Below are positions 1-64,000 of a DNA stretch of 64,000 nucleotides, one piece after another. Origin of the DNA: a virus; the IMG/VR virus record IMGVR_UViG_3300045988_062793. One strand, 5' to 3'. Every line of letters starts with the position of its first letter. Position 1 is the first letter of the stretch. The position numbers and the translations under genes are program-made. The notes below the pieces were generated by a model. That model was not told the DNA's origin. It did no database searches and worked only from the letters and a program-made list of their open reading frames with translations.

Positions 1-8403: not shown

Positions 8404-8832
8404 ATGGACAGAAAATTAAGAAGAGAGCTTTCTAAAAGAAAGTGGATTTCTAGAGCTAAAAAAGTTTATAACTCTTGCGGGAAGTTCTATATCCCGGTAA
8501 ACGGAATTAAAGCCAGTGTTCAGTATAATGTTCCTATTTTCAGAAATAGAGCACTGAGAATTTGTGAATCAATTACGGATTTTCTTAATGATTCCAAGTA
8601 TGCCAAAATGCTTAAGAATTGCACTTCTCCCTACAGAAGTAAGATGATGCAGTACGAATATAAGAAAGAGAATAGAAAAGATAGATATAAGGCTAAGAAA
8701 GATATCCAGGAAGGTATTCAGGAATATGAGTCCAGGGACAATCTTTCATGCTCATCATGTATATTCTATGATGGAGGTCTATGCGAGAAAGGATTATTAA
8801 CGACAGATGATTGTCCAGAATATTGGGATTAA
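8404..8832 (+). CDS. Hypothetical Cys-containing protein (142 aa)
   Basis: ORF track 8173..8832 trimmed to the first ATG downstream of the tRNA. Confidence 0.45.
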   Translation: MDRKLRRELSKRKWISRAKKVYNSCGKFYIPVNGIKASVQYNVPIFRNRALRICESITDFLNDSKYAKMLKNCTSPYRSKMMQYEYKKENRKDRYKAKKDIQEGIQEYESRDNLSCSSCIFYDGGLCEKGLLTTDDCPEYWD

Positions 8833-8834
8833 TT

Positions 8835-9194
8835 ATGGATAAATATATTAATGGAAATCTAATAAAGAGGATACTAGTTTTTAAAACTAGAAAACATCCA
8901 GAATGGAAGCATAGAATAGCAGATACTAAATTCTTATTCTGGAAAAAACATATTGACTATTGGTATCTTCTAGACCCATGCTTTGGGACTTACTCTGAGA
9001 AAGGGATGCTCGAATCAATTAGTAAGAGAACGTCCTTCTACAAGGATGGAATAGTATACCAGAAGCCGCATATTATTCTAGAGTTCTCTGAGAGACATGA
9101 TGAGTCTATCTATTTTGATAGTGATGAGGAAATGGAAGGCTGGCTTGAGTCTTTCAGGCAAGAATTTGGAAAACCATTTATGTATATAGAATAA
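8835..9194 (+). CDS. Hypothetical protein (about 119 aa)
   Basis: ORF track 8811..9194, first ATG at 8835. Confidence 0.45.
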   Translation: MDKYINGNLIKRILVFKTRKHPEWKHRIADTKFLFWKKHIDYWYLLDPCFGTYSEKGMLESISKRTSFYKDGIVYQKPHIILEFSERHDESIYFDSDEEMEGWLESFRQEFGKPFMYIE

Positions 9195-9315
9195 TACCTT
9201 TATCCCAGTTTAGAGCTTAGCTCAAGTAGTGAAGAACAGTAGCTATTGGTTAAAACGAGGTGGAGTGCCAGACGAAAGACTGGAATTAACATAGTTTAAC
9301 TTTGAATCTCCGACT

Positions 9316-9657
9316 ATGCGGAGTATCATTATGGCAGAATTGATTTTCTTACCTAATGGAAAATGCGATTTGAAATTTCATGCTAACATCAAAAACTTTA
9401 AAAGAGTTGAGATTGTGAAGCATAAGAAGAACTTCTTCAGGGTCTATGTAGACCGCAACGATAGCGTTTATGACGTGAAACGGTGCGAAGTCATCACTTG
9501 GAAGACCATAGAGAGAGGGAAAAGAAAGGTGAATGTTCCTGACAAGGTTGACGAGGTACGTGATGTACATCTGTTTGACAAGACTAAGGGAAATCCGTTC
9601 AAGATTGCGGTTACTAAAATAATCGGCGAGATTGAGGCACAGGAATTACTATCTTAA
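9316..9657 (+). CDS. Hypothetical protein (113 aa)
   Basis: ORF track. Confidence 0.45.
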   Translation: MRSIIMAELIFLPNGKCDLKFHANIKNFKRVEIVKHKKNFFRVYVDRNDSVYDVKRCEVITWKTIERGKRKVNVPDKVDEVRDVHLFDKTKGNPFKIAVTKIIGEIEAQELLS

Positions 9658-9667
9658 GATAGCGTTT

Positions 9668-9690
9668 AGGAGAGTATCGTATAACTCTCC
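9668..9690 (+). terminator. Hairpin ggagagt (atcgtata) actctcc followed by ttat; terminator-like
   Basis: 7-bp perfect inverted repeat 10 nt after the stop codon. Confidence 0.4.
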
Positions 9691-9694
9691 TTAT

Positions 9695-9769
9695 GCAGAT
9701 GTGGTGTTAATGGTTTGAGCACGTCAGACTTCCAATCTGAAGGGGAGAGTTCGAGTCTCTCTATCTGCA
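9695..9769 (+). tRNA. tRNA-Gly (anticodon TCC)
   Basis: Acceptor gcagatg/atctgc, anticodon stem tcaga/tctga with loop cttccaa, T-arm gagag ttcgagt ctctc. Confidence 0.75.
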
Positions 9770-9774
9770 CATTT

Positions 9775-9846
9775 GTAGGTATAGCACAACGGTTAGTGCA
9801 TCGGCTTGCCATGCCGAGGATGTGAGTTCGATTCTCATTACCTACT
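9775..9846 (+). tRNA. tRNA-Gly (anticodon GCC)
   Basis: Acceptor gtaggta/tacctac, anticodon stem tcggc/gccga with loop ttgccat, T-arm gtgag ttcgatt ctcat. Confidence 0.75.
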
Positions 9847-9861
9847 CAAAATTTAAGTTTT

Positions 9862-10164
9862 ATGAAAATAAAGTGTACAGTATGTAATAAAGAATTTTAT
9901 TATGGAGACCATAACTCTCCAATGTTTATTGATGAGGTTTGGAACAAGATAATAAATTACTTTAAGCTAACCAATTTTGAAAAAGAAGCTGCAAAGAAAT
10001 TCTCCTCTTATTACAAAGGGGGAGGTAAAGATTATTATCCAGACCACCATGTGTTTATCTGTAGCGAATGTGCGGAGAAGGCTCTAGGTAGGGAAATAAC
10101 TGATAAGGATATTAATGATTCATTATTTAATATCCCATTTAGAGAGAAGTACTTTAAATCTTAA
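9862..10164 (+). CDS. Small Cys-containing (zinc-finger-like) hypothetical protein
   Basis: CTVCNKEF...CSEC motifs. Confidence 0.45.
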   Translation: MKIKCTVCNKEFYYGDHNSPMFIDEVWNKIINYFKLTNFEKEAAKKFSSYYKGGGKDYYPDHHVFICSECAEKALGREITDKDINDSLFNIPFREKYFKS

Positions 10165-10165
10165 T

Positions 10166-10250
10166 ATCCGTGTGGGTGAATGGTTTAGCCATCAGTCTGC
10201 AAAACTGAAAAGAGAAATCTTTAATGAGGGTTCGAATCCCTCCACGGATT
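10166..10250 (+). tRNA. Class II tRNA (long variable arm, 3-bp D-stem, Ser-like architecture) carrying a Cys-type anticodon GCA
   Basis: Acceptor atccgtg/cacggat, anticodon stem tcagt/actga with loop ctgcaaa, roughly 18-nt variable arm, T-arm gaggg ttcgaat ccctc; 85 nt in total. Confidence 0.5.
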
Positions 10251-10270
10251 CTAATTTTAAATTTAAAAAT

Positions 10271-10906
10271 ATGGCATATATTTATTGCATTACAAATTTA
10301 ATTAATAGCAAGCGATACGTAGGAAAAACTACTACTTCTATAGAAGAGCGCTGGAAGGAACATTGTTATGACTTTTAGAAAGAAAGATGCAACAAAAGAC
10401 CTTTATATGATGCCATGAATAAGTATGGTGTTGAGAACTTTATGATAGAGGAATTGGAATATGTAGATAGTAACTCTGAATTATCTGAAAGAGAAATCTA
10501 TTGGATAAAAGAGCTAGGAACTTATGGTTCTAATGGGTACAATGCCTCTAAAGGAGGAGATGGCACTATTCTATACAATCATAGTGAAATTGTAGAATTA
10601 GCTAGATTGGGATATACTAGTTCTTAGATACAAGAAAAAATAGGGTGCTGTAAAGACACTATTTACAAAGTTTTGAAGGCAAATAATATAAAAATTAGAA
10701 AAAGTAACGCAAAGTTAATTGCTTAGTATGACTTAGCAGGTAATTTTATACAGGTATTCTTTGGTTCCAGAGAAGCTTAGGAATGGTTAATTAATAACGG
10801 AATTACTGACAATAAATCTGCATAGAGTCATATTATAGGATGCTGTAAGAATAAAACCAAATCATAGTATGGCTATATTTGGAAATATCTTCCAGAGCCT
10901 ATTTAA
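10271..10906 (+). CDS. GIY-YIG homing endonuclease gene (N-terminal GIY-YIG domain, C-terminal HTH / GxIWKY-type DNA-binding region); single frame interrupted by 6 in-frame TAG codons and ending in TAA
   Basis: MAYIYCITNLINSKRYVGKT...RWKEH and ...RPLYDAMNKYGVENF...YWIKELGT...GYN...GG are GIY-YIG signatures; C-terminal ELARLGYTSS[TAG]IQEKIGCCKDTIYKVLK is a classic HTH. TAGs sit at 10376, 10625, 10724, 10778, 10823 and 10865; no TAA or TGA in frame until 10904. The ORF track splits it into 10115..10378 and 10415..10627. Confidence 0.7.
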
Positions 10907-11052
10907 TCTTTAAATCACTGTTTCGACATTTTCAGTCTAAATGCCGTGTCTGGAGACGTTACCAACCAGTCGTGCTATACGGTTAGAATAGTCCGTGCCT
11001 CACTGGTGATAGAGGCATCCCTGGGTAGCGGATGTAAAGTAGCTGCCAATAT

Positions 11053-11130
11053 CGTGGAGTAGAGAAGTGGTCATCTCGCTAGGCTCATAACCTAGAAATC
11101 GTCATAAACGGTTCGAATCCTACCTCCGCA
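11053..11130 (+). tRNA. tRNA-like element with CAT anticodon arm (Met/Ile-type) but non-canonical T-arm and acceptor; possible pseudo-tRNA
   Basis: Good 5' acceptor strand cgtggag, TA, D-arm gaga agtggtca tctc, anticodon arm ctagg ctcataa cctag; the downstream ttcgaat T-loop is out of register and the 3' strand ctccgca does not pair with the 5' strand. Confidence 0.3.
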
Positions 11131-11375
11131 ACGAAACTCCTTTTGTGGCTCTGAATTAGATTAATTATTAACAATTTTAAACTTTGATGTTATGAAGAAA
11201 GTAATTAATGTTGTGAAGAAAGCTGCTAAGTGGTATTTTGAACAGAGTTCTAAGAGCTATACATGGTTAGTTTCTGGAACTATTCCGCCTCCTTATAGAG
11301 GTCTAGAGTAAAGATACTACTAAAAGGTAAGTACCAAAGGGGTACTTATCTACACCCGTGGAGAAAATTAACTAT

Positions 11376-11447
11376 TGGGGTATAGTTCAAAGGTCAGAAC
11401 TTTTGACTGTTAATCAAAGAATCATGGTTCGAGTCCATGTGCCCCAG
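11376..11447 (+). tRNA. tRNA-Asn (anticodon GTT)
   Basis: Acceptor tggggta/tgcccca, D-arm gttc aaaggtca gaac, anticodon stem tttga/tcaaa with loop ctgttaa, T-arm catgg ttcgagt ccatg. Confidence 0.8.
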
Positions 11448-11977
11448 CTATTGACCTTATATTAGATTATGCATCAGTGTGATTATTGTTGTTGGTACTA
11501 CAGTGGAAATTGTGATTGTCCATATGTAATGAAGAAACAAGCGTGTGAAAATGCTTTGAAAACTAAAGAGAGAAATGAAAGACCTATTAGAAAAGTACAA
11601 AATGTTTCAAACTCCAAAACTAGCTAATGAGATTTCATGGAAAGACATGAAGGAATTTAACTCTTATATGAAAGAAGTAGTTCGTGATTATAAGATTAAA
11701 CAGGCTAAATCAATTTAGAGTGCTAGAAACGTAATAATATCCTGACCTGGCAAGGTAAAAATCCATTCGGGGTTTAAGTTGAAGCCAGTCCCTGCGGAAT
11801 CATAAAGACCTTTTCTGATACGATAGTCGATGAACTGAGAGAGTAGTATGGTTGCGGACTTATGCTACTAGAACATGATTCAAACAAAAAAAAACTTATC
11901 TGGTGTTGTTAAGTTGTGGAATCTTAACAGTGGAAATTTATGGGTATGTCACCAATTAAAAAGAAAATCCCAAAAAT

Positions 11978-12050
11978 GGGCCGTTAGCTCAAATGGCTAG
12001 AGCGCTGGTTTTGCACACCGGAAGATAGGGTTCGAGTCCCTGCGTGTCCA
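11978..12050 (+). tRNA. tRNA-Ala (anticodon TGC) candidate with poorly paired acceptor stem (possibly nonfunctional)
   Basis: Canonical D-arm gctc aaatggcta gagc, anticodon stem ctggt/accgg with loop tttgcac, T-arm taggg ttcgagt ccctg; acceptor strands gggccgt and cgtgtcc pair at only 4 of 7 positions. Confidence 0.45.
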
Positions 12051-12258
12051 CAAACTTTATTTAAAAAATTATGAAAGTATATGTAGTTGTAGTAAATTAT
12101 CACCAGCTAATGCTCCTCAAAATTATGAAACTGATTGCCAAATCTTCTTAGACAAGAAACAGGCAGAGAAGTATAAAGAGGCTAAGGAAAAAGAGTTTCC
12201 TATTAGATGGGGAGGAGAGTATAATCATTGTAAACTAATTAAAAAGCATTTGTAATAT

Positions 12259-12331
12259 CGCGGGATGATAGCAGAGGTAGCTAGTCAGGCTCATAACCTG
12301 AAGGTCGTCGGTTCGAATCCGACTCCCGCTA
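12259..12331 (+). tRNA. tRNA-Met (anticodon CAT); position 1-72 mismatch and an extra nucleotide before the D-stem
   Basis: Anticodon stem tcagg/cctga with loop ctcataa, D-arm tagc agaggta gcta, T-arm gtcgg ttcgaat ccgac, acceptor cgcggga/tcccgct. Confidence 0.6.
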
Positions 12332-12362
12332 CTAAGTTATTTTTAACAATTAAAATTAGATT

Positions 12363-12788
12363 ATGGATTTCAAGAATCTTACAAAGGAATCTCTTCCGAA
12401 AGAATTTCAGGAGAGAATTGAGCGTTTCAATCGTTTATTCATTGAAGCTGGTGATGGTACATTTGAAGAAAATGACCTATTTGGTTATGAAATGGGTTGT
12501 ATAAAGCAAGCCTTATCGTTTACCGAGTTTTTCAAAGAAATGAGTCTAGAGGAATGTAAAGCCTTCTATGAGAAATATCCTAGCTTATTTGAGCTGATTG
12601 AGGCTATCAAAGACAAACTTCCGTACTTTGATAATGGTCATAGTGGAAACTCTATGAGCATGAGTTGGATGCTATACAGGTGTTATAAGGAGAAACCCGA
12701 ACTTGTTCCTTATATGCACGGTTGTTTAGCCCAACTTGTTGGGGACGAGGGCTATCATGATAACCGTTCTGATGTTCCAAAACTATGA
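12363..12788 (+). CDS. Hypothetical protein (141 aa)
   Basis: ORF track; ATG preceded by aaaattagattatg motif. Confidence 0.5.
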   Translation: MDFKNLTKESLPKEFQERIERFNRLFIEAGDGTFEENDLFGYEMGCIKQALSFTEFFKEMSLEECKAFYEKYPSLFELIEAIKDKLPYFDNGHSGNSMSMSWMLYRCYKEKPELVPYMHGCLAQLVGDEGYHDNRSDVPKL

Positions 12789-13078
12789 GTGTAATACAAC
12801 AAGTTTATTTAGCTGAAGCTGGTTATTCTATTTACATAAAGGGAATTAAACCAGATAAGGATAATGAATGTTCTGGTGAGATTACTATAAATGGTAATCC
12901 CACTAGATTAGAGAGAAAAGAACGCTATCATATTGATGGCAGTATGCTTGTAACTGACAATTACCACATTCCTATGGACTTTATAATTAATTTTCTACAG
13001 GCCAATGGTTGTATAGAACAGAAGGATGGTAAGATGTATGTTGTATTAAAGGAAGTAGAATTTAAGCTTAATAAATAA
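12785..13078 (+). CDS. Hypothetical protein (97 aa)
   Basis: ORF track; start overlaps the upstream stop (ATGA). Confidence 0.45.
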   Translation: MSVIQQVYLAEAGYSIYIKGIKPDKDNECSGEITINGNPTRLERKERYHIDGSMLVTDNYHIPMDFIINFLQANGCIEQKDGKMYVVLKEVEFKLNK

Positions 13079-13656
13079 TGTTGTCAATTCTATACAACGA
13101 ATACAAAGAATGGGGATGCCCAAACTGTGGCTGTGATTCGGCTATTAGTGGTTGTTTCTCTGGTGGAGGAGTTACTACTGGGACTTGCAGGCATTGTAAG
13201 TTAACCTTTGAAATAAGGAGCGACAATGGAATAGGCACAGTGCGATATGGCTCTCATCCAGAAAATCCATCAGACCCTAAATCTGAATACGTAATGGAAT
13301 ATGCTCGCCGGATTCCTCATCCAAGGTCTGGTATTCCAGCCTGGCATTGGGAACCAAAGGATGTTCGTCCAGATGAAGGAGAGTATTGGAGTTCGAGAGG
13401 AGTTGGATATGATTTATCTGGATTCGTAAAAACTAAAGCTGCTGGTGAACGTATATTAGCTATGGTGCATGAGGTTTTGGGAACTGATAAGTGTGAGACT
13501 TATTTAGACTATAGACCTAGTGAACCAACTTGGATTCAATTTAAGTTCCAGTCTAGCGAGTTTGACTTAGAAAAGTTGGATAAGCTATCTAGAGAAGCTG
13601 ATAGAGTAGTTACTAAGGAAATATTAAAACAGTGTTTACATGGCAAAAGTAATTAA
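13078..13656 (+). CDS. Hypothetical protein with N-terminal Cys-rich zinc-ribbon-like motif (192 aa)
   Basis: CPNCGCDS...CRHC motifs. Confidence 0.5.
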   Translation: MLSILYNEYKEWGCPNCGCDSAISGCFSGGGVTTGTCRHCKLTFEIRSDNGIGTVRYGSHPENPSDPKSEYVMEYARRIPHPRSGIPAWHWEPKDVRPDEGEYWSSRGVGYDLSGFVKTKAAGERILAMVHEVLGTDKCETYLDYRPSEPTWIQFKFQSSEFDLEKLDKLSREADRVVTKEILKQCLHGKSN

Positions 13657-13897
13657 TAAGACAATCACAACACATCTTACAAATATGAAAGATGGAGATG
13701 TAGCTGAGATTGTAAATTGGTTCTGTGACGAGGAAATGGAGCCTGGAACTATAGTTCAGAGGTACGGAGATGCTTTAATTATCATTGGTGGGCGTAGCGG
13801 TCTATGCTATCCTAAGCTGTTTACTGTTGAGGATACGCGTCGTTTGCTTACTTGTAAGGTCACAATTTTGCCTCCTGGCTCAACTATAATGCTATAA
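13640..13897 (+). CDS. Hypothetical protein (85 aa)
   Basis: ORF track. Confidence 0.45.
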   Translation: MAKVINKTITTHLTNMKDGDVAEIVNWFCDEEMEPGTIVQRYGDALIIIGGRSGLCYPKLFTVEDTRRLLTCKVTILPPGSTIML

Positions 13898-14331
13898 TTT
13901 CTTTTCTCCAGTTTTCTAATCAGAGATAAACTGGAACATGGGCCTACTTGGATTTGACAGGCGATTACGAATTATAAGGACGTGTAGAGCGCAATCTCTT
14001 TAAACGAAGAAAACAAATAACTGCAGAAATTGCACCTGTAAGAATGGCAGCCTAAGCTGCTGACTTATTAATAGACAATATTAATCAAGTCGGGTTAATG
14101 GGGAGACCTAGAAACAGAAGAGGTTTGTATCTAAGTGTTATAACGAGACCTTCGGGGAAGAATCATAGTACCTACAGGTTACAGTGAAGCTTAGATGCAT
14201 TAACTTGAAAGCCAAAGGTTAGTAGAGCTGAAATCTCCACTGCCTATCTATGGGCTACAAATAGACGTTCTCCAACGTAAATGGGGTGGTGGAAGAATGA
14301 CTTCTAGTCAGCCCCCAGTCTCGGCATTTAT
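13898..14331 (+). ncRNA. About 430-nt noncoding, relatively GC-rich, probably structured RNA region of unknown class, directly upstream of tRNA-Thr
   Basis: No ORF over 30 codons in any + frame even allowing TAG read-through; local GC content above its surroundings; several stable hairpins including a cc(ttcg)gg UUCG-type tetraloop. Confidence 0.3.
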
Positions 14332-14404
14332 TCCCCTGTAGTTTAGTTGGTTAGAACACGTGATTTGTAATCTCGAGACCTCGGTTCGAATCCGAGTGGG
14401 GGAT
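14332..14404 (+). tRNA. tRNA-Thr (anticodon TGT)
   Basis: Acceptor tcccctg/tggggga with G-U pairs, D-arm gttt agttggtta gaac, anticodon loop tttgtaa (stem has one T-T mismatch), T-arm ctcgg ttcgaat ccgag. Confidence 0.6.
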
Positions 14405-14431
14405 CTTAACCATTAAATTAGATTAATTTTT

Positions 14432-15106
14432 ATGACTAGATTGGAAAAGTATTTAGTAGCAACTGCTACTGAGATTATCGAAGCGGAAACAACTGTTTCT
14501 CGCTACTTTGTCATTGGAAACGTCAAAGTTAGAGTATCAGACCATTTAAGTAAAATGAGTGATGCAGACTTACAAGTGATTATTCCATTGAACGGAGGGA
14601 CTAAGTATATAGTTACTGTTAAAGATAGTCCTGGAAAATTTCTTGTGTGGAATGCAACTCAAATAAAAGACTTTATTCCTTCATTGCAGATTATTAAGGG
14701 CTTGAAGGAAGGAGTGCAACTTAAGCCAAAACCTAAAGACTCTGCAGTTCAGAAGATTCAGCTAGCATTAAATAATAGTAATACCGATGGAGGTTCGTTA
14801 ACGTTTGATGGTACTATTATTGAGTCTAGATTGAAAGAAAAGCAACTTACTTCCAAACAGCGGGAAGTTTTCAGGAGAACTAAATCTACTTGGGACATTT
14901 CTCAGATTGGAACATTACCCAGTATGATTAAAGTAGATTTGGGATTGTCAAATGGTTCTGTAAACGAAGATGTGCAGATATTTCTAACTTGTACATCTTT
15001 AACCTACAAAGAAATTCTGAACATTTATAAAATAATAGTTGTTGATAACCGTATGGTTCCAACTATTAAACTGTTGCAAGAAGCTTATAGCTTGATTGTG
15101 CAGTAG
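14432..15106 (+). CDS. Hypothetical protein (224 aa); the only well-supported gene in the window ending in TAG
   Basis: ORF track; stop TAG at 15104-15106, 3 nt before tRNA-Glu. Confidence 0.5.
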   Translation: MTRLEKYLVATATEIIEAETTVSRYFVIGNVKVRVSDHLSKMSDADLQVIIPLNGGTKYIVTVKDSPGKFLVWNATQIKDFIPSLQIIKGLKEGVQLKPKPKDSAVQKIQLALNNSNTDGGSLTFDGTIIESRLKEKQLTSKQREVFRRTKSTWDISQIGTLPSMIKVDLGLSNGSVNEDVQIFLTCTSLTYKEILNIYKIIVVDNRMVPTIKLLQEAYSLIVQ

Positions 15107-15109
15107 GAT

Positions 15110-15181
15110 AGCGCCATCATCTAAGGGTTAGGATTCAGGCTTTTCACGCCTGCCATACGGGTTCGAATCCCGTTGGCGTTA
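15110..15181 (+). tRNA. tRNA-Glu (anticodon TTC)
   Basis: Acceptor agcgcca/tggcgtt, anticodon stem caggc/gcctg with loop ttttcac, T-arm acggg ttcgaat cccgt. Confidence 0.7.
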
Positions 15182-15186
15182 CTATG

Positions 15187-15220
15187 TACCCCAGCAGCGG
15201 AAGTTGTTGGGGTATTTTTT
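15187..15220 (+). terminator. Rho-independent terminator (10-bp stem taccccagca/tgttggggta plus T6)
   Basis: Strong hairpin followed by tttttt, right after the tRNA-Glu gene. Confidence 0.65.
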
Positions 15221-15238
15221 GTTTAATATAATTAATAA

Positions 15239-15559
15239 TTGATGAGAAAAACATTTGAGTTTGTAAAGGTTGGAGGAGTCTGGTTCTATTGGTGGCCAGA
15301 TTACGACGGAACACCAGAGGAACTAGCAATGGTTGGTGGTGCAGATGAACTTCTTGATTCTCTAGATAATAAGTTTGTTAGATTGCAGATGGTTGACCCA
15401 GCTGCAGCTAAGATAACGTTGTCTAAAATTGAGGAGGATGAATGTGGAGCAACTTACTTATGCAAAAGTAAGAATTACAATGACAGGGTATGGATTTGTG
15501 CTGTAACTCTATCAGTATTCGGGGAATATCCTCAAAATATTTACCTAAAAGATATGTAA
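15239..15559 (+). CDS. Hypothetical protein (106 aa)
   Basis: ORF track. Confidence 0.45.
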   Translation: MMRKTFEFVKVGGVWFYWWPDYDGTPEELAMVGGADELLDSLDNKFVRLQMVDPAAAKITLSKIEEDECGATYLCKSKNYNDRVWICAVTLSVFGEYPQNIYLKDM

Positions 15560-15562
15560 AAA

Positions 15563-16015
15563 ATGAAAACGTTAAATGAGATTTTAGACAATTACAAAGA
15601 CTATGCCGTAGTTCTCGATGACCGTTTCGGTTCTAGATTAGCAAAGTTTTTAACAGAAGAGCAGTTAGAAAAAATAGGCTTCAAGTACGATGGTGATGAA
15701 CCTTATCCCGAACCCAAAGAATGGACTAGAGAGAATATTCTTGTCCAACTTAAAGAAGATGTAGAGTTCGGATTTGAAAAAGCCCTTGACAAGAGAGGTA
15801 TTTCTGCAAGTTTGATGTTCGCTGTGGTTCTTGGATGGAATAGAGTTCTTGAGGAAGGCTTAGAGGATTATCCAGAGGATAACTATGCTATGTATGGATT
15901 GCCATTATTTAAGGCTACTGCGGAAAAGTATGGCTGGGAGAATCCTATCGGAGACGATAGTGGAAGCGAGGACTATTATAACGAAGAGTATGATGAAGGA
16001 TTGTACTGCGATTAA
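15563..16015 (+). CDS. Hypothetical acidic protein (150 aa)
   Basis: ORF track. Confidence 0.45.
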   Translation: MKTLNEILDNYKDYAVVLDDRFGSRLAKFLTEEQLEKIGFKYDGDEPYPEPKEWTRENILVQLKEDVEFGFEKALDKRGISASLMFAVVLGWNRVLEEGLEDYPEDNYAMYGLPLFKATAEKYGWENPIGDDSGSEDYYNEEYDEGLYCD

Positions 16016-16181
16016 AGTCATTGCCGAAGCTCTGGAAGAATATGAAAATAATTTCAACCATAAGATAAGTATCTTAGAAAGCAAGATTATTCTCTATGAA
16101 AAGGAGAGAAAAGCTATTATAAGACATCTTAAGGAAGGGAATATAGAATTATTAAAGAGTTATTTTGGAATTGAAAAATGA
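15996..16181 (+). CDS. Small hypothetical protein (track ORF 15885..16181 trimmed to an internal Met to avoid a 130-nt overlap)
   Basis: Alternate frame overlapping the upstream gene; start is uncertain. Confidence 0.25.
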   Translation, partial: KDCTAIKVIAEALEEYENNFNHKISILESKIILYEKERKAIIRHLKEGNIELLKSYFGIEK

Positions 16182-16338
16182 AGGAATACTACCTGATTAA
16201 GTGCAGAAATAATATCCCATTCATTATAGGTCAGTATGATACCGAAGAAGATGCTAGGAAGGCGAAGAATCGTGAGAATCCTAATTCCGAGCTTATGATA
16301 GTAGTTAATATAGAAAAGGATAAGCCTGAGAAAACATC

Positions 16339-16635
16339 ATGATTACTGAGATTTCATACGATAAGGACTTATTAGGAAAGGAAGTTAGGGGTACAAATAC
16401 TTCCTACTGGGGTATATCAGCTTTACAGGCAGGCCACGATGACATCCGCCAAGATACTTCAAAATATTTATTTAGAGACTGTGTGGTAGATAGTGGACAT
16501 AAAGGGATAATTATAGGGTTCGAAGATAATAACCAATTCTTTGATTACTATTATATAGTCTATGTCCCAGAACTTGATAAAGTTGTTTATCAACTATGTA
16601 ATGATGCAAGATTTATTAATTCTATTGAGATATGA
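16339..16635 (+). CDS. Hypothetical protein (98 aa)
   Basis: ORF track. Confidence 0.4.
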   Translation: MITEISYDKDLLGKEVRGTNTSYWGISALQAGHDDIRQDTSKYLFRDCVVDSGHKGIIIGFEDNNQFFDYYYIVYVPELDKVVYQLCNDARFINSIEI

Positions 16636-17129
16636 AAAAGAGAGTTTTAATTATTTTAATGATTAGTATTGTATTCGGATTTGCAACTGGTTATTCCTTG
16701 CACCACTGGATACATTCTGCGAGGTTTCCAGAGGAGAAAATTATGCTGATGCCGGAACATCCATTCTATTTGATGGAGGAGGTGAATGAGGAAGTATTGT
16801 ATAATACTCTTAAACACTATGATTTCCCAAGTCCTGCTATCATAACAGCTCAGGCTATTCTAGAATCTGGTAACTTCAAGTCTAAACTTTGTAAGGACAA
16901 CAATAATTTGTTCGGACTGTATAATTCAAGAACGATGTCCTATTTCAAGTTTGATAGTTGGATAAGCTGTGTATTTGCTTATAAGCAATTTATTCTAAGT
17001 AGGTACGATCCAGAAGAGGACTATTATAGATTCCTAGATAGGATTGGATATGCCGAAGATTCTCTATATGAGAGTAAGGTTAAAGAATTAGAGTTAGATA
17101 TTATCAACAAGTATGGAAGCCCAGATTGA
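16632..17129 (+). CDS. Peptidoglycan hydrolase, glucosaminidase (GH73/FlgJ-like) domain with N-terminal TM or signal-anchor; candidate endolysin-like enzyme
   Basis: AIITAQAILESGNFKSKLCKDNNNLFGLYN matches the glucosaminidase (mannosyl-glycoprotein endo-beta-N-acetylglucosaminidase) signature; N-terminal hydrophobic helix LIILMISIVFGFATGY. Confidence 0.55.
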   Translation: MKKRVLIILMISIVFGFATGYSLHHWIHSARFPEEKIMLMPEHPFYLMEEVNEEVLYNTLKHYDFPSPAIITAQAILESGNFKSKLCKDNNNLFGLYNSRTMSYFKFDSWISCVFAYKQFILSRYDPEEDYYRFLDRIGYAEDSLYESKVKELELDIINKYGSPD

Positions 17130-17334
17130 AAAGGCTATTGAGCTTAGAAAACAAGCTAACTTTAAGATTTTAACTAGACTAGCTCAAATCATAGAATGTA
17201 GTCCACATTTGCGATTCCAGCAAATATTATCTAATTACAAAGTCTGTGAATTAGGTAAGGATAAGTTCTATGAGGAGAGTATAGAAACTCTTAGGAATTT
17301 AGAAGGAGAAATGAACAAAAAGTTGAACACTTAA
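17113..17334 (+). CDS. Hypothetical protein (73 aa)
   Basis: ORF track. Confidence 0.4.
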   Translation: MEAQIEKAIELRKQANFKILTRLAQIIECSPHLRFQQILSNYKVCELGKDKFYEESIETLRNLEGEMNKKLNT

Positions 17335-17344
17335 TAGATTTAAA

Positions 17345-19360
17345 ATGGAATTTAAGAATTTTAAGAAAGATGTAGAAGCTGCTTTCAATAATATGATTGC
17401 AGAAAACCTGTTTGTTGCTAATGTTGATAAAGACCTCCTTTGGATGGGCTATCTTCTGTCGTTTGAAGATGAAACCGTTAGACAAGACCATAACTGCAAT
17501 GCCTGTAAATCTTTTATCCGGCATTATGGTAAAGTTGTAGCGATTGACCCTCAAACATATAAGACTAAAACATTCTGGGATGATGTGCACACTCCTGGAT
17601 ACGAGAAAACAGCACAGGCTCTAGCTAAATTAGTTAAGGAAGCTGGAATAGGAGATGTCTTCATTCAAGATGTGAACGAATTTCATGGTTGTGACCATAA
17701 TGTTCAACTACTCCCTGATGGAACAACTAGAACTTGGACACATCTGTACGTAACTATTCCGAATAACTTCAAGTTCAACAGGCGAGTTCATGGTTTTGAC
17801 TCTGCTGCCGGTTACAGGGGAGATGTCAGAGCAAGAGCTGGGGTATTTGAACGCTCTATCAGCGAGCTTAAGCTGGAGGCAGTTGAAACTGTTATTGAGC
17901 TTATAGAAGGAAATAATCTCTATAGAGGTGCAGAGTTCTTGAAGAGTTTGGAGGAATTTAGAAGAACACTAGTTACTGCTCAAACTCTGAGTCCAGAAGT
18001 AAGAACTAACTATTGCTGGTTAAACTTTAAGTCTCCTATAGCTAAGATTAGAAATACGGCTATGGGAACTTTACTTATTGATCTAAGCAATGGTGTAGAT
18101 CTGGAGAAAGCCGTAAGAGCGTATGAAAACATCATGGCTCCTGCTAACTATAAGAGACCTACTGCTCTTATTACTAAGAAACAAATTGAAGCCGCTCAGA
18201 AGAAGGTAGAAGAGCTAGGTCTTACTGATGCACTTCCTCGTCGTCATGCTCATGTGGAAGATATTTCTGTGAATGATGTTCTATTCGTAAATAGAGATAC
18301 TAGAGCAAAGATGAAGGGAGGAATGTTTGATATGCTCTCTGAGACTTCTACAGTAAATCCAAAAGAGTTTACCAAAGCCCAAGAAGTTTCTGCTGATGCC
18401 TTTGTCAAGAATGTACTTCCAGGAGCTAAGGAGGTTTCTATCTTGGTAGAGAACAGACATATTCCCAACTTTGTTACTCTGACTGCTCCTGAAAATCCGG
18501 ATGCTGGACAGTTGTTTAAGTGGAATAACAACTTTGCTTGGGTTTATAATGGTTCTGTAGCCGATTCCTTCAAGGAGAAGGTAAAGGCTGCTGGTGGAAA
18601 TGTAGACGGTTTCATGAGATGCTCTCTTCACTGGTTTAACTATGATGACCTTGACCTTCATGTAACCGAACCTGGTGGAAGAGAAATCTATTATGGAAGC
18701 AAAACTGGTTATACTGGAGGAACTCTTGATGTTGACATGAATGCAGGTTCCGGAAAAACTAGAGATGCTGTTGAGAACATCATATGGACAGACCCTAGCA
18801 GACTAAGACCGGGAGATTATGTGGTAAGAGTGCATAACTTCTATAAGAGGGAAAGTATTGATTTTGGTTTCGAAATGGAAATCGAGATTAATGGAGAACT
18901 TCACAAATTCCAGTATGGAAAAGTAGTTCTGAGCAAGGAATACATTGAAGTTGCTCGTATCCATGTTGATGGACAAAGAAACATTTCCATGACTCCTACT
19001 ATTAAAGAGGGTTCTACATCGTTCAAATCTACTAACGAGTGGGGAATTGATACAATGAAATTCCAGAAGGTTTCTTGTATTATGTTCTCTCCTAATCATT
19101 GGGAAGGCAACGCTATAGGAAACAAGCATCTGTTCTTTATGATAGATGGATGCAAGAATCCAGACCCTGTTAGAGGTTTCTTTAATGAATATCTGAGAGC
19201 TGACCTTGAAAAGGAGCATAGAAGAGTGTTTGAAGCTCTTGGTTCTAGAGCAAAAGCTGAGTACAGTGATGACCAGTTGAGTGGATTGGGATTTTCTAGC
19301 ACATCACACAATGATGTTGTTGTAAAAGTTGATAATAAATCATTTAAAATCATTTTCTAA
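17345..19360 (+). CDS. Large hypothetical protein (671 aa), function unknown
   Basis: ORF track; no motif recognised by eye. Confidence 0.5.
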   Translation: MEFKNFKKDVEAAFNNMIAENLFVANVDKDLLWMGYLLSFEDETVRQDHNCNACKSFIRHYGKVVAIDPQTYKTKTFWDDVHTPGYEKTAQALAKLVKEAGIGDVFIQDVNEFHGCDHNVQLLPDGTTRTWTHLYVTIPNNFKFNRRVHGFDSAAGYRGDVRARAGVFERSISELKLEAVETVIELIEGNNLYRGAEFLKSLEEFRRTLVTAQTLSPEVRTNYCWLNFKSPIAKIRNTAMGTLLIDLSNGVDLEKAVRAYENIMAPANYKRPTALITKKQIEAAQKKVEELGLTDALPRRHAHVEDISVNDVLFVNRDTRAKMKGGMFDMLSETSTVNPKEFTKAQEVSADAFVKNVLPGAKEVSILVENRHIPNFVTLTAPENPDAGQLFKWNNNFAWVYNGSVADSFKEKVKAAGGNVDGFMRCSLHWFNYDDLDLHVTEPGGREIYYGSKTGYTGGTLDVDMNAGSGKTRDAVENIIWTDPSRLRPGDYVVRVHNFYKRESIDFGFEMEIEINGELHKFQYGKVVLSKEYIEVARIHVDGQRNISMTPTIKEGSTSFKSTNEWGIDTMKFQKVSCIMFSPNHWEGNAIGNKHLFFMIDGCKNPDPVRGFFNEYLRADLEKEHRRVFEALGSRAKAEYSDDQLSGLGFSSTSHNDVVVKVDNKSFKIIF

Positions 19361-19362
19361 TT

Positions 19363-19737
19363 ATGTTTAAACAAGCGTCAAAAATGAAGTTGCGTTTCGC
19401 AACTAGTAAAGGTAATCTGAGTGTAGAAGATTTGTGGGACTTGAGCCTGCCAGTATTGGATAAATTAGCCGTTTCTTACGATGAGGAACTAGCTAAAAGT
19501 CCAAGAAAGTCTTTCATAACTAATGATACTCCCAGCAATACCGAACTTGAATTGAAGTTCAATATTGTGAAGGAGATTATAACGGATAAGCTAAAAGAGA
19601 AGGCTGATAGAGAGACAGCTAAGAATAAGGCTGCTGAAAAGGCTCGCCTGACGGAACTGTTAGCTAAGAAACAATCTGAGAAGTTAGAAAGCTTGTCCGA
19701 AGATGAAATCAAACGGAGACTCGCCGAACTCGGGTGA
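19363..19737 (+). CDS. Hypothetical protein (124 aa, charged coiled-coil-like C-terminus)
   Basis: ORF track. Confidence 0.45.
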   Translation: MFKQASKMKLRFATSKGNLSVEDLWDLSLPVLDKLAVSYDEELAKSPRKSFITNDTPSNTELELKFNIVKEIITDKLKEKADRETAKNKAAEKARLTELLAKKQSEKLESLSEDEIKRRLAELG

Positions 19738-20014
19738 GTGTGTAGTATTAAAGACTGTCAGTCCACAAATCTTAGACAGACTAAGAGAAAGTGGGTTGAC
19801 AGTTTGTATTTGTTGCGAATTTGAAGGAGTAGCCTGGTTGACATTCAGTCCTGGACTACCCTTTGATATTCATGGAGAGGGTTACGATTTTGAAGAGCTT
19901 GGGTTAATAGGCACAGAAGCTAATCTAAGATACTTTGAAAAAGTTACCCCTAACTATATTGATTGTGGAACTGATGTTGATAAGTTTATTAACACCTGTC
20001 TACAGTTTAAGTAA
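19703..20014 (+). CDS. Hypothetical protein (103 aa)
   Basis: ORF track. Confidence 0.4.
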   Translation: MKSNGDSPNSGECVVLKTVSPQILDRLRESGLTVCICCEFEGVAWLTFSPGLPFDIHGEGYDFEELGLIGTEANLRYFEKVTPNYIDCGTDVDKFINTCLQFK

Positions 20015-20130
20015 GTTAACAGTTTTTAACTTTGAATTTAACAATTCGGAGACTAATCTAGTAAGAAGATTAGAAAAATGATACTTTAGGATTATCTCTC
20101 GGTAGCGGTTCGTGAGAATAGCTACCATAT

Positions 20131-20215
20131 GCCCGGATGGTGGAATTGGTAGACACGTCAGATTTAAGCTCTGATGCCCATTGAGGGCGTGTGGGTTCGA
20201 GTCCCACTTCGGGTA
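20131..20215 (+). tRNA. tRNA-Leu (anticodon TAA), class II
   Basis: Acceptor gcccgga/ttcgggt, anticodon stem tcaga/tctga with loop tttaagc, long variable arm, T-arm gtggg ttcgagt cccac. Confidence 0.75.
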
Positions 20216-20232
20216 CTATAAAATGTTTTGAT

Positions 20233-20397
20233 ATGGAAAGATACATAAAAGAACTAGTAGAGATTTATACTAGCAATACTCTTAAGTCAAAAGAGGAGCT
20301 AGAAAGTTTGAAGAAACTTATTATGAATGCTCATAGAGCTGGTTTCATAGCTGGAGAAGAATCTATAGTAAATGTAATTGATAAGTTAACAAAATGA
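20233..20397 (+). CDS. Small hypothetical protein (track ORF 20191 trimmed to the first ATG after the tRNA)
   Basis: ORF track. Confidence 0.35.
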   Translation: MERYIKELVEIYTSNTLKSKEELESLKKLIMNAHRAGFIAGEESIVNVIDKLTK

Positions 20398-21308
20398 AAG
20401 AAAGTGTATTTTTTGGAAACGAAGGATTGACTTCTACATCTGCTAACTATTATGCTAATGTTGCGCAGGAAATGATTCAGGCTGCTACTGAGCGTCTGAA
20501 TAGTGTGAGGTTCTATCAAGTGTTTGTAGCCTCTATAGGAGGTGGGGAGAAGCAATTAATGACAGTAGGTCAAACTTCCCTAGACTTTATTAAGGACGAC
20601 TTAGAAAAGTCAGCGGAAATGAATAGCTTCTGTGCTTGGGTGCGGGAGGCTATTAAGAAAAAGGAGGAATTGATTTCCTATACTACTGCTTGCTCTATCG
20701 AAAAATGGGCTAGAGAAAACAATGTTGAGATTCCAGAACAACCTCAATATCCAGATTCACCTATTAAGGCGGATGAAAAAGAGGTAATGGATTCATGGGA
20801 TGCCAATAAGAGAAACAAGTACCTAAGACTTGAAGCGTTTGCTTCTACTTATGGGAAATATATTCACCCAAAAGGAGCTTTTAGTAAAGCTAGAAAAGAT
20901 GTTCATGCTGCTGAAAACTGCCCAATCTACAAGGAAGGAACTGGTAGAGACTTAATTCTCTATTACCAAGACCCAACTATTAAGATAGAGGACGTCGATG
21001 CGATGTTTATGTCTCTTCAAGATACGTATCGTTCTTATGAAAAAGAACTAAACGCTATGAAGGCAGAACTTAAAGAGACTGTAAATAAACTTGATATGAC
21101 TAGAGAAAGGGAATATCAAGATAGAGTAGCAGAATTTAAGGCTGACTATGAGAGATATAATTCTAAAATGCAAGAATTTAGAAGTCAGTTTAATAACTGG
21201 AGAACGTCTGAACAGGAGAGAATCTCTCAACTAAAGATTACCTTGCCAACGAATCTTCTAGGAATTTTCGAAGAAATTAGGAAACAAGGCGATCCCTCCT
21301 CTAAGTAA
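20394..21308 (+). CDS. Hypothetical protein (304 aa)
   Basis: ORF track. Confidence 0.5.
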   Translation: MKESVFFGNEGLTSTSANYYANVAQEMIQAATERLNSVRFYQVFVASIGGGEKQLMTVGQTSLDFIKDDLEKSAEMNSFCAWVREAIKKKEELISYTTACSIEKWARENNVEIPEQPQYPDSPIKADEKEVMDSWDANKRNKYLRLEAFASTYGKYIHPKGAFSKARKDVHAAENCPIYKEGTGRDLILYYQDPTIKIEDVDAMFMSLQDTYRSYEKELNAMKAELKETVNKLDMTREREYQDRVAEFKADYERYNSKMQEFRSQFNNWRTSEQERISQLKITLPTNLLGIFEEIRKQGDPSSK

Positions 21309-21698
21309 TTAGAGGAATTTTCTGTAGGAAGCTAACAATTTATATATACGTTAGGAATAATATATGAATCTTTATTTGGAAATCTAAGGATTTCTGACTT
21401 ACACATTCGCTGGTCTCACAAAAATCTTGAAATTACTCTCTTATTGAGAGTCTTTGTCTTAGTCTTCGCTAGTGTGACCAGGTCTTCGACTTTGATTTCA
21501 TCTTTGCCTGCGTGTTAGCTTCCTACTATAGCTCACCAACCAAGTTGTTGGAGGAGTTACGAAGCCCTGTTAAGGGTTTCAGCATTTGCTTCAGTTACAA
21601 GTAATCTTTAAACTTGGTGACTATTATCCCAAATTCTCAACAAGATGAAGAGGGAGGTTGGCCGACCTAATAACGGTACAAGCTCTTCGGAGTGATAG

Positions 21699-21749
21699 GA
21701 GTGGGGAAAGTATCTGAGAAGCACAGATACTGGAACCACTCTTTTTTTT
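21699..21749 (+). terminator. Compound rho-independent terminator: outer stem gagtgg/ccactc enclosing hairpin agtatct/agatact, followed by T8
   Basis: Read directly; lies at the end of the 21309-21786 noncoding stretch. Confidence 0.55.
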
Positions 21750-21786
21750 GATAGATAAAATGTTTAACTAATTAAAATTATTGAAA

Positions 21787-21951
21787 ATGAAGAAGTTACT
21801 ATTGCTTTTTGTGTTAGTTGCTGCTATGTCAGCTTGCACACACAAGACTCAACCGGCAACTGTAGTTGCAGAAGACTCTGTTGTAGTCGTTGAGAATGTT
21901 GCAGACACAACTGCTGTCGATTCTATAGTATCTAACGATAGTATTCAGTAA
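21787..21951 (+). CDS. Small lipoprotein (54 aa)
   Basis: MKKLLLLFVLVAAMSACTHK... is a signal peptide with a lipobox Cys; below the ORF-track size cutoff. Confidence 0.4.
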   Translation: MKKLLLLFVLVAAMSACTHKTQPATVVAEDSVVVVENVADTTAVDSIVSNDSIQ

Positions 21952-21953
21952 GT

Positions 21954-22271
21954 ATGGATTTCATCGCAACTAGAGTTAGTGAACTCCTAGAAAAGGTTTC
22001 ACCCATTAGACGATGGCTTATTTCCGATGTTGCGAATGAATACTACCGTGAAGGTTATCAAGATGGTCAGAAGCTAGTCTATAGAAATGTATTGAAAGGT
22101 AACGCATTGAAAGAATTTATTGAAATTCTTAATCATTGCGGAATCAAATTGAGTTACAATCTGCGGAAAGGAGGTTTAATTGTCAGTGTGAGATCTGACA
22201 AACTTCCCAATCTGCAACGTCTCGTTGAATGTTATAAAAATGAAAGTAAAGAAGACAAGAAATTTCAGTGA
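21954..22271 (+). CDS. Hypothetical protein (105 aa)
   Basis: ORF track. Confidence 0.45.
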   Translation: MDFIATRVSELLEKVSPIRRWLISDVANEYYREGYQDGQKLVYRNVLKGNALKEFIEILNHCGIKLSYNLRKGGLIVSVRSDKLPNLQRLVECYKNESKEDKKFQ

Positions 22272-22614
22272 TGCCCCACCTCTTGATGTTCAGTATAACT
22301 ACATCATGGAGAACTTTGACTTTGACAAGGTTCTAGAATATATGAGTTGGGACAAGAGTCATAGAACATATGACGATGATGGGAAATGTGTAGGAAAGTC
22401 TCCTTGGAGGATGTATATAAGTCCTGGAGAGTATAGAGTTCCATCTATTTCTGACCTAAGAGCACTAGCTAGAGACTTACTTACGCAAGTAATAAGAAAT
22501 TATAGAAACAGTAAATCAACATTTGTTTCTATATCTACTGGGCCATTTAAGGCTATGTGTAGATATGGTGTGCTAGAGTTGGTTGGTGTTATAGAATCTT
22601 GGAGCGATGATTGA
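22225..22614 (+). CDS. Hypothetical protein (129 aa)
   Basis: ORF track. Confidence 0.45.
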   Translation: MNVIKMKVKKTRNFSDAPPLDVQYNYIMENFDFDKVLEYMSWDKSHRTYDDDGKCVGKSPWRMYISPGEYRVPSISDLRALARDLLTQVIRNYRNSKSTFVSISTGPFKAMCRYGVLELVGVIESWSDD

Positions 22615-23002
22615 GTTCAATGAAGTGTTCTGTTTAGATTTAAAAGATGATTTTGAGGAATTAGGAAGGCATGAGAGAAATTTCGAGCTAGATGAATTCA
22701 TTCAGAAGGATTTGAGTAGAGCTTTTGCTTTTGGTTATTGTCACTTAGATTGGATAAAAGAAAAAATGTGGTTTCCAGTCTCTATTAGAAAAGCCTTGAG
22801 GCATCTTGGAGATAATTTGGAAGACTTTATTCCACAAATTAAGTGGCTTAATGGGAAGTATGGAGCTGTAGGAAAGAGAGTTAGAATAAGTGATTACGCA
22901 AACTATATTTTAGATAATATATTTTGTGATAACCAAGACGACCTGCTAAAGATAGCAATACTACTAGGAACTAATCTCAGGACTAATACTCAGAATGAGT
23001 AA
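22607..23002 (+). CDS. Hypothetical protein (131 aa)
   Basis: ORF track. Confidence 0.45.
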   Translation: MIEFNEVFCLDLKDDFEELGRHERNFELDEFIQKDLSRAFAFGYCHLDWIKEKMWFPVSIRKALRHLGDNLEDFIPQIKWLNGKYGAVGKRVRISDYANYILDNIFCDNQDDLLKIAILLGTNLRTNTQNE

Positions 23003-23456
23003 TTTAGAGGTCTTTACTGACGGAGCTTTTAGTTCATCTAGAAATACAGGAGGAGTAGGAGTTGTATTCGTAATTGATGGGAAAAAATCCTATGAATTTA
23101 GCAAGATGATTCCAAATACTACTAACAACAAATGTGAGTTGTTAGCTGTAATATATGCTCTCAATGCAGTAAGCCGTAAGATAGAATCTCTTACTATCTA
23201 TTCAGATTCTCAGTATGTCATAGGATGTGCTACAAAAGGATGGAAAAGAAAAAAGAATGTAGAGTTGTGGAACTTATATGACAAGGTTTTTGCTAAGGCA
23301 AGCCAGTTTTGCCCTGACATAAAATTTTGTTGGGTTAAGGGACATACTTCAAATTCTGATTTCTCTTCTGAGATGAATAATTTAGCAGATAAATTAGCAG
23401 TTGAAGCAAGTCAAGAATATGAAACTAAGAAAGAACAAAAACAAGAGACTCATTAA
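22995..23456 (+). CDS. rnhA: Ribonuclease HI
   Basis: Motifs consistent with the RNase H catalytic residues D (VFTDGA), E (CELLAV) and D (YSDSQY), plus WVKGH and NLADKLA. Confidence 0.75.
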   Translation: MSNLEVFTDGAFSSSRNTGGVGVVFVIDGKKSYEFSKMIPNTTNNKCELLAVIYALNAVSRKIESLTIYSDSQYVIGCATKGWKRKKNVELWNLYDKVFAKASQFCPDIKFCWVKGHTSNSDFSSEMNNLADKLAVEASQEYETKKEQKQETH

Positions 23457-23835
23457 AGAGGCTATGAAGTTCTATCCGTTTGATTATGGTTTTGTTCTCT
23501 CCCTAGAGAAACAAGCTTTAATTAGAATGTATGAATACTTCAAAGTATCTAGAATTGCTGAAGGTAACGAAGTTGTTGAAAAGAATCTAAAACTCGCACT
23601 AGGACTTTTAGATATTGTTCTAGAGATAGATTCTGCCTATCATTGTGATTTCAGACCTGGGTCTGAAGGATTCGTAGATAGGCACATAAACATTAAGAAC
23701 TGGAAACGATTCTGGCCTAAAGCTGCTGATCTTGATTTGAGTAAACCTATTCTTCAAGACCATTTGAGAAGAGAAAAAGCCTGGTACTTGTACAATAAAC
23801 TTAGGTTTGAACGTATGAGAACTTGGTGGGATTAA
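23401..23835 (+). CDS. Hypothetical protein (144 aa)
   Basis: ORF track. Confidence 0.4.
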   Translation: MKQVKNMKLRKNKNKRLIKEAMKFYPFDYGFVLSLEKQALIRMYEYFKVSRIAEGNEVVEKNLKLALGLLDIVLEIDSAYHCDFRPGSEGFVDRHINIKNWKRFWPKAADLDLSKPILQDHLRREKAWYLYNKLRFERMRTWWD

Positions 23836-23851
23836 TTTAACTAATTTAATT

Positions 23852-24868
23852 ATGAAGAGAATTTTTAGTATTATTTGTTTGTGTTTGATGTGTGCATTTG
23901 CTAGCGCACAAGTTGTTGAGACTGGAAGTATGAAGGATAACTGGTATATTTCTGGTAATGTTGGAACTACTATTTGGGATAACCATAGAAGTTGGGCAGA
24001 ACCAAATGATGTACTAGTAAACATTGCTATTGGTAAGGAGATTACTCCTATCTTTGGCTTGGAGTTAGACATGATGGCTGGAATGAACCAAGGAAATAAA
24101 ACATTCTTTGATTCACATAATTTGACAGCTAACGTTACTACCAATCTTACTAACCTGATATGTGGATATAACGGAGATAGACGTCTGTTTGAGCCTATAT
24201 TAATCATTGGTGCTGGTTGGTATCATACTTATGGAGGTGTCTATAATAATGTATCCGCCCGTGGAGCCGTTAGATGTAACTTTAATATCTCTAATAGATG
24301 GGCATTAAATGTTACTCCTGAGTATATGTTACTTCCCAAGACTTCCCCTCTGAATCATGAGTTTAACATCTATATTGGTGCTACCTATCGCTTTAAGTCT
24401 AGCAAAGGGGACTTTCCAATTATGAAGTTGTATAGTGATGCCGAGGTTGAAAGCCTAAACGCTTCTATTAATGAGTTGAGAGCCAAGAATGAGGAACTTA
24501 TGGCTCGTAAACCAATAGAAATTGTTAAGACGGACACAATCGAAATTACTAAAGTAGAGCTTTTGACTCCAAAAATTCAATTCCTTCAAAATTCTTCAGA
24601 GATTTCTAAAACTTCCAATGTGGCTGTCTCAGAACTAGCTTCCTATATTTCTAATAGTGGAAAAGCTTATGTGATTGAGGGATATGCTTCGGAAGAGGGT
24701 CCAGAAGAGTTTAATAATAACCTCGCTGTAGCTAGAGCAGAATCTATGAAGAAAGCTCTGATTAGCTATGGTGCTCCAGAGGATAAGTTGGTTGTTAAGG
24801 GATGTGGAATTACCACTGAATTTGGAGATAATGAATTTAATCGTATCGTAATAATTTCTGAACAATGA
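23852..24868 (+). CDS. OmpA-family outer-membrane protein (signal peptide, beta-barrel-like N-terminal part, coiled-coil linker, C-terminal OmpA peptidoglycan-binding domain)
   Basis: Signal peptide MKRIFSIICLCLMCAFASAQ; alternating amphipathic strands; C-terminal ...AYVIEGYASEEGPEEFNNNLAVARAESMKKALISYG... resembles an OmpA_C domain. Confidence 0.65.
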   Translation: MKRIFSIICLCLMCAFASAQVVETGSMKDNWYISGNVGTTIWDNHRSWAEPNDVLVNIAIGKEITPIFGLELDMMAGMNQGNKTFFDSHNLTANVTTNLTNLICGYNGDRRLFEPILIIGAGWYHTYGGVYNNVSARGAVRCNFNISNRWALNVTPEYMLLPKTSPLNHEFNIYIGATYRFKSSKGDFPIMKLYSDAEVESLNASINELRAKNEELMARKPIEIVKTDTIEITKVELLTPKIQFLQNSSEISKTSNVAVSELASYISNSGKAYVIEGYASEEGPEEFNNNLAVARAESMKKALISYGAPEDKLVVKGCGITTEFGDNEFNRIVIISEQ

Positions 24869-25109
24869 AGTATAAGAAAAAAGTAGCTTGGTTAAAGGCA
24901 AAGCAAGCATGGTGGGATAAACAAGGAAAAGATTTTCAGGCTGCAACTACCAGACCTGGGTCTGTTAAAACTCGATAAATCATGGTTGCATTTATAATTG
25001 TGTGCATAATGTTTGCCGCGTATATTTATTATGACCCGTATGTAGACATTACAGAGGATAATGTACTACTATGGTATAATAAAAGTGGCAATAGAGAATA
25101 TATTATTCT

Positions 25110-25322
25110 ATGGTCGAGAAAAACTTAATTAAGGCATTTGTTGCCGTTCTGTTAATCGTTGTGATTTACAACGTCAGCTTATGGTTATTATCCGAATCAT
25201 TGTATGCTGCAAATATCTTGGGGTTGTTACTATTACTAGTGGCAATCCCAAGTTTAGTTTATAGGATATTCAAATACATTAAGAAACATTATTTAAATAA
25301 GGAAAATGAAGACAATTATTAA
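25110..25322 (+). CDS. Small membrane protein (70 aa, two TM helices)
   Basis: ORF track; hydrophobic. Confidence 0.4.
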   Translation: MVEKNLIKAFVAVLLIVVIYNVSLWLLSESLYAANILGLLLLLVAIPSLVYRIFKYIKKHYLNKENEDNY

Positions 25323-26133
25323 GCTTTTGTGTGTATTAACTTTGGTGTTTGGCTTGTCTAGTTGTGGCTACGAGAGAATTGATGCTGGTTACGAAGGCAT
25401 TAAGGTGAATCTATACGGAGACGGTAAGGGAGTAGACGATGTGTCTCTTGTTACTGGCGCGGTGTGGTATAATCCTGTTACTACGGCTGTATATGAATAT
25501 CCTACATTCGTACAGACTGTGGACTATCCTCCTTTCAGTATTAATGCTAAAGATGGATCATCATTTACTGTAGACCCTACAATTTCTTTGAAGATTGTTG
25601 ACGGGAAATCACCAGAAGTATTTAAGAAGTATAGAAAGGAAGATATTGTAGAGGTAATTAACACTACTTTGTATAATTACGTAAAGAATGCTTTTCGCAT
25701 TCAGCTGAATAACTATACTACTGATGAACTAGTAAGTAAACGTGAGGAGTTTGAGAAGTCTATAGAAGATAGACTGTCAAAGGAACTCTTGGCTGAGAAT
25801 TTTCAGCTTGAACAAATGACTTCTGGTCTTCAATATCCACAGACGCTAGTCAATTCTATTGATGCTAAGAATGCTGCAATTCAACAGGCTTTGAAGGCAG
25901 AGAATGAAGTTAAGACTATTGAGGCAGAAGCTAAAAAGAAAGTAGCAGCTGCACAAGGAGAGGCAGAAGCTCTTAAGATTAAGGGTGATGCAGAAGCTGA
26001 ATATAATAGAAAGATTTCAGCATCTTTATCAGTTCTCATAGTTCAGCAGGATATGATTAAGAAGTGGGATGGAAAACTTCCTACTTATGGTCAGGTTCCC
26101 ACCTTATTTAAAGACGTAGCTAATAACAAATGA
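25306..26133 (+). CDS. SPFH/band-7 (prohibitin/HflC-like) lipoprotein
   Basis: Lipoprotein signal MKTIIKLLCVLTLVFGLSSCGY; SPFH-like core followed by an A/E/K-rich helix (EAEAKKKVAAAQGEAEALKIKGDAEAEYNRKI). Confidence 0.55.
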   Translation: MKTIIKLLCVLTLVFGLSSCGYERIDAGYEGIKVNLYGDGKGVDDVSLVTGAVWYNPVTTAVYEYPTFVQTVDYPPFSINAKDGSSFTVDPTISLKIVDGKSPEVFKKYRKEDIVEVINTTLYNYVKNAFRIQLNNYTTDELVSKREEFEKSIEDRLSKELLAENFQLEQMTSGLQYPQTLVNSIDAKNAAIQQALKAENEVKTIEAEAKKKVAAAQGEAEALKIKGDAEAEYNRKISASLSVLIVQQDMIKKWDGKLPTYGQVPTLFKDVANNK

Positions 26134-26477
26134 TGTATCTAGTAATATGCACTGTGATGGTAATCATCACGGTGCTTATCTTGAAAGATACCCATGTAAC
26201 CGTTTATTACAATGGGTATAGCAGAAGTGTGGCACTTATAGAAGAAGACTATGACCTTAAAGTTCCAGTGTGGCTAGTTTTAGTAATACTAATCCTAGGA
26301 TTTATCCCAGTACTGAACATTATGCTATACACAGTAGGATATTTATTCTATATAGTTCATGCTGTGTGGAATCCAGACAAGTTGTCTGGATATACGCATA
26401 AGTTCAATCTAAGAGGAAATAATTTTCTAACTAGAATAGTGAAGAAGATATGGAAATTCTTAAATGTATGTGTATAA
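26130..26477 (+). CDS. Membrane protein (115 aa, 2-3 TM helices), hypothetical
   Basis: ORF track. Confidence 0.45.
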   Translation: MMYLVICTVMVIITVLILKDTHVTVYYNGYSRSVALIEEDYDLKVPVWLVLVILILGFIPVLNIMLYTVGYLFYIVHAVWNPDKLSGYTHKFNLRGNNFLTRIVKKIWKFLNVCV

Positions 26478-26974
26478 CACTGAAACATCTTAGGCGAATA
26501 CTTAGACATAAGTTTTGGGTAGCTTATTACTGTTTTCAGTTAGGTTTATACAAACAGGGCATCTTGCACGACTTATCTAAATTCGGATGGTATGAGTTCT
26601 CTCGTTCTGTAAAATTTTACGATGATAACACATCTCCCTTAAACAAGGAAAAAGAAATTCTAGGATATTCTAGGTCTTATTTACATCACAGAGGAAGAAA
26701 TCCACACCATTATGAATACTGGGTAACTAAGCTAGACATTGGCGGTGTTCCAGTGAAGATGCCTAAAGAGTATGCTCTAGAATTGGTATGCGATTATCTG
26801 GCTGCTGGTAAAGTATACAACGGTAATAGTTTTCAAGGAGAATATAACTGGTGGATTAAGTATATAAATTCTCCTAGGGCTATCCATCCAGAAACGAAGG
26901 AATTTATCACTCAGTGTTTTAAGAATTTAGCTAGTGGTAAAGGCATGAAAAGTTTATTAACAATTAGTTATTAA
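26450..26974 (+). CDS. Hypothetical His-rich protein (possible metal-dependent hydrolase), immediately upstream of NAMPT
   Basis: LHDLSKF and HHRGRNPHHYEYW motifs; function not established. Confidence 0.35.
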   Translation: MEILKCMCITLKHLRRILRHKFWVAYYCFQLGLYKQGILHDLSKFGWYEFSRSVKFYDDNTSPLNKEKEILGYSRSYLHHRGRNPHHYEYWVTKLDIGGVPVKMPKEYALELVCDYLAAGKVYNGNSFQGEYNWWIKYINSPRAIHPETKEFITQCFKNLASGKGMKSLLTISY

Positions 26975-26987
26975 AATAATTTTTAGA

Positions 26988-28538
26988 ATGGAAATAATTA
27001 ATGCAACAGATGGCTATAAATTGGGCCACCATAGAATGTATCCAGAAGGTACTGAACAAGTTTACAGTAATTGGACTCCTAGAAGTAACAAATACTTTCC
27101 AGAAGCCACTGAAGGTTCTGTAGTATTCGGAATCCAATATTTAATTAAGAAGTATCTGATTGATGAATTTAATCAGAATTTCTTTGGATTGCCCAAAGAG
27201 AAAGCTGTAGAAATGTTTTATCGAAGAGTTCATAACTTCGTGGGAATTGAGTCCGTAGGATATAAACATATTGAAGCCTTGTATGATTTAGGTTATCTTC
27301 CCATTCGCATTAAAGCGTTGCCAGAAGGTTCTGTATGTCCTATCAGAGTTCCCATGATGACTATTACTAATACAAAGTCAGAGTTCTTCTGGTTAACTAA
27401 TTATCTAGAGACTTTGATTAGTTGTACTCTGTGGATGCCTTGCACTTCTGCTACTAGAGCAAGACTCTATAAGAAGGAACTTAAAAGACACGCAGTACAT
27501 ACTGGATTTCCAGAAGATGTAAATCTGGATTTCTTGTGTCATGACTTCTCTATGAGAGGAATGGCTGGTTTAGAGGCTGCTATCATTTCTGGTATGGCAC
27601 ATATGACTTCGTTTGTTGGAAGTGAGACCATTCCAGCTATTGCTGCTCTAGAAGAATATTATGGTGCAAATTCTGACAATGAATTAATTGCTGCTACTGT
27701 TCCAGCTACAGAACATTCTGTAATGTGTGCTGGTGGAGAAGAGGACGAACTTCAAACCTTTAAGCGATTAATTAATGAATTGTATCCATCTGGGTTCGTT
27801 TCTATAGTTTCTGATACTTGGGACTTCTGGAATGTTATTGAAAACTTCCTTCCCAAATTAAAGAAGGATATTATGGCTCGTGATGGGCGTGTAGTTATTC
27901 GTCCAGATAGCGGAGACCCCGTTGATATTATTTGTGGACTGAGAACTAATCCTCACTTCCATACTAGGATGAAAGAGGGTAAGTATTATTGTTGCTATGC
28001 TCCATTTAACGATGATGCTGAGTATGTAGAAGTGTCAGAGGGTCAATATTACGGAGCATATTATATGCTTGGTAAGATATTCGGCTGGAATACTACTTCT
28101 AAGGATTATCGCTATCCTAGTACGAAAATAGGTTTGTTGTATGGTGATTCTATCACTCTTGAACGTCAGAAGCAAATCTATATGCGACTTGAGAACGCTC
28201 ATATGGCAGCTTGCAATCTTGTTCTAGGAGTAGGCTCATTTTCATATCAGTATGCAAGTAGAGATAGCTTAGGATTTGCAATTAAGGCTACTGCTTGTGT
28301 AATTAATGGAGAATTGAAAGAAATCTTCAAACATCCTAAAACTGATGATGGTACTAAGAACTCTTTGAAAGGTTTGATTGCTGTCTATAAAGGTCTGGAT
28401 GGGAAGTATACTGCTACCGACCAGGTCTCAATCGAGGAGGAAAAAGAGGGATGCTTAGAGACTGTCTTTGAAGATGGTATCTTGAAGAAAGAATATTCTC
28501 TTGAAGAAATCAGACAAAGAATTGACCATGGACTTTAA
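26988..28538 (+). CDS. nadV: Nicotinamide phosphoribosyltransferase (NAMPT/NadV-like; alternatively a NAMPT-like Namat of NAD reconstitution pathway 1)
   Basis: N-terminal INATDGYKLGHHRMYP matches the NAMPT ATDSYK(V/L)xH motif; length 516 aa. Confidence 0.75.
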   Translation: MEIINATDGYKLGHHRMYPEGTEQVYSNWTPRSNKYFPEATEGSVVFGIQYLIKKYLIDEFNQNFFGLPKEKAVEMFYRRVHNFVGIESVGYKHIEALYDLGYLPIRIKALPEGSVCPIRVPMMTITNTKSEFFWLTNYLETLISCTLWMPCTSATRARLYKKELKRHAVHTGFPEDVNLDFLCHDFSMRGMAGLEAAIISGMAHMTSFVGSETIPAIAALEEYYGANSDNELIAATVPATEHSVMCAGGEEDELQTFKRLINELYPSGFVSIVSDTWDFWNVIENFLPKLKKDIMARDGRVVIRPDSGDPVDIICGLRTNPHFHTRMKEGKYYCCYAPFNDDAEYVEVSEGQYYGAYYMLGKIFGWNTTSKDYRYPSTKIGLLYGDSITLERQKQIYMRLENAHMAACNLVLGVGSFSYQYASRDSLGFAIKATACVINGELKEIFKHPKTDDGTKNSLKGLIAVYKGLDGKYTATDQVSIEEEKEGCLETVFEDGILKKEYSLEEIRQRIDHGL

Positions 28539-28965
28539 TCATCCTTTTGGGAAAGAAGCTTGCAAGAAACGACTATTAGAAGAGTATCATAAATACAGAA
28601 AGCTAATAGTCGCTTTCGATTTTGATAATACTATTTTCGATTACCATAATACTGGCGGAGATTATAGTTGCGTTATAGAACTACTTAAAGAATGCTCACT
28701 TCTAGGTTTTGAAATGATTTTATTCACCACTGATGAAGATGATTATAAAATTATGGCAAAGCAGACAATTTGTATGCGATTAGGAATAGCAAATATTACT
28801 TCTAATACTTTATCTGCTCCAAACATTAGTAGTTCTATATTCTCTAAATCTAAGAAACCTTATTACAATATCCTCCTAGATGATAGGGCAGGTCTAGAAG
28901 AAAGTTATGAAATCTTAAAATATGTAGTAGATGAAATTAAACTTAATCAACAAGGAAATCAGTGA
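28501..28965 (+). CDS. HAD-superfamily phosphatase-like protein
   Basis: Motif I VAFDFDNTIFD (DxDxT). Confidence 0.45.
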   Translation: MKKSDKELTMDFNHPFGKEACKKRLLEEYHKYRKLIVAFDFDNTIFDYHNTGGDYSCVIELLKECSLLGFEMILFTTDEDDYKIMAKQTICMRLGIANITSNTLSAPNISSSIFSKSKKPYYNILLDDRAGLEESYEILKYVVDEIKLNQQGNQ

Positions 28966-29740
28966 AATTAAGTACGATGTTACTAGATTTCCTGATGGAG
29001 AGCCTCAGTTTTTCCTTACTGAGGAATTAAACAGAAAGGAATCTATTGATGTCATTTGTAGAATATCTAATACTGAGGATTTATTCCTCTTAATGCAAGT
29101 AGGAGATATTTTAGATAGACAAGAAGTAGAATGGGATTTACATATTACTTATTTAATGTCTATGCGTATGGATAGAGTAATGAGTTTTAATCGTCCATTC
29201 TCCTTGAAAGTAGTATGTAATATGTTAAATAGCTTAGGCTATAGAAACATATATGTTCTTGAGGCACATTCTAGTAGAACTTTTCATCTTCTTGGTGACA
29301 GATGTTTACCTTGGGAATTTGGACACTACTCTTGGATTCCAGCCCAAAGTAATATCGTGTTCCCAGACCATGGGGCGAAGGACAGATATGGAAGTAACTA
29401 TTCTCACTATGGTTATTTAGTCTTCAAAAAGGAAAGAAATCTAGAGACTGGAAGAATTGAGTCCTTTGAAATAGAGGAGTCTAAGAATTGCTACTATTCT
29501 ACATTTGTGTTCATTGATGACTTGTGTGATGCTGGAGGAACTTTCCTAGGAGAGCTTAAGGTTCTCAAAGAGAGATATCCAAATAGCAAGTTTATCATAA
29601 TCGTATGTCATGTAGTTAATGATAAAGGCCTGGTTAATATGTGTAATAATTTTGACCAGGTTATTGTATCTAATTCTCATAGGGATATTAATTATCGTCC
29701 CAGCAACGAGAACTTAACTGTAATAGACGTTTGTAAATAA
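28931..29740 (+). CDS. Ribose-phosphate pyrophosphokinase family protein (PRPP synthetase-like; alternatively ADPR-PP synthetase Adps)
   Basis: FPDHGAKDRYG (PDxGxxxRA-like) and PRPP-binding loop VFIDDLCDAGGT. Confidence 0.6.
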   Translation: MKLNLINKEISEIKYDVTRFPDGEPQFFLTEELNRKESIDVICRISNTEDLFLLMQVGDILDRQEVEWDLHITYLMSMRMDRVMSFNRPFSLKVVCNMLNSLGYRNIYVLEAHSSRTFHLLGDRCLPWEFGHYSWIPAQSNIVFPDHGAKDRYGSNYSHYGYLVFKKERNLETGRIESFEIEESKNCYYSTFVFIDDLCDAGGTFLGELKVLKERYPNSKFIIIVCHVVNDKGLVNMCNNFDQVIVSNSHRDINYRPSNENLTVIDVCK

Positions 29741-29749
29741 CAAAATAAA

Positions 29750-30052
29750 ATGGTAATTGAAGGTCCTTTTTACAGACTTACTCCCATTAGTGAATCTTCT
29801 CCGAGGTTTGACTTGGAATTGTTGTATGATATTGGTGGGAAAAATCCGAGAAAAGAATTTAAAGTGGAGGGCTACGGCTATCCCCTAGAAGCTGCTATAG
29901 AGCGATGTCGCCATTATGCAGTAAGAAAAAAGTTCGGAAAAGATGAAGTTATAACTTTAGGTAGGTACTTAGATGAGTTTAAAAAGGCAAAGGAGGAAAT
30001 TAAACTCGAAGTCTCAGGAGATTCAGGAGATTCTAGCGGAGAGGCTGAATAA
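29750..30052 (+). CDS. Hypothetical protein (100 aa)
   Basis: ORF track. Confidence 0.4.
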   Translation: MVIEGPFYRLTPISESSPRFDLELLYDIGGKNPRKEFKVEGYGYPLEAAIERCRHYAVRKKFGKDEVITLGRYLDEFKKAKEEIKLEVSGDSGDSSGEAE

Positions 30053-30446
30053 GCTTTGTAGATTCTTAGATGAGGAATATGACGTTAATTGTGGAGGGTG
30101 TTGCTATATAGCATACTGTCTAGCCAGGCTACTAAGTAGAGATAAATTCAAGTTTAGAGTAATAATATACGAAGATTATGAGTTAGAAGATAGATTTAGT
30201 GAAATTTCTGGAAGCCATTATCATTACGCTATTGGCATCGGAAATTATACAATAAATTCTGCTGAATGTGATGAGGACGAAAGCTTTTGCAGAAATATAT
30301 ATTATAATGTAAGAGCTTCCGAGATTCTAGACCACTACAAAAATCGTAGCTGGAACGAATGTTATAATTCAGCAAAGAATAAGTTTATCTTTAGAACTAT
30401 TCAAGTATTTTATGACGACCTTACGGAAGACTTACGAGAAGGATAA
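29973..30446 (+). CDS. Hypothetical Cys-containing protein (157 aa)
   Basis: ORF track; overlaps the upstream ORF by about 80 nt, so the true start may be internal. Confidence 0.35.
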   Translation: MSLKRQRRKLNSKSQEIQEILAERLNKLCRFLDEEYDVNCGGCCYIAYCLARLLSRDKFKFRVIIYEDYELEDRFSEISGSHYHYAIGIGNYTINSAECDEDESFCRNIYYNVRASEILDHYKNRSWNECYNSAKNKFIFRTIQVFYDDLTEDLREG

Positions 30447-30699
30447 ACAGATTGTATATACACATGATAAGTTTATCTACTGTAGTTCGGTTTATCAAAT
30501 GTGGGGATGGGGAGCAGCCCTCATGGAAGAGAAGTATTATTCTTCTGATAAACCTATCACACTTAAAAAGAAAAATTTAATTTCTGTAAAGAGAAAGAAC
30601 TATTCACTGCATAGGTTTTTCGAATTACAGTTTGCTCCAGAAGAATATTTAATTAATAACGGTTTTAAAATTGTAGAAAATGAAACAGGATGTAGCTGA
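30412..30699 (+). CDS. Hypothetical protein (95 aa)
   Basis: ORF track. Confidence 0.4.
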   Translation: MTTLRKTYEKDKQIVYTHDKFIYCSSVYQMWGWGAALMEEKYYSSDKPITLKKKNLISVKRKNYSLHRFFELQFAPEEYLINNGFKIVENETGCS

Positions 30700-31270
30700 G
30701 TATTTGATTGACTCGTTTGTAGACTTTAAGGGTGAGGAACACAAGATTGTAGCGTGTGCTTTAAGCCAATCTCCAGAAGAGAGTGAGGATGGTTGCAAAC
30801 TTGCGGTAGGTTGGGTAAACGAAATGGACGAATTTGTCTGTGTGGACGATCCAGATTACGCAGAGGTTTGCAGAGTCGTATCTGTTGGTATCAGTGTATG
30901 TCACCCGACTGATACGTTTGACAAGGAGAGAGGTAAAGCCAATGCCTACAATAAAGCTTTGCACGACCCTAAATGTCCTACTATCTATACTAGAGATAGA
31001 GGAGTAGCTAGTAAGACCTTGGTAAAGGCTTTCTTGAAGCAGGAGGTTAATTTCCTTAAAGAGAATCCAGAGAGAATTATCAAGGGTTACAATCAGATGA
31101 AAGCTCGTTTTGACAAAAAGCAAGCTCTAAAAGCTAAAGTGGAAGGTCTCTCTGACAATGAGAAACTTGTTGTGAAACTGGCAATGAAGGAAGGTGTAGA
31201 TGTAGTCGGATGCGTTAAGCTCGTAGAGGAGGCTAAGGCTGCAGGTATTGAGATAAATGAACAAGACTAA
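30680..31270 (+). CDS. Hypothetical protein (196 aa)
   Basis: ORF track. Confidence 0.45.
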   Translation: MKQDVAEYLIDSFVDFKGEEHKIVACALSQSPEESEDGCKLAVGWVNEMDEFVCVDDPDYAEVCRVVSVGISVCHPTDTFDKERGKANAYNKALHDPKCPTIYTRDRGVASKTLVKAFLKQEVNFLKENPERIIKGYNQMKARFDKKQALKAKVEGLSDNEKLVVKLAMKEGVDVVGCVKLVEEAKAAGIEINEQD

Positions 31271-31562
31271 GTTTTGCTATATTTTAATTGTCATAATGGG
31301 ATTAATAATTATATATTTGTCTGTCCCTAAGAGAGATAGTAATCCTAGCACTCCTAATGTGCAAGAGATTGTGAGGGATTCTATCATTAGAGATAGCATT
31401 TATATAGTTAATGATTCCATTGTTGAGAAAATTAAATATATAGACAAGGAGTATGATGAGAAAGTGTCTACTATTATGTCTAGTTCTGATAGCATCAATT
31501 TGTGCTTTTTCTCAGAATACATCGACCGTTACAATAACCAGCGAACAGTTAAAGACAACTAA
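31257..31562 (+). CDS. Hypothetical membrane-anchored protein (101 aa)
   Basis: ORF track; N-terminal TM helix. Confidence 0.4.
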   Translation: MNKTKFCYILIVIMGLIIIYLSVPKRDSNPSTPNVQEIVRDSIIRDSIYIVNDSIVEKIKYIDKEYDEKVSTIMSSSDSINLCFFSEYIDRYNNQRTVKDN

Positions 31563-31827
31563 TTTGATATTTGCTGAACATCAGAAGTTGTCCGAAACTG
31601 TTCCTTTATTGAAGAGCCAAATAACTAATTTAGAACTTATAAACAAAAGTTGGGAGAAAACGGATTCTGTTCGCAGAGTCCAGTTACTGTATTATGGAAA
31701 CATAATTGAAGATAAAAATAGATCAATTGAAGGTCTTAATAAGTCTTTAAAGAAGAAGCAGAACGTAATCAAATATGGAGCTGCTGGCTCATGTGTATTA
31801 ATATTATTATGCCTATTACTGAAGTAA
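31453..31827 (+). CDS. Secreted or membrane protein with signal peptide and C-terminal TM helix (124 aa)
   Basis: MMRKCLLLCLVLIASICAFSQ is signal-peptide-like. Confidence 0.4.
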   Translation: MMRKCLLLCLVLIASICAFSQNTSTVTITSEQLKTTNLIFAEHQKLSETVPLLKSQITNLELINKSWEKTDSVRRVQLLYYGNIIEDKNRSIEGLNKSLKKKQNVIKYGAAGSCVLILLCLLLK

Positions 31828-32000
31828 TGTTTAAGGACAAAGATGGTTTTCACTATAAACATCCTGAACGTAGCTGTACTAGGTGTAAGAACTATCCCTG
31901 TTTGCCAAATATGGACAAACTACAAGGGGACTTTGCCTCTTATGGTTGCAGGAAGTTCGAGGATATTAATACCTTTGAGGTGTGGAAACCAAAGAAGTAA
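31791..32000 (+). CDS. Small Cys-containing protein (69 aa)
   Basis: ORF track. Confidence 0.35.
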   Translation: MCINIIMPITEVMFKDKDGFHYKHPERSCTRCKNYPCLPNMDKLQGDFASYGCRKFEDINTFEVWKPKK

Positions 32001-32305
32001 CTTACCATGTTAAGTTTGTAGCTGAATGTGAGGACGGAATGGGTTATGCAAATTATGTCTTTGAACGTCTAGAATATGATAATCTAGATTACAAAGACAT
32101 AATGTGTGTTCGATTTCCGAATTGGAACCAGTGTTCTATGAAATTAGGTGATGTTGGATATGTATCTCTGAGATATGTAGAAGAAGGCATCGATAAATGG
32201 TACGATGGTACAGATTTCGTTCCATATAAGGAGACAAACATAATTTTCCTGAAATTTATTCATGAAAAACCGTCTCTAGAATGTGGACAAATATTATTAG
32301 ATTAA
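31982..32305 (+). CDS. Hypothetical protein (107 aa)
   Basis: ORF track. Confidence 0.4.
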   Translation: METKEVTYHVKFVAECEDGMGYANYVFERLEYDNLDYKDIMCVRFPNWNQCSMKLGDVGYVSLRYVEEGIDKWYDGTDFVPYKETNIIFLKFIHEKPSLECGQILLD

Positions 32306-32349
32306 CATTAAAATTAGATGAACTATGAAGTATTTTTAAAGAATAATTT

Positions 32350-33213
32350 ATGACTGTATTAGGGGATAAGCTGAGAGAGGCTTTGAATGATAAAGCAAAC
32401 GATGTTAATAGCTATGTATGGAAAGGACCTAAAGTAAATGGAGTCCAGGAGGAAATAAAGTTAGTGGATGCTGATTATGACCAGCTGAAACGCTTCTATA
32501 ACCACTGTGAACAAATGTTGTACAACTCGGATACCAAGAATCCGGGTCGTTTAACATTACTAGATATAGTGTCCGATCAAATACAGAGATGTCGAGCAGA
32601 GCTTCTTATTAGATGGCTTAGAGCTGAGAAACAATACACAAACACTCGCTGTTTGGAAGACCTGAGAATTACCATCAAGAATAATAAAGAGATTTTGACC
32701 AATGAGGCTATTAAAGTTTATCCTATTGGAAATATTCTTAATGGTATCCCTGTAGAGTTTAGAGAAGTACCTGTAAGTTTAGTTATGGACGCTTGTCTGG
32801 ATTCTTTGGGATTGTTTGATAACTCTCATTTGACGTTGAATTTCATTGTCAAGATGGGACTTTGGTTTACACAGCAAGAAATGCAAAAGGACTTGTATCG
32901 TAAAGACCCTGTAACAGGTAAAGCTGTCAATAGACTTTTGGTGGTAAGTAAGGAACTTCGTTTGAATCCTTCTATTGCTCTTAAAATCTGTGATACTGGA
33001 TTAAGTTATGCTGAGTTTAGATCGATGTGTAGACTGAAACGAGATAAATATGCAAACTTAACTAGTGATCAGTTGAGACTGTTGTCGAGCAAGGTTCTTT
33101 ATCGCTTCCAGAATCAATGTGAAAGTCAAGCCAAACAGTGGAAGGACAAAATGGAAGAAATTAAGAAAGTTGCCGAACTTAAAGGTTGGGACATCACTAG
33201 AAATATAGACTAA
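32350..33213 (+). CDS. Hypothetical protein (287 aa)
   Basis: ORF track; ATG preceded by attagatta ... aaattagatg motifs. Confidence 0.5.
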   Translation: MTVLGDKLREALNDKANDVNSYVWKGPKVNGVQEEIKLVDADYDQLKRFYNHCEQMLYNSDTKNPGRLTLLDIVSDQIQRCRAELLIRWLRAEKQYTNTRCLEDLRITIKNNKEILTNEAIKVYPIGNILNGIPVEFREVPVSLVMDACLDSLGLFDNSHLTLNFIVKMGLWFTQQEMQKDLYRKDPVTGKAVNRLLVVSKELRLNPSIALKICDTGLSYAEFRSMCRLKRDKYANLTSDQLRLLSSKVLYRFQNQCESQAKQWKDKMEEIKKVAELKGWDITRNID

Positions 33214-34490
33214 TGAAGGACCTTTTTACTCCTGTCACTCGTGATGAGCGGCAGGAGGAGTCCGTCAAAAAGTGGATTAAGTCCAAAGGAAGAGGTACAA
33301 TAGTTGCTTGTACTGGGTATGGAAAGACTAGGGTTGCTACTATTATTATAGGAAAACTTATTTCTAAGTATCCTTCTATCAAGGTATTAGTAGTCGTTCC
33401 AAATTCTACTTTGCAAGAACAATGGTCTGGAATCCTAGACAGTTTGGGATATGGATTGAATGTCGAAGTTGGAATTATTAATTCCATGGCAAAGAACGGG
33501 TATGATTGTGACCTTCTAATTCTGGATGAAATTCACAGATGTCCTGCTGATACTTTCTCTTCTGTATTTACTAAGGTAAAATATAAACTTATTCTTGGCT
33601 TAACTGCTACTATAGAGAGACTCGATGGAAAGCACAGTATCATAGAAAAATACTGTCCAGAGATTGATAATATTTCTATAGAAGTAGCCAAAGCCAATGG
33701 TTGGGTATCAAACTTTTCAGAATATCAAGTTATAATAACGGTGGACGACATAGACTTGTATAGAAAATATAACAAGGAGTTTGTTCAACATTTTGAATAT
33801 TTTAACTTTGATTTTGACTTAGTTATGAGTATGTTAGGTCAAAACGGATTTGTCAATAGGGCTAAGTATAGGGACGAACTATGTAACCGAAACAGCAAGC
33901 TGGATAGGAAAGAAGTCTTCAAAGAAATTACTTTTCATGCTACGGCATTTATGAGAGCTTTGCAGAGTAGGAAAAAGTTCATATACAATCATGCTAAGAA
34001 GCTAGAAATAGCCAAGGAGATAATCAAGTATAGGTCCGATAAGAAAATCATTACCTTTTCAGCTAATGTGAAAATGGCTGAAAGCATAGGTATAGGATAC
34101 GTTTATACTGGAAGAGAGAGTAAAAAGAAAAACAGAATAACTATAGAGGAATTTTCCACACTTAGCTCTGGAGTGCTTAATAGCGTCCAGCTAGCTAATG
34201 AGGGTTTGGACTGTAAGGGTTTATCTGTTGGTATTGTTCTTGGTCTAGATTCCAGTCCTATAAAGAGTAAGCAGAGAACTGGTAGGGTAATACGTAAGGA
34301 AGAACCTACTAAGTATGCTGAAATGTTCACAATTGTTATTGAAAACACTGTAGAGTGTGAATGGTACAAGAAGTCACATGAAGGAGTGAATTATATAACT
34401 ATTGATGAAGAGAATCTTATGAAAGTTCTAAGGGGAGAACCCTATGAGCCTTATAAGAAAAAAATACAAAATTTTACTTATCGTTTTTAA
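33213..34490 (+). CDS. Superfamily 2 DEAH-box helicase (UvsW or type III res-like)
   Basis: Walker A CTGYGKTRVA, motif II LLILDEIHRC, motif VI-like KQRTGRVIR. Confidence 0.7.
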   Translation: MKDLFTPVTRDERQEESVKKWIKSKGRGTIVACTGYGKTRVATIIIGKLISKYPSIKVLVVVPNSTLQEQWSGILDSLGYGLNVEVGIINSMAKNGYDCDLLILDEIHRCPADTFSSVFTKVKYKLILGLTATIERLDGKHSIIEKYCPEIDNISIEVAKANGWVSNFSEYQVIITVDDIDLYRKYNKEFVQHFEYFNFDFDLVMSMLGQNGFVNRAKYRDELCNRNSKLDRKEVFKEITFHATAFMRALQSRKKFIYNHAKKLEIAKEIIKYRSDKKIITFSANVKMAESIGIGYVYTGRESKKKNRITIEEFSTLSSGVLNSVQLANEGLDCKGLSVGIVLGLDSSPIKSKQRTGRVIRKEEPTKYAEMFTIVIENTVECEWYKKSHEGVNYITIDEENLMKVLRGEPYEPYKKKIQNFTYRF

Positions 34491-34747
34491 TTATGGAAAC
34501 TTATTACACTAAGAAAGAGTATAATGAGATGAAATCTGCACTTACTAAGAAATGTAAGTCGCTAGAAGCTAAAGTTAGTAAACTGACATCTGAGTTGAAG
34601 GAATTAAAGAAGGATTATGCAGTACTTCTTGAAACCGCCAACGAGAAAGTTGAGGACTAAAGTTTATCACGTAACTAAGTTTTAACACCTTAACAGGTAA
34701 ACTAGACTTAGTGTATAGATTAGTAGAAAATCTATTAATTTGTACAC

Positions 34748-35353
34748 GTGAGAAATCTTGAATTGAAACAACAGCTTCTGTTTTGTGAGAAATATAGTAT
34801 AAATCCGAGCGAGTTGTTGTTGTTAGAAATTATTCTTATTGCCCAAGAAGGCGACGAACCAGAAATTGTCCATGAGTATTTCTCCTCTAGAGTATGTGCT
34901 CGTGGTTTTACAATAGAACTATTAACTGGGCTTCGCAATGCTGGAATTATTCATAAATCCTATAAAATTCCTGAAAAAGGAAGTGTATTTAATCCCTTAG
35001 ATATTCCACTAAACAAAAATGTGGTTAAAGATTTCTACAAATGCTCATTTGAGCTAGGTAAGGAATTATGGGATACCTATCCTCAATTCGGGATAGTTAA
35101 TAATTCACAAGTGGGTCTTAGAAGCGTGTCTAAGAAATTTGATACCATCGAAGACTTCTATAGGTTTTATGGTAGGACCATCAGATGGAAGCCAGAAATT
35201 CATAATCAAATTATAGAGCTAGTAAAGTGGGCTAGAGAGCATAATATTCTATGTACCACTATCGCTAACTTTGTAATAGACCATAAGTGGGAAGAACTTG
35301 AAGCACTAAAAGATGAAGGCGGAGTTAATTATGATTCCATGAGATTACTATGA
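34748..35353 (+). CDS. Hypothetical protein (201 aa), replication module
   Basis: ORF track. Confidence 0.45.
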   Translation: MRNLELKQQLLFCEKYSINPSELLLLEIILIAQEGDEPEIVHEYFSSRVCARGFTIELLTGLRNAGIIHKSYKIPEKGSVFNPLDIPLNKNVVKDFYKCSFELGKELWDTYPQFGIVNNSQVGLRSVSKKFDTIEDFYRFYGRTIRWKPEIHNQIIELVKWAREHNILCTTIANFVIDHKWEELEALKDEGGVNYDSMRLL

Positions 35354-36444
35354 TTTCTGAGAAACTTCTTTATGAAATTGATAGAGGTAGATTGGGGTTA
35401 AATCATGGTATATCTATGAAGCTTCCTAAACTAGAGAGTATTATTGATGGAGTTACTAGGGAAACCTACACACTGATTCTATCTAACTCTGGTGCAGGTA
35501 AAACTTCATTTGCCCTTTATGCTTATGTTTATAGACCACTAATGGAACATCTTGATGATGATGATTTTAAGGTATTATATTTTAGTCTAGAGATGGGAGA
35601 AGTAGCCTTATATATTAAGCTATTATCCATATACATCTTCGAAACGTATGGAATACAATTATCTTTTAAGAAGATTCTTTCAAGAGAAAAGGAATATATT
35701 TTGTCAGAGGAACATTATGACCTAGTTAAGCAATGTATGCCCTGGGTAGATAAGATTAGTAAAAAGCTGGAAATCTATGACAAGAAAGTATCTCCAAAAA
35801 AGGTGTATGCTATCTTGAAAACTAGGTTAGAAGAAATGGGAACTTTTTCTGAAAGTGAGACGAGACTCCTATATAAGCCTAATAATCCTAATCTTATCTA
35901 TAATATCGTAGTAGACCATATTGGTCTAGTTGGTACTAAACCTGACATAGACTTACTTTCTAGCTATCTTCTCTTCTTTAGAGATAAGTGTGGTGTTAGT
36001 CCTGTAGTAATACAGCAAGCTAATAGAGAGCAAGGAAATATTGAAAGGTTTAAGCAGGGAAAGAGTGCGTTTACTATTCATGATGCTAAAGACTCTGGTA
36101 ATACTGTGCAGGATTGTAATATCATGATTGCATTGTATAATCCGCACAGGGATGGATTGAAAACTTATAAACATTATAATATTGAGTATCTAAATTCTTA
36201 TTTTAGAAGTATAATGGTACTTAAGAACCGATATGGTGATTGTGATGTTGAGGTTGGAGTAAACTTCTTTGGTTGGATTAATATGTTCCACGAGCTTCCA
36301 AAGCCCGATGAAATTTATGATTATGAAAGGTATACAAACCCAAATTATATACTAGAAGATAATAGTTCTATAGTAGAACAGGAGCTAGATGATATTACAG
36401 AATTAGATGATTCAAATGAAAACTTTAATTTTGCATTAGAATAA
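35350..36444 (+). CDS. DnaB-like replicative helicase (RecA-fold ATPase domain)
   Basis: Walker A LILSNSGAGKTSFAL, Walker B-like VVDHIGLV; size and context (adjacent to primase and SF2 helicase). Confidence 0.55.
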   Translation: MISEKLLYEIDRGRLGLNHGISMKLPKLESIIDGVTRETYTLILSNSGAGKTSFALYAYVYRPLMEHLDDDDFKVLYFSLEMGEVALYIKLLSIYIFETYGIQLSFKKILSREKEYILSEEHYDLVKQCMPWVDKISKKLEIYDKKVSPKKVYAILKTRLEEMGTFSESETRLLYKPNNPNLIYNIVVDHIGLVGTKPDIDLLSSYLLFFRDKCGVSPVVIQQANREQGNIERFKQGKSAFTIHDAKDSGNTVQDCNIMIALYNPHRDGLKTYKHYNIEYLNSYFRSIMVLKNRYGDCDVEVGVNFFGWINMFHELPKPDEIYDYERYTNPNYILEDNSSIVEQELDDITELDDSNENFNFALE

Positions 36445-37139
36445 TGGCTGCTGAAACAATTGCTATCGTAGGTGAATCAGGTACTGGAAAGAGTACAAGT
36501 TTAAGAAATCTTAATCCCGAAGAGACTTTTATTATAAGTACTACGGGTAAACCGCTCCCCTTTAGAGCATGGAAAAAGAAGTATATCCCTATTAAAATAG
36601 AGGGAAAGAACGTAAGTGGTAACTATTACGTTAGTTCCAAATGGGATCAAATTCTGAAAATTCTTCAAATTATTGACAAGATGATGCCTCAAATTAAACA
36701 GGTAATTATCGATGACTTCCAATATGTTCTCTCTTATGAGTTCGTTGATAGAGCAACAGAAGTTGGTTATACCAAATTTAGTGAGCTAGCTCAACACGCT
36801 ATGGAAATTCTGAGATATTCAGAAAAGATGAGAGAGGATTGTAAGATGATCTTCTTGACACACTCGGAGAATGTTGGAGACAATGTAAATCCTAAGTTTG
36901 TCATTAAAACTGTTGGAAAGTTGTTGTCTGAAAAGGTAACACTGGAAGGTCTGTTTACTTATATTTTCTTCACTAAGGTAAGTGAGGGAGATTCTGGTAG
37001 AATGGAGTACAAGTTAATCACTAATAATGATGGTACTTGTGTGGCTAAGACATCCTTTGGTATGTTTGAAGACCTAGAGATTGACAATGATTTGAATGAG
37101 ATTATCCATGTTATTGACGCTTATAATGAAGGAGAGTAA
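36444..37139 (+). CDS. Phage P-loop ATPase (AAA_24/Sak4-like), possible recombination or replication accessory
   Basis: N-terminal Walker A IAIVGESGTGKST; about 230 aa. Confidence 0.4.
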   Translation: MAAETIAIVGESGTGKSTSLRNLNPEETFIISTTGKPLPFRAWKKKYIPIKIEGKNVSGNYYVSSKWDQILKILQIIDKMMPQIKQVIIDDFQYVLSYEFVDRATEVGYTKFSELAQHAMEILRYSEKMREDCKMIFLTHSENVGDNVNPKFVIKTVGKLLSEKVTLEGLFTYIFFTKVSEGDSGRMEYKLITNNDGTCVAKTSFGMFEDLEIDNDLNEIIHVIDAYNEGE

Positions 37140-37720
37140 TGAAGTTAGACATACTGTTTCACTACGAGGTGAATGAACAAACTGGTGAAATCACCTATAT
37201 TGGGAAAGAAGAAATTTCTGTTGACACTAAGGCAACGAAAAGTGCTACCAAGACATCTACTAAGGCTTCTGCAGCCAAGGTAGATGCTAATCCAGATCCT
37301 ATTATTACGCTTGATTCCAACAAGTTAATATTAACTCAGGGAGCTGTAGACCTATTACAGGTTTGTGCAGATTGTCGAGTAGACATCAAGTATAAGAAGA
37401 AGGATAAGAAAGCAGTTCCTATTATTGGAACTGATGCCGCTTTTGGAACTAAAAGTGGAAACAAGTTAACAAAGAGTAATACTGTAAGTTATAGAGGTGC
37501 AGCTAATGAAAAGCTCTCAGCTTATGGTACTACCTTTAAACTAGAGCCTACAGAGGATAAAGGAATTTATTATCTAGTAGGAGATAAGATACAGGAAGAA
37601 AACTCTGTACCTGATGAGATAATTGATATTGAGAATGAACTCGATATAGAATCATTAGATAATATAAACATAGACGAAGATGACAAAGACTTAGAAAAAT
37701 TTGATTTTAATTTGAATTAA
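37139..37720 (+). CDS. Hypothetical acidic protein (193 aa)
   Basis: ORF track. Confidence 0.4.
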   Translation: MKLDILFHYEVNEQTGEITYIGKEEISVDTKATKSATKTSTKASAAKVDANPDPIITLDSNKLILTQGAVDLLQVCADCRVDIKYKKKDKKAVPIIGTDAAFGTKSGNKLTKSNTVSYRGAANEKLSAYGTTFKLEPTEDKGIYYLVGDKIQEENSVPDEIIDIENELDIESLDNINIDEDDKDLEKFDFNLN

Positions 37721-37722
37721 TT

Positions 37723-38418
37723 ATGGCATTTAATTTTGGTATATCAGCAGACTCAGCAGTAAGAAACACACGTCGTCCTTTAACTCCTTGGAACATCCAT
37801 GATGTAAAATTCATGGGATGTGAAATCAAAGAATTTGATGGTAAAAAGGATCCAACGGCTCATTATAAAGTTCTAGCAATCAACTTTGAGAACGAAGAGG
37901 GTTACTTCTCTGTAACCCAATTCTTCCCTAAAGCTGGCGATGATGAGAGACGTGAGTTTGATAGTAAGAATGGTGGAAAGGTTATCATGCCTTCCAACTT
38001 CGAGACTTTGATGGCTGTAGTTAAGCAGACTGCACAGGTTCTCAATCCTGCAGGATTTGAAAAGATGCAAGCAGCTAGCTCTAAATTTAAGAGCTTCGAT
38101 GATGTAGCTAAGGCTCTGATTACTATAACTGAAAAAGTTAAAGGTACAGAGACTAAGTTGAAGTTGATTGGTAGAAACCGTGATGGTAAAGTAGTTGCTG
38201 ATATACCTCGTATCGTAGGTATTAACAAACAAGGTGAGTCGTTCATCTCTGATAACTATATTGGTGACAAGCTGTTCTTCTCTGACTATGAGGAGGGAGA
38301 ACGTCAGAAGTATCTGAAAGCTAAGCCTACCGAAATGAAGTCAGAAGACCCGATTGCAGATGTTGCCGGTGTAGATGCTGCACCAGGAAATGACTTCGAT
38401 CTTGACAACTTGCTATAA
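37723..38418 (+). CDS. Hypothetical protein (231 aa), replication module (possible ssDNA-binding protein, not verified)
   Basis: ORF track. Confidence 0.4.
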   Translation: MAFNFGISADSAVRNTRRPLTPWNIHDVKFMGCEIKEFDGKKDPTAHYKVLAINFENEEGYFSVTQFFPKAGDDERREFDSKNGGKVIMPSNFETLMAVVKQTAQVLNPAGFEKMQAASSKFKSFDDVAKALITITEKVKGTETKLKLIGRNRDGKVVADIPRIVGINKQGESFISDNYIGDKLFFSDYEEGERQKYLKAKPTEMKSEDPIADVAGVDAAPGNDFDLDNLL

Positions 38419-38452
38419 TGATTTGTTAGTAGAGTAATTCATAAATTCCTTA

Positions 38453-39472
38453 GTGACTATGTTTGATTATACTTTTGAACCCAAAATTACTAAGGAATTT
38501 CTTCTATCTAAGAACAATGAGGAGACTTACATGACTTATTATCTGGGTATTCCAGTTAAGAAAGGACTGTTCAAGTCTCCTTTGCGTAGTGACAGTCATG
38601 TCACCTGCAGCTTTTTTAGAGGAAAATCTGGAAACTTATATTTTAAGGACTTTGCTTCCGGAAAATGTTTGACATTCGAAGGGGTAGTTATGGAAAAGTA
38701 TAATTGTAACTATCACACTGCTTTAAAGATTATAGCTAAGGACTTTGGATATACTAAGGATTCTCCTGTAAAGAAGATTGCAGTAAAAATCCAGCCGAAA
38801 TTTGAGGAAGAAAAACAAACCTTCATCCAAATAGAAGCTAAGGAGTTCTCAGAACCTGAGTTGAAGTGGTGGGGAAGCTTTGGTATTACTAAAGATATTC
38901 TACATAGGTTTAAGGTATACAGTTGTAGTACTGTATTCTTAAATGGAAATATATATGCACAGTCTGCCCAACATAGTCCTATCTATGGATATTATTTTGG
39001 GAAGAAAGAGAACATCGAGCAATGGCGTATTTATATGCCAAAACGAAAGGAGTTTAGATTCATAGGTAATGTTTCTACTAAGACTATTCAAGGCTATAAA
39101 CAATTAGCTAAGACTGGAAAACTGGTAGTAATAACTAAGTCTATGAAAGATGTAATGTGTTTATATTCTTTAGGAATACCAGCTATAGCTCCCAACTCTG
39201 AGACTCAGTTTGTTTCTGACAAAGTTTTAGAAGAATTAAAGCAGAGATTCAAATACATTGTGTTGCTATATGATAATGACCTAACTGGAGTTCGTTTTAC
39301 TAATAAGATTAGGAAACAACATCCAGAATTAATCGTATCAATGATTCCCAGAAACACAGGAGCTAAGGATATAAGTGATTACTATAGGGACTATGGAAGA
39401 AAAGCTACTCAGGAGTTGATTAAGTTAACTATTGACAAATTTAAAAGAAATGGTATTTTACGTAGTAATTAA
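38453..39472 (+). CDS. DNA primase (Toprim domain)
   Basis: Toprim-like VVITKSMKDVMCLYSLGIPAIAPNSE ... VLLYDNDLTG (E ... DxD); N-terminal Cys/His cluster. Confidence 0.55.
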   Translation: MTMFDYTFEPKITKEFLLSKNNEETYMTYYLGIPVKKGLFKSPLRSDSHVTCSFFRGKSGNLYFKDFASGKCLTFEGVVMEKYNCNYHTALKIIAKDFGYTKDSPVKKIAVKIQPKFEEEKQTFIQIEAKEFSEPELKWWGSFGITKDILHRFKVYSCSTVFLNGNIYAQSAQHSPIYGYYFGKKENIEQWRIYMPKRKEFRFIGNVSTKTIQGYKQLAKTGKLVVITKSMKDVMCLYSLGIPAIAPNSETQFVSDKVLEELKQRFKYIVLLYDNDLTGVRFTNKIRKQHPELIVSMIPRNTGAKDISDYYRDYGRKATQELIKLTIDKFKRNGILRSN

Positions 39473-39626
39473 TGATACTGGAGAAAACTTTATTTCTGGA
39501 GACGAAGAAGCACTAATATCCAAATTTCCTAGACAGACAGTATATAGGTGTGAGCTTCCAGCCGGAGCGTGTGTAAATACACAAGACTTATTGGACTTTA
39601 TAAATGAGCAACTCGTTATTGACTAG
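39432..39626 (+). CDS. Small hypothetical protein (64 aa)
   Basis: ORF track. Confidence 0.35.
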   Translation: MTNLKEMVFYVVINDTGENFISGDEEALISKFPRQTVYRCELPAGACVNTQDLLDFINEQLVID

Positions 39627-39676
39627 AGAAACCCTAGAGATGTAAAGTTAATGAAAAAATAAATAGAATAAACGGA

Positions 39677-40222
39677 ATGAAAAAGTAGACTAATACAAGT
39701 GTTACAGCTACATTTAAAAATGGAGAAAAGAAAACCTTCGAAACTATAGAAGAAGCCTCAGAAGTAACTGGCTTAGAGATAAACTCTATTAAAGCTAGGG
39801 CTAATAAACCTGGCTCTGGAGCTAAATCGAAAGATGGAATTACCTTTGAATGGGCAGATCCTGCAGTTAGAAGAAGTAAGCAAGCGAAGAAAAGTAAACA
39901 AAAAGGTTCTCAATATGAGTTAGAAATAATTCATAAATTGAGAGATGTTGGATATGAAGGATGTGTATCTAGTAGAAGCCAGAACAAACTGGCTGATGCT
40001 GACAAAATAGATATTGTTGATATGAACAATGAACTTCCAGTTAATATCCAAGCCAAGTTTACCCAAAATATGCCAAACTATTTTGACATTAGGGACGCTT
40101 GTAGTGATAAATCTAAACCGTTCTGTATATGTTGGAAGAAGGCAGGAAAGAACGGGGCACCTAGCGTGGGTCAAGTAGCTGTAATACCTATAGAATATTT
40201 TTATGAATTGCTTAAGAAATGA
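39677..40222 (+). CDS. HTH (homing-endonuclease-type DNA-binding motif) plus PD-(D/E)xK nuclease gene whose 4th codon is an in-frame TAG
   Basis: Frame reads MKK[TAG]TNTSVTATFKNGEKKTFETIEEASEVTGLEINSIKARANKPGSGAKSKDGITFEWAD (NUMOD/IENR1-like HTH), then ...DADKIDIVDMNNELPVNIQAKF (D...D...QxK). The ORF track has only the C-terminal part, 39938..40222. Confidence 0.5.
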
Positions 40223-40467
40223 AAAAGTTAATAGTTAAAGGTCCAATTCCTACGATTAAGAACTGTGTAGTTAATGACTTTGATGACGAGTATGCCCTCT
40301 ATTTGAGGACAGCTAAGAAGAATTGGAGAACTGAGGAAGCATTTTCTCTAGAATTTGACTCTACATTATCTGATTTGAAAAAGAGTCACTTTGTCTACGT
40401 GGATAGAGAAGACCTTGAACTTTTAATTAAGAAGCGATTAAATGTTATTGAAGTAATCGAGTTATGA
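40219..40467 (+). CDS. Hypothetical protein (82 aa)
   Basis: ORF track. Confidence 0.4.
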   Translation: MKKLIVKGPIPTIKNCVVNDFDDEYALYLRTAKKNWRTEEAFSLEFDSTLSDLKKSHFVYVDREDLELLIKKRLNVIEVIEL

Positions 40468-40685
40468 ACACATATTTATTTCCATGGCATACAGATGAAG
40501 TCTGTAGAATTGGTAAAGTGGTAGCTAGAAGCTACGAGGATTGTGAAGAAAAAATAAAGAGTATGTATATAAATAAGTACGACGATTTAGATGATCTTCT
40601 GGATTATGATGATTTCTGCGAAGAACTTGCCGATAAACATAGGATATATTTAGGAGAAGTATCTGAGATAAATGAATTTATGTAA
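40464..40685 (+). CDS. Hypothetical acidic protein (73 aa)
   Basis: ORF track. Confidence 0.4.
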   Translation: MNTYLFPWHTDEVCRIGKVVARSYEDCEEKIKSMYINKYDDLDDLLDYDDFCEELADKHRIYLGEVSEINEFM

Positions 40686-41190
40686 TCCATTGAGAATAGC
40701 ACTAGACTTGGATGATACTATCTTTGACTTTTGGGGAGCTTACAAGGCTCTATTTCCAAGGGAATCTGATTTAGTTGAACACGTAATTACACGGAACGTA
40801 GTAAGTCTTCGCTATAATAAGGAGTTTTGGGAAAATTTACCCTTGCTAGAGAAACCAAATTTTGAACCATATATTTATGCCACAAAGAGAATAAACAGTA
40901 AGGTTTATACTAGGAATTGTCTAGCTAAATACAATTTACCCATAAGACCTATTTATCAAATGTATTATCAGCATGGAAATAAGGCTGACTTGATAAAAGG
41001 CAAATGCGATGTATTAATTGATGATAGTATTAGTAATGTACAAATGGCTATCAATTCTGGTCTTCCAGCCCTGTTAATTGACAGACCCCATAATCAGAAT
41101 GGAGACCCATTATTTCGCATTTATAGTTTAGATATTAACGAAATTAGATTTGCATATGAATTAGAATTAGAGACTTTAGGATGGAATTAA
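40672..41190 (+). CDS. HAD-superfamily hydrolase, possible 5'(3')-deoxyribonucleotidase
   Basis: Motif I RIALDLDDTIFDF (DxDxT). Confidence 0.4.
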   Translation: MNLCNPLRIALDLDDTIFDFWGAYKALFPRESDLVEHVITRNVVSLRYNKEFWENLPLLEKPNFEPYIYATKRINSKVYTRNCLAKYNLPIRPIYQMYYQHGNKADLIKGKCDVLIDDSISNVQMAINSGLPALLIDRPHNQNGDPLFRIYSLDINEIRFAYELELETLGWN

Positions 41191-42230
41191 AAGACATCAA
41201 GCTTAGACCTCTGCTAGACACGCTAAGGTTAGAGAAGATAAGTGATAAGGTGTATTTTTCCGAGCAATATAGTGGATATGTAAGTAATTCTCGTTTGGGA
41301 TTAATTAATCCTAGGCAAGATGGAAATCCAGATAAATTTTTCACTGGATTTAAAAATACCTTCTCTTCTGCACTTGAGCTTGGTAGTGCCGTACACGAAC
41401 TCGTGTTACAGCCAGATAGTTTTGAGCTTTCAGAAGACATTGGTAAACCGACTGCTAAGTTGGGAGCGATGGCTAATGAGCTTTATCCAGTTTTCCTTAA
41501 GGGAGATGTAAAATTTGATGATGTGAAGGCTGCTTCAGATAAAGTTGAATATTACAAAGGAAAACTTACCAAAGACCTAGCTAAGTCTGTTATTGAAGCA
41601 TCTACCAATTATTGGAAGAATAGACAGCTTAAAGAATTTGATTTGGCTCAGGATAAGGAAATTATATACCTTGATAATAAGTCACTAGAAATCGTAAAAT
41701 CTTGTGTGGCTGCATTAAATAGCAATAAGCAAGTACAGAAACTTTTACATCCTGAAGGGATAACTAAAACACCTATTTCTGAAAATGAGCAAGCTATTTT
41801 ATTGGACGTGGAAGCTACTTGTCCCAACGGCAAGAAGTTCATTTTGCACTTAAAGTCCAAATTAGATAATTATACCATAGATATGGAGACTAACACTATT
41901 GTAGTGAATGATATAAAAACTATTGGTAAGATTGTCAGTGAAATTGACAATAATATCAAGAAGTTTCATTACAGTAGAGAGTTTGCAATGTATTTATATC
42001 TTCTGAAGCTATGTGCTGAGAAGTTCTATCACCTAAAGAATCCTAAAATCCAAGCTAATTACTTGGTAGTTTCTACTATTCCAAACTTTTATAGTAAGGT
42101 TAGACCGGTTACTTATGGAGAATTACGTGAGGGATTTCATGAGTTTAAAACTCTATTGAAGTATGTAGCATATCAGATAGGTTATAGAGACTATTCTCTG
42201 GATGAACGACCTTCAAAATATCAGCTTTGA
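41181..42230 (+). CDS. Putative PD-(D/E)xK family nuclease (phage exonuclease-like)
   Basis: D...E...VVNDIKT-type motif and a YSREFAMYLY segment; weak assignment. Confidence 0.3.
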   Translation: MELKDIKLRPLLDTLRLEKISDKVYFSEQYSGYVSNSRLGLINPRQDGNPDKFFTGFKNTFSSALELGSAVHELVLQPDSFELSEDIGKPTAKLGAMANELYPVFLKGDVKFDDVKAASDKVEYYKGKLTKDLAKSVIEASTNYWKNRQLKEFDLAQDKEIIYLDNKSLEIVKSCVAALNSNKQVQKLLHPEGITKTPISENEQAILLDVEATCPNGKKFILHLKSKLDNYTIDMETNTIVVNDIKTIGKIVSEIDNNIKKFHYSREFAMYLYLLKLCAEKFYHLKNPKIQANYLVVSTIPNFYSKVRPVTYGELREGFHEFKTLLKYVAYQIGYRDYSLDERPSKYQL

Positions 42231-42552
42231 AAAATTGTCAGCAATTTATAGCAAATACTTTACCTTAAATTACCTAAATAGCAATATGGGAGATAAACTA
42301 GCTTGTATTGCTCTCACTTGTTATATAACTAATGAGTTAAGGAAAAAAGGTCAAAAAGTAACTTGTTATGATGTTCTCCTAAAAGTAGGTAACGACTTTG
42401 GGGAGGTGGAAAAAAATACCTTCCTGAAGTCCCTAGGGGCCATTTGCGAGGATTTAATGTATGGGTGTAATACTTTCCTTGACTTTGGAATAAAGCCCAA
42501 GGATATGCCCAAACAACTCAAAATTTTGCTAGACAATTATGTACCATTTTAA
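42202..42552 (+). CDS. Hypothetical protein (116 aa)
   Basis: ORF track. Confidence 0.4.
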   Translation: MNDLQNISFEKLSAIYSKYFTLNYLNSNMGDKLACIALTCYITNELRKKGQKVTCYDVLLKVGNDFGEVEKNTFLKSLGAICEDLMYGCNTFLDFGIKPKDMPKQLKILLDNYVPF

Positions 42553-42566
42553 TGTTAAAAATTTTT

Positions 42567-43028
42567 ATGATATATCTATTAAGAAACAACAACTTTTTGA
42601 AGATAGGCTTCGCTAAAGATGTCTAGAGGAGAATGAAGTGCTATAATACCTGCGCCTTTGGATATCAATTGTTAGATGTAAGGGATGGAGATAAACAGGT
42701 AGAAAAGCTACTCCATAAGATGTTTAGAAAATACTAGGTAGCTAAGGAATGGTTTGAAGATAACAACTATATTATCTTACACTTTCATGATAGTGTAGAG
42801 AGACTAGTAGAATAGTCTCAAAATATTGCCAAGTAGAGAAAATACATCAGAGTCTGGACCTCAAGGGGCATATTCTATAAGGATTACGATTCCATATAGG
42901 AATGTTCATAGAGTTTAGGTTTTCCGATATAGGATATAAAGAATGCTTTAACTAATAAAAAGACAAAAGTCGGAAATTTTATTATTTAGCATAAGGTGTG
43001 TGACTAGGGTCAATTTAACACCCTTTAA
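42567..43028 (+). CDS. T5orf172/GIY-YIG-superfamily endonuclease-like gene interrupted by 9 in-frame TAG codons (the only stops in the frame before the terminal TAA)
   Basis: Translation MIYLLRNNNFLKIGFAKDV[*]RRMKCYNT...YQLLDVRDGDKQVEKLLHKMFRKY[*]VAKEWFEDNNYIILHFHDSVERLVE[*]SQNIAK[*]RKYIRVWTSRGIFYKDYDSI[*]ECS[*]SLGFPI[*]DIKNALTNKKTKVGNFII[*]HKVCD[*]GQFNTL; N-terminus fits the GIY/KIG...R motif. The region otherwise appears as a 620-nt noncoding gap. Confidence 0.55.
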
Positions 43029-43174
43029 CATAAAATTAACATTTAAAGATTAGGGTTTCCCTAAATTACGAAGTATAATTGATTACATCAGTAAGGGAAA
43101 CGATACTGATTAGATACAGAAAAATAGTTCTAGATTATATGTTAATGATTTATGTTTAAAATTTTTTATTTATT

Positions 43175-43732
43175 ATGAGTACAACGATTTTGAATTTTAA
43201 GAAAGTAGAAGTAGTAGCAGAAAGCAAAGAAGCAGCAATCGCACAAGTAGAAAGCACATTGTTCCACGTAAACGGAGATGCAACACAGGCTTACAAAAAT
43301 TGGAAAGCTAAACAGACTAAGGGTATCACAGAGCGTGATGTAAAAGAGTTCATGCTTGAATATCTTGCAAAGAAAGGTAAGAACTGCCCTGGTGCTGGTT
43401 ATTTGATTACTGTTGAATCGTCTGTTGCTGACACTCGTGAGCGTCCGTATAAGATTGACGATGTTAAGGGTGATGGAAAACGTAAGTTTAAAACATTCTA
43501 CAAGTGGATTGACAAGGAAACTCAGACAGTAGTTTGTCAGGTTGATACTAACAAGGCTGACGCTAAGAATGCAATTAAGGAGCTGTATAAGAGCGGTAAG
43601 TACAAAGGAAATGCTGAGTTAGTAAAGACTAAGGATGTTGTTGAGGGACAAGCTGTAGTAGCAACTGCACAATATACTCCTTCTAAGAACACTAAGAACG
43701 GTACTTGGATTGCTTTCGGTATCGAAGCCTAA
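43175..43732 (+). CDS. Hypothetical protein (185 aa, Lys-rich) followed by a strong terminator; possibly highly expressed
   Basis: ORF track; strong terminator downstream. Confidence 0.5.
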   Translation: MSTTILNFKKVEVVAESKEAAIAQVESTLFHVNGDATQAYKNWKAKQTKGITERDVKEFMLEYLAKKGKNCPGAGYLITVESSVADTRERPYKIDDVKGDGKRKFKTFYKWIDKETQTVVCQVDTNKADAKNAIKELYKSGKYKGNAELVKTKDVVEGQAVVATAQYTPSKNTKNGTWIAFGIEA

Positions 43733-43756
43733 TTTCTTAAAGATATAAGTTTTAAA

Positions 43757-43789
43757 AGGAAGATTACCTTAGGGTGGTCTTCCTTTTTT
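43757..43789 (+). terminator. Rho-independent terminator (stem aggaagat/gtcttcct plus T6)
   Basis: 7-8 bp stem with a 12-nt loop followed by tttttt. Confidence 0.65.
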
Positions 43790-43866
43790 ATTTTGAGATA
43801 AATTTAAGTTTGATAGATATAAAACGTAATTTAATTATGAAAGTGTAACAACTAATTAACGATTAA

Positions 43867-44553
43867 ATGGATAAATGGAAACGGTACACAGGTGAAGAAA
43901 TCCTGTATAATGCTTTGGACGAGAATGGGGTAGTCAGTAATGAACCTATGTTAGAAGATGCAGTAAAACTAGGTATAAGCACATCCTCTAATGGGGAATG
44001 TATACTACTAAAGTTTTATTGGACAGATGGATTTGGATGGTACTTCAAAGATGGAAAAATAACCTTTATATTGCACGAATGCAAAGTAGGGGATTCTGTT
44101 GTGGGTAGGACTATGAGAGGATACAAAACTTGCCTAAAGAAAGCACTTCTTCAAGATATAGGTTATTACTTCAAAATAAAGAACTACCAATATACCAAGT
44201 TTAGTAAAAAATTAAAAGATTTGGCGGAGGAGTTTGGTTATACAGATATCAATAAATTCATTATTGACCACTTTGGGATGTTTTTGATAACAACTCCGAA
44301 GTTTGTATGTCATGCAACTATGACTGAAGATATTAAAAGATTAATTAATACCTTAGAAGATTCAATATCTAAAGCTACAAGTTCCCCAAGTGAGTATTGG
44401 GGAGATAAGACATCTAATATGAAGCAAATTATGCTGGATTTTGATGCAGATGACCTACCGTTTGAGATGATGCCAGACAGAGTAGATTTGGCAGACACTG
44501 GAGAGATACTTAATAGTATATTAAAAGAAGAAATAAATGGAATTGACGATTGA
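43867..44553 (+). CDS. Hypothetical protein (228 aa)
   Basis: ORF track. Confidence 0.45.
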   Translation: MDKWKRYTGEEILYNALDENGVVSNEPMLEDAVKLGISTSSNGECILLKFYWTDGFGWYFKDGKITFILHECKVGDSVVGRTMRGYKTCLKKALLQDIGYYFKIKNYQYTKFSKKLKDLAEEFGYTDINKFIIDHFGMFLITTPKFVCHATMTEDIKRLINTLEDSISKATSSPSEYWGDKTSNMKQIMLDFDADDLPFEMMPDRVDLADTGEILNSILKEEINGIDD

Positions 44554-45304
44554 ACAATTGATGCAGGGAAAGGCAACTAGAATTAAGGATAAGGAGTATT
44601 TTACTACAGAAGCTTATGTGACTCCGTTTATAGACAGAGTATCTAAGATGACTGATAACTTTATCATTAATGCTAAGCCTGCCGACCAAATATCACTTAC
44701 TAAAGACGGGGAGATTAATTTTGACGATGTAATATACAATAGAGTTTGGATTCAAGGAGTTTTACCTGACGAATATGCTTGGGACAATCATAAGAGAGTA
44801 ATCAGTATGATTTATGCTCTAGATACTCGTAAACCATTAGTTAAGTTCTATGTAGGAGCTTTGAATATGGCTTGTCTAAATCTTTGTGTATTTAATCCAG
44901 AAATGTTAAATGTTTCTGAGCTAGAGCCTGAATCTGCTATTAACTATAGCTTTTTGAGAAATGCTATGTCAATGACAGACGAAACTAACTTGATGCTTAA
45001 GAAGCTTTCAGAGATGGAATATAAGAAAGATGATATATACGCTGACCTAGGCCACTGGGTTGATAATTGCATCAATTCTAAAATCAATATGGGATTTGGT
45101 TCTGTAAAATTAGCTGAATCTGCTCCGATTGACGTTTATAAAGATTTATTTTATGATGAAAAATCTAAGTATTATACGACGGACAATGTTGTAGACGGAT
45201 TTACTGTGTATAACGCATTTACTGACCTGATTACCCAAGATAAGAGAGATTTGGTTAATAAATTTGAGAAGACATTGTTAATTAAGGACGTAATGGGTAT
45301 TTAA
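44537..45304 (+). CDS. Hypothetical protein (255 aa)
   Basis: ORF track. Confidence 0.45.
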   Translation: MELTIEQLMQGKATRIKDKEYFTTEAYVTPFIDRVSKMTDNFIINAKPADQISLTKDGEINFDDVIYNRVWIQGVLPDEYAWDNHKRVISMIYALDTRKPLVKFYVGALNMACLNLCVFNPEMLNVSELEPESAINYSFLRNAMSMTDETNLMLKKLSEMEYKKDDIYADLGHWVDNCINSKINMGFGSVKLAESAPIDVYKDLFYDEKSKYYTTDNVVDGFTVYNAFTDLITQDKRDLVNKFEKTLLIKDVMGI

Positions 45305-45305
45305 T

Positions 45306-47474
45306 ATGCAGGTAGTAAAAAGAGACGGAAGTTTACAGGAGTTTGATAGTAATAAAATAGTAGAAGCAATATCTAAGGCATTTAACGCCTGCTGCCCAGA
45401 TGAGAACAGAGACGTTATTAATGCTATGGTATCAGATATGCATTTATGGGATGGAATTACTATTGAAGAAATTCAAGATGTTGTAATTGAGACCTTGAGA
45501 GACTATGGTTATGATGATGTAGCCTCGGCTTATTCTCAATATAGAAGTGAGCAATCTAGGCTTAGAGAAATCATAGCTAAGATTAGTTATCAAGACAACT
45601 ATATAAATAGTTCTGAAAATGCAGCCACTTCATCTGAAACAGATGGAAATGCTAATGTTGTATCTAAGAATGTTGCTACATTAGAAAGTGAAGACAGAAA
45701 GCGCGAAAACAGAGAAATTCAACGCTATCGTATGAAGAAGAAATTAAAACTTCTTTATCCTGAATTATCTTCCCAATATGCTAGAGACTTAGATAGTCAT
45801 ATTATCTATACTCATGATGAAGCTTCTACCTCAGTACTTAAACAGTATTGTATGGCAGTTTCATTATATCCCTTAATGCTTGAAGGAGTAGGCAATATCG
45901 ACGGAGTTACTCCAGGTCCTCCTAATGATTTGCAGTCATTCAGTGGACAGGTTACTAATCTAGTATTTCTACTGTCTTCTCAATGTAAAGGAGCAGTAGC
46001 TGTGGGAAGCTACTTCATTGCTCTTAATTATTACATCATAGCTGAATATGGAGAAAAATGGTATGAAAAGCTTGGCTGTATATGTACCTCCGAGCATTCA
46101 CTCATTAAGCGTACTATTAAAGACAGTATTCTCAAAGCATTCAAACAATTTGTTTGGGGAATTAATCAGCCTGCTGGAAATAGAAGCTATCAGTCGCCCT
46201 TTACTAATGTATCATATTATGATAAGACATACTTCGAGTCCTTGTTTGGAGAGTTTTATTATCCAGATGGAACGAAACCGGAGTGGAGTGCGATTGATAC
46301 ATTGCAAAGACTATTTATGTCTTGGTTCAACAAGCTGCGTTTGAAACAGGTACTAACCTTCCCAGTTGAAACTTTCGCTATGGTGCATGACGGAAAAGAT
46401 ATTATAGATAAGGAATACAAAGATTTGTGTGCAGAAATGTATGCACAAGGTCATAGTTTCTTTACTTATATTTCTGATAGTGCAGATAGTCTAGCTTCGT
46501 GTTGTAGACTTCGTAATGAATTGGCGGAGAATACATTTAGTCCTACCTCTGGTATGACTGGAGTGAAAACTGGTTCTTGTAATGTAATTACTTTAAACAT
46601 TAACAGAATTGTTCAGGATTGGGCTAAGGAAGAAACCACCTGGTGGAGTGAAGAGGGAGATAAGAATCTTCTTCATTGCAAAGACAATATTCCACTGCTC
46701 AAGAAATACTTAGTGAATATTCTAGAAAGAGTTTATAAGTATCACATTACTTATAAGACTATGCTCTATGAATGGGAAGAAAAGAAGATGTTTGCTTCTT
46801 CTAATGGTGGATATATCAATATTAAAGACCTATACAGTACTATTGGTTTAAATGGTTTGAATGAAGCTGCTGAGTTCCTGGGACTGAAAGTATCTAATAA
46901 TCCAGAGTATTTCGAGTTCTTGCAGCTAATCCTCGGAACTATTAAGGAGCAGAATAAGATTCATTCCATCCACGATAAGAAAAGACCTTTCCTATTTAAT
47001 TCTGAAGTTGTTCCAGCAGAGGGACTTGGTGGTAAAAATTATAGATGGGATAAAGAAGATGGATATTGGGTTCCAGAAGATAGGAATTTGTACAATAGCT
47101 ATTTTTATAATGCCCATGATGATACCTCTGTATTAGATAAGTTTATACTTCATGGGAGACAGACTTATCAATATACTGATGGGGGTAGCGCAGCTCACAT
47201 AAACCTAGAGGAACATTTATCTAAGAAGCAGTATTTGAAGCTCATAGATTTTGCTATTGAACAAGGAACTAACTACTTTACGTTTAATATTCCGAACAGT
47301 AAGTGTGAGGATTGTAAACATATTGTAAAAGCCCCAATCAAAGTATGTCCAAAGTGTGGAAGTGAGCATATTACCCAGTATACTAGAATTATTGGCTATC
47401 TAAGACCTATTACTGCATTTGGTAAGGATAGAAGAATAGAAGCTGAAAAGAGAACTTATTCAAAAAGTGTATAA
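45306..47474 (+). CDS. nrdD: Anaerobic ribonucleoside-triphosphate reductase (class III) with N-terminal ATP-cone
   Basis: ATP-cone VVKRDGSLQEFDSNKIVEAI; C-terminal Zn-ribbon CEDCKH...CPKCGSEH and glycyl-radical motif RIIGYLRPI. Confidence 0.8.
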   Translation: MQVVKRDGSLQEFDSNKIVEAISKAFNACCPDENRDVINAMVSDMHLWDGITIEEIQDVVIETLRDYGYDDVASAYSQYRSEQSRLREIIAKISYQDNYINSSENAATSSETDGNANVVSKNVATLESEDRKRENREIQRYRMKKKLKLLYPELSSQYARDLDSHIIYTHDEASTSVLKQYCMAVSLYPLMLEGVGNIDGVTPGPPNDLQSFSGQVTNLVFLLSSQCKGAVAVGSYFIALNYYIIAEYGEKWYEKLGCICTSEHSLIKRTIKDSILKAFKQFVWGINQPAGNRSYQSPFTNVSYYDKTYFESLFGEFYYPDGTKPEWSAIDTLQRLFMSWFNKLRLKQVLTFPVETFAMVHDGKDIIDKEYKDLCAEMYAQGHSFFTYISDSADSLASCCRLRNELAENTFSPTSGMTGVKTGSCNVITLNINRIVQDWAKEETTWWSEEGDKNLLHCKDNIPLLKKYLVNILERVYKYHITYKTMLYEWEEKKMFASSNGGYINIKDLYSTIGLNGLNEAAEFLGLKVSNNPEYFEFLQLILGTIKEQNKIHSIHDKKRPFLFNSEVVPAEGLGGKNYRWDKEDGYWVPEDRNLYNSYFYNAHDDTSVLDKFILHGRQTYQYTDGGSAAHINLEEHLSKKQYLKLIDFAIEQGTNYFTFNIPNSKCEDCKHIVKAPIKVCPKCGSEHITQYTRIIGYLRPITAFGKDRRIEAEKRTYSKSV

Positions 47475-48146
47475 ATGAGTAAAATTTTAATTGTCCCAGA
47501 TGTTCATGGGAGAAAGTTTTGGCATAAAGCCAAAGAAATGATAAACAGTGTGGATAAGGTAGTCTTCTTAGGAGACTACCTAGATCCGTACCCTTGGGAA
47601 TGTATCTCTAGACTTAATGCCATTAAAGAGTTTGAGGAAATAATTAAGTTCAAAAACGATAATCCTGACAAGGTTGTACTATTGTTGGGAAATCACGATT
47701 GTGCTTACTGTTTCGATTTTGGAAGTGCATCCAGATATGATTATGAAAACGAGTTTGAAATCAAAAACTTATTTAGTACAAATATAGGGCTATTTAGACT
47801 CTATTTTAGAGAAGGAAATTATTTATTCACTCATGCTGGCATTACCAGAGATTGGTTGAGAACATATCTTCCAGAATATGATATTGAAAGATTTACTACC
47901 TTAACTACTAGAGAGTTAGTTCCATTCTTATGGAAGGTATCATTTCTGAGAGGCGGAGACCAAGATACTGGAAGCATGGTATGGAGTGATGTCTCTGAGG
48001 GAGATAGAGAAGATACCTGCTATCAAATCTTTGGACATACTCAATTAGAGTCAGAGCCTATTATCACTGATAAATGGGCTTGTCTGGACGTAAGAAGGTG
48101 TTTCTTATTAGACACTGATAATAGAAAAATAGAAGAGATATGTTAA
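47475..48146 (+). CDS. Calcineurin-like metallophosphoesterase (Ser/Thr phosphatase-like)
   Basis: DVHG, GDYLD, GNHD, THAG and GH motifs in the canonical order. Confidence 0.6.
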   Translation: MSKILIVPDVHGRKFWHKAKEMINSVDKVVFLGDYLDPYPWECISRLNAIKEFEEIIKFKNDNPDKVVLLLGNHDCAYCFDFGSASRYDYENEFEIKNLFSTNIGLFRLYFREGNYLFTHAGITRDWLRTYLPEYDIERFTTLTTRELVPFLWKVSFLRGGDQDTGSMVWSDVSEGDREDTCYQIFGHTQLESEPIITDKWACLDVRRCFLLDTDNRKIEEIC

Positions 48147-48640
48147 AGTATGTAGACACCAAGGTAGTTTTTCAGGAGATTCCAGACGAGATTACCTTAG
48201 CAATAAATATATCTAATTGTCCATGTCATTGTCCGGGGTGTCATTCTTCATATTTGGCAGAGGATATTGGCAATCCCCTAATAGAATATCCAAAAGGATA
48301 CTCAGACGACTTTGTAATTCACATTGACGAACTAATAGAAAAGTCCCCTGGTATTTCATGTGTTTCTATGATGGGAGGAGATTCAGACCCAACACTAGTT
48401 AATGTATTAGCTAGTTACCTTAAGGATTTCTATCCAGATTTAAAGGTTGCTTGGTATAGTGGTAGAGAAAGTCTACCTAAGAGTATTAATCTAAATAATT
48501 TTGATTATATAAAACTTGGACCATATATTGAAGAAAAAGGACCCCTCAGCAGTAGAACTACTAACCAAGTAATGCTTCAAATAGATAATAGTTATGGAAA
48601 ACCCATAACTAAAGACATCACATCACGTTTTTGGAAATGA
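48140..48640 (+). CDS. nrdG: Anaerobic ribonucleotide reductase activating protein (radical SAM)
   Basis: Cys cluster NCPCHCPGCHS (CxxxCxxC) near the N-terminus, 166 aa, 670 nt downstream of nrdD. Confidence 0.7.
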   Translation: MLKYVDTKVVFQEIPDEITLAINISNCPCHCPGCHSSYLAEDIGNPLIEYPKGYSDDFVIHIDELIEKSPGISCVSMMGGDSDPTLVNVLASYLKDFYPDLKVAWYSGRESLPKSINLNNFDYIKLGPYIEEKGPLSSRTTNQVMLQIDNSYGKPITKDITSRFWK

Positions 48641-48933
48641 TTCTTAAAGTAGTGTATGACGACGACAGTCAAATATTGGTTGACAAGCTGAAAAGTATTC
48701 TTCCTAACTATCCATTAATTGAATTAGAGTCTTATCATGAAGGTTTATTTAAGGAGAGAAAGAAGGCTTTTAAAATTAAAGGAGGCTTTAGTGCTAGACA
48801 TACTCCTTTTGCAGTGCTCATCAATAATGATTCAGAACCAGTAATGGCTTTTTATAGTGAGGCTAATACTTGTACTATAGATGAGATACTTAAAACATTA
48901 AATAATTATACTGTATATGGTAGAAAAGAGTGA
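48631..48933 (+). CDS. Hypothetical protein (100 aa)
   Basis: ORF track. Confidence 0.4.
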   Translation: MEMILKVVYDDDSQILVDKLKSILPNYPLIELESYHEGLFKERKKAFKIKGGFSARHTPFAVLINNDSEPVMAFYSEANTCTIDEILKTLNNYTVYGRKE

Positions 48934-49267
48934 TGTATCTGATATTCTTAGTAAAAAGTGTCTTCTGATAAAGGGTTTGGAGGAGAACATCTTCAAAGAT
49001 TTCACTAGTGAGGAGGAAGATCTTCTCCACTCTAAACATGGTAGAATAAAGGTTTGGCACAAATCTGGTGCCGGAAAGGTCTATGATGGTATCACTGGAG
49101 CATTTAAGGTAGGACTTCCTGTAATCATTAATTGTAATCCTGTGAAAACAGTCCCAAAGATTACAACAATAGATTGGGATTCTCATATGTTTCAGACCAT
49201 AGACGGAGATTGGTTTAACTTTGAATTTACTCCTATTAAATTAAGAGAATTAACTAGCTTAATATGA
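48917..49267 (+). CDS. Hypothetical protein (116 aa)
   Basis: ORF track. Confidence 0.4.
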   Translation: MVEKSDVSDILSKKCLLIKGLEENIFKDFTSEEEDLLHSKHGRIKVWHKSGAGKVYDGITGAFKVGLPVIINCNPVKTVPKITTIDWDSHMFQTIDGDWFNFEFTPIKLRELTSLI

Positions 49268-49569
49268 TTAGAAAATTTACAAATATTGTTTGCGTTTATT
49301 ATAACGACAAAAACTATATTCCAGCTAAATACAACTGTCCAGATTTAGAAATTGATGATGTAATTCTCAACTTGACTACAAATAAGGAGCAGAACTACGA
49401 AAAGATTTCTGAAATTATAGTTGATTATGCTTTTGCTTTGTTTTGTAACAAATCTGATTTAAAGGATTTCGCACAAGACCATAAGAAGTATAAGAGGCAG
49501 AACTGGAAATTGCTCGACTTTAGGGAAATAATTAAAACAACAGAGATAAAACCAAAAGATCAGAAATGA
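49264..49569 (+). CDS. Hypothetical protein (101 aa)
   Basis: ORF track. Confidence 0.4.
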   Translation: MIRKFTNIVCVYYNDKNYIPAKYNCPDLEIDDVILNLTTNKEQNYEKISEIIVDYAFALFCNKSDLKDFAQDHKKYKRQNWKLLDFREIIKTTEIKPKDQK

Positions 49570-50120
49570 AATATGGAGTTATTTTAGCTAGGTTTCAGCC
49601 CATTCACAATGGGCACCTAGCTTTAATTAAAAAAGCTTGTTCAGAGAACGATAAGGTTCTTTTGTTAGTTGGTAGTGCTGATAAAGTAAACAAGCGTAAT
49701 CCTATTCCTATAAAGGTTAGGATAAAATTACTAGAAACTGCCTTAGAGGACGAAGGTTTACTTAGTAGATGTATCATTCAGCCTCTTAATGATTTGACTG
49801 ATGAGTCTGATAACTCTCAGGATTGGGGATTCTATTTATATGCTAACATAGTTAGTATTATAAAAGAGTCCCATTTTAATATCTACTATAGCGATGGATA
49901 CGAAATTATTACAACATGGTTTCCAAAGTTTATGCTGAAGGGTTATATATCAATGACTCTCATGGCAAGAGAACAGGTAGAAGAAGGTATATCGGCTACT
50001 GTTGTAAGAGATGCCCTAAGATCTAATTTAAGCCTAGAAGGACTAGTTCCTAAGTGTGTTATAGATGCAAGATTTTATTTAACTGAATTTATTTTATTAC
50101 ATGAAAGTACTCATAATTAA
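49566..50120 (+). CDS. nadM: Nicotinamide-nucleotide adenylyltransferase, NadM type
   Basis: N-terminal [21 protein letters not shown] carries the nucleotidyltransferase (H/T)xGH motif in the NadM-specific RFQPxHxGH context; about 180 aa. Confidence 0.65.
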
Positions 50121-50682
50121 TAAATCAAGACATCAACTTCCTCAGTATGAAACTCCCTTATCAGCAGGTATGGATATTAGAGGAGACTTTAGTAGAATTA
50201 AGTTAGTAGACAATAAGCCTGAGAAATTCTTTTTCGATGCTGATGTTGTAGCTATTAGTAAAATTGAAGATCCAAATGGTCCATTTGTGGTAGACAAGGA
50301 AGGAAATCTTACTGATAGAAGAGTTCCTAGTATTCCCGTTGCTTCTACTATTGAAATAAAGCCCGGAGGTAGATGTTTGATTCCGACTGGATTGTTTATA
50401 GCTTTACCTAAGGGTTACGAGGCGCAAGTTCGACCACGAAGCGGTCTTGCATTAAAATTGGGACTTACTGTCCTTAATTCACCTGGAACCATTGACGCCG
50501 ACTACAGAGGAGAGATTGGAGTTGTATTAGTGAACACTTCTAATGTCCCAGTTAGAATTACTGATGGAGAAAGAATTGCCCAAATAGTTATTGCTAAGCA
50601 TGAAACTATAGAATGGGAAGTTGTTGAAGAATTACCTTCCACTGAACGAGGAGAAGGGGGATTTGGACATACCGGAGTATGA
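50101..50682 (+). CDS. dut: dUTPase-family enzyme (dUTP diphosphatase or dCTP deaminase-like)
   Basis: PRSGLALK (motif 3-like) and [17 protein letters not shown] (motif 4/5-like); 193 aa. Confidence 0.65.
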
Positions 50683-50924
50683 TATGGATATTAATGGTAT
50701 TGGGGTTATGTAATTTAGCCCTAATACTTTGTCTCATGCGGAGAGTTGAGGACATTAGTAATCAAATCAAAACTAATTATCACTTTATTGATGATACAAG
50801 AGACAAAGTCAAGTATCTAACTTCTCTAATGGATATACGAGTGAATATTCCAGAAGAAATCGAGAAGCAATTTGGTAAGATGAAAAAGGAAATTGTTGTT
50901 AAAAATGTATTAAAAGTACCATGA
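50679..50924 (+). CDS. Small membrane protein (81 aa)
   Basis: ORF track; N-terminal TM helix. Confidence 0.4.
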
Positions 50925-51241
50925 CTAAAGAGGAATTGAGGTCTAAAATATTAGAACTCGAAGAAGCTATGAGAGAAGAAGACAGCAAGTCTACCACAGC
51001 TAAACTAAGTGATGAATGGGATGAATTAATGAGTAAGTTGGAAGATGTTATCTATGACGAACTCGAAGGTGTTGCAGTTAAGATAGTCACTGAAAGAATT
51101 GTTGATAAATACGATGTAGACACTGATATATTAATTGCAGAGTATATGGAAAGTGGAGACCTAGAGGAATCATTTAAGATAGCAGCCGAGGAGTGCGATT
51201 GCGGTTGGAAGACAGATATTACAAAAAGAATATTAAAATAA
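50921..51241 (+). CDS. Hypothetical acidic protein (106 aa)
   Basis: ORF track. Confidence 0.4.
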   Translation: MTKEELRSKILELEEAMREEDSKSTTAKLSDEWDELMSKLEDVIYDELEGVAVKIVTERIVDKYDVDTDILIAEYMESGDLEESFKIAAEECDCGWKTDITKRILK

Positions 51242-51561
51242 TTACTACTATGACTAAAGAAGGATTTGTAAAGCTTATTGAAAATGCCCAGAACTATTCT
51301 AAGGAATTGGATAGATGGTCTGATTTTGGAATTGATTTGTTTGAACTTCCTATATCCGAACTCGGTTGGGGATTCTTAAATACAGTACTTCCGGAATTGT
51401 TCTCTGATGAAGGAGTGGACTGGGTTAATTGGTGGTTGTTTGAGAAGCCTGGACTATTCAAAAATAGTCTTCCTAATGAAGCTTATGATGAAGACGGAAA
51501 TATAATTCCTACTGATACTATAGATGATTTGTGGAACTTAGTTAAGGACTATCAGAAATGA
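51193..51561 (+). CDS. Hypothetical protein (122 aa)
   Basis: ORF track. Confidence 0.4.
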   Translation: MRLRLEDRYYKKNIKIITTMTKEGFVKLIENAQNYSKELDRWSDFGIDLFELPISELGWGFLNTVLPELFSDEGVDWVNWWLFEKPGLFKNSLPNEAYDEDGNIIPTDTIDDLWNLVKDYQK

Positions 51562-51779
51562 CACTAGAAGAACTTAAAAAGAAAGTAGTCACTATTACAG
51601 TACACAAAAATATTGTATTAGGAGAAGATTTACAGGAAGAATGGCTAAAGAAATATATAGAGGAAGAGTTCGTTAGCGATGAAGAGCTTTTGAAAACCTT
51701 AATCGAGAATGAATATGACTACAGTGGACTAGATGATGTATTAGACTATGATGATTATAAGGTAACTATTCATGATTAA
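51558..51779 (+). CDS. Hypothetical acidic protein (73 aa)
   Basis: ORF track. Confidence 0.4.
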   Translation: MTLEELKKKVVTITVHKNIVLGEDLQEEWLKKYIEEEFVSDEELLKTLIENEYDYSGLDDVLDYDDYKVTIHD

Positions 51780-52971
51780 ATATTTGTTAAGCAAAGCCTC
51801 TACTGGTAAATTTAGAGTTGTATACCTATCTACTACTGAAGAGTGGGATGAAGAAAAAGCTGGATTTGTAATAAATAGAGTTACTGGACAGCTACATGGA
51901 AAGATGACAGAACAGCCAGAAATCGTTATTACTAAGGGTAAGGCTGGTAGAACGCATAGAGAGCAGCTTGAGTTACAGTTTAAGTCTGAGCTTAAGAAAT
52001 ATTTAGATAAAGGTTACAAGGAAATGGAAAATGATCCGGAAACCTACAGTGAAACGCAATTGGAGGAGTTTTATGGAGACATCAAGACGGACCAGAATGG
52101 ATTTGCAAAGCATATGCTTGCAAAATCTGCAGATAAGGTTAAAGAATCCTCAATCAATAAGGTCAAGTATTGGTATGCTAGCCGAAAAATTGATGGAGTT
52201 AGGTGTTCCTTCTACTACAAGGATGGTGAGATTTTATCTGCTTCTAGGGGAGGGGGAAATTATGACTATTCAACAGGTCATATCAGAAGAAATGAGAAAT
52301 TGCTTAAGTTCTTCGAATCTCATCCCGCTTACATACTTGATGGAGAGTTGTATAAACATGGTAAAAGCCTCCAACAAATCAGTGGAGCAGCTCGTCTTGA
52401 GAAGAACGCAGTTGACTGCGACTGGCTTGAATATTATGTTTACGACATCATGATTCCTGGAATGAAGTTCTCAGATAGATTAGAGATTCTTAAGCAGTTG
52501 CAAAAGGAACTTAATCTTGGATTTGACCCAAATAGAGAATGGGAAGAAGGAGAACTTCAAATGCAATTAGTTCCACAGGAGAAGGTTTCTGGATATGAGA
52601 ATATAATGAAACTCCACGACCAGTATGTATCAGAAGGTTGGGAAGGAGTAGTATGTAGAAATCCTGATAAAGAGTATGGCTTCGGAAAACGTACTAATGA
52701 TATGCTTAAATTTAAATTCTACAAGGATGCAGAGTTTGAAATTACTGGCTTATCAGAAGGTCTTCGAGAAGAGGATATGTGTTTTACGTTAATAACTGAA
52801 GATGGTATAGAATTTAAGGCTAAGCCGATGGGTTCCAGAGAGCTTAAGCAGCAGTATAGAGAAAGACTTAAAGAGCTTATTGGAAAGATGGCTACTGTTA
52901 AGTATTTCTATCTATCTGATGAAGGAACACCATTACAGCCTGTTCTAAAGTGTATTCGTGACTATGAGTAA
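51772..52971 (+). CDS. ATP-dependent DNA ligase
   Basis: Motif I SRKIDGVRC (KxDGxR), motif IV WEGVVCR, motif V-like MLKFKFYK. Confidence 0.75.
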   Translation: MIKYLLSKASTGKFRVVYLSTTEEWDEEKAGFVINRVTGQLHGKMTEQPEIVITKGKAGRTHREQLELQFKSELKKYLDKGYKEMENDPETYSETQLEEFYGDIKTDQNGFAKHMLAKSADKVKESSINKVKYWYASRKIDGVRCSFYYKDGEILSASRGGGNYDYSTGHIRRNEKLLKFFESHPAYILDGELYKHGKSLQQISGAARLEKNAVDCDWLEYYVYDIMIPGMKFSDRLEILKQLQKELNLGFDPNREWEEGELQMQLVPQEKVSGYENIMKLHDQYVSEGWEGVVCRNPDKEYGFGKRTNDMLKFKFYKDAEFEITGLSEGLREEDMCFTLITEDGIEFKAKPMGSRELKQQYRERLKELIGKMATVKYFYLSDEGTPLQPVLKCIRDYE

Positions 52972-52973
52972 AA

Positions 52974-53627
52974 ATGAAAAAGATTAACTACAGACAGTAT
53001 TACTATGGAGGTAACTATGCCGATATGGAATTACAAGTTCCAGATGAGTGTAGTTTATACGAAATAGGAATGATTAATACGTCTCACAAGGTTCAGGATA
53101 TAGAAGAGGAAACCTGGACAAAGGCATATGCAATGTTATGCCCAACTGAGTTTGAAGATTCTACCCTTCTAGGAAATGTCTATTTTAATTACATAGACGA
53201 TGTATTTATTACTGATTCTGAAATAGCTGTTCTAGACATAGAATCTGCCCCACGATTTAGTGGGGTATACTCTGTTATGTATTACAAAGACAAAGAGTCA
53301 GAATCCAAATTTTCAGCCTATTTAAGTAAGATTGGAGATATAGGAGAGGCTAGTCCGGATGAATTAACGGAATTAGTAGAGATAGGAAAAGAGTGTAAGA
53401 AAATATGCTCTATATGTATGCTCAGGAAACTTACATATACCGGAATAGAAGCTAGTAATGTATGTTTCAAGGATTGGGTTTATGGAGAAGCTATGGCTTC
53501 TATGAGTATTATCAATATAAAATTCGGAAGAATCTTTATGGAGGAACTTACTACTGATGAAAACATATCAGAGTTGTTCTTAAAGGAGTCTGAGAAAATC
53601 TATAAATCTATTATTAACAATGAATGA
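52974..53627 (+). CDS. Hypothetical protein (217 aa)
   Basis: ORF track. Confidence 0.45.
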   Translation: MKKINYRQYYYGGNYADMELQVPDECSLYEIGMINTSHKVQDIEEETWTKAYAMLCPTEFEDSTLLGNVYFNYIDDVFITDSEIAVLDIESAPRFSGVYSVMYYKDKESESKFSAYLSKIGDIGEASPDELTELVEIGKECKKICSICMLRKLTYTGIEASNVCFKDWVYGEAMASMSIINIKFGRIFMEELTTDENISELFLKESEKIYKSIINNE

Positions 53628-53838
53628 TGTAGAGAAACGCTATATCTGGCTAGTAAAGCATCTGATATGGAATGGTTCTAAACAGAAAAATGGTGTCTAT
53701 TGGGTAAAGATTACTAAAGAAGACGCCTCTCTCCTAGAAGAAAAGTATGAAGTGTGTGATACACGAGCTTTAAAGGGAGGAATAAGAGCGAATGTTATAA
53801 AAATGTGTGATAATTTTATTGTACTTGATACGCGATGA
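53620..53838 (+). CDS. Hypothetical protein (72 aa)
   Basis: ORF track. Confidence 0.4.
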   Translation: MNDVEKRYIWLVKHLIWNGSKQKNGVYWVKITKEDASLLEEKYEVCDTRALKGGIRANVIKMCDNFIVLDTR

Positions 53839-54326
53839 AATACGAAAAGTTTGATATTTTGAAGAAAGCTAAATACTCTATTATTCCGAATAATAGGGAA
53901 TTGTATATAGTATATGTGGAGTGCGATGCGAACGATGGGGATTATATGAGAGATACTCTAGAATTTGACAAGAGTTCTTTTGAAGAGGATGAACTCCTTT
54001 TGTTAGTGTTGTCTTATGTTAGCAAATATTCTGGCAAGTTCTCAGAGGGAAAAAGTTGGAATGACGGACATTACGGACATCATGTAGACGAAAACGAAGA
54101 TTTTCCCTGGTTGAGGGATTATTTATCAGAGAATGATATTCTAATCTTTGCTGGAATGTGTGATACGCTGTGTCATAGTGTAAGTGGTATAGATATTGTA
54201 TACTATGATGATAATGGAATAGCTAACAAGGTGAAGCTTCCAGACGTAGACGACTTATTTGAGAGAAAAGAAGAGTTTGTAGATTACCTAAATAAACTGT
54301 ACAAAGAAAATAGAGAATGGAACTGA
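53835..54326 (+). CDS. Hypothetical protein (163 aa)
   Basis: ORF track. Confidence 0.45.
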   Translation: MKYEKFDILKKAKYSIIPNNRELYIVYVECDANDGDYMRDTLEFDKSSFEEDELLLLVLSYVSKYSGKFSEGKSWNDGHYGHHVDENEDFPWLRDYLSENDILIFAGMCDTLCHSVSGIDIVYYDDNGIANKVKLPDVDDLFERKEEFVDYLNKLYKENREWN

Positions 54327-54556
54327 TTTTTAAAGAGACTTGTGAGGTTAAAAGAGAGTACACAATTGATATTGATGCTCAAGATTTTATAGAATGGCTA
54401 GATGGAGAAGATCCCAGCGAAAGCCTATTAGAGGAATACATAGTTTCTGAAGTCTTGCCTTATGAGGGACCAACTGATGAAATTGAAGGTACCTTAGCAT
54501 CTGAGATAATACATGCTGATGACTTTCTAGACTTATTAGAGGATGAAAATGAATAA
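54317..54556 (+). CDS. Hypothetical acidic protein (79 aa)
   Basis: ORF track. Confidence 0.4.
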   Translation: MELIFKETCEVKREYTIDIDAQDFIEWLDGEDPSESLLEEYIVSEVLPYEGPTDEIEGTLASEIIHADDFLDLLEDENE

Positions 54557-54866
54557 TGGAGGAAATCTTCCCGACAAGTTCAAAATAGCTAATCAAGAAA
54601 TAACCGTAGTTATAGAGGAAATTCTTCCTAATAATAACTACGGTTATTTTTGTGATGCTACTAATATGATTAAGTTAGCAAGAACTCTAAAGACAGAACA
54701 TGATGGAGTTGTTACAGTAAGTGACGAGCAAATGAGGAATACGTTTTACCACGAGCTGTTTCACGCATTTCAGTTTTACTTTAACAATGAGTTCAATGAA
54801 GCACAGGCTCAAGTGTATGCTAACTTTATGTGTGAGTTTATAGAAACTACAGAAGAACCATTTTAA
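54543..54866 (+). CDS. Small putative zinc metallopeptidase-like protein (HExxH)
   Basis: Single HELFH motif in a 107-aa protein; weak. Confidence 0.3.
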   Translation: MKMNNGGNLPDKFKIANQEITVVIEEILPNNNYGYFCDATNMIKLARTLKTEHDGVVTVSDEQMRNTFYHELFHAFQFYFNNEFNEAQAQVYANFMCEFIETTEEPF

Positions 54867-54877
54867 ATAGAGAATAA

Positions 54878-56245
54878 ATGAAGTTATCTAAGAGTAAAAG
54901 AGCCAATGTAAATTATTTGGCGAAGATTGTAGACATTAAAAATTTCAGAGCGCATAGTAATCCAGAAGTTACTAGACTTAAGTGTTGTACCATTGATGGT
55001 TTCAATATCATTACTGGGATTGATTCTCAGCCAGGACTATATGTATATTTTCCAACGGCTTGTTGTATAAATCCAGATTTTCTGAGATATTGTAATCTTT
55101 ATCGTCATAAAGAATTAAACAATGACCCAGAACAAACTGGTATGTTTGAGGATAATGGTAGAGTAAAAGCTATCAGATTAAAGAATGAGCTGTCTGAAGG
55201 TTTTATTCTTCCAGTAGTCCAGTTTCAGAACTATATAATGTCTGTGACTAATAAGGAGATTGAAGTTGAAGAAGGTATTGAATTTGATATTGTAGAACAT
55301 GAAGGCAAAGAATTTTGGATTAACAAAAAGTACATTCCCAAGAGACAACAGGGACAAGGGGGAACTCCACGTAACAACCAAACGAAGAAAGTCAAAGGAA
55401 TCAGCAAGGTTATTGATGAACAGTTTAGATTCCACTACGACACAACTCTTATTAAGAAATGTCCTAATGTAATTCATCCTAATGACTTAATTAGTATTAC
55501 TGAGAAAATACATGGTACTTCTGGTATTTCAGCATATGTTTTGTGTAAGCAAGACCTAGATTGGAAACAGAAGATTGCTAAATGGTTGACAGGAGAAGAG
55601 TTTAATAAGTATGACTATCTCTATGCCTCTAGAACTGTAATTAAGAATCAGTTCTATAACAAAAATGTTACTCCAGGATTCTACGGATGTGATGTTTGGG
55701 CAGAGGCTGATAAAATAGTAAAGCCTTGTTTGTCTAAAGGCATGACAGCATATTATGAGATAGTAGGATTCTTACCGAATGGTGGTTATATCCAAAAGAA
55801 CTATGATTATGGATGTATGCCTCCTAAAGAAGGAGAAGCATATACTCCAGAGAAACACTTTAAGGTTCGTATCTATCGAGTAACTATAACTAATGTTGAT
55901 GGAGTTGTTCACGAGTTTTCTGCTCGTGAAGTTCAACAATGGTGTGCCAAGGTTGGGCTTACCCCAGTGGAAGAATGGTATTATGGAACTGCAAAAGCTC
56001 TATATCCAGAACTTAATGAGTCTGAACATTGGAACGAAAACTTTATGGAGAAGTTAGCAAATGATACTCAGTTCTATATGGAACGTACTTCTCCGTCTTG
56101 CGATAATAAAGTACCTCATGAGGGTATTGTTATCAAAATAGAGAATATGAAATCAGAGGCTTTCAAATTGAAATGCTTTAAATTCCTGGATAAAGAAGGA
56201 AAGGAGTTAGATAAGGGAGAGTCTAATATTGAGGATGAAAATTAA
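54878..56245 (+). CDS. ATP-dependent RNA ligase, Rnl2-like nucleotidyltransferase
   Basis: Motif I TEKIHGTSG (KxHG), motif IV HEGIVIKIE (EGxVxK), motif V-like FKLKCFKF; 455 aa. Confidence 0.6.
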   Translation: MKLSKSKRANVNYLAKIVDIKNFRAHSNPEVTRLKCCTIDGFNIITGIDSQPGLYVYFPTACCINPDFLRYCNLYRHKELNNDPEQTGMFEDNGRVKAIRLKNELSEGFILPVVQFQNYIMSVTNKEIEVEEGIEFDIVEHEGKEFWINKKYIPKRQQGQGGTPRNNQTKKVKGISKVIDEQFRFHYDTTLIKKCPNVIHPNDLISITEKIHGTSGISAYVLCKQDLDWKQKIAKWLTGEEFNKYDYLYASRTVIKNQFYNKNVTPGFYGCDVWAEADKIVKPCLSKGMTAYYEIVGFLPNGGYIQKNYDYGCMPPKEGEAYTPEKHFKVRIYRVTITNVDGVVHEFSAREVQQWCAKVGLTPVEEWYYGTAKALYPELNESEHWNENFMEKLANDTQFYMERTSPSCDNKVPHEGIVIKIENMKSEAFKLKCFKFLDKEGKELDKGESNIEDEN

Positions 56246-56248
56246 ATT

Positions 56249-56536
56249 ATGCATAATATAACAGTAACTTATGAAACAGTAGTAACAAAGAAGTTATCTC
56301 TTGATATTGATCAGGTTATTGATTTAGTGGTCGAAGATACTAAGAAGGATGCTGATGGAGAGGAAATGAGCTTATTCGATCTGCAATGTGTCTTTGGAGA
56401 TAACATGAATTATTATCTTGAGAAGTTAGGTTTGATAAAAGACTCAGAGGAGCTGTCAGACTATGCAGAAGATGAGATATTTGAAGAATTTACTAGTAGA
56501 ATAATAGAAAGATATCCAGGATTAGATGTACTTTAA
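56249..56536 (+). CDS. Hypothetical acidic protein (95 aa)
   Basis: ORF track. Confidence 0.4.
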   Translation: MHNITVTYETVVTKKLSLDIDQVIDLVVEDTKKDADGEEMSLFDLQCVFGDNMNYYLEKLGLIKDSEELSDYAEDEIFEEFTSRIIERYPGLDVL

Positions 56537-57119
56537 GGAATATTTATTTGGCAGAAAATATGGAAGTCTGAGATATCGGGTTTCCTATTTCTTTCATAGT
56601 AAAATTCCATTTATCTCTCCAGGGTGGAATGAGTATAAGAATCCCTGGTATCACTGGTGGGAAGTTCGAGAATATTTCAAACGTCCAAAGGCTCACTTTC
56701 TCTTTAGAAAGAAGTTTTGGACGTTTGGGCTTCCAGCTCGAAGAGACTACTACAATCCAGTAATTGATATAGGATTTCACGCACTTGGATGGAAAGATAA
56801 GTGGGATAGTCCTAGGCACGAGTGGGACCCTATGATTTGTATAACATTTTTCAGAACTTGGCATTTGTTATGGATATTTAACTGGGCAGTTAAAGAAGAA
56901 AAGAATAGTATTACAAAGAGCATGGCTACTTGGGAAGCTATCTTAGATTATTCCTATTATAACAAGACTATAGACCAAGCTATCGACAACCATGTTTGGA
57001 GTTATGAAGAGGATGGTGAAAAGAAATATATAACTATTATTTCTAATATGACTAAAAAAGGATTAAAAGAATATGAACCCAAACACGCTGAAGAAAATAC
57101 AGAGGTTGAAGAATGGTGA
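56526..57119 (+). CDS. Hypothetical Trp/His-rich protein (197 aa)
   Basis: ORF track. Confidence 0.45.
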   Translation: MYFKEYLFGRKYGSLRYRVSYFFHSKIPFISPGWNEYKNPWYHWWEVREYFKRPKAHFLFRKKFWTFGLPARRDYYNPVIDIGFHALGWKDKWDSPRHEWDPMICITFFRTWHLLWIFNWAVKEEKNSITKSMATWEAILDYSYYNKTIDQAIDNHVWSYEEDGEKKYITIISNMTKKGLKEYEPKHAEENTEVEEW

Positions 57120-57369
57120 GTCTTTTGTTACAAGCGAACCAGGAAATTCAATGCTACCTATGTATAAGAGTAATGAGAAACATCTTGTCACGCCTATAAC
57201 TTGGCAAGAATGTAATATTGGAGATGTTGTATTCTGTAAGGTTAGAGGTTCATGTTTTACTCACAAGGTATACTCAGTAGACCCTAACAGAGGATGTCTG
57301 ATTGGAAACAATAAAGGACATATGAATGGATGGACTAAGAATGTTTATGGTTTAGCGCACAAATTATGA
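57073..57369 (+). CDS. Hypothetical protein (98 aa)
   Basis: ORF track. Confidence 0.4.
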   Translation: MNPNTLKKIQRLKNGESFVTSEPGNSMLPMYKSNEKHLVTPITWQECNIGDVVFCKVRGSCFTHKVYSVDPNRGCLIGNNKGHMNGWTKNVYGLAHKL

Positions 57370-58061
57370 AAATATGTATTTTAAGTGACTTGCATGGATT
57401 TCTAATTGATGATATTCAACCATGCGAGCTAGTATTAATCTGTGGAGATATTGTTCCATTAAGGATGCAAAGGAATAAACCACAGTGTGAGAAGTGGTTA
57501 AAGACAGAATTTGCTGATTGGATAAAATCTCTTCCATGTGAAAAAGTCGTATTTGTAGCTGGAAATCACGACTTTGTGTTTGAGAATAGAGAATTTATGT
57601 GGGTAAATTCTATAATTACATTTCCTACTGAAGGGAAAGCAGTATACCTAGATAATTCTCACTTTGATTATCTAAGTAATGATGGAAAGGTATACAGAAT
57701 ATATGGAACTCCAGCCTGCCATATATTTGGTAACTGGGCATTTATGTATTCTGACGAAAAGCTAAAAGAGTTGTACCAAAATATTCCAGGAAATTGTGAC
57801 ATACTGATTAGTCATGATGCTCCTAAATTGAATAATTGTGGTTTAGTACCTCCTAATATGTGGCACTCAACTCCTGTTGATGCTGGAAATGAAGTTTTGG
57901 CTTCTGCTATTCTAGATAAGAAACCAAAATATGCTTTTTGTGGTCATATTCATGAAGGAAATCATCAGTTAACAGACATTGGAGCGACTAAAATTGCTAA
58001 TGTGTCTATTCTTGATGATGCTTATGACATTTCTTATGAACCATTATATCTGGATATTTAA
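57366..58061 (+). CDS. Calcineurin-like metallophosphoesterase (second copy)
   Basis: SDLHG, CGDIVP, GNHD and GHIHEG motifs. Confidence 0.6.
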   Translation: MKICILSDLHGFLIDDIQPCELVLICGDIVPLRMQRNKPQCEKWLKTEFADWIKSLPCEKVVFVAGNHDFVFENREFMWVNSIITFPTEGKAVYLDNSHFDYLSNDGKVYRIYGTPACHIFGNWAFMYSDEKLKELYQNIPGNCDILISHDAPKLNNCGLVPPNMWHSTPVDAGNEVLASAILDKKPKYAFCGHIHEGNHQLTDIGATKIANVSILDDAYDISYEPLYLDI

Positions 58062-58198
58062 TAGCATCCTCCTATATATTCTTGGAGGGTCAATATTATC
58101 ATTAATAATAATTGAAATTTATGAGATAGTAAAGGAAGAAACTAATTTCCTTAAAACCTACGGGTCTAGATTCATTTGTAATATCAAAAATTAATCAA

Positions 58199-58441
58199 AT
58201 GGAACAAGCTGTATTTCAGAGAATGTTGGGAGAATTTAATGAAGTCAATGAACGTGCTAACAAACTTAGAGAATTTATTTTGAGCGATAAGAGCAAAGAA
58301 GTAGATAATCTGAATCGTGATTTGTTAATTGCCCAACTAAAAGCAATGGAAGCATATGTATCTGTACTATCAATTCGTATAGGACTTAATGCTCCGAAAG
58401 ATGAAATTTCAGAGGCCAAGGTTGTGAAAGAAGGTGAGTAA
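58199..58441 (+). CDS. Hypothetical protein (80 aa)
   Basis: ORF track. Confidence 0.4.
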   Translation: MEQAVFQRMLGEFNEVNERANKLREFILSDKSKEVDNLNRDLLIAQLKAMEAYVSVLSIRIGLNAPKDEISEAKVVKEGE

Positions 58442-59279
58442 GAAAATCATTTTCACCGACCGCTCGGATTCATTATTGACTAGTTACCTCAAAGATATAT
58501 CCAAATATAAAATATTGGATAGTGATGAGGTAACTCGTCTTATTTGTGAAGCCCAAAAGGGAGATGATGTTGCTAGAGAGCAGGTTATAAAATCTAATTT
58601 AAGATTCGTTGTAACTATTGCTAAGCAATTTCAAAACAGAGGTATTCCTTTGATGGATTTAATCTCTAGTGGAAATGAAGGTTTAATGAAAGCTATTGAT
58701 AAGTTTGACCCAGAAAGAGGTGTCACATTCTTGTCATATGCTGTATGGTGGATTAGACAAAGTATCTATAATTCTATATATTGGCAAGCACGAGAAATTC
58801 GTCTTCCAATGTCTCAGCAATTATTGGTAATAAGTATACTCGATGCAACTAATAAATTCTTGCAATCGCATGATAGAAATCCAAGTTCCGAAGAAATATC
58901 AGAAATGACTGATATTCCTAGGGAGCAAATTGACTATCTAGCACAGTTTTCTAATAAGTTAGTTTCTGTGGACGATTTCATAGGAGGAGATGAAGAAAAC
59001 AGTCAAGTCTGTGATATTATTCCAGATGGTGAAGACCCCCTTGATGAACAAGTAAATAAAAGCTATGTAACTAAAGAGCTAGAGAATCTACTTTCTAAAT
59101 TAACAATTAGAGAGCACGATTTAATCTGTATGTTATTTGGTATAGGAATGGCTCCTGTCAATCCTAAAATTATAGCTGATATGTACGGTGTTGGAGGAGA
59201 AAGAATAAGACAGATGAAAGAGGGAGCTTTAGCTAAATTAAGACGTAGATTTTCTAATCAACTTAAAAATTTAATGTAA
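58434..59279 (+). CDS. RNA polymerase sigma-70 family factor
   Basis: Region 2 DLISSGNEGLMKAIDKFDPERGVTFLSYAVWWIRQSI and region 4 HTH ADMYGVGGERIRQMKEGALAKLRR. Confidence 0.85.
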   Translation: MSKKIIFTDRSDSLLTSYLKDISKYKILDSDEVTRLICEAQKGDDVAREQVIKSNLRFVVTIAKQFQNRGIPLMDLISSGNEGLMKAIDKFDPERGVTFLSYAVWWIRQSIYNSIYWQAREIRLPMSQQLLVISILDATNKFLQSHDRNPSSEEISEMTDIPREQIDYLAQFSNKLVSVDDFIGGDEENSQVCDIIPDGEDPLDEQVNKSYVTKELENLLSKLTIREHDLICMLFGIGMAPVNPKIIADMYGVGGERIRQMKEGALAKLRRRFSNQLKNLM

Positions 59280-59602
59280 TGAAATTCGGAGAAATATTGT
59301 CTAAGTTACAAGAGGGAAAAGTAGTAAGAAGGAAAGTATTTCAGAGCAATCTGGTAATATTTATGCAGATACCTGCAATGATTTCTGGAGATGGAATACC
59401 TGCTATGCGTTCTATCCCTGATGATATGAAAGCTCTTATGTGTAGTTACGGTGTAGGTATTACATACCATGACCAGTTTATCATGTATGACTTTTCTGAT
59501 AGGACTTGTACTTACTATCCTTTTGATGGTGAAGATATAAACGCAGATGATTGGGAAGTAGTTGATCCTTTAACTTATGACCCATATGACGACTTTAGAT
59601 AA
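59279..59602 (+). CDS. Hypothetical protein (107 aa)
   Basis: ORF track. Confidence 0.4.
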   Translation: MKFGEILSKLQEGKVVRRKVFQSNLVIFMQIPAMISGDGIPAMRSIPDDMKALMCSYGVGITYHDQFIMYDFSDRTCTYYPFDGEDINADDWEVVDPLTYDPYDDFR

Positions 59603-59837
59603 CTATCCAATGGGTGCAGCTAATGACCCTAGAGCACCTTACAATGAACCACTACCTACTAAGGTTAAGGTAGAAGTAGGAGTTGAATTAGGGTTATTCG
59701 TAGATGTAGAAGTAATAGATGAAGATGATATTAAAGGTGCAGTTGAAGAAGCTATTTATAATAGGTTCAAATCCAAAGATGTTGAAATAAATAACATCGA
59801 AATCTATCAACATGATTTATTTAGTAAGTCGGAATAA
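59577..59837 (+). CDS. Hypothetical acidic protein (86 aa)
   Basis: ORF track. Confidence 0.4.
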   Translation: MTHMTTLDNYPMGAANDPRAPYNEPLPTKVKVEVGVELGLFVDVEVIDEDDIKGAVEEAIYNRFKSKDVEINNIEIYQHDLFSKSE

Positions 59838-62001
59838 AACTTTATTTGTGTCTACAAAATACAAAGAAGTAAGTTTCGAGGAGGCAATGAAAATATTGTT
59901 GCCTCTTTCTTTAGTTCAATTTGATACTGAAACTAAGGGATTAGATGCGCATACTAAGGAGTTACTAACTGTGCAACTAGGTTGCAAAGAAAATCAAGTT
60001 GTCTTTGACTGGACAACTATGTCAGCAGAAGAGAAAGCTGAGATAAAGAATTATTTTGAGTCTGATAGAGTATTTCTTGGATGGAATTTAATGTTTGACT
60101 TAGGGTTTTTATATGTGCAGGATATTTGGCCAAATTATATCTGGGATGGTATGATTGCCGAGAAATTACTTTGGTTAGGCTATCCAGCTAATATAAGAGA
60201 AATGAGTTTGAAAGCAGCTGCATGGAATTATCTAAACTATGACTTAGATAAATCTGTTCGAGGTAAGATTATAAATGATGGTCTTACTGAAGATGTAGTA
60301 GTCTATGCTGCAGGAGACGTAATGTGGCTAGAAGACATTAAAGAAAAACAAGAAATAGAGCTTGCTAAGCAAGAATTAAATCTTGCTATGAAACTTGAGT
60401 GTGAGTTTATCAAGAGTCTTGCTTATTTCAAGCATTGCGGTGTTCATCTAGATGTCGTAAAATGGAGAAATAAGATGGCTAAAGACCTTGTTAAGCTGAA
60501 GGATGCTGAGCAAGAACTAAACGATTGGGTAGTTCAATGGGATTCTGAAAAGAGACATGAGCATGATGGATGGGATATTAAATACCCAGAACTGGAATTT
60601 TATAATCTTATGGAAATAGAGGATGAAGTAGCTAGACTGCTAAAAGAGAAATATGTCCGATGCCCTCAGGAAGACCTTGAAACACCAGACGGAAAGGTTA
60701 AAGCTTATAGAAAAAGAGTAATAAGTCAATTTACTAAGGTAGATAATCAAGGTGATTTATTTAATGGCTTTGATACCAAGCCTAAGTGCACAATTAACTG
60801 GAGTAGCTCTCAACAAGTTATCAAGTTATTTGAATTATTAGGAATTAAAGTCAAGACATTTGATAAGCAAACTAAGAAGGAAAAGAAATCTGTTGAAGCT
60901 AAGCTTCTAGCTCCACAGGCTAAAGATTTCCCGATTATTCCTATCTATCTAAAATATCAGGAAGCTGCAAAAGTGGTTTCTACTTATGGGGAAAACTGGT
61001 TGAAGGCAATTAACCCTAAGACTGGAAGAATCCATGTAGATTTTCACTCACTAGGAGCTGATACAGCTAGAGTAAGTTCTGGAGGAGGAGTATATAAACT
61101 TAATCTACAGAATTTACCTCATGACAAGGAAACTAGAGCATGTTTTACTGCAGAGAAAGGTAATAAGTGGATTTCTGCGGATTATCAGTCTCAAGAAAGT
61201 AGAATCATTGCTTCTGTATCTAAGGACGAGGCTATGATTGAACTATTTGAACATGGCTGTGGGGATGTTCATAGTCTAGTAGCTAAAATGTCTTATCCGA
61301 ATATTATCCCTAGAGACTGCCCTATAGAGGATATAGCTAAATTATATCATGCCCAAAGACAGGATGCTAAAGGTATTGAATTTGCCATCAATTATGGAGG
61401 CGATGCAAATACTATAGCTAATAACAAGGGTCTACCGTTGTCAGAAGCTCAAGAAATCTATGATAACTTTATGAAGGGTTTCCCTGGAGTAAAACAGTAT
61501 CAAGATTATTGTAGAATGGCGGTAATGAGGGATGGTTATATTTTGTTAAATCCTATAACTAAGCATAGAGCACATATATATGATATTGATGACCTCTGGC
61601 GGATTTCTAAGAAGTTCAATGACCCAGAGTTCTGGGATTATTACAGAGAAATGAAGAGAGATTCTCCTGGCTGTGATACCGTCCAAGACGTTAAGAGATA
61701 TTTTCAGAGAAAAGCAGCATCTGAAAAGCAGTCTATCAATTATCGTATTCAGAACAGGGGAGCAATGTGTTTTAAACTTTCCTCTATTAAACTATTTAAT
61801 TGGATTAAGGAGCATAAGCTTCTTAACATTGTTAAGATGTGTGTTCCAGTCCATGACGAGTTTAATCTAGAATGCCCAGAATCTATTGCCGATGAAGTAT
61901 CTAAGGTATTAGTTAAATGTATGATAGATGGAGGGAAACCATTCTGTCCTAATGTATTTTTAGGTGCAGATGTTACTGTATCAGATCATTGGATTCATTA
62001 A
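59812..62001 (+). CDS. polA: DNA polymerase I (family A) with 3'-5' exonuclease domain
   Basis: Exo I LVQFDTETKGLD; Pol motif A ISADYQSQESRI, motif B RQDAKGIEFAINYG, motif C PVHDEF. Confidence 0.85.
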   Translation: MIYLVSRNKTLFVSTKYKEVSFEEAMKILLPLSLVQFDTETKGLDAHTKELLTVQLGCKENQVVFDWTTMSAEEKAEIKNYFESDRVFLGWNLMFDLGFLYVQDIWPNYIWDGMIAEKLLWLGYPANIREMSLKAAAWNYLNYDLDKSVRGKIINDGLTEDVVVYAAGDVMWLEDIKEKQEIELAKQELNLAMKLECEFIKSLAYFKHCGVHLDVVKWRNKMAKDLVKLKDAEQELNDWVVQWDSEKRHEHDGWDIKYPELEFYNLMEIEDEVARLLKEKYVRCPQEDLETPDGKVKAYRKRVISQFTKVDNQGDLFNGFDTKPKCTINWSSSQQVIKLFELLGIKVKTFDKQTKKEKKSVEAKLLAPQAKDFPIIPIYLKYQEAAKVVSTYGENWLKAINPKTGRIHVDFHSLGADTARVSSGGGVYKLNLQNLPHDKETRACFTAEKGNKWISADYQSQESRIIASVSKDEAMIELFEHGCGDVHSLVAKMSYPNIIPRDCPIEDIAKLYHAQRQDAKGIEFAINYGGDANTIANNKGLPLSEAQEIYDNFMKGFPGVKQYQDYCRMAVMRDGYILLNPITKHRAHIYDIDDLWRISKKFNDPEFWDYYREMKRDSPGCDTVQDVKRYFQRKAASEKQSINYRIQNRGAMCFKLSSIKLFNWIKEHKLLNIVKMCVPVHDEFNLECPESIADEVSKVLVKCMIDGGKPFCPNVFLGADVTVSDHWIH

Positions 62002-62126
62002 CGAATAAGGGGCTATAGTAGTGATGCCAAACCTGAGCCCCCTTGGCCTACTAACAGTGCCTACAGTCCAAGGCGTAATGCTGAGAGCGCAGTTAGGGCA
62101 TCATTTTTAATTAAATATAGTAGTGT

Positions 62127-62408
62127 ATGAAAAAATTATTTGGTTTATTGTTAATAGCAATTATTGCTTTAAGTTCTTGTGCAGACAGCAAGACTTTTGA
62201 GAGAGCTGATGGAACTAAGTTTGTAGCTGAACCTTATGGTTGGGCTAACTACCAATCTAATAAGATTGAAGGAGTAACATATGAAGCATGTTTTGAGAAC
62301 ATTGTTTGGGATATTGTTGCTATAGAAACCGTAATTGTTCCAGTATGGTTAACTGGCTGGGAACTGTACGAACCAGTTTCTTATACTGAACCAAGTGTTA
62401 CTAAGTAA
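62127..62408 (+). CDS. Small lipoprotein (93 aa)
   Basis: MKKLFGLLLIAIIALSSCADS is a lipoprotein signal with a lipobox. Confidence 0.5.
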   Translation: MKKLFGLLLIAIIALSSCADSKTFERADGTKFVAEPYGWANYQSNKIEGVTYEACFENIVWDIVAIETVIVPVWLTGWELYEPVSYTEPSVTK

Positions 62409-62555
62409 TTATGGATACTTATACACCAATGAGAGCTATGATTGTCTGTGCTAATGGCACAGGCGATTATATAAAGAAAGAGGATGCTATTAAGGCTTTG
62501 CAAAATATCTTTAAGGAAGATTCCTCTAAGATAATAGAAGCCTTTTTAAAAGAAT

Positions 62556-63038
62556 TTGATTAACATTATGAAGGTAATCTTTTTAGATATTGATGGAGTA
62601 TTGAATAGTAATGATTGGTATGTTAAGACTCGTGGTATCGGAGGATACAATGGAGGAGACGTTGACCCAAAATGTATCGAGCTTATAAATGACTTAATAG
62701 ATGCCACTGGTGCTAAAATAATTATGTCCTCATCATGGAGGTCTGACTATGAAAACTCTTGCGAGTATTTGTATGACAATGGCTTATACTGTGATGCAAT
62801 TATAGGAAAGACTCCTCACTTCTGTTATACTTGCCAGAATGATGACATCAGAAGTACACTTTGTAGAGGGAACGAAATACAATACGTATTAGAGTCAAAA
62901 GATATAACTAGCTACGTTATCTTCGATGACGATCAGGATATGCTATACTCCCAAAAGGATAATTTTATCCATATAGATTATATGCATGGTATTACGAAAG
63001 AACATATTGAGCAAGCAATTAAAATATTAAATAAATGA
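62556..63038 (+). CDS. HAD-superfamily hydrolase (phosphatase-like)
   Basis: Motif I VIFLDIDGVLN (DxDGV). Confidence 0.45.
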   Translation: MINIMKVIFLDIDGVLNSNDWYVKTRGIGGYNGGDVDPKCIELINDLIDATGAKIIMSSSWRSDYENSCEYLYDNGLYCDAIIGKTPHFCYTCQNDDIRSTLCRGNEIQYVLESKDITSYVIFDDDQDMLYSQKDNFIHIDYMHGITKEHIEQAIKILNK

Positions 63039-63259
63039 CTGTAGATTTTATAACAACAGAAGCATTAACTGATGACCAAATTCTTAAATGTTTTGGTGAG
63101 ACGTTACTATATGGGGAAGGTAAATTTATTGAAAATGACTTCTTTGAATCCATTGAAGGTTCTCTAGATGTCTATGGGTCATGCATGACAGAATCCTCAA
63201 AAGGAGAAGTTATTAAACAATTAAAGGTACTACTAACTAAACTAATAGAAGAATTATGA
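63035..63259 (+). CDS. Hypothetical protein (74 aa)
   Basis: ORF track. Confidence 0.4.
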   Translation: MTVDFITTEALTDDQILKCFGETLLYGEGKFIENDFFESIEGSLDVYGSCMTESSKGEVIKQLKVLLTKLIEEL

Positions 63260-63657
63260 GTAGTTATTTAAATATTTATGGTATTCCTAAAGAAGGAGAT
63301 AAGCCAATAGAAATTGTAAGTTTCAGTAGGTCTCATTGTGTATACAGAGCGATATGTGATGAAATAAATATTGCTTGGGCTGGAAACAGTGATGTCTATA
63401 CTAATCTCACCACTGAAATGATAGACCAGGTAGTCAGAAGCATAGAGGAAGACTTAAAGAGTTGCACGAGTAGGCTTCAAATCTATGAGAAGTACGCTTC
63501 GCAAAACTCTGAATATATCCATGAAATTATAAGCCTACAAGAGTATATTGAAGAGCTTAATACTACAAAGTCCTATTGTGAAATGATAGGCACAATAGTA
63601 ACGCAATGCTCTCTTTCTCTTTCTGGTTTTAGTAAAATTTGCTGTAATGTATCATGA
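63256..63657 (+). CDS. Hypothetical Cys-containing protein (133 aa)
   Basis: ORF track. Confidence 0.4.
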   Translation: MSSYLNIYGIPKEGDKPIEIVSFSRSHCVYRAICDEINIAWAGNSDVYTNLTTEMIDQVVRSIEEDLKSCTSRLQIYEKYASQNSEYIHEIISLQEYIEELNTTKSYCEMIGTIVTQCSLSLSGFSKICCNVS

Positions 63658-63848
63658 AATTTAAGTTAGAATTTACATTTGATATTTCTGACAGCTCACT
63701 GCTGATAGATGCTAACGATGGTAGAGATGAGGAATATACTAGCCTAGAAGATGTACCGGAGGATACTCTAATGGATGTAGTATATCATTATTTAGATGGG
63801 GTTGTAGAAGGTATGACTTATGATGAAGTAACAATTAAGAAATTATGA
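63654..63848 (+). CDS. Hypothetical acidic protein (64 aa)
   Basis: ORF track. Confidence 0.4.
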   Translation: MKFKLEFTFDISDSSLLIDANDGRDEEYTSLEDVPEDTLMDVVYHYLDGVVEGMTYDEVTIKKL

Positions 63849-64000
63849 AAAGGTTTTTAATTCACGTTAGTACTAGCTGGTGCGGAATGGATGATACATT
63901 CCGTGCTATGGCAGAAAATGATTATGAGTTGGACGAAATAGCTAACCAGTTAGCTTATGAAAACTTCCAATTCTATGATTGCGAGAATGATATTGCTGAG
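63845..64000 (+). CDS. N-terminal fragment of a hypothetical protein continuing past the window end
   Basis: ATG at 63845 with an open frame to the window edge. Confidence 0.35.
   Translation, partial: MKRFLIHVSTSWCGMDDTFRAMAENDYELDEIANQLAYENFQFYDCENDIAE

Follow-up and report, generated by a model that had tools for sequence, protein, structure and literature searches.

Recoded gut phages have been described in which early genes follow the standard code and late genes are recoded (Borges et al., bioRxiv 10.1101/2021.08.26.457843). Borges et al. (10.1101/2021.08.26.457843) also found that a group I intron endonuclease, carried in an early gene of the TGA-recoded Agate phages, is preferentially recoded, and they proposed (10.1101/2021.08.26.457843) the same delay as we consider below, namely that production of the nuclease is delayed to the late phase of infection. 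For other gut phages, Peters et al. (PMC9523058) report that metaproteomics proves TAG to be translated as glutamine. Here we describe a nuclease gene interrupted by in-frame TAG codons in a 64,000-nt stretch of viral DNA (IMG/VR record IMGVR_UViG_3300045988_062793), hereafter the window. The type of recoding is the one already described by Borges et al., to which the present gene, a member of the T5orf172 family, adds another case.

The lineage of the window resembles the code-15 gut phages of Borges et al. and Peters et al. (PMC9523058) in its human gut origin, its large genome and the suppressor tRNA(CUA) encoded by relatives of the window. As in those phages, TAG is avoided as a terminator, the terminase and portal genes are rich in TAG, the replication genes are free of it, and TAG stands for CAA/CAG. 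The lineage differs in that the suppressor tRNA and the late genes are known here from relatives and lie outside the window. Like the intron endonuclease of the Agate phages, the gene in question encodes a homing-type endonuclease, is located in the early region and uses the reassigned stop codon. The Agate gene, however, is intron-borne and uses TGA (Trp), whereas the gene in the window is free-standing and intergenic, belongs to the T5orf172 family and uses TAG (Gln); besides, several unrelated nuclease families are recoded in the present lineage, with no statistical excess over the late genes.

Barth et al. (2023, PMC10448857) described T5orf172-family homing endonuclease genes in phages such as ICP1 and the T5-like ones. 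Like these, the gene in the window combines a terminal T5orf172 domain with a (here putative) DNA-binding part, is free-standing, lies near nucleotide-metabolism genes, and coincides with boundaries of flank identity, i.e., of exchange. Nevertheless, most members described in PMC10448857 possess CapR, DUF723 or DUF4397 zinc-finger DNA-binding domains, in contrast to the putative I-HmuI/NUMOD-like module found here, and they are written in the standard code, whereas the window protein, of only 153 aa, is TAG-coded.

The Seg proteins of T4 and I-TevI share with the window protein an N-terminal GIY-YIG-type fold and a C-terminal helix-turn-helix-like module (predicted in our case), albeit the family here is T5orf172 and not canonical GIY-YIG. 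The free-standing seg genes are also intergenic insertions that are polymorphic among related phages. T4 restricts the expression of such homing endonuclease genes by translational control. RNA hairpins or late promoters exert the control in those cases, whereas the control that we propose here would be exerted by the genetic code itself.

In the standard-code gene map of the window, the + strand is almost without gaps apart from a 622-nt hole between positions 42552 and 43175, which matches the gap of about 620 nt pointed out in an earlier note on this DNA. That note had also claimed that one frame reads from an ATG to a TAA through nine TAG codons, and we located all of them: the + strand frame starts with an ATG at 42567, ends with a TAA stop at 43026-43028, and contains neither TAA nor TGA between the two. 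The TAGs are codons 20, 57, 83, 90, 111, 115, 122, 141 and 147, and their first bases are at 42624, 42735, 42813, 42834, 42897, 42909, 42930, 42987 and 43005. The gene and the part of it spanned by the TAGs are as follows.

42567..43028, + strand: T5orf172-family (GIY-YIG superfamily) nuclease gene, 153 aa with TAG as Gln, from translation, Pfam and dN/dS
42624..43007, + strand: part of the gene from the first to the last of the nine TAGs, which occupy variable and mostly polar alignment positions

TAG accounts for nine of the 13 Gln-equivalent codons in the gene. Five proteins in public collections (P0001-P0005) are identical or nearly identical to the product, and other pipelines had already called TAG as Q in them. 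We conclude that the apparent gap holds a real gene, which stands under selection and was recently mobile. Gene callers set to the standard code leave such holes and break the late genes of these phages into pieces, and recognising code 15 recovers both the gene and the mobile-element content of the genome.

Could the frame be open by chance in a non-coding spacer? The absence of a standard ORF is the only point in favour of this idea. As TAA and TGA make up 5.5% of the trinucleotides within the gap, 153 codons free of both are expected with P of ~2e-4 per frame (analytic estimate), and a significant Pfam match, 738 homologs at E <= 1e-3 in an exhaustive HMMER search, and purifying selection speak against chance as well. 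We thus consider the probability of a chance frame to be negligible.

The search against Pfam with TAG translated as X yielded a match to T5orf172 (PF10544; GIY-YIG clan) with an E-value of 5.6e-9 and 36.9 bits, which became 40.4 bits with TAG translated as Q (curated cut-off of 20), as well as a match to MUG113 with 34.9 bits (cut-off of 22.3, TAG as X). The claim of a T5orf172/GIY-YIG-like gene is therefore borne out with the TAGs masked, as the scores lie above the curated cut-offs. In an alignment of 60 homologs, the invariant residues are Y3, K12, G14, R22, E46 and E61, corresponding to the Tyr of the first strand, the K-I-G of the second strand, an Arg and two Glu; the window protein keeps all of them, together with the near-invariant H50 and W62. 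In the same alignment, the columns that contain the nine TAGs are all variable and mostly polar. The protein can be divided into two parts.

42567..42791, + strand: N-terminal nuclease domain, about residues 1-75, which keeps the family-invariant residues
42834..43001, + strand: putative C-terminal DNA-binding module, about residues 90-145, from its resemblance to the NUMOD-like part of I-HmuI

A structure model of the 153-aa protein was confident, its domains matched GIY-YIG nucleases and I-HmuI, and the window protein is thus predicted to adopt the alpha/beta fold of the GIY-YIG nucleases. The product is a free-standing homing-endonuclease-type protein, consisting of an N-terminal T5orf172/GIY-YIG nuclease and a C-terminal, I-HmuI-like putative DNA-binding module.

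For comparisons between alleles, 55 relatives were retrieved from IMG/VR around the neighbouring exonuclease gene, mostly of 95-193 kb, the near-complete ones being of ~185-193 kb. At 5-14% DNA divergence from the window copy, alleles still have the frame intact, with TAG as the only 'stop'. The dN/dS values against three diverged alleles were 0.13, 0.09 and 0.13 (at dS of 0.50, 0.25 and 0.53, respectively), and the differences are mostly at third codon positions. The frame is thus under purifying selection. TAG and CAG replace each other between alleles at codons 44 and 57, in both directions, and single swaps of TAG with GAG (codon 115), TAT (codon 122) and AAG (codon 89) were also seen. A more distant relative, L090, whose genome is ~75% identical in DNA, possesses a 50%-identical homolog at the same intergenic site. 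The frame of this homolog is open with five TAGs at positions other than those in the window gene, and Gln and TAG are swapped between the two genes at codons 34 and 140. Homologs in related phages, which the earlier note had suggested comparing, therefore carry sense codons at TAG positions of the window gene and TAG at other positions.

The above comparison also bears on the possibility that the gene is a decaying homing endonuclease pseudogene, untranslated by now after a build-up of nonsense mutations. Degeneration after fixation is known for homing endonuclease genes, and nine codons of the frame are stops in the standard code. Nevertheless, the nine lesions are without exception TAG, never TAA or TGA, in a genome with a GC content of 36%; dN/dS is about 0.1; frameshifts are found neither in alleles diverged by 6-14% nor in the 50%-identical homolog of L090; the catalytic-type residues are intact; and a 99.8%-identical copy in a divergent genome indicates recent spread. 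A pseudogene is highly improbable on these grounds, and we regard both this and the chance frame as excluded by the diverged alleles, the L090 homolog and the publicly called proteins.

The meaning of TAG can be read from the late genes of the relatives. These genes lie further upstream than the suppressor tRNA genes of the relatives and are oriented divergently, and in L114 they contain 15 (large terminase), 32 (portal), and 6 and 3 (two smaller late genes) in-frame TAGs. The terminase, portal and two smaller late genes were aligned over 20-35 relatives, and we compared the codons in the TAG-containing columns. Among the 157 such columns, the alternative was CAA in 67 and CAG in 55, and any other codon was found in at most 10 (TGG, TAT and TAC in one each). 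As CAA is two substitutions away from TAG, this CAA/CAG pattern shows that TAG is synonymous with Gln.

The terminators of the ~105 genes in the window are TAA in 67, TGA in 36 and TAG in about two. In the two window genes ending in TAG, an in-frame TAA follows 5 and 11 codons on (at 15104-15124 and 39624-39662, respectively). Similarly, the gene at 13064-13462 of L092, which is found in relatives, ends with two consecutive TAGs, two further codons and TAA. The TAAs behind TAG look like back-up stops where termination at TAG becomes leaky. The 103 TAG-free proteins listed for the window include NrdD, family A DNA polymerase (PolA), ligase, RNase H, dUTPase and helicases, and the same TAG-free pattern continues over 10 kb beyond the downstream end of the window. 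In the Pfam search of these 103 proteins, 36 families were matched, and the 25 of them displayed all belong to replication, nucleotide metabolism or other ordinary phage functions. Sigma70_r2 (possibly a phage sigma factor), a crAss001_48-related protein, NAPRTase, two Band_7 proteins, and an RNA ligase with a HAD 'Swiss Army Knife' RNA-repair domain were also seen among the TAG-free proteins.

Judged from the sequences, the lineage is one of code 15 phages, which use TAG as Gln, with early/middle genes devoid of internal TAG and recoded late genes. In GenBank, proteins of Ackermannviridae-like and other large myoviruses are distantly related to those of the lineage, with identities of about 43%. 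The host presumably belongs to the Bacteroidota, as the spacers before the two start codons examined have no Shine-Dalgarno sequence and a crAss001_48-like protein is present.

ARAGORN detected 16 tRNA genes in the window, to which Rfam added two tRNA-like matches, and no tRNA with the anticodon CTA was found among these 16-18 tRNAs of the 64-kb window. The two additional elements and the tRNA-Gln of the phage are as follows.

4182..4254, + strand: phage tRNA-Gln(TTG), found by ARAGORN, the window tRNA closest to the - strand tRNA(CTA) of the relatives
5166-5242: tRNA-like element with anticodon UAU and without D arm, found by Rfam and missed by ARAGORN, just upstream of the HNH gene 5268-5864
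11978-12050: tRNA-like element with anticodon UGC and three mispaired acceptor positions, found by Rfam and missed by ARAGORN

Relatives possess a + strand tRNA(CTA) of 71 nt, located 6-9 kb before the start of the window, and often a second one of 73 nt on the - strand. At least one tRNA(CTA) is present in 60 of the 69 loci of relatives that cover the region upstream of the window. Contig 3300045988_065177 carries a tRNA(CTA) along with a 100%-identical copy of the T5orf172 insertion. As the suppressor tRNA lies outside the window, its presence in the genome of the window is an extrapolation from the sequences of relatives, and the genome presumably carries such a tRNA; the best of the retrieved IMG/VR contigs is about 97% identical to the window, and none is identical. 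A crude motif search of the window found no motifs of a release factor or GlnRS.

The - strand tRNA(CTA) is 71% identical to the tRNA-Gln(TTG) at 4182-4254 and shares the D arm, U1-A72 and A73 with it. No clear similarity to tRNA-Gln was seen in the + strand tRNA(CTA). The latter fact would suit a decoding of TAG as pyrrolysine, tyrosine, tryptophan, lysine or glutamate instead of glutamine, as would the label 'Pyl' given to the tRNA by ARAGORN and the one swap each between TAG and GAG, TAT or AAG among the alleles of the T5orf172 gene. Nevertheless, CAA and CAG together occur 122 times in the codon columns, against 10 times or fewer for any other codon (TGG once, TAT and TAC twice in total), the closest tRNA to the - strand suppressor is a phage tRNA-Gln, and metaproteomics, as reported in PMC9523058, found Gln at TAG in other gut phages. 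Any of these alternative amino acids is therefore very unlikely. Pyrrolysine in particular was rejected, since the label 'tRNA-Pyl' comes from the anticodon alone, and both the substitution pattern and the resemblance of the tRNA point to Gln.

We also noticed variation in the + strand suppressor tRNA. In 18 of the 69 loci (L061, L068, L074, L142 and 14 others), ~7 kb upstream of the window start, its anticodon is TTA and not CTA, and 14 of the 18 also retain a CTA tRNA. A tRNA with the anticodon TTA would read TAA as well as TAG, and TAA is the stop codon that these phages use most. The + strand suppressor tRNA of L078 and L070 has an altered anticodon loop.

The comparison of filled and empty alleles delimits the mobile insertion.

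42563..43013, + strand: mobile insertion of ~451 bp, from the junctions of filled and empty alleles

The edges of this insertion are uncertain by up to 3 nt because of a T run. Empty sites read TAA and TGTTAAAAAT, directly joined to TTTAACATCC, with the right side beginning TTTAAC, and filled sites have ~451 bp between the same words TGTTAAAAAT and TTTAACATCC. Three empty-site alleles were distinguished, including 9-bp variants and a 21-bp allele, GAGATTTTTAGTTAAGAGGAT. The insertion is essentially the ORF alone: the ATG is 14 nt past the upstream stop codon, and the T5orf172 gene runs on into the conserved right flank, which supplies its final five codons and stop codon. The gene lies between two early/middle genes, with nrdD starting 2.3 kb downstream.

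About 15 of the 55 related ~187-kb gut phage genomes carry the insertion. The remaining relatives mostly have 9, 10 or 21 bp at the site; in a few, the spacer is a different one or the site gave no clear reading. An unannotated fecal contig of 11 kb in GenBank, colinear with the window at ~91% identity, has 21 bp in the place of 461 bp in the window; a megablast search of GenBank phage sequences gave no match besides this one contig with the empty site. In L003, L010, L041, L042 and L047, the insertion is 99.6-100% identical, and the identities of the left and right flanks range over 74-100% and 81-99.7%, respectively. In L047 the insertion is 99.8% identical to that of the window, with flanks of 74% and 81%, and the site is empty in L049, the sister of L047. 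The precise presence/absence polymorphism and the spread independent of the flanks are typical of homing endonuclease genes of the free-standing type. The locus adds a case that is clear at the population level, as occupied and empty sites, alleles that have diverged and a recent transfer are all represented.

The T5orf172 gene is not the only TAG-bearing nuclease gene in the window. The earlier note had reported the same pattern 32 kb away, and we indeed found there a second gene with a Pfam match (GIY-YIG, E-value of 9.3e-13).

10271..10906, + strand: GIY-YIG endonuclease gene, 211 aa, with six in-frame TAGs (10376, 10625, 10724, 10778, 10823 and 10865)

TAG represents six of its eight Gln-equivalent codons. 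The gene is flanked by an 86-nt tRNA-Cys and a tRNA-Met. It is found at 96-100% identity in some relatives and is absent in others, and in yet other relatives it is replaced by copies with 70-82% identity over part of the gene, some of them at other sites. The tRNA-Cys(GCA) in question (10166-10251, 86 nt) has a long variable region, and several relatives have a 75-nt tRNA-Cys at this place.

A total of 17 TAGs in three genes had also been claimed. This count holds only if the third gene is taken as the TAA/TGA-delimited frame 39623-40222 with two TAGs, but only the one at 39686 (codon 4) is inside the likely third gene, 39677-40222. This gene, which is probably the third gene of the earlier note, combines a RusA-like resolvase part (PHROG 244, E-value of 4e-10) with an N-terminus that is NUMOD-like. 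Its ATGAAAAAGTAG, in which codon 4 is TAG, is conserved in 49 of the 55 relatives, and no other in-frame ATG lies ahead of the conserved part. Apart from codon 4 of the RusA-like gene, internal TAGs among the early/middle genes of the window are confined to the mobile nuclease genes.

For all relatives retrieved, we surveyed which ORFs of the early and tRNA regions contain TAG, a survey that included obvious read-through artefacts. The nucleases in it are T5orf172, two or three GIY-YIG variants, two PDDEXK_5, two HNH and one DUF723 zinc-finger. The TAG-bearing nuclease loci in relatives are as follows.

L015, 5540-6244: DUF723 zinc-finger gene, 8 TAGs
L068, 6799-7260: PDDEXK_5 gene, 3 TAGs
L064, 7828-8229: PDDEXK_5 gene, 4 TAGs
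L073, 19109-19645: HNH gene, 2 TAGs
L058, 6703-7089: HNH gene, 2 TAGs
L090, 15538-16446: LAGLIDADG gene adjoining nrdD, 1 TAG

Two further genes in the survey, of 133 aa and 396 aa, have no nuclease annotation and lie near the suppressor tRNAs of relatives. The 133-aa gene (L058, 2068-2469, - strand) adjoins the - strand suppressor tRNA, has 3-4 in-frame TAGs and homologs in 20 loci, and gave no match in Pfam. Two TAG-containing frames of the window were rejected as genes. The TAG-only frame 8866-9657, with eight TAGs, is a read-through artefact that joins two ordinary ORFs across a tRNA-like sequence, and the frame 2194-2838, with five TAGs, is due to chance, as it lies within the 657-aa gene 1659-3632 in another frame.

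Mobile nuclease genes in this lineage use the late dialect wherever they are located, and the recoding of nuclease genes is hinted to be general in the lineage. These findings broaden a single earlier remark, made on the TGA-recoded intron endonuclease of the Agate phages, by adding TAG, genes that are free-standing and several families of nucleases. Two stronger statements were rejected. Not every homing-type gene is recoded, as the HNH gene 5268-5864 contains no TAG, and nuclease genes are not recoded beyond the level of late genes (pooled TAG share of 0.51 versus 0.49; Fisher's test, p = 0.88). In L055, a large GIY-YIG gene contains no more than two TAGs.

What could the late dialect mean for a gene that sits in a TAG-free block? 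A 14-nt spacer leaves no room for a promoter of its own, and the T5orf172 gene thus probably shares the transcript of its upstream early/middle neighbours; a scan for promoters and terminators around the gene gave counts no higher than those in shuffled sequence, and nothing usable in the 14-nt spacer. Without suppression, translation would stop at codon 20 and release a peptide of 19 residues. The full-length nuclease would appear only after the suppressor tRNA becomes active, and its production would probably be confined to the later, suppression-competent phase of infection. The predicted protein may cut the empty site. As the early/middle genes contain no internal TAG apart from the nuclease genes and codon 4 of the RusA-like gene, translation of the T5orf172 nuclease probably depends on the suppressor tRNA. 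Taken together, we consider it very probable that the locus is a real, selected and mobile free-standing gene for a homing-type nuclease, which is translated with TAG as Gln and only once the suppressor tRNA is active. The TAGs may then act as a timing gate and not merely be tolerated.

Alternatively, the same gene and the same code are present, and the TAGs have no regulatory role: a selfish gene that acts late, or whose source was a late region or another recoded phage, would simply drift to the codon usage of late genes. Transitions from CAG to TAG are silent for a gene needed only when suppression is on, the swaps between TAG and CAG in the alleles run both ways, the TAG share of the nuclease genes is indistinguishable from that of the late genes, and it varies widely among nuclease genes, from 0 (HNH 5268-5864) to 1.0. 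On the other hand, the gene lies 14 nt behind an early/middle gene and is thus probably transcribed together with TAG-free neighbours, and the absence of internal TAG from ~100 neighbouring genes (except codon 4 of the RusA-like gene) indicates that TAG is selected against in this block. That TAG is tolerated there only in selfish nucleases is itself informative, and Borges et al. (10.1101/2021.08.26.457843) found a significant enrichment in the analogous case. The pooled shares and the wide range are compatible with an evolved gate and with passive drift alike; we regard drift as a serious possibility, albeit not the one that we favour.

If the gating of the T5orf172 gene is real, the locus would provide a simple system to test how the reassignment of a stop codon sets the timing of gene expression, and whether differences in the code limit the spread of selfish genes between phages. 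It is attractive to speculate further that the code is an evolved, general leash, by which selfish genes of at least five unrelated nuclease families (T5orf172, GIY-YIG, PDDEXK_5, HNH and DUF723), located in the standard-coded early and tRNA regions, are kept silent until the suppressor is active and their pool is confined to recoded phages. We find this generalization rather doubtful. If it is true, the genetic code would serve as a common control of, and a containment barrier for, homing endonucleases, beyond codon drift.

The vicinity of the insertion contains a second variable cassette, i.e., a gene for a 228-aa protein (43872-44536) located one gene downstream. In GenBank contig MT836281.1 (L001), ~588 bp of unrelated sequence takes the place of this gene.
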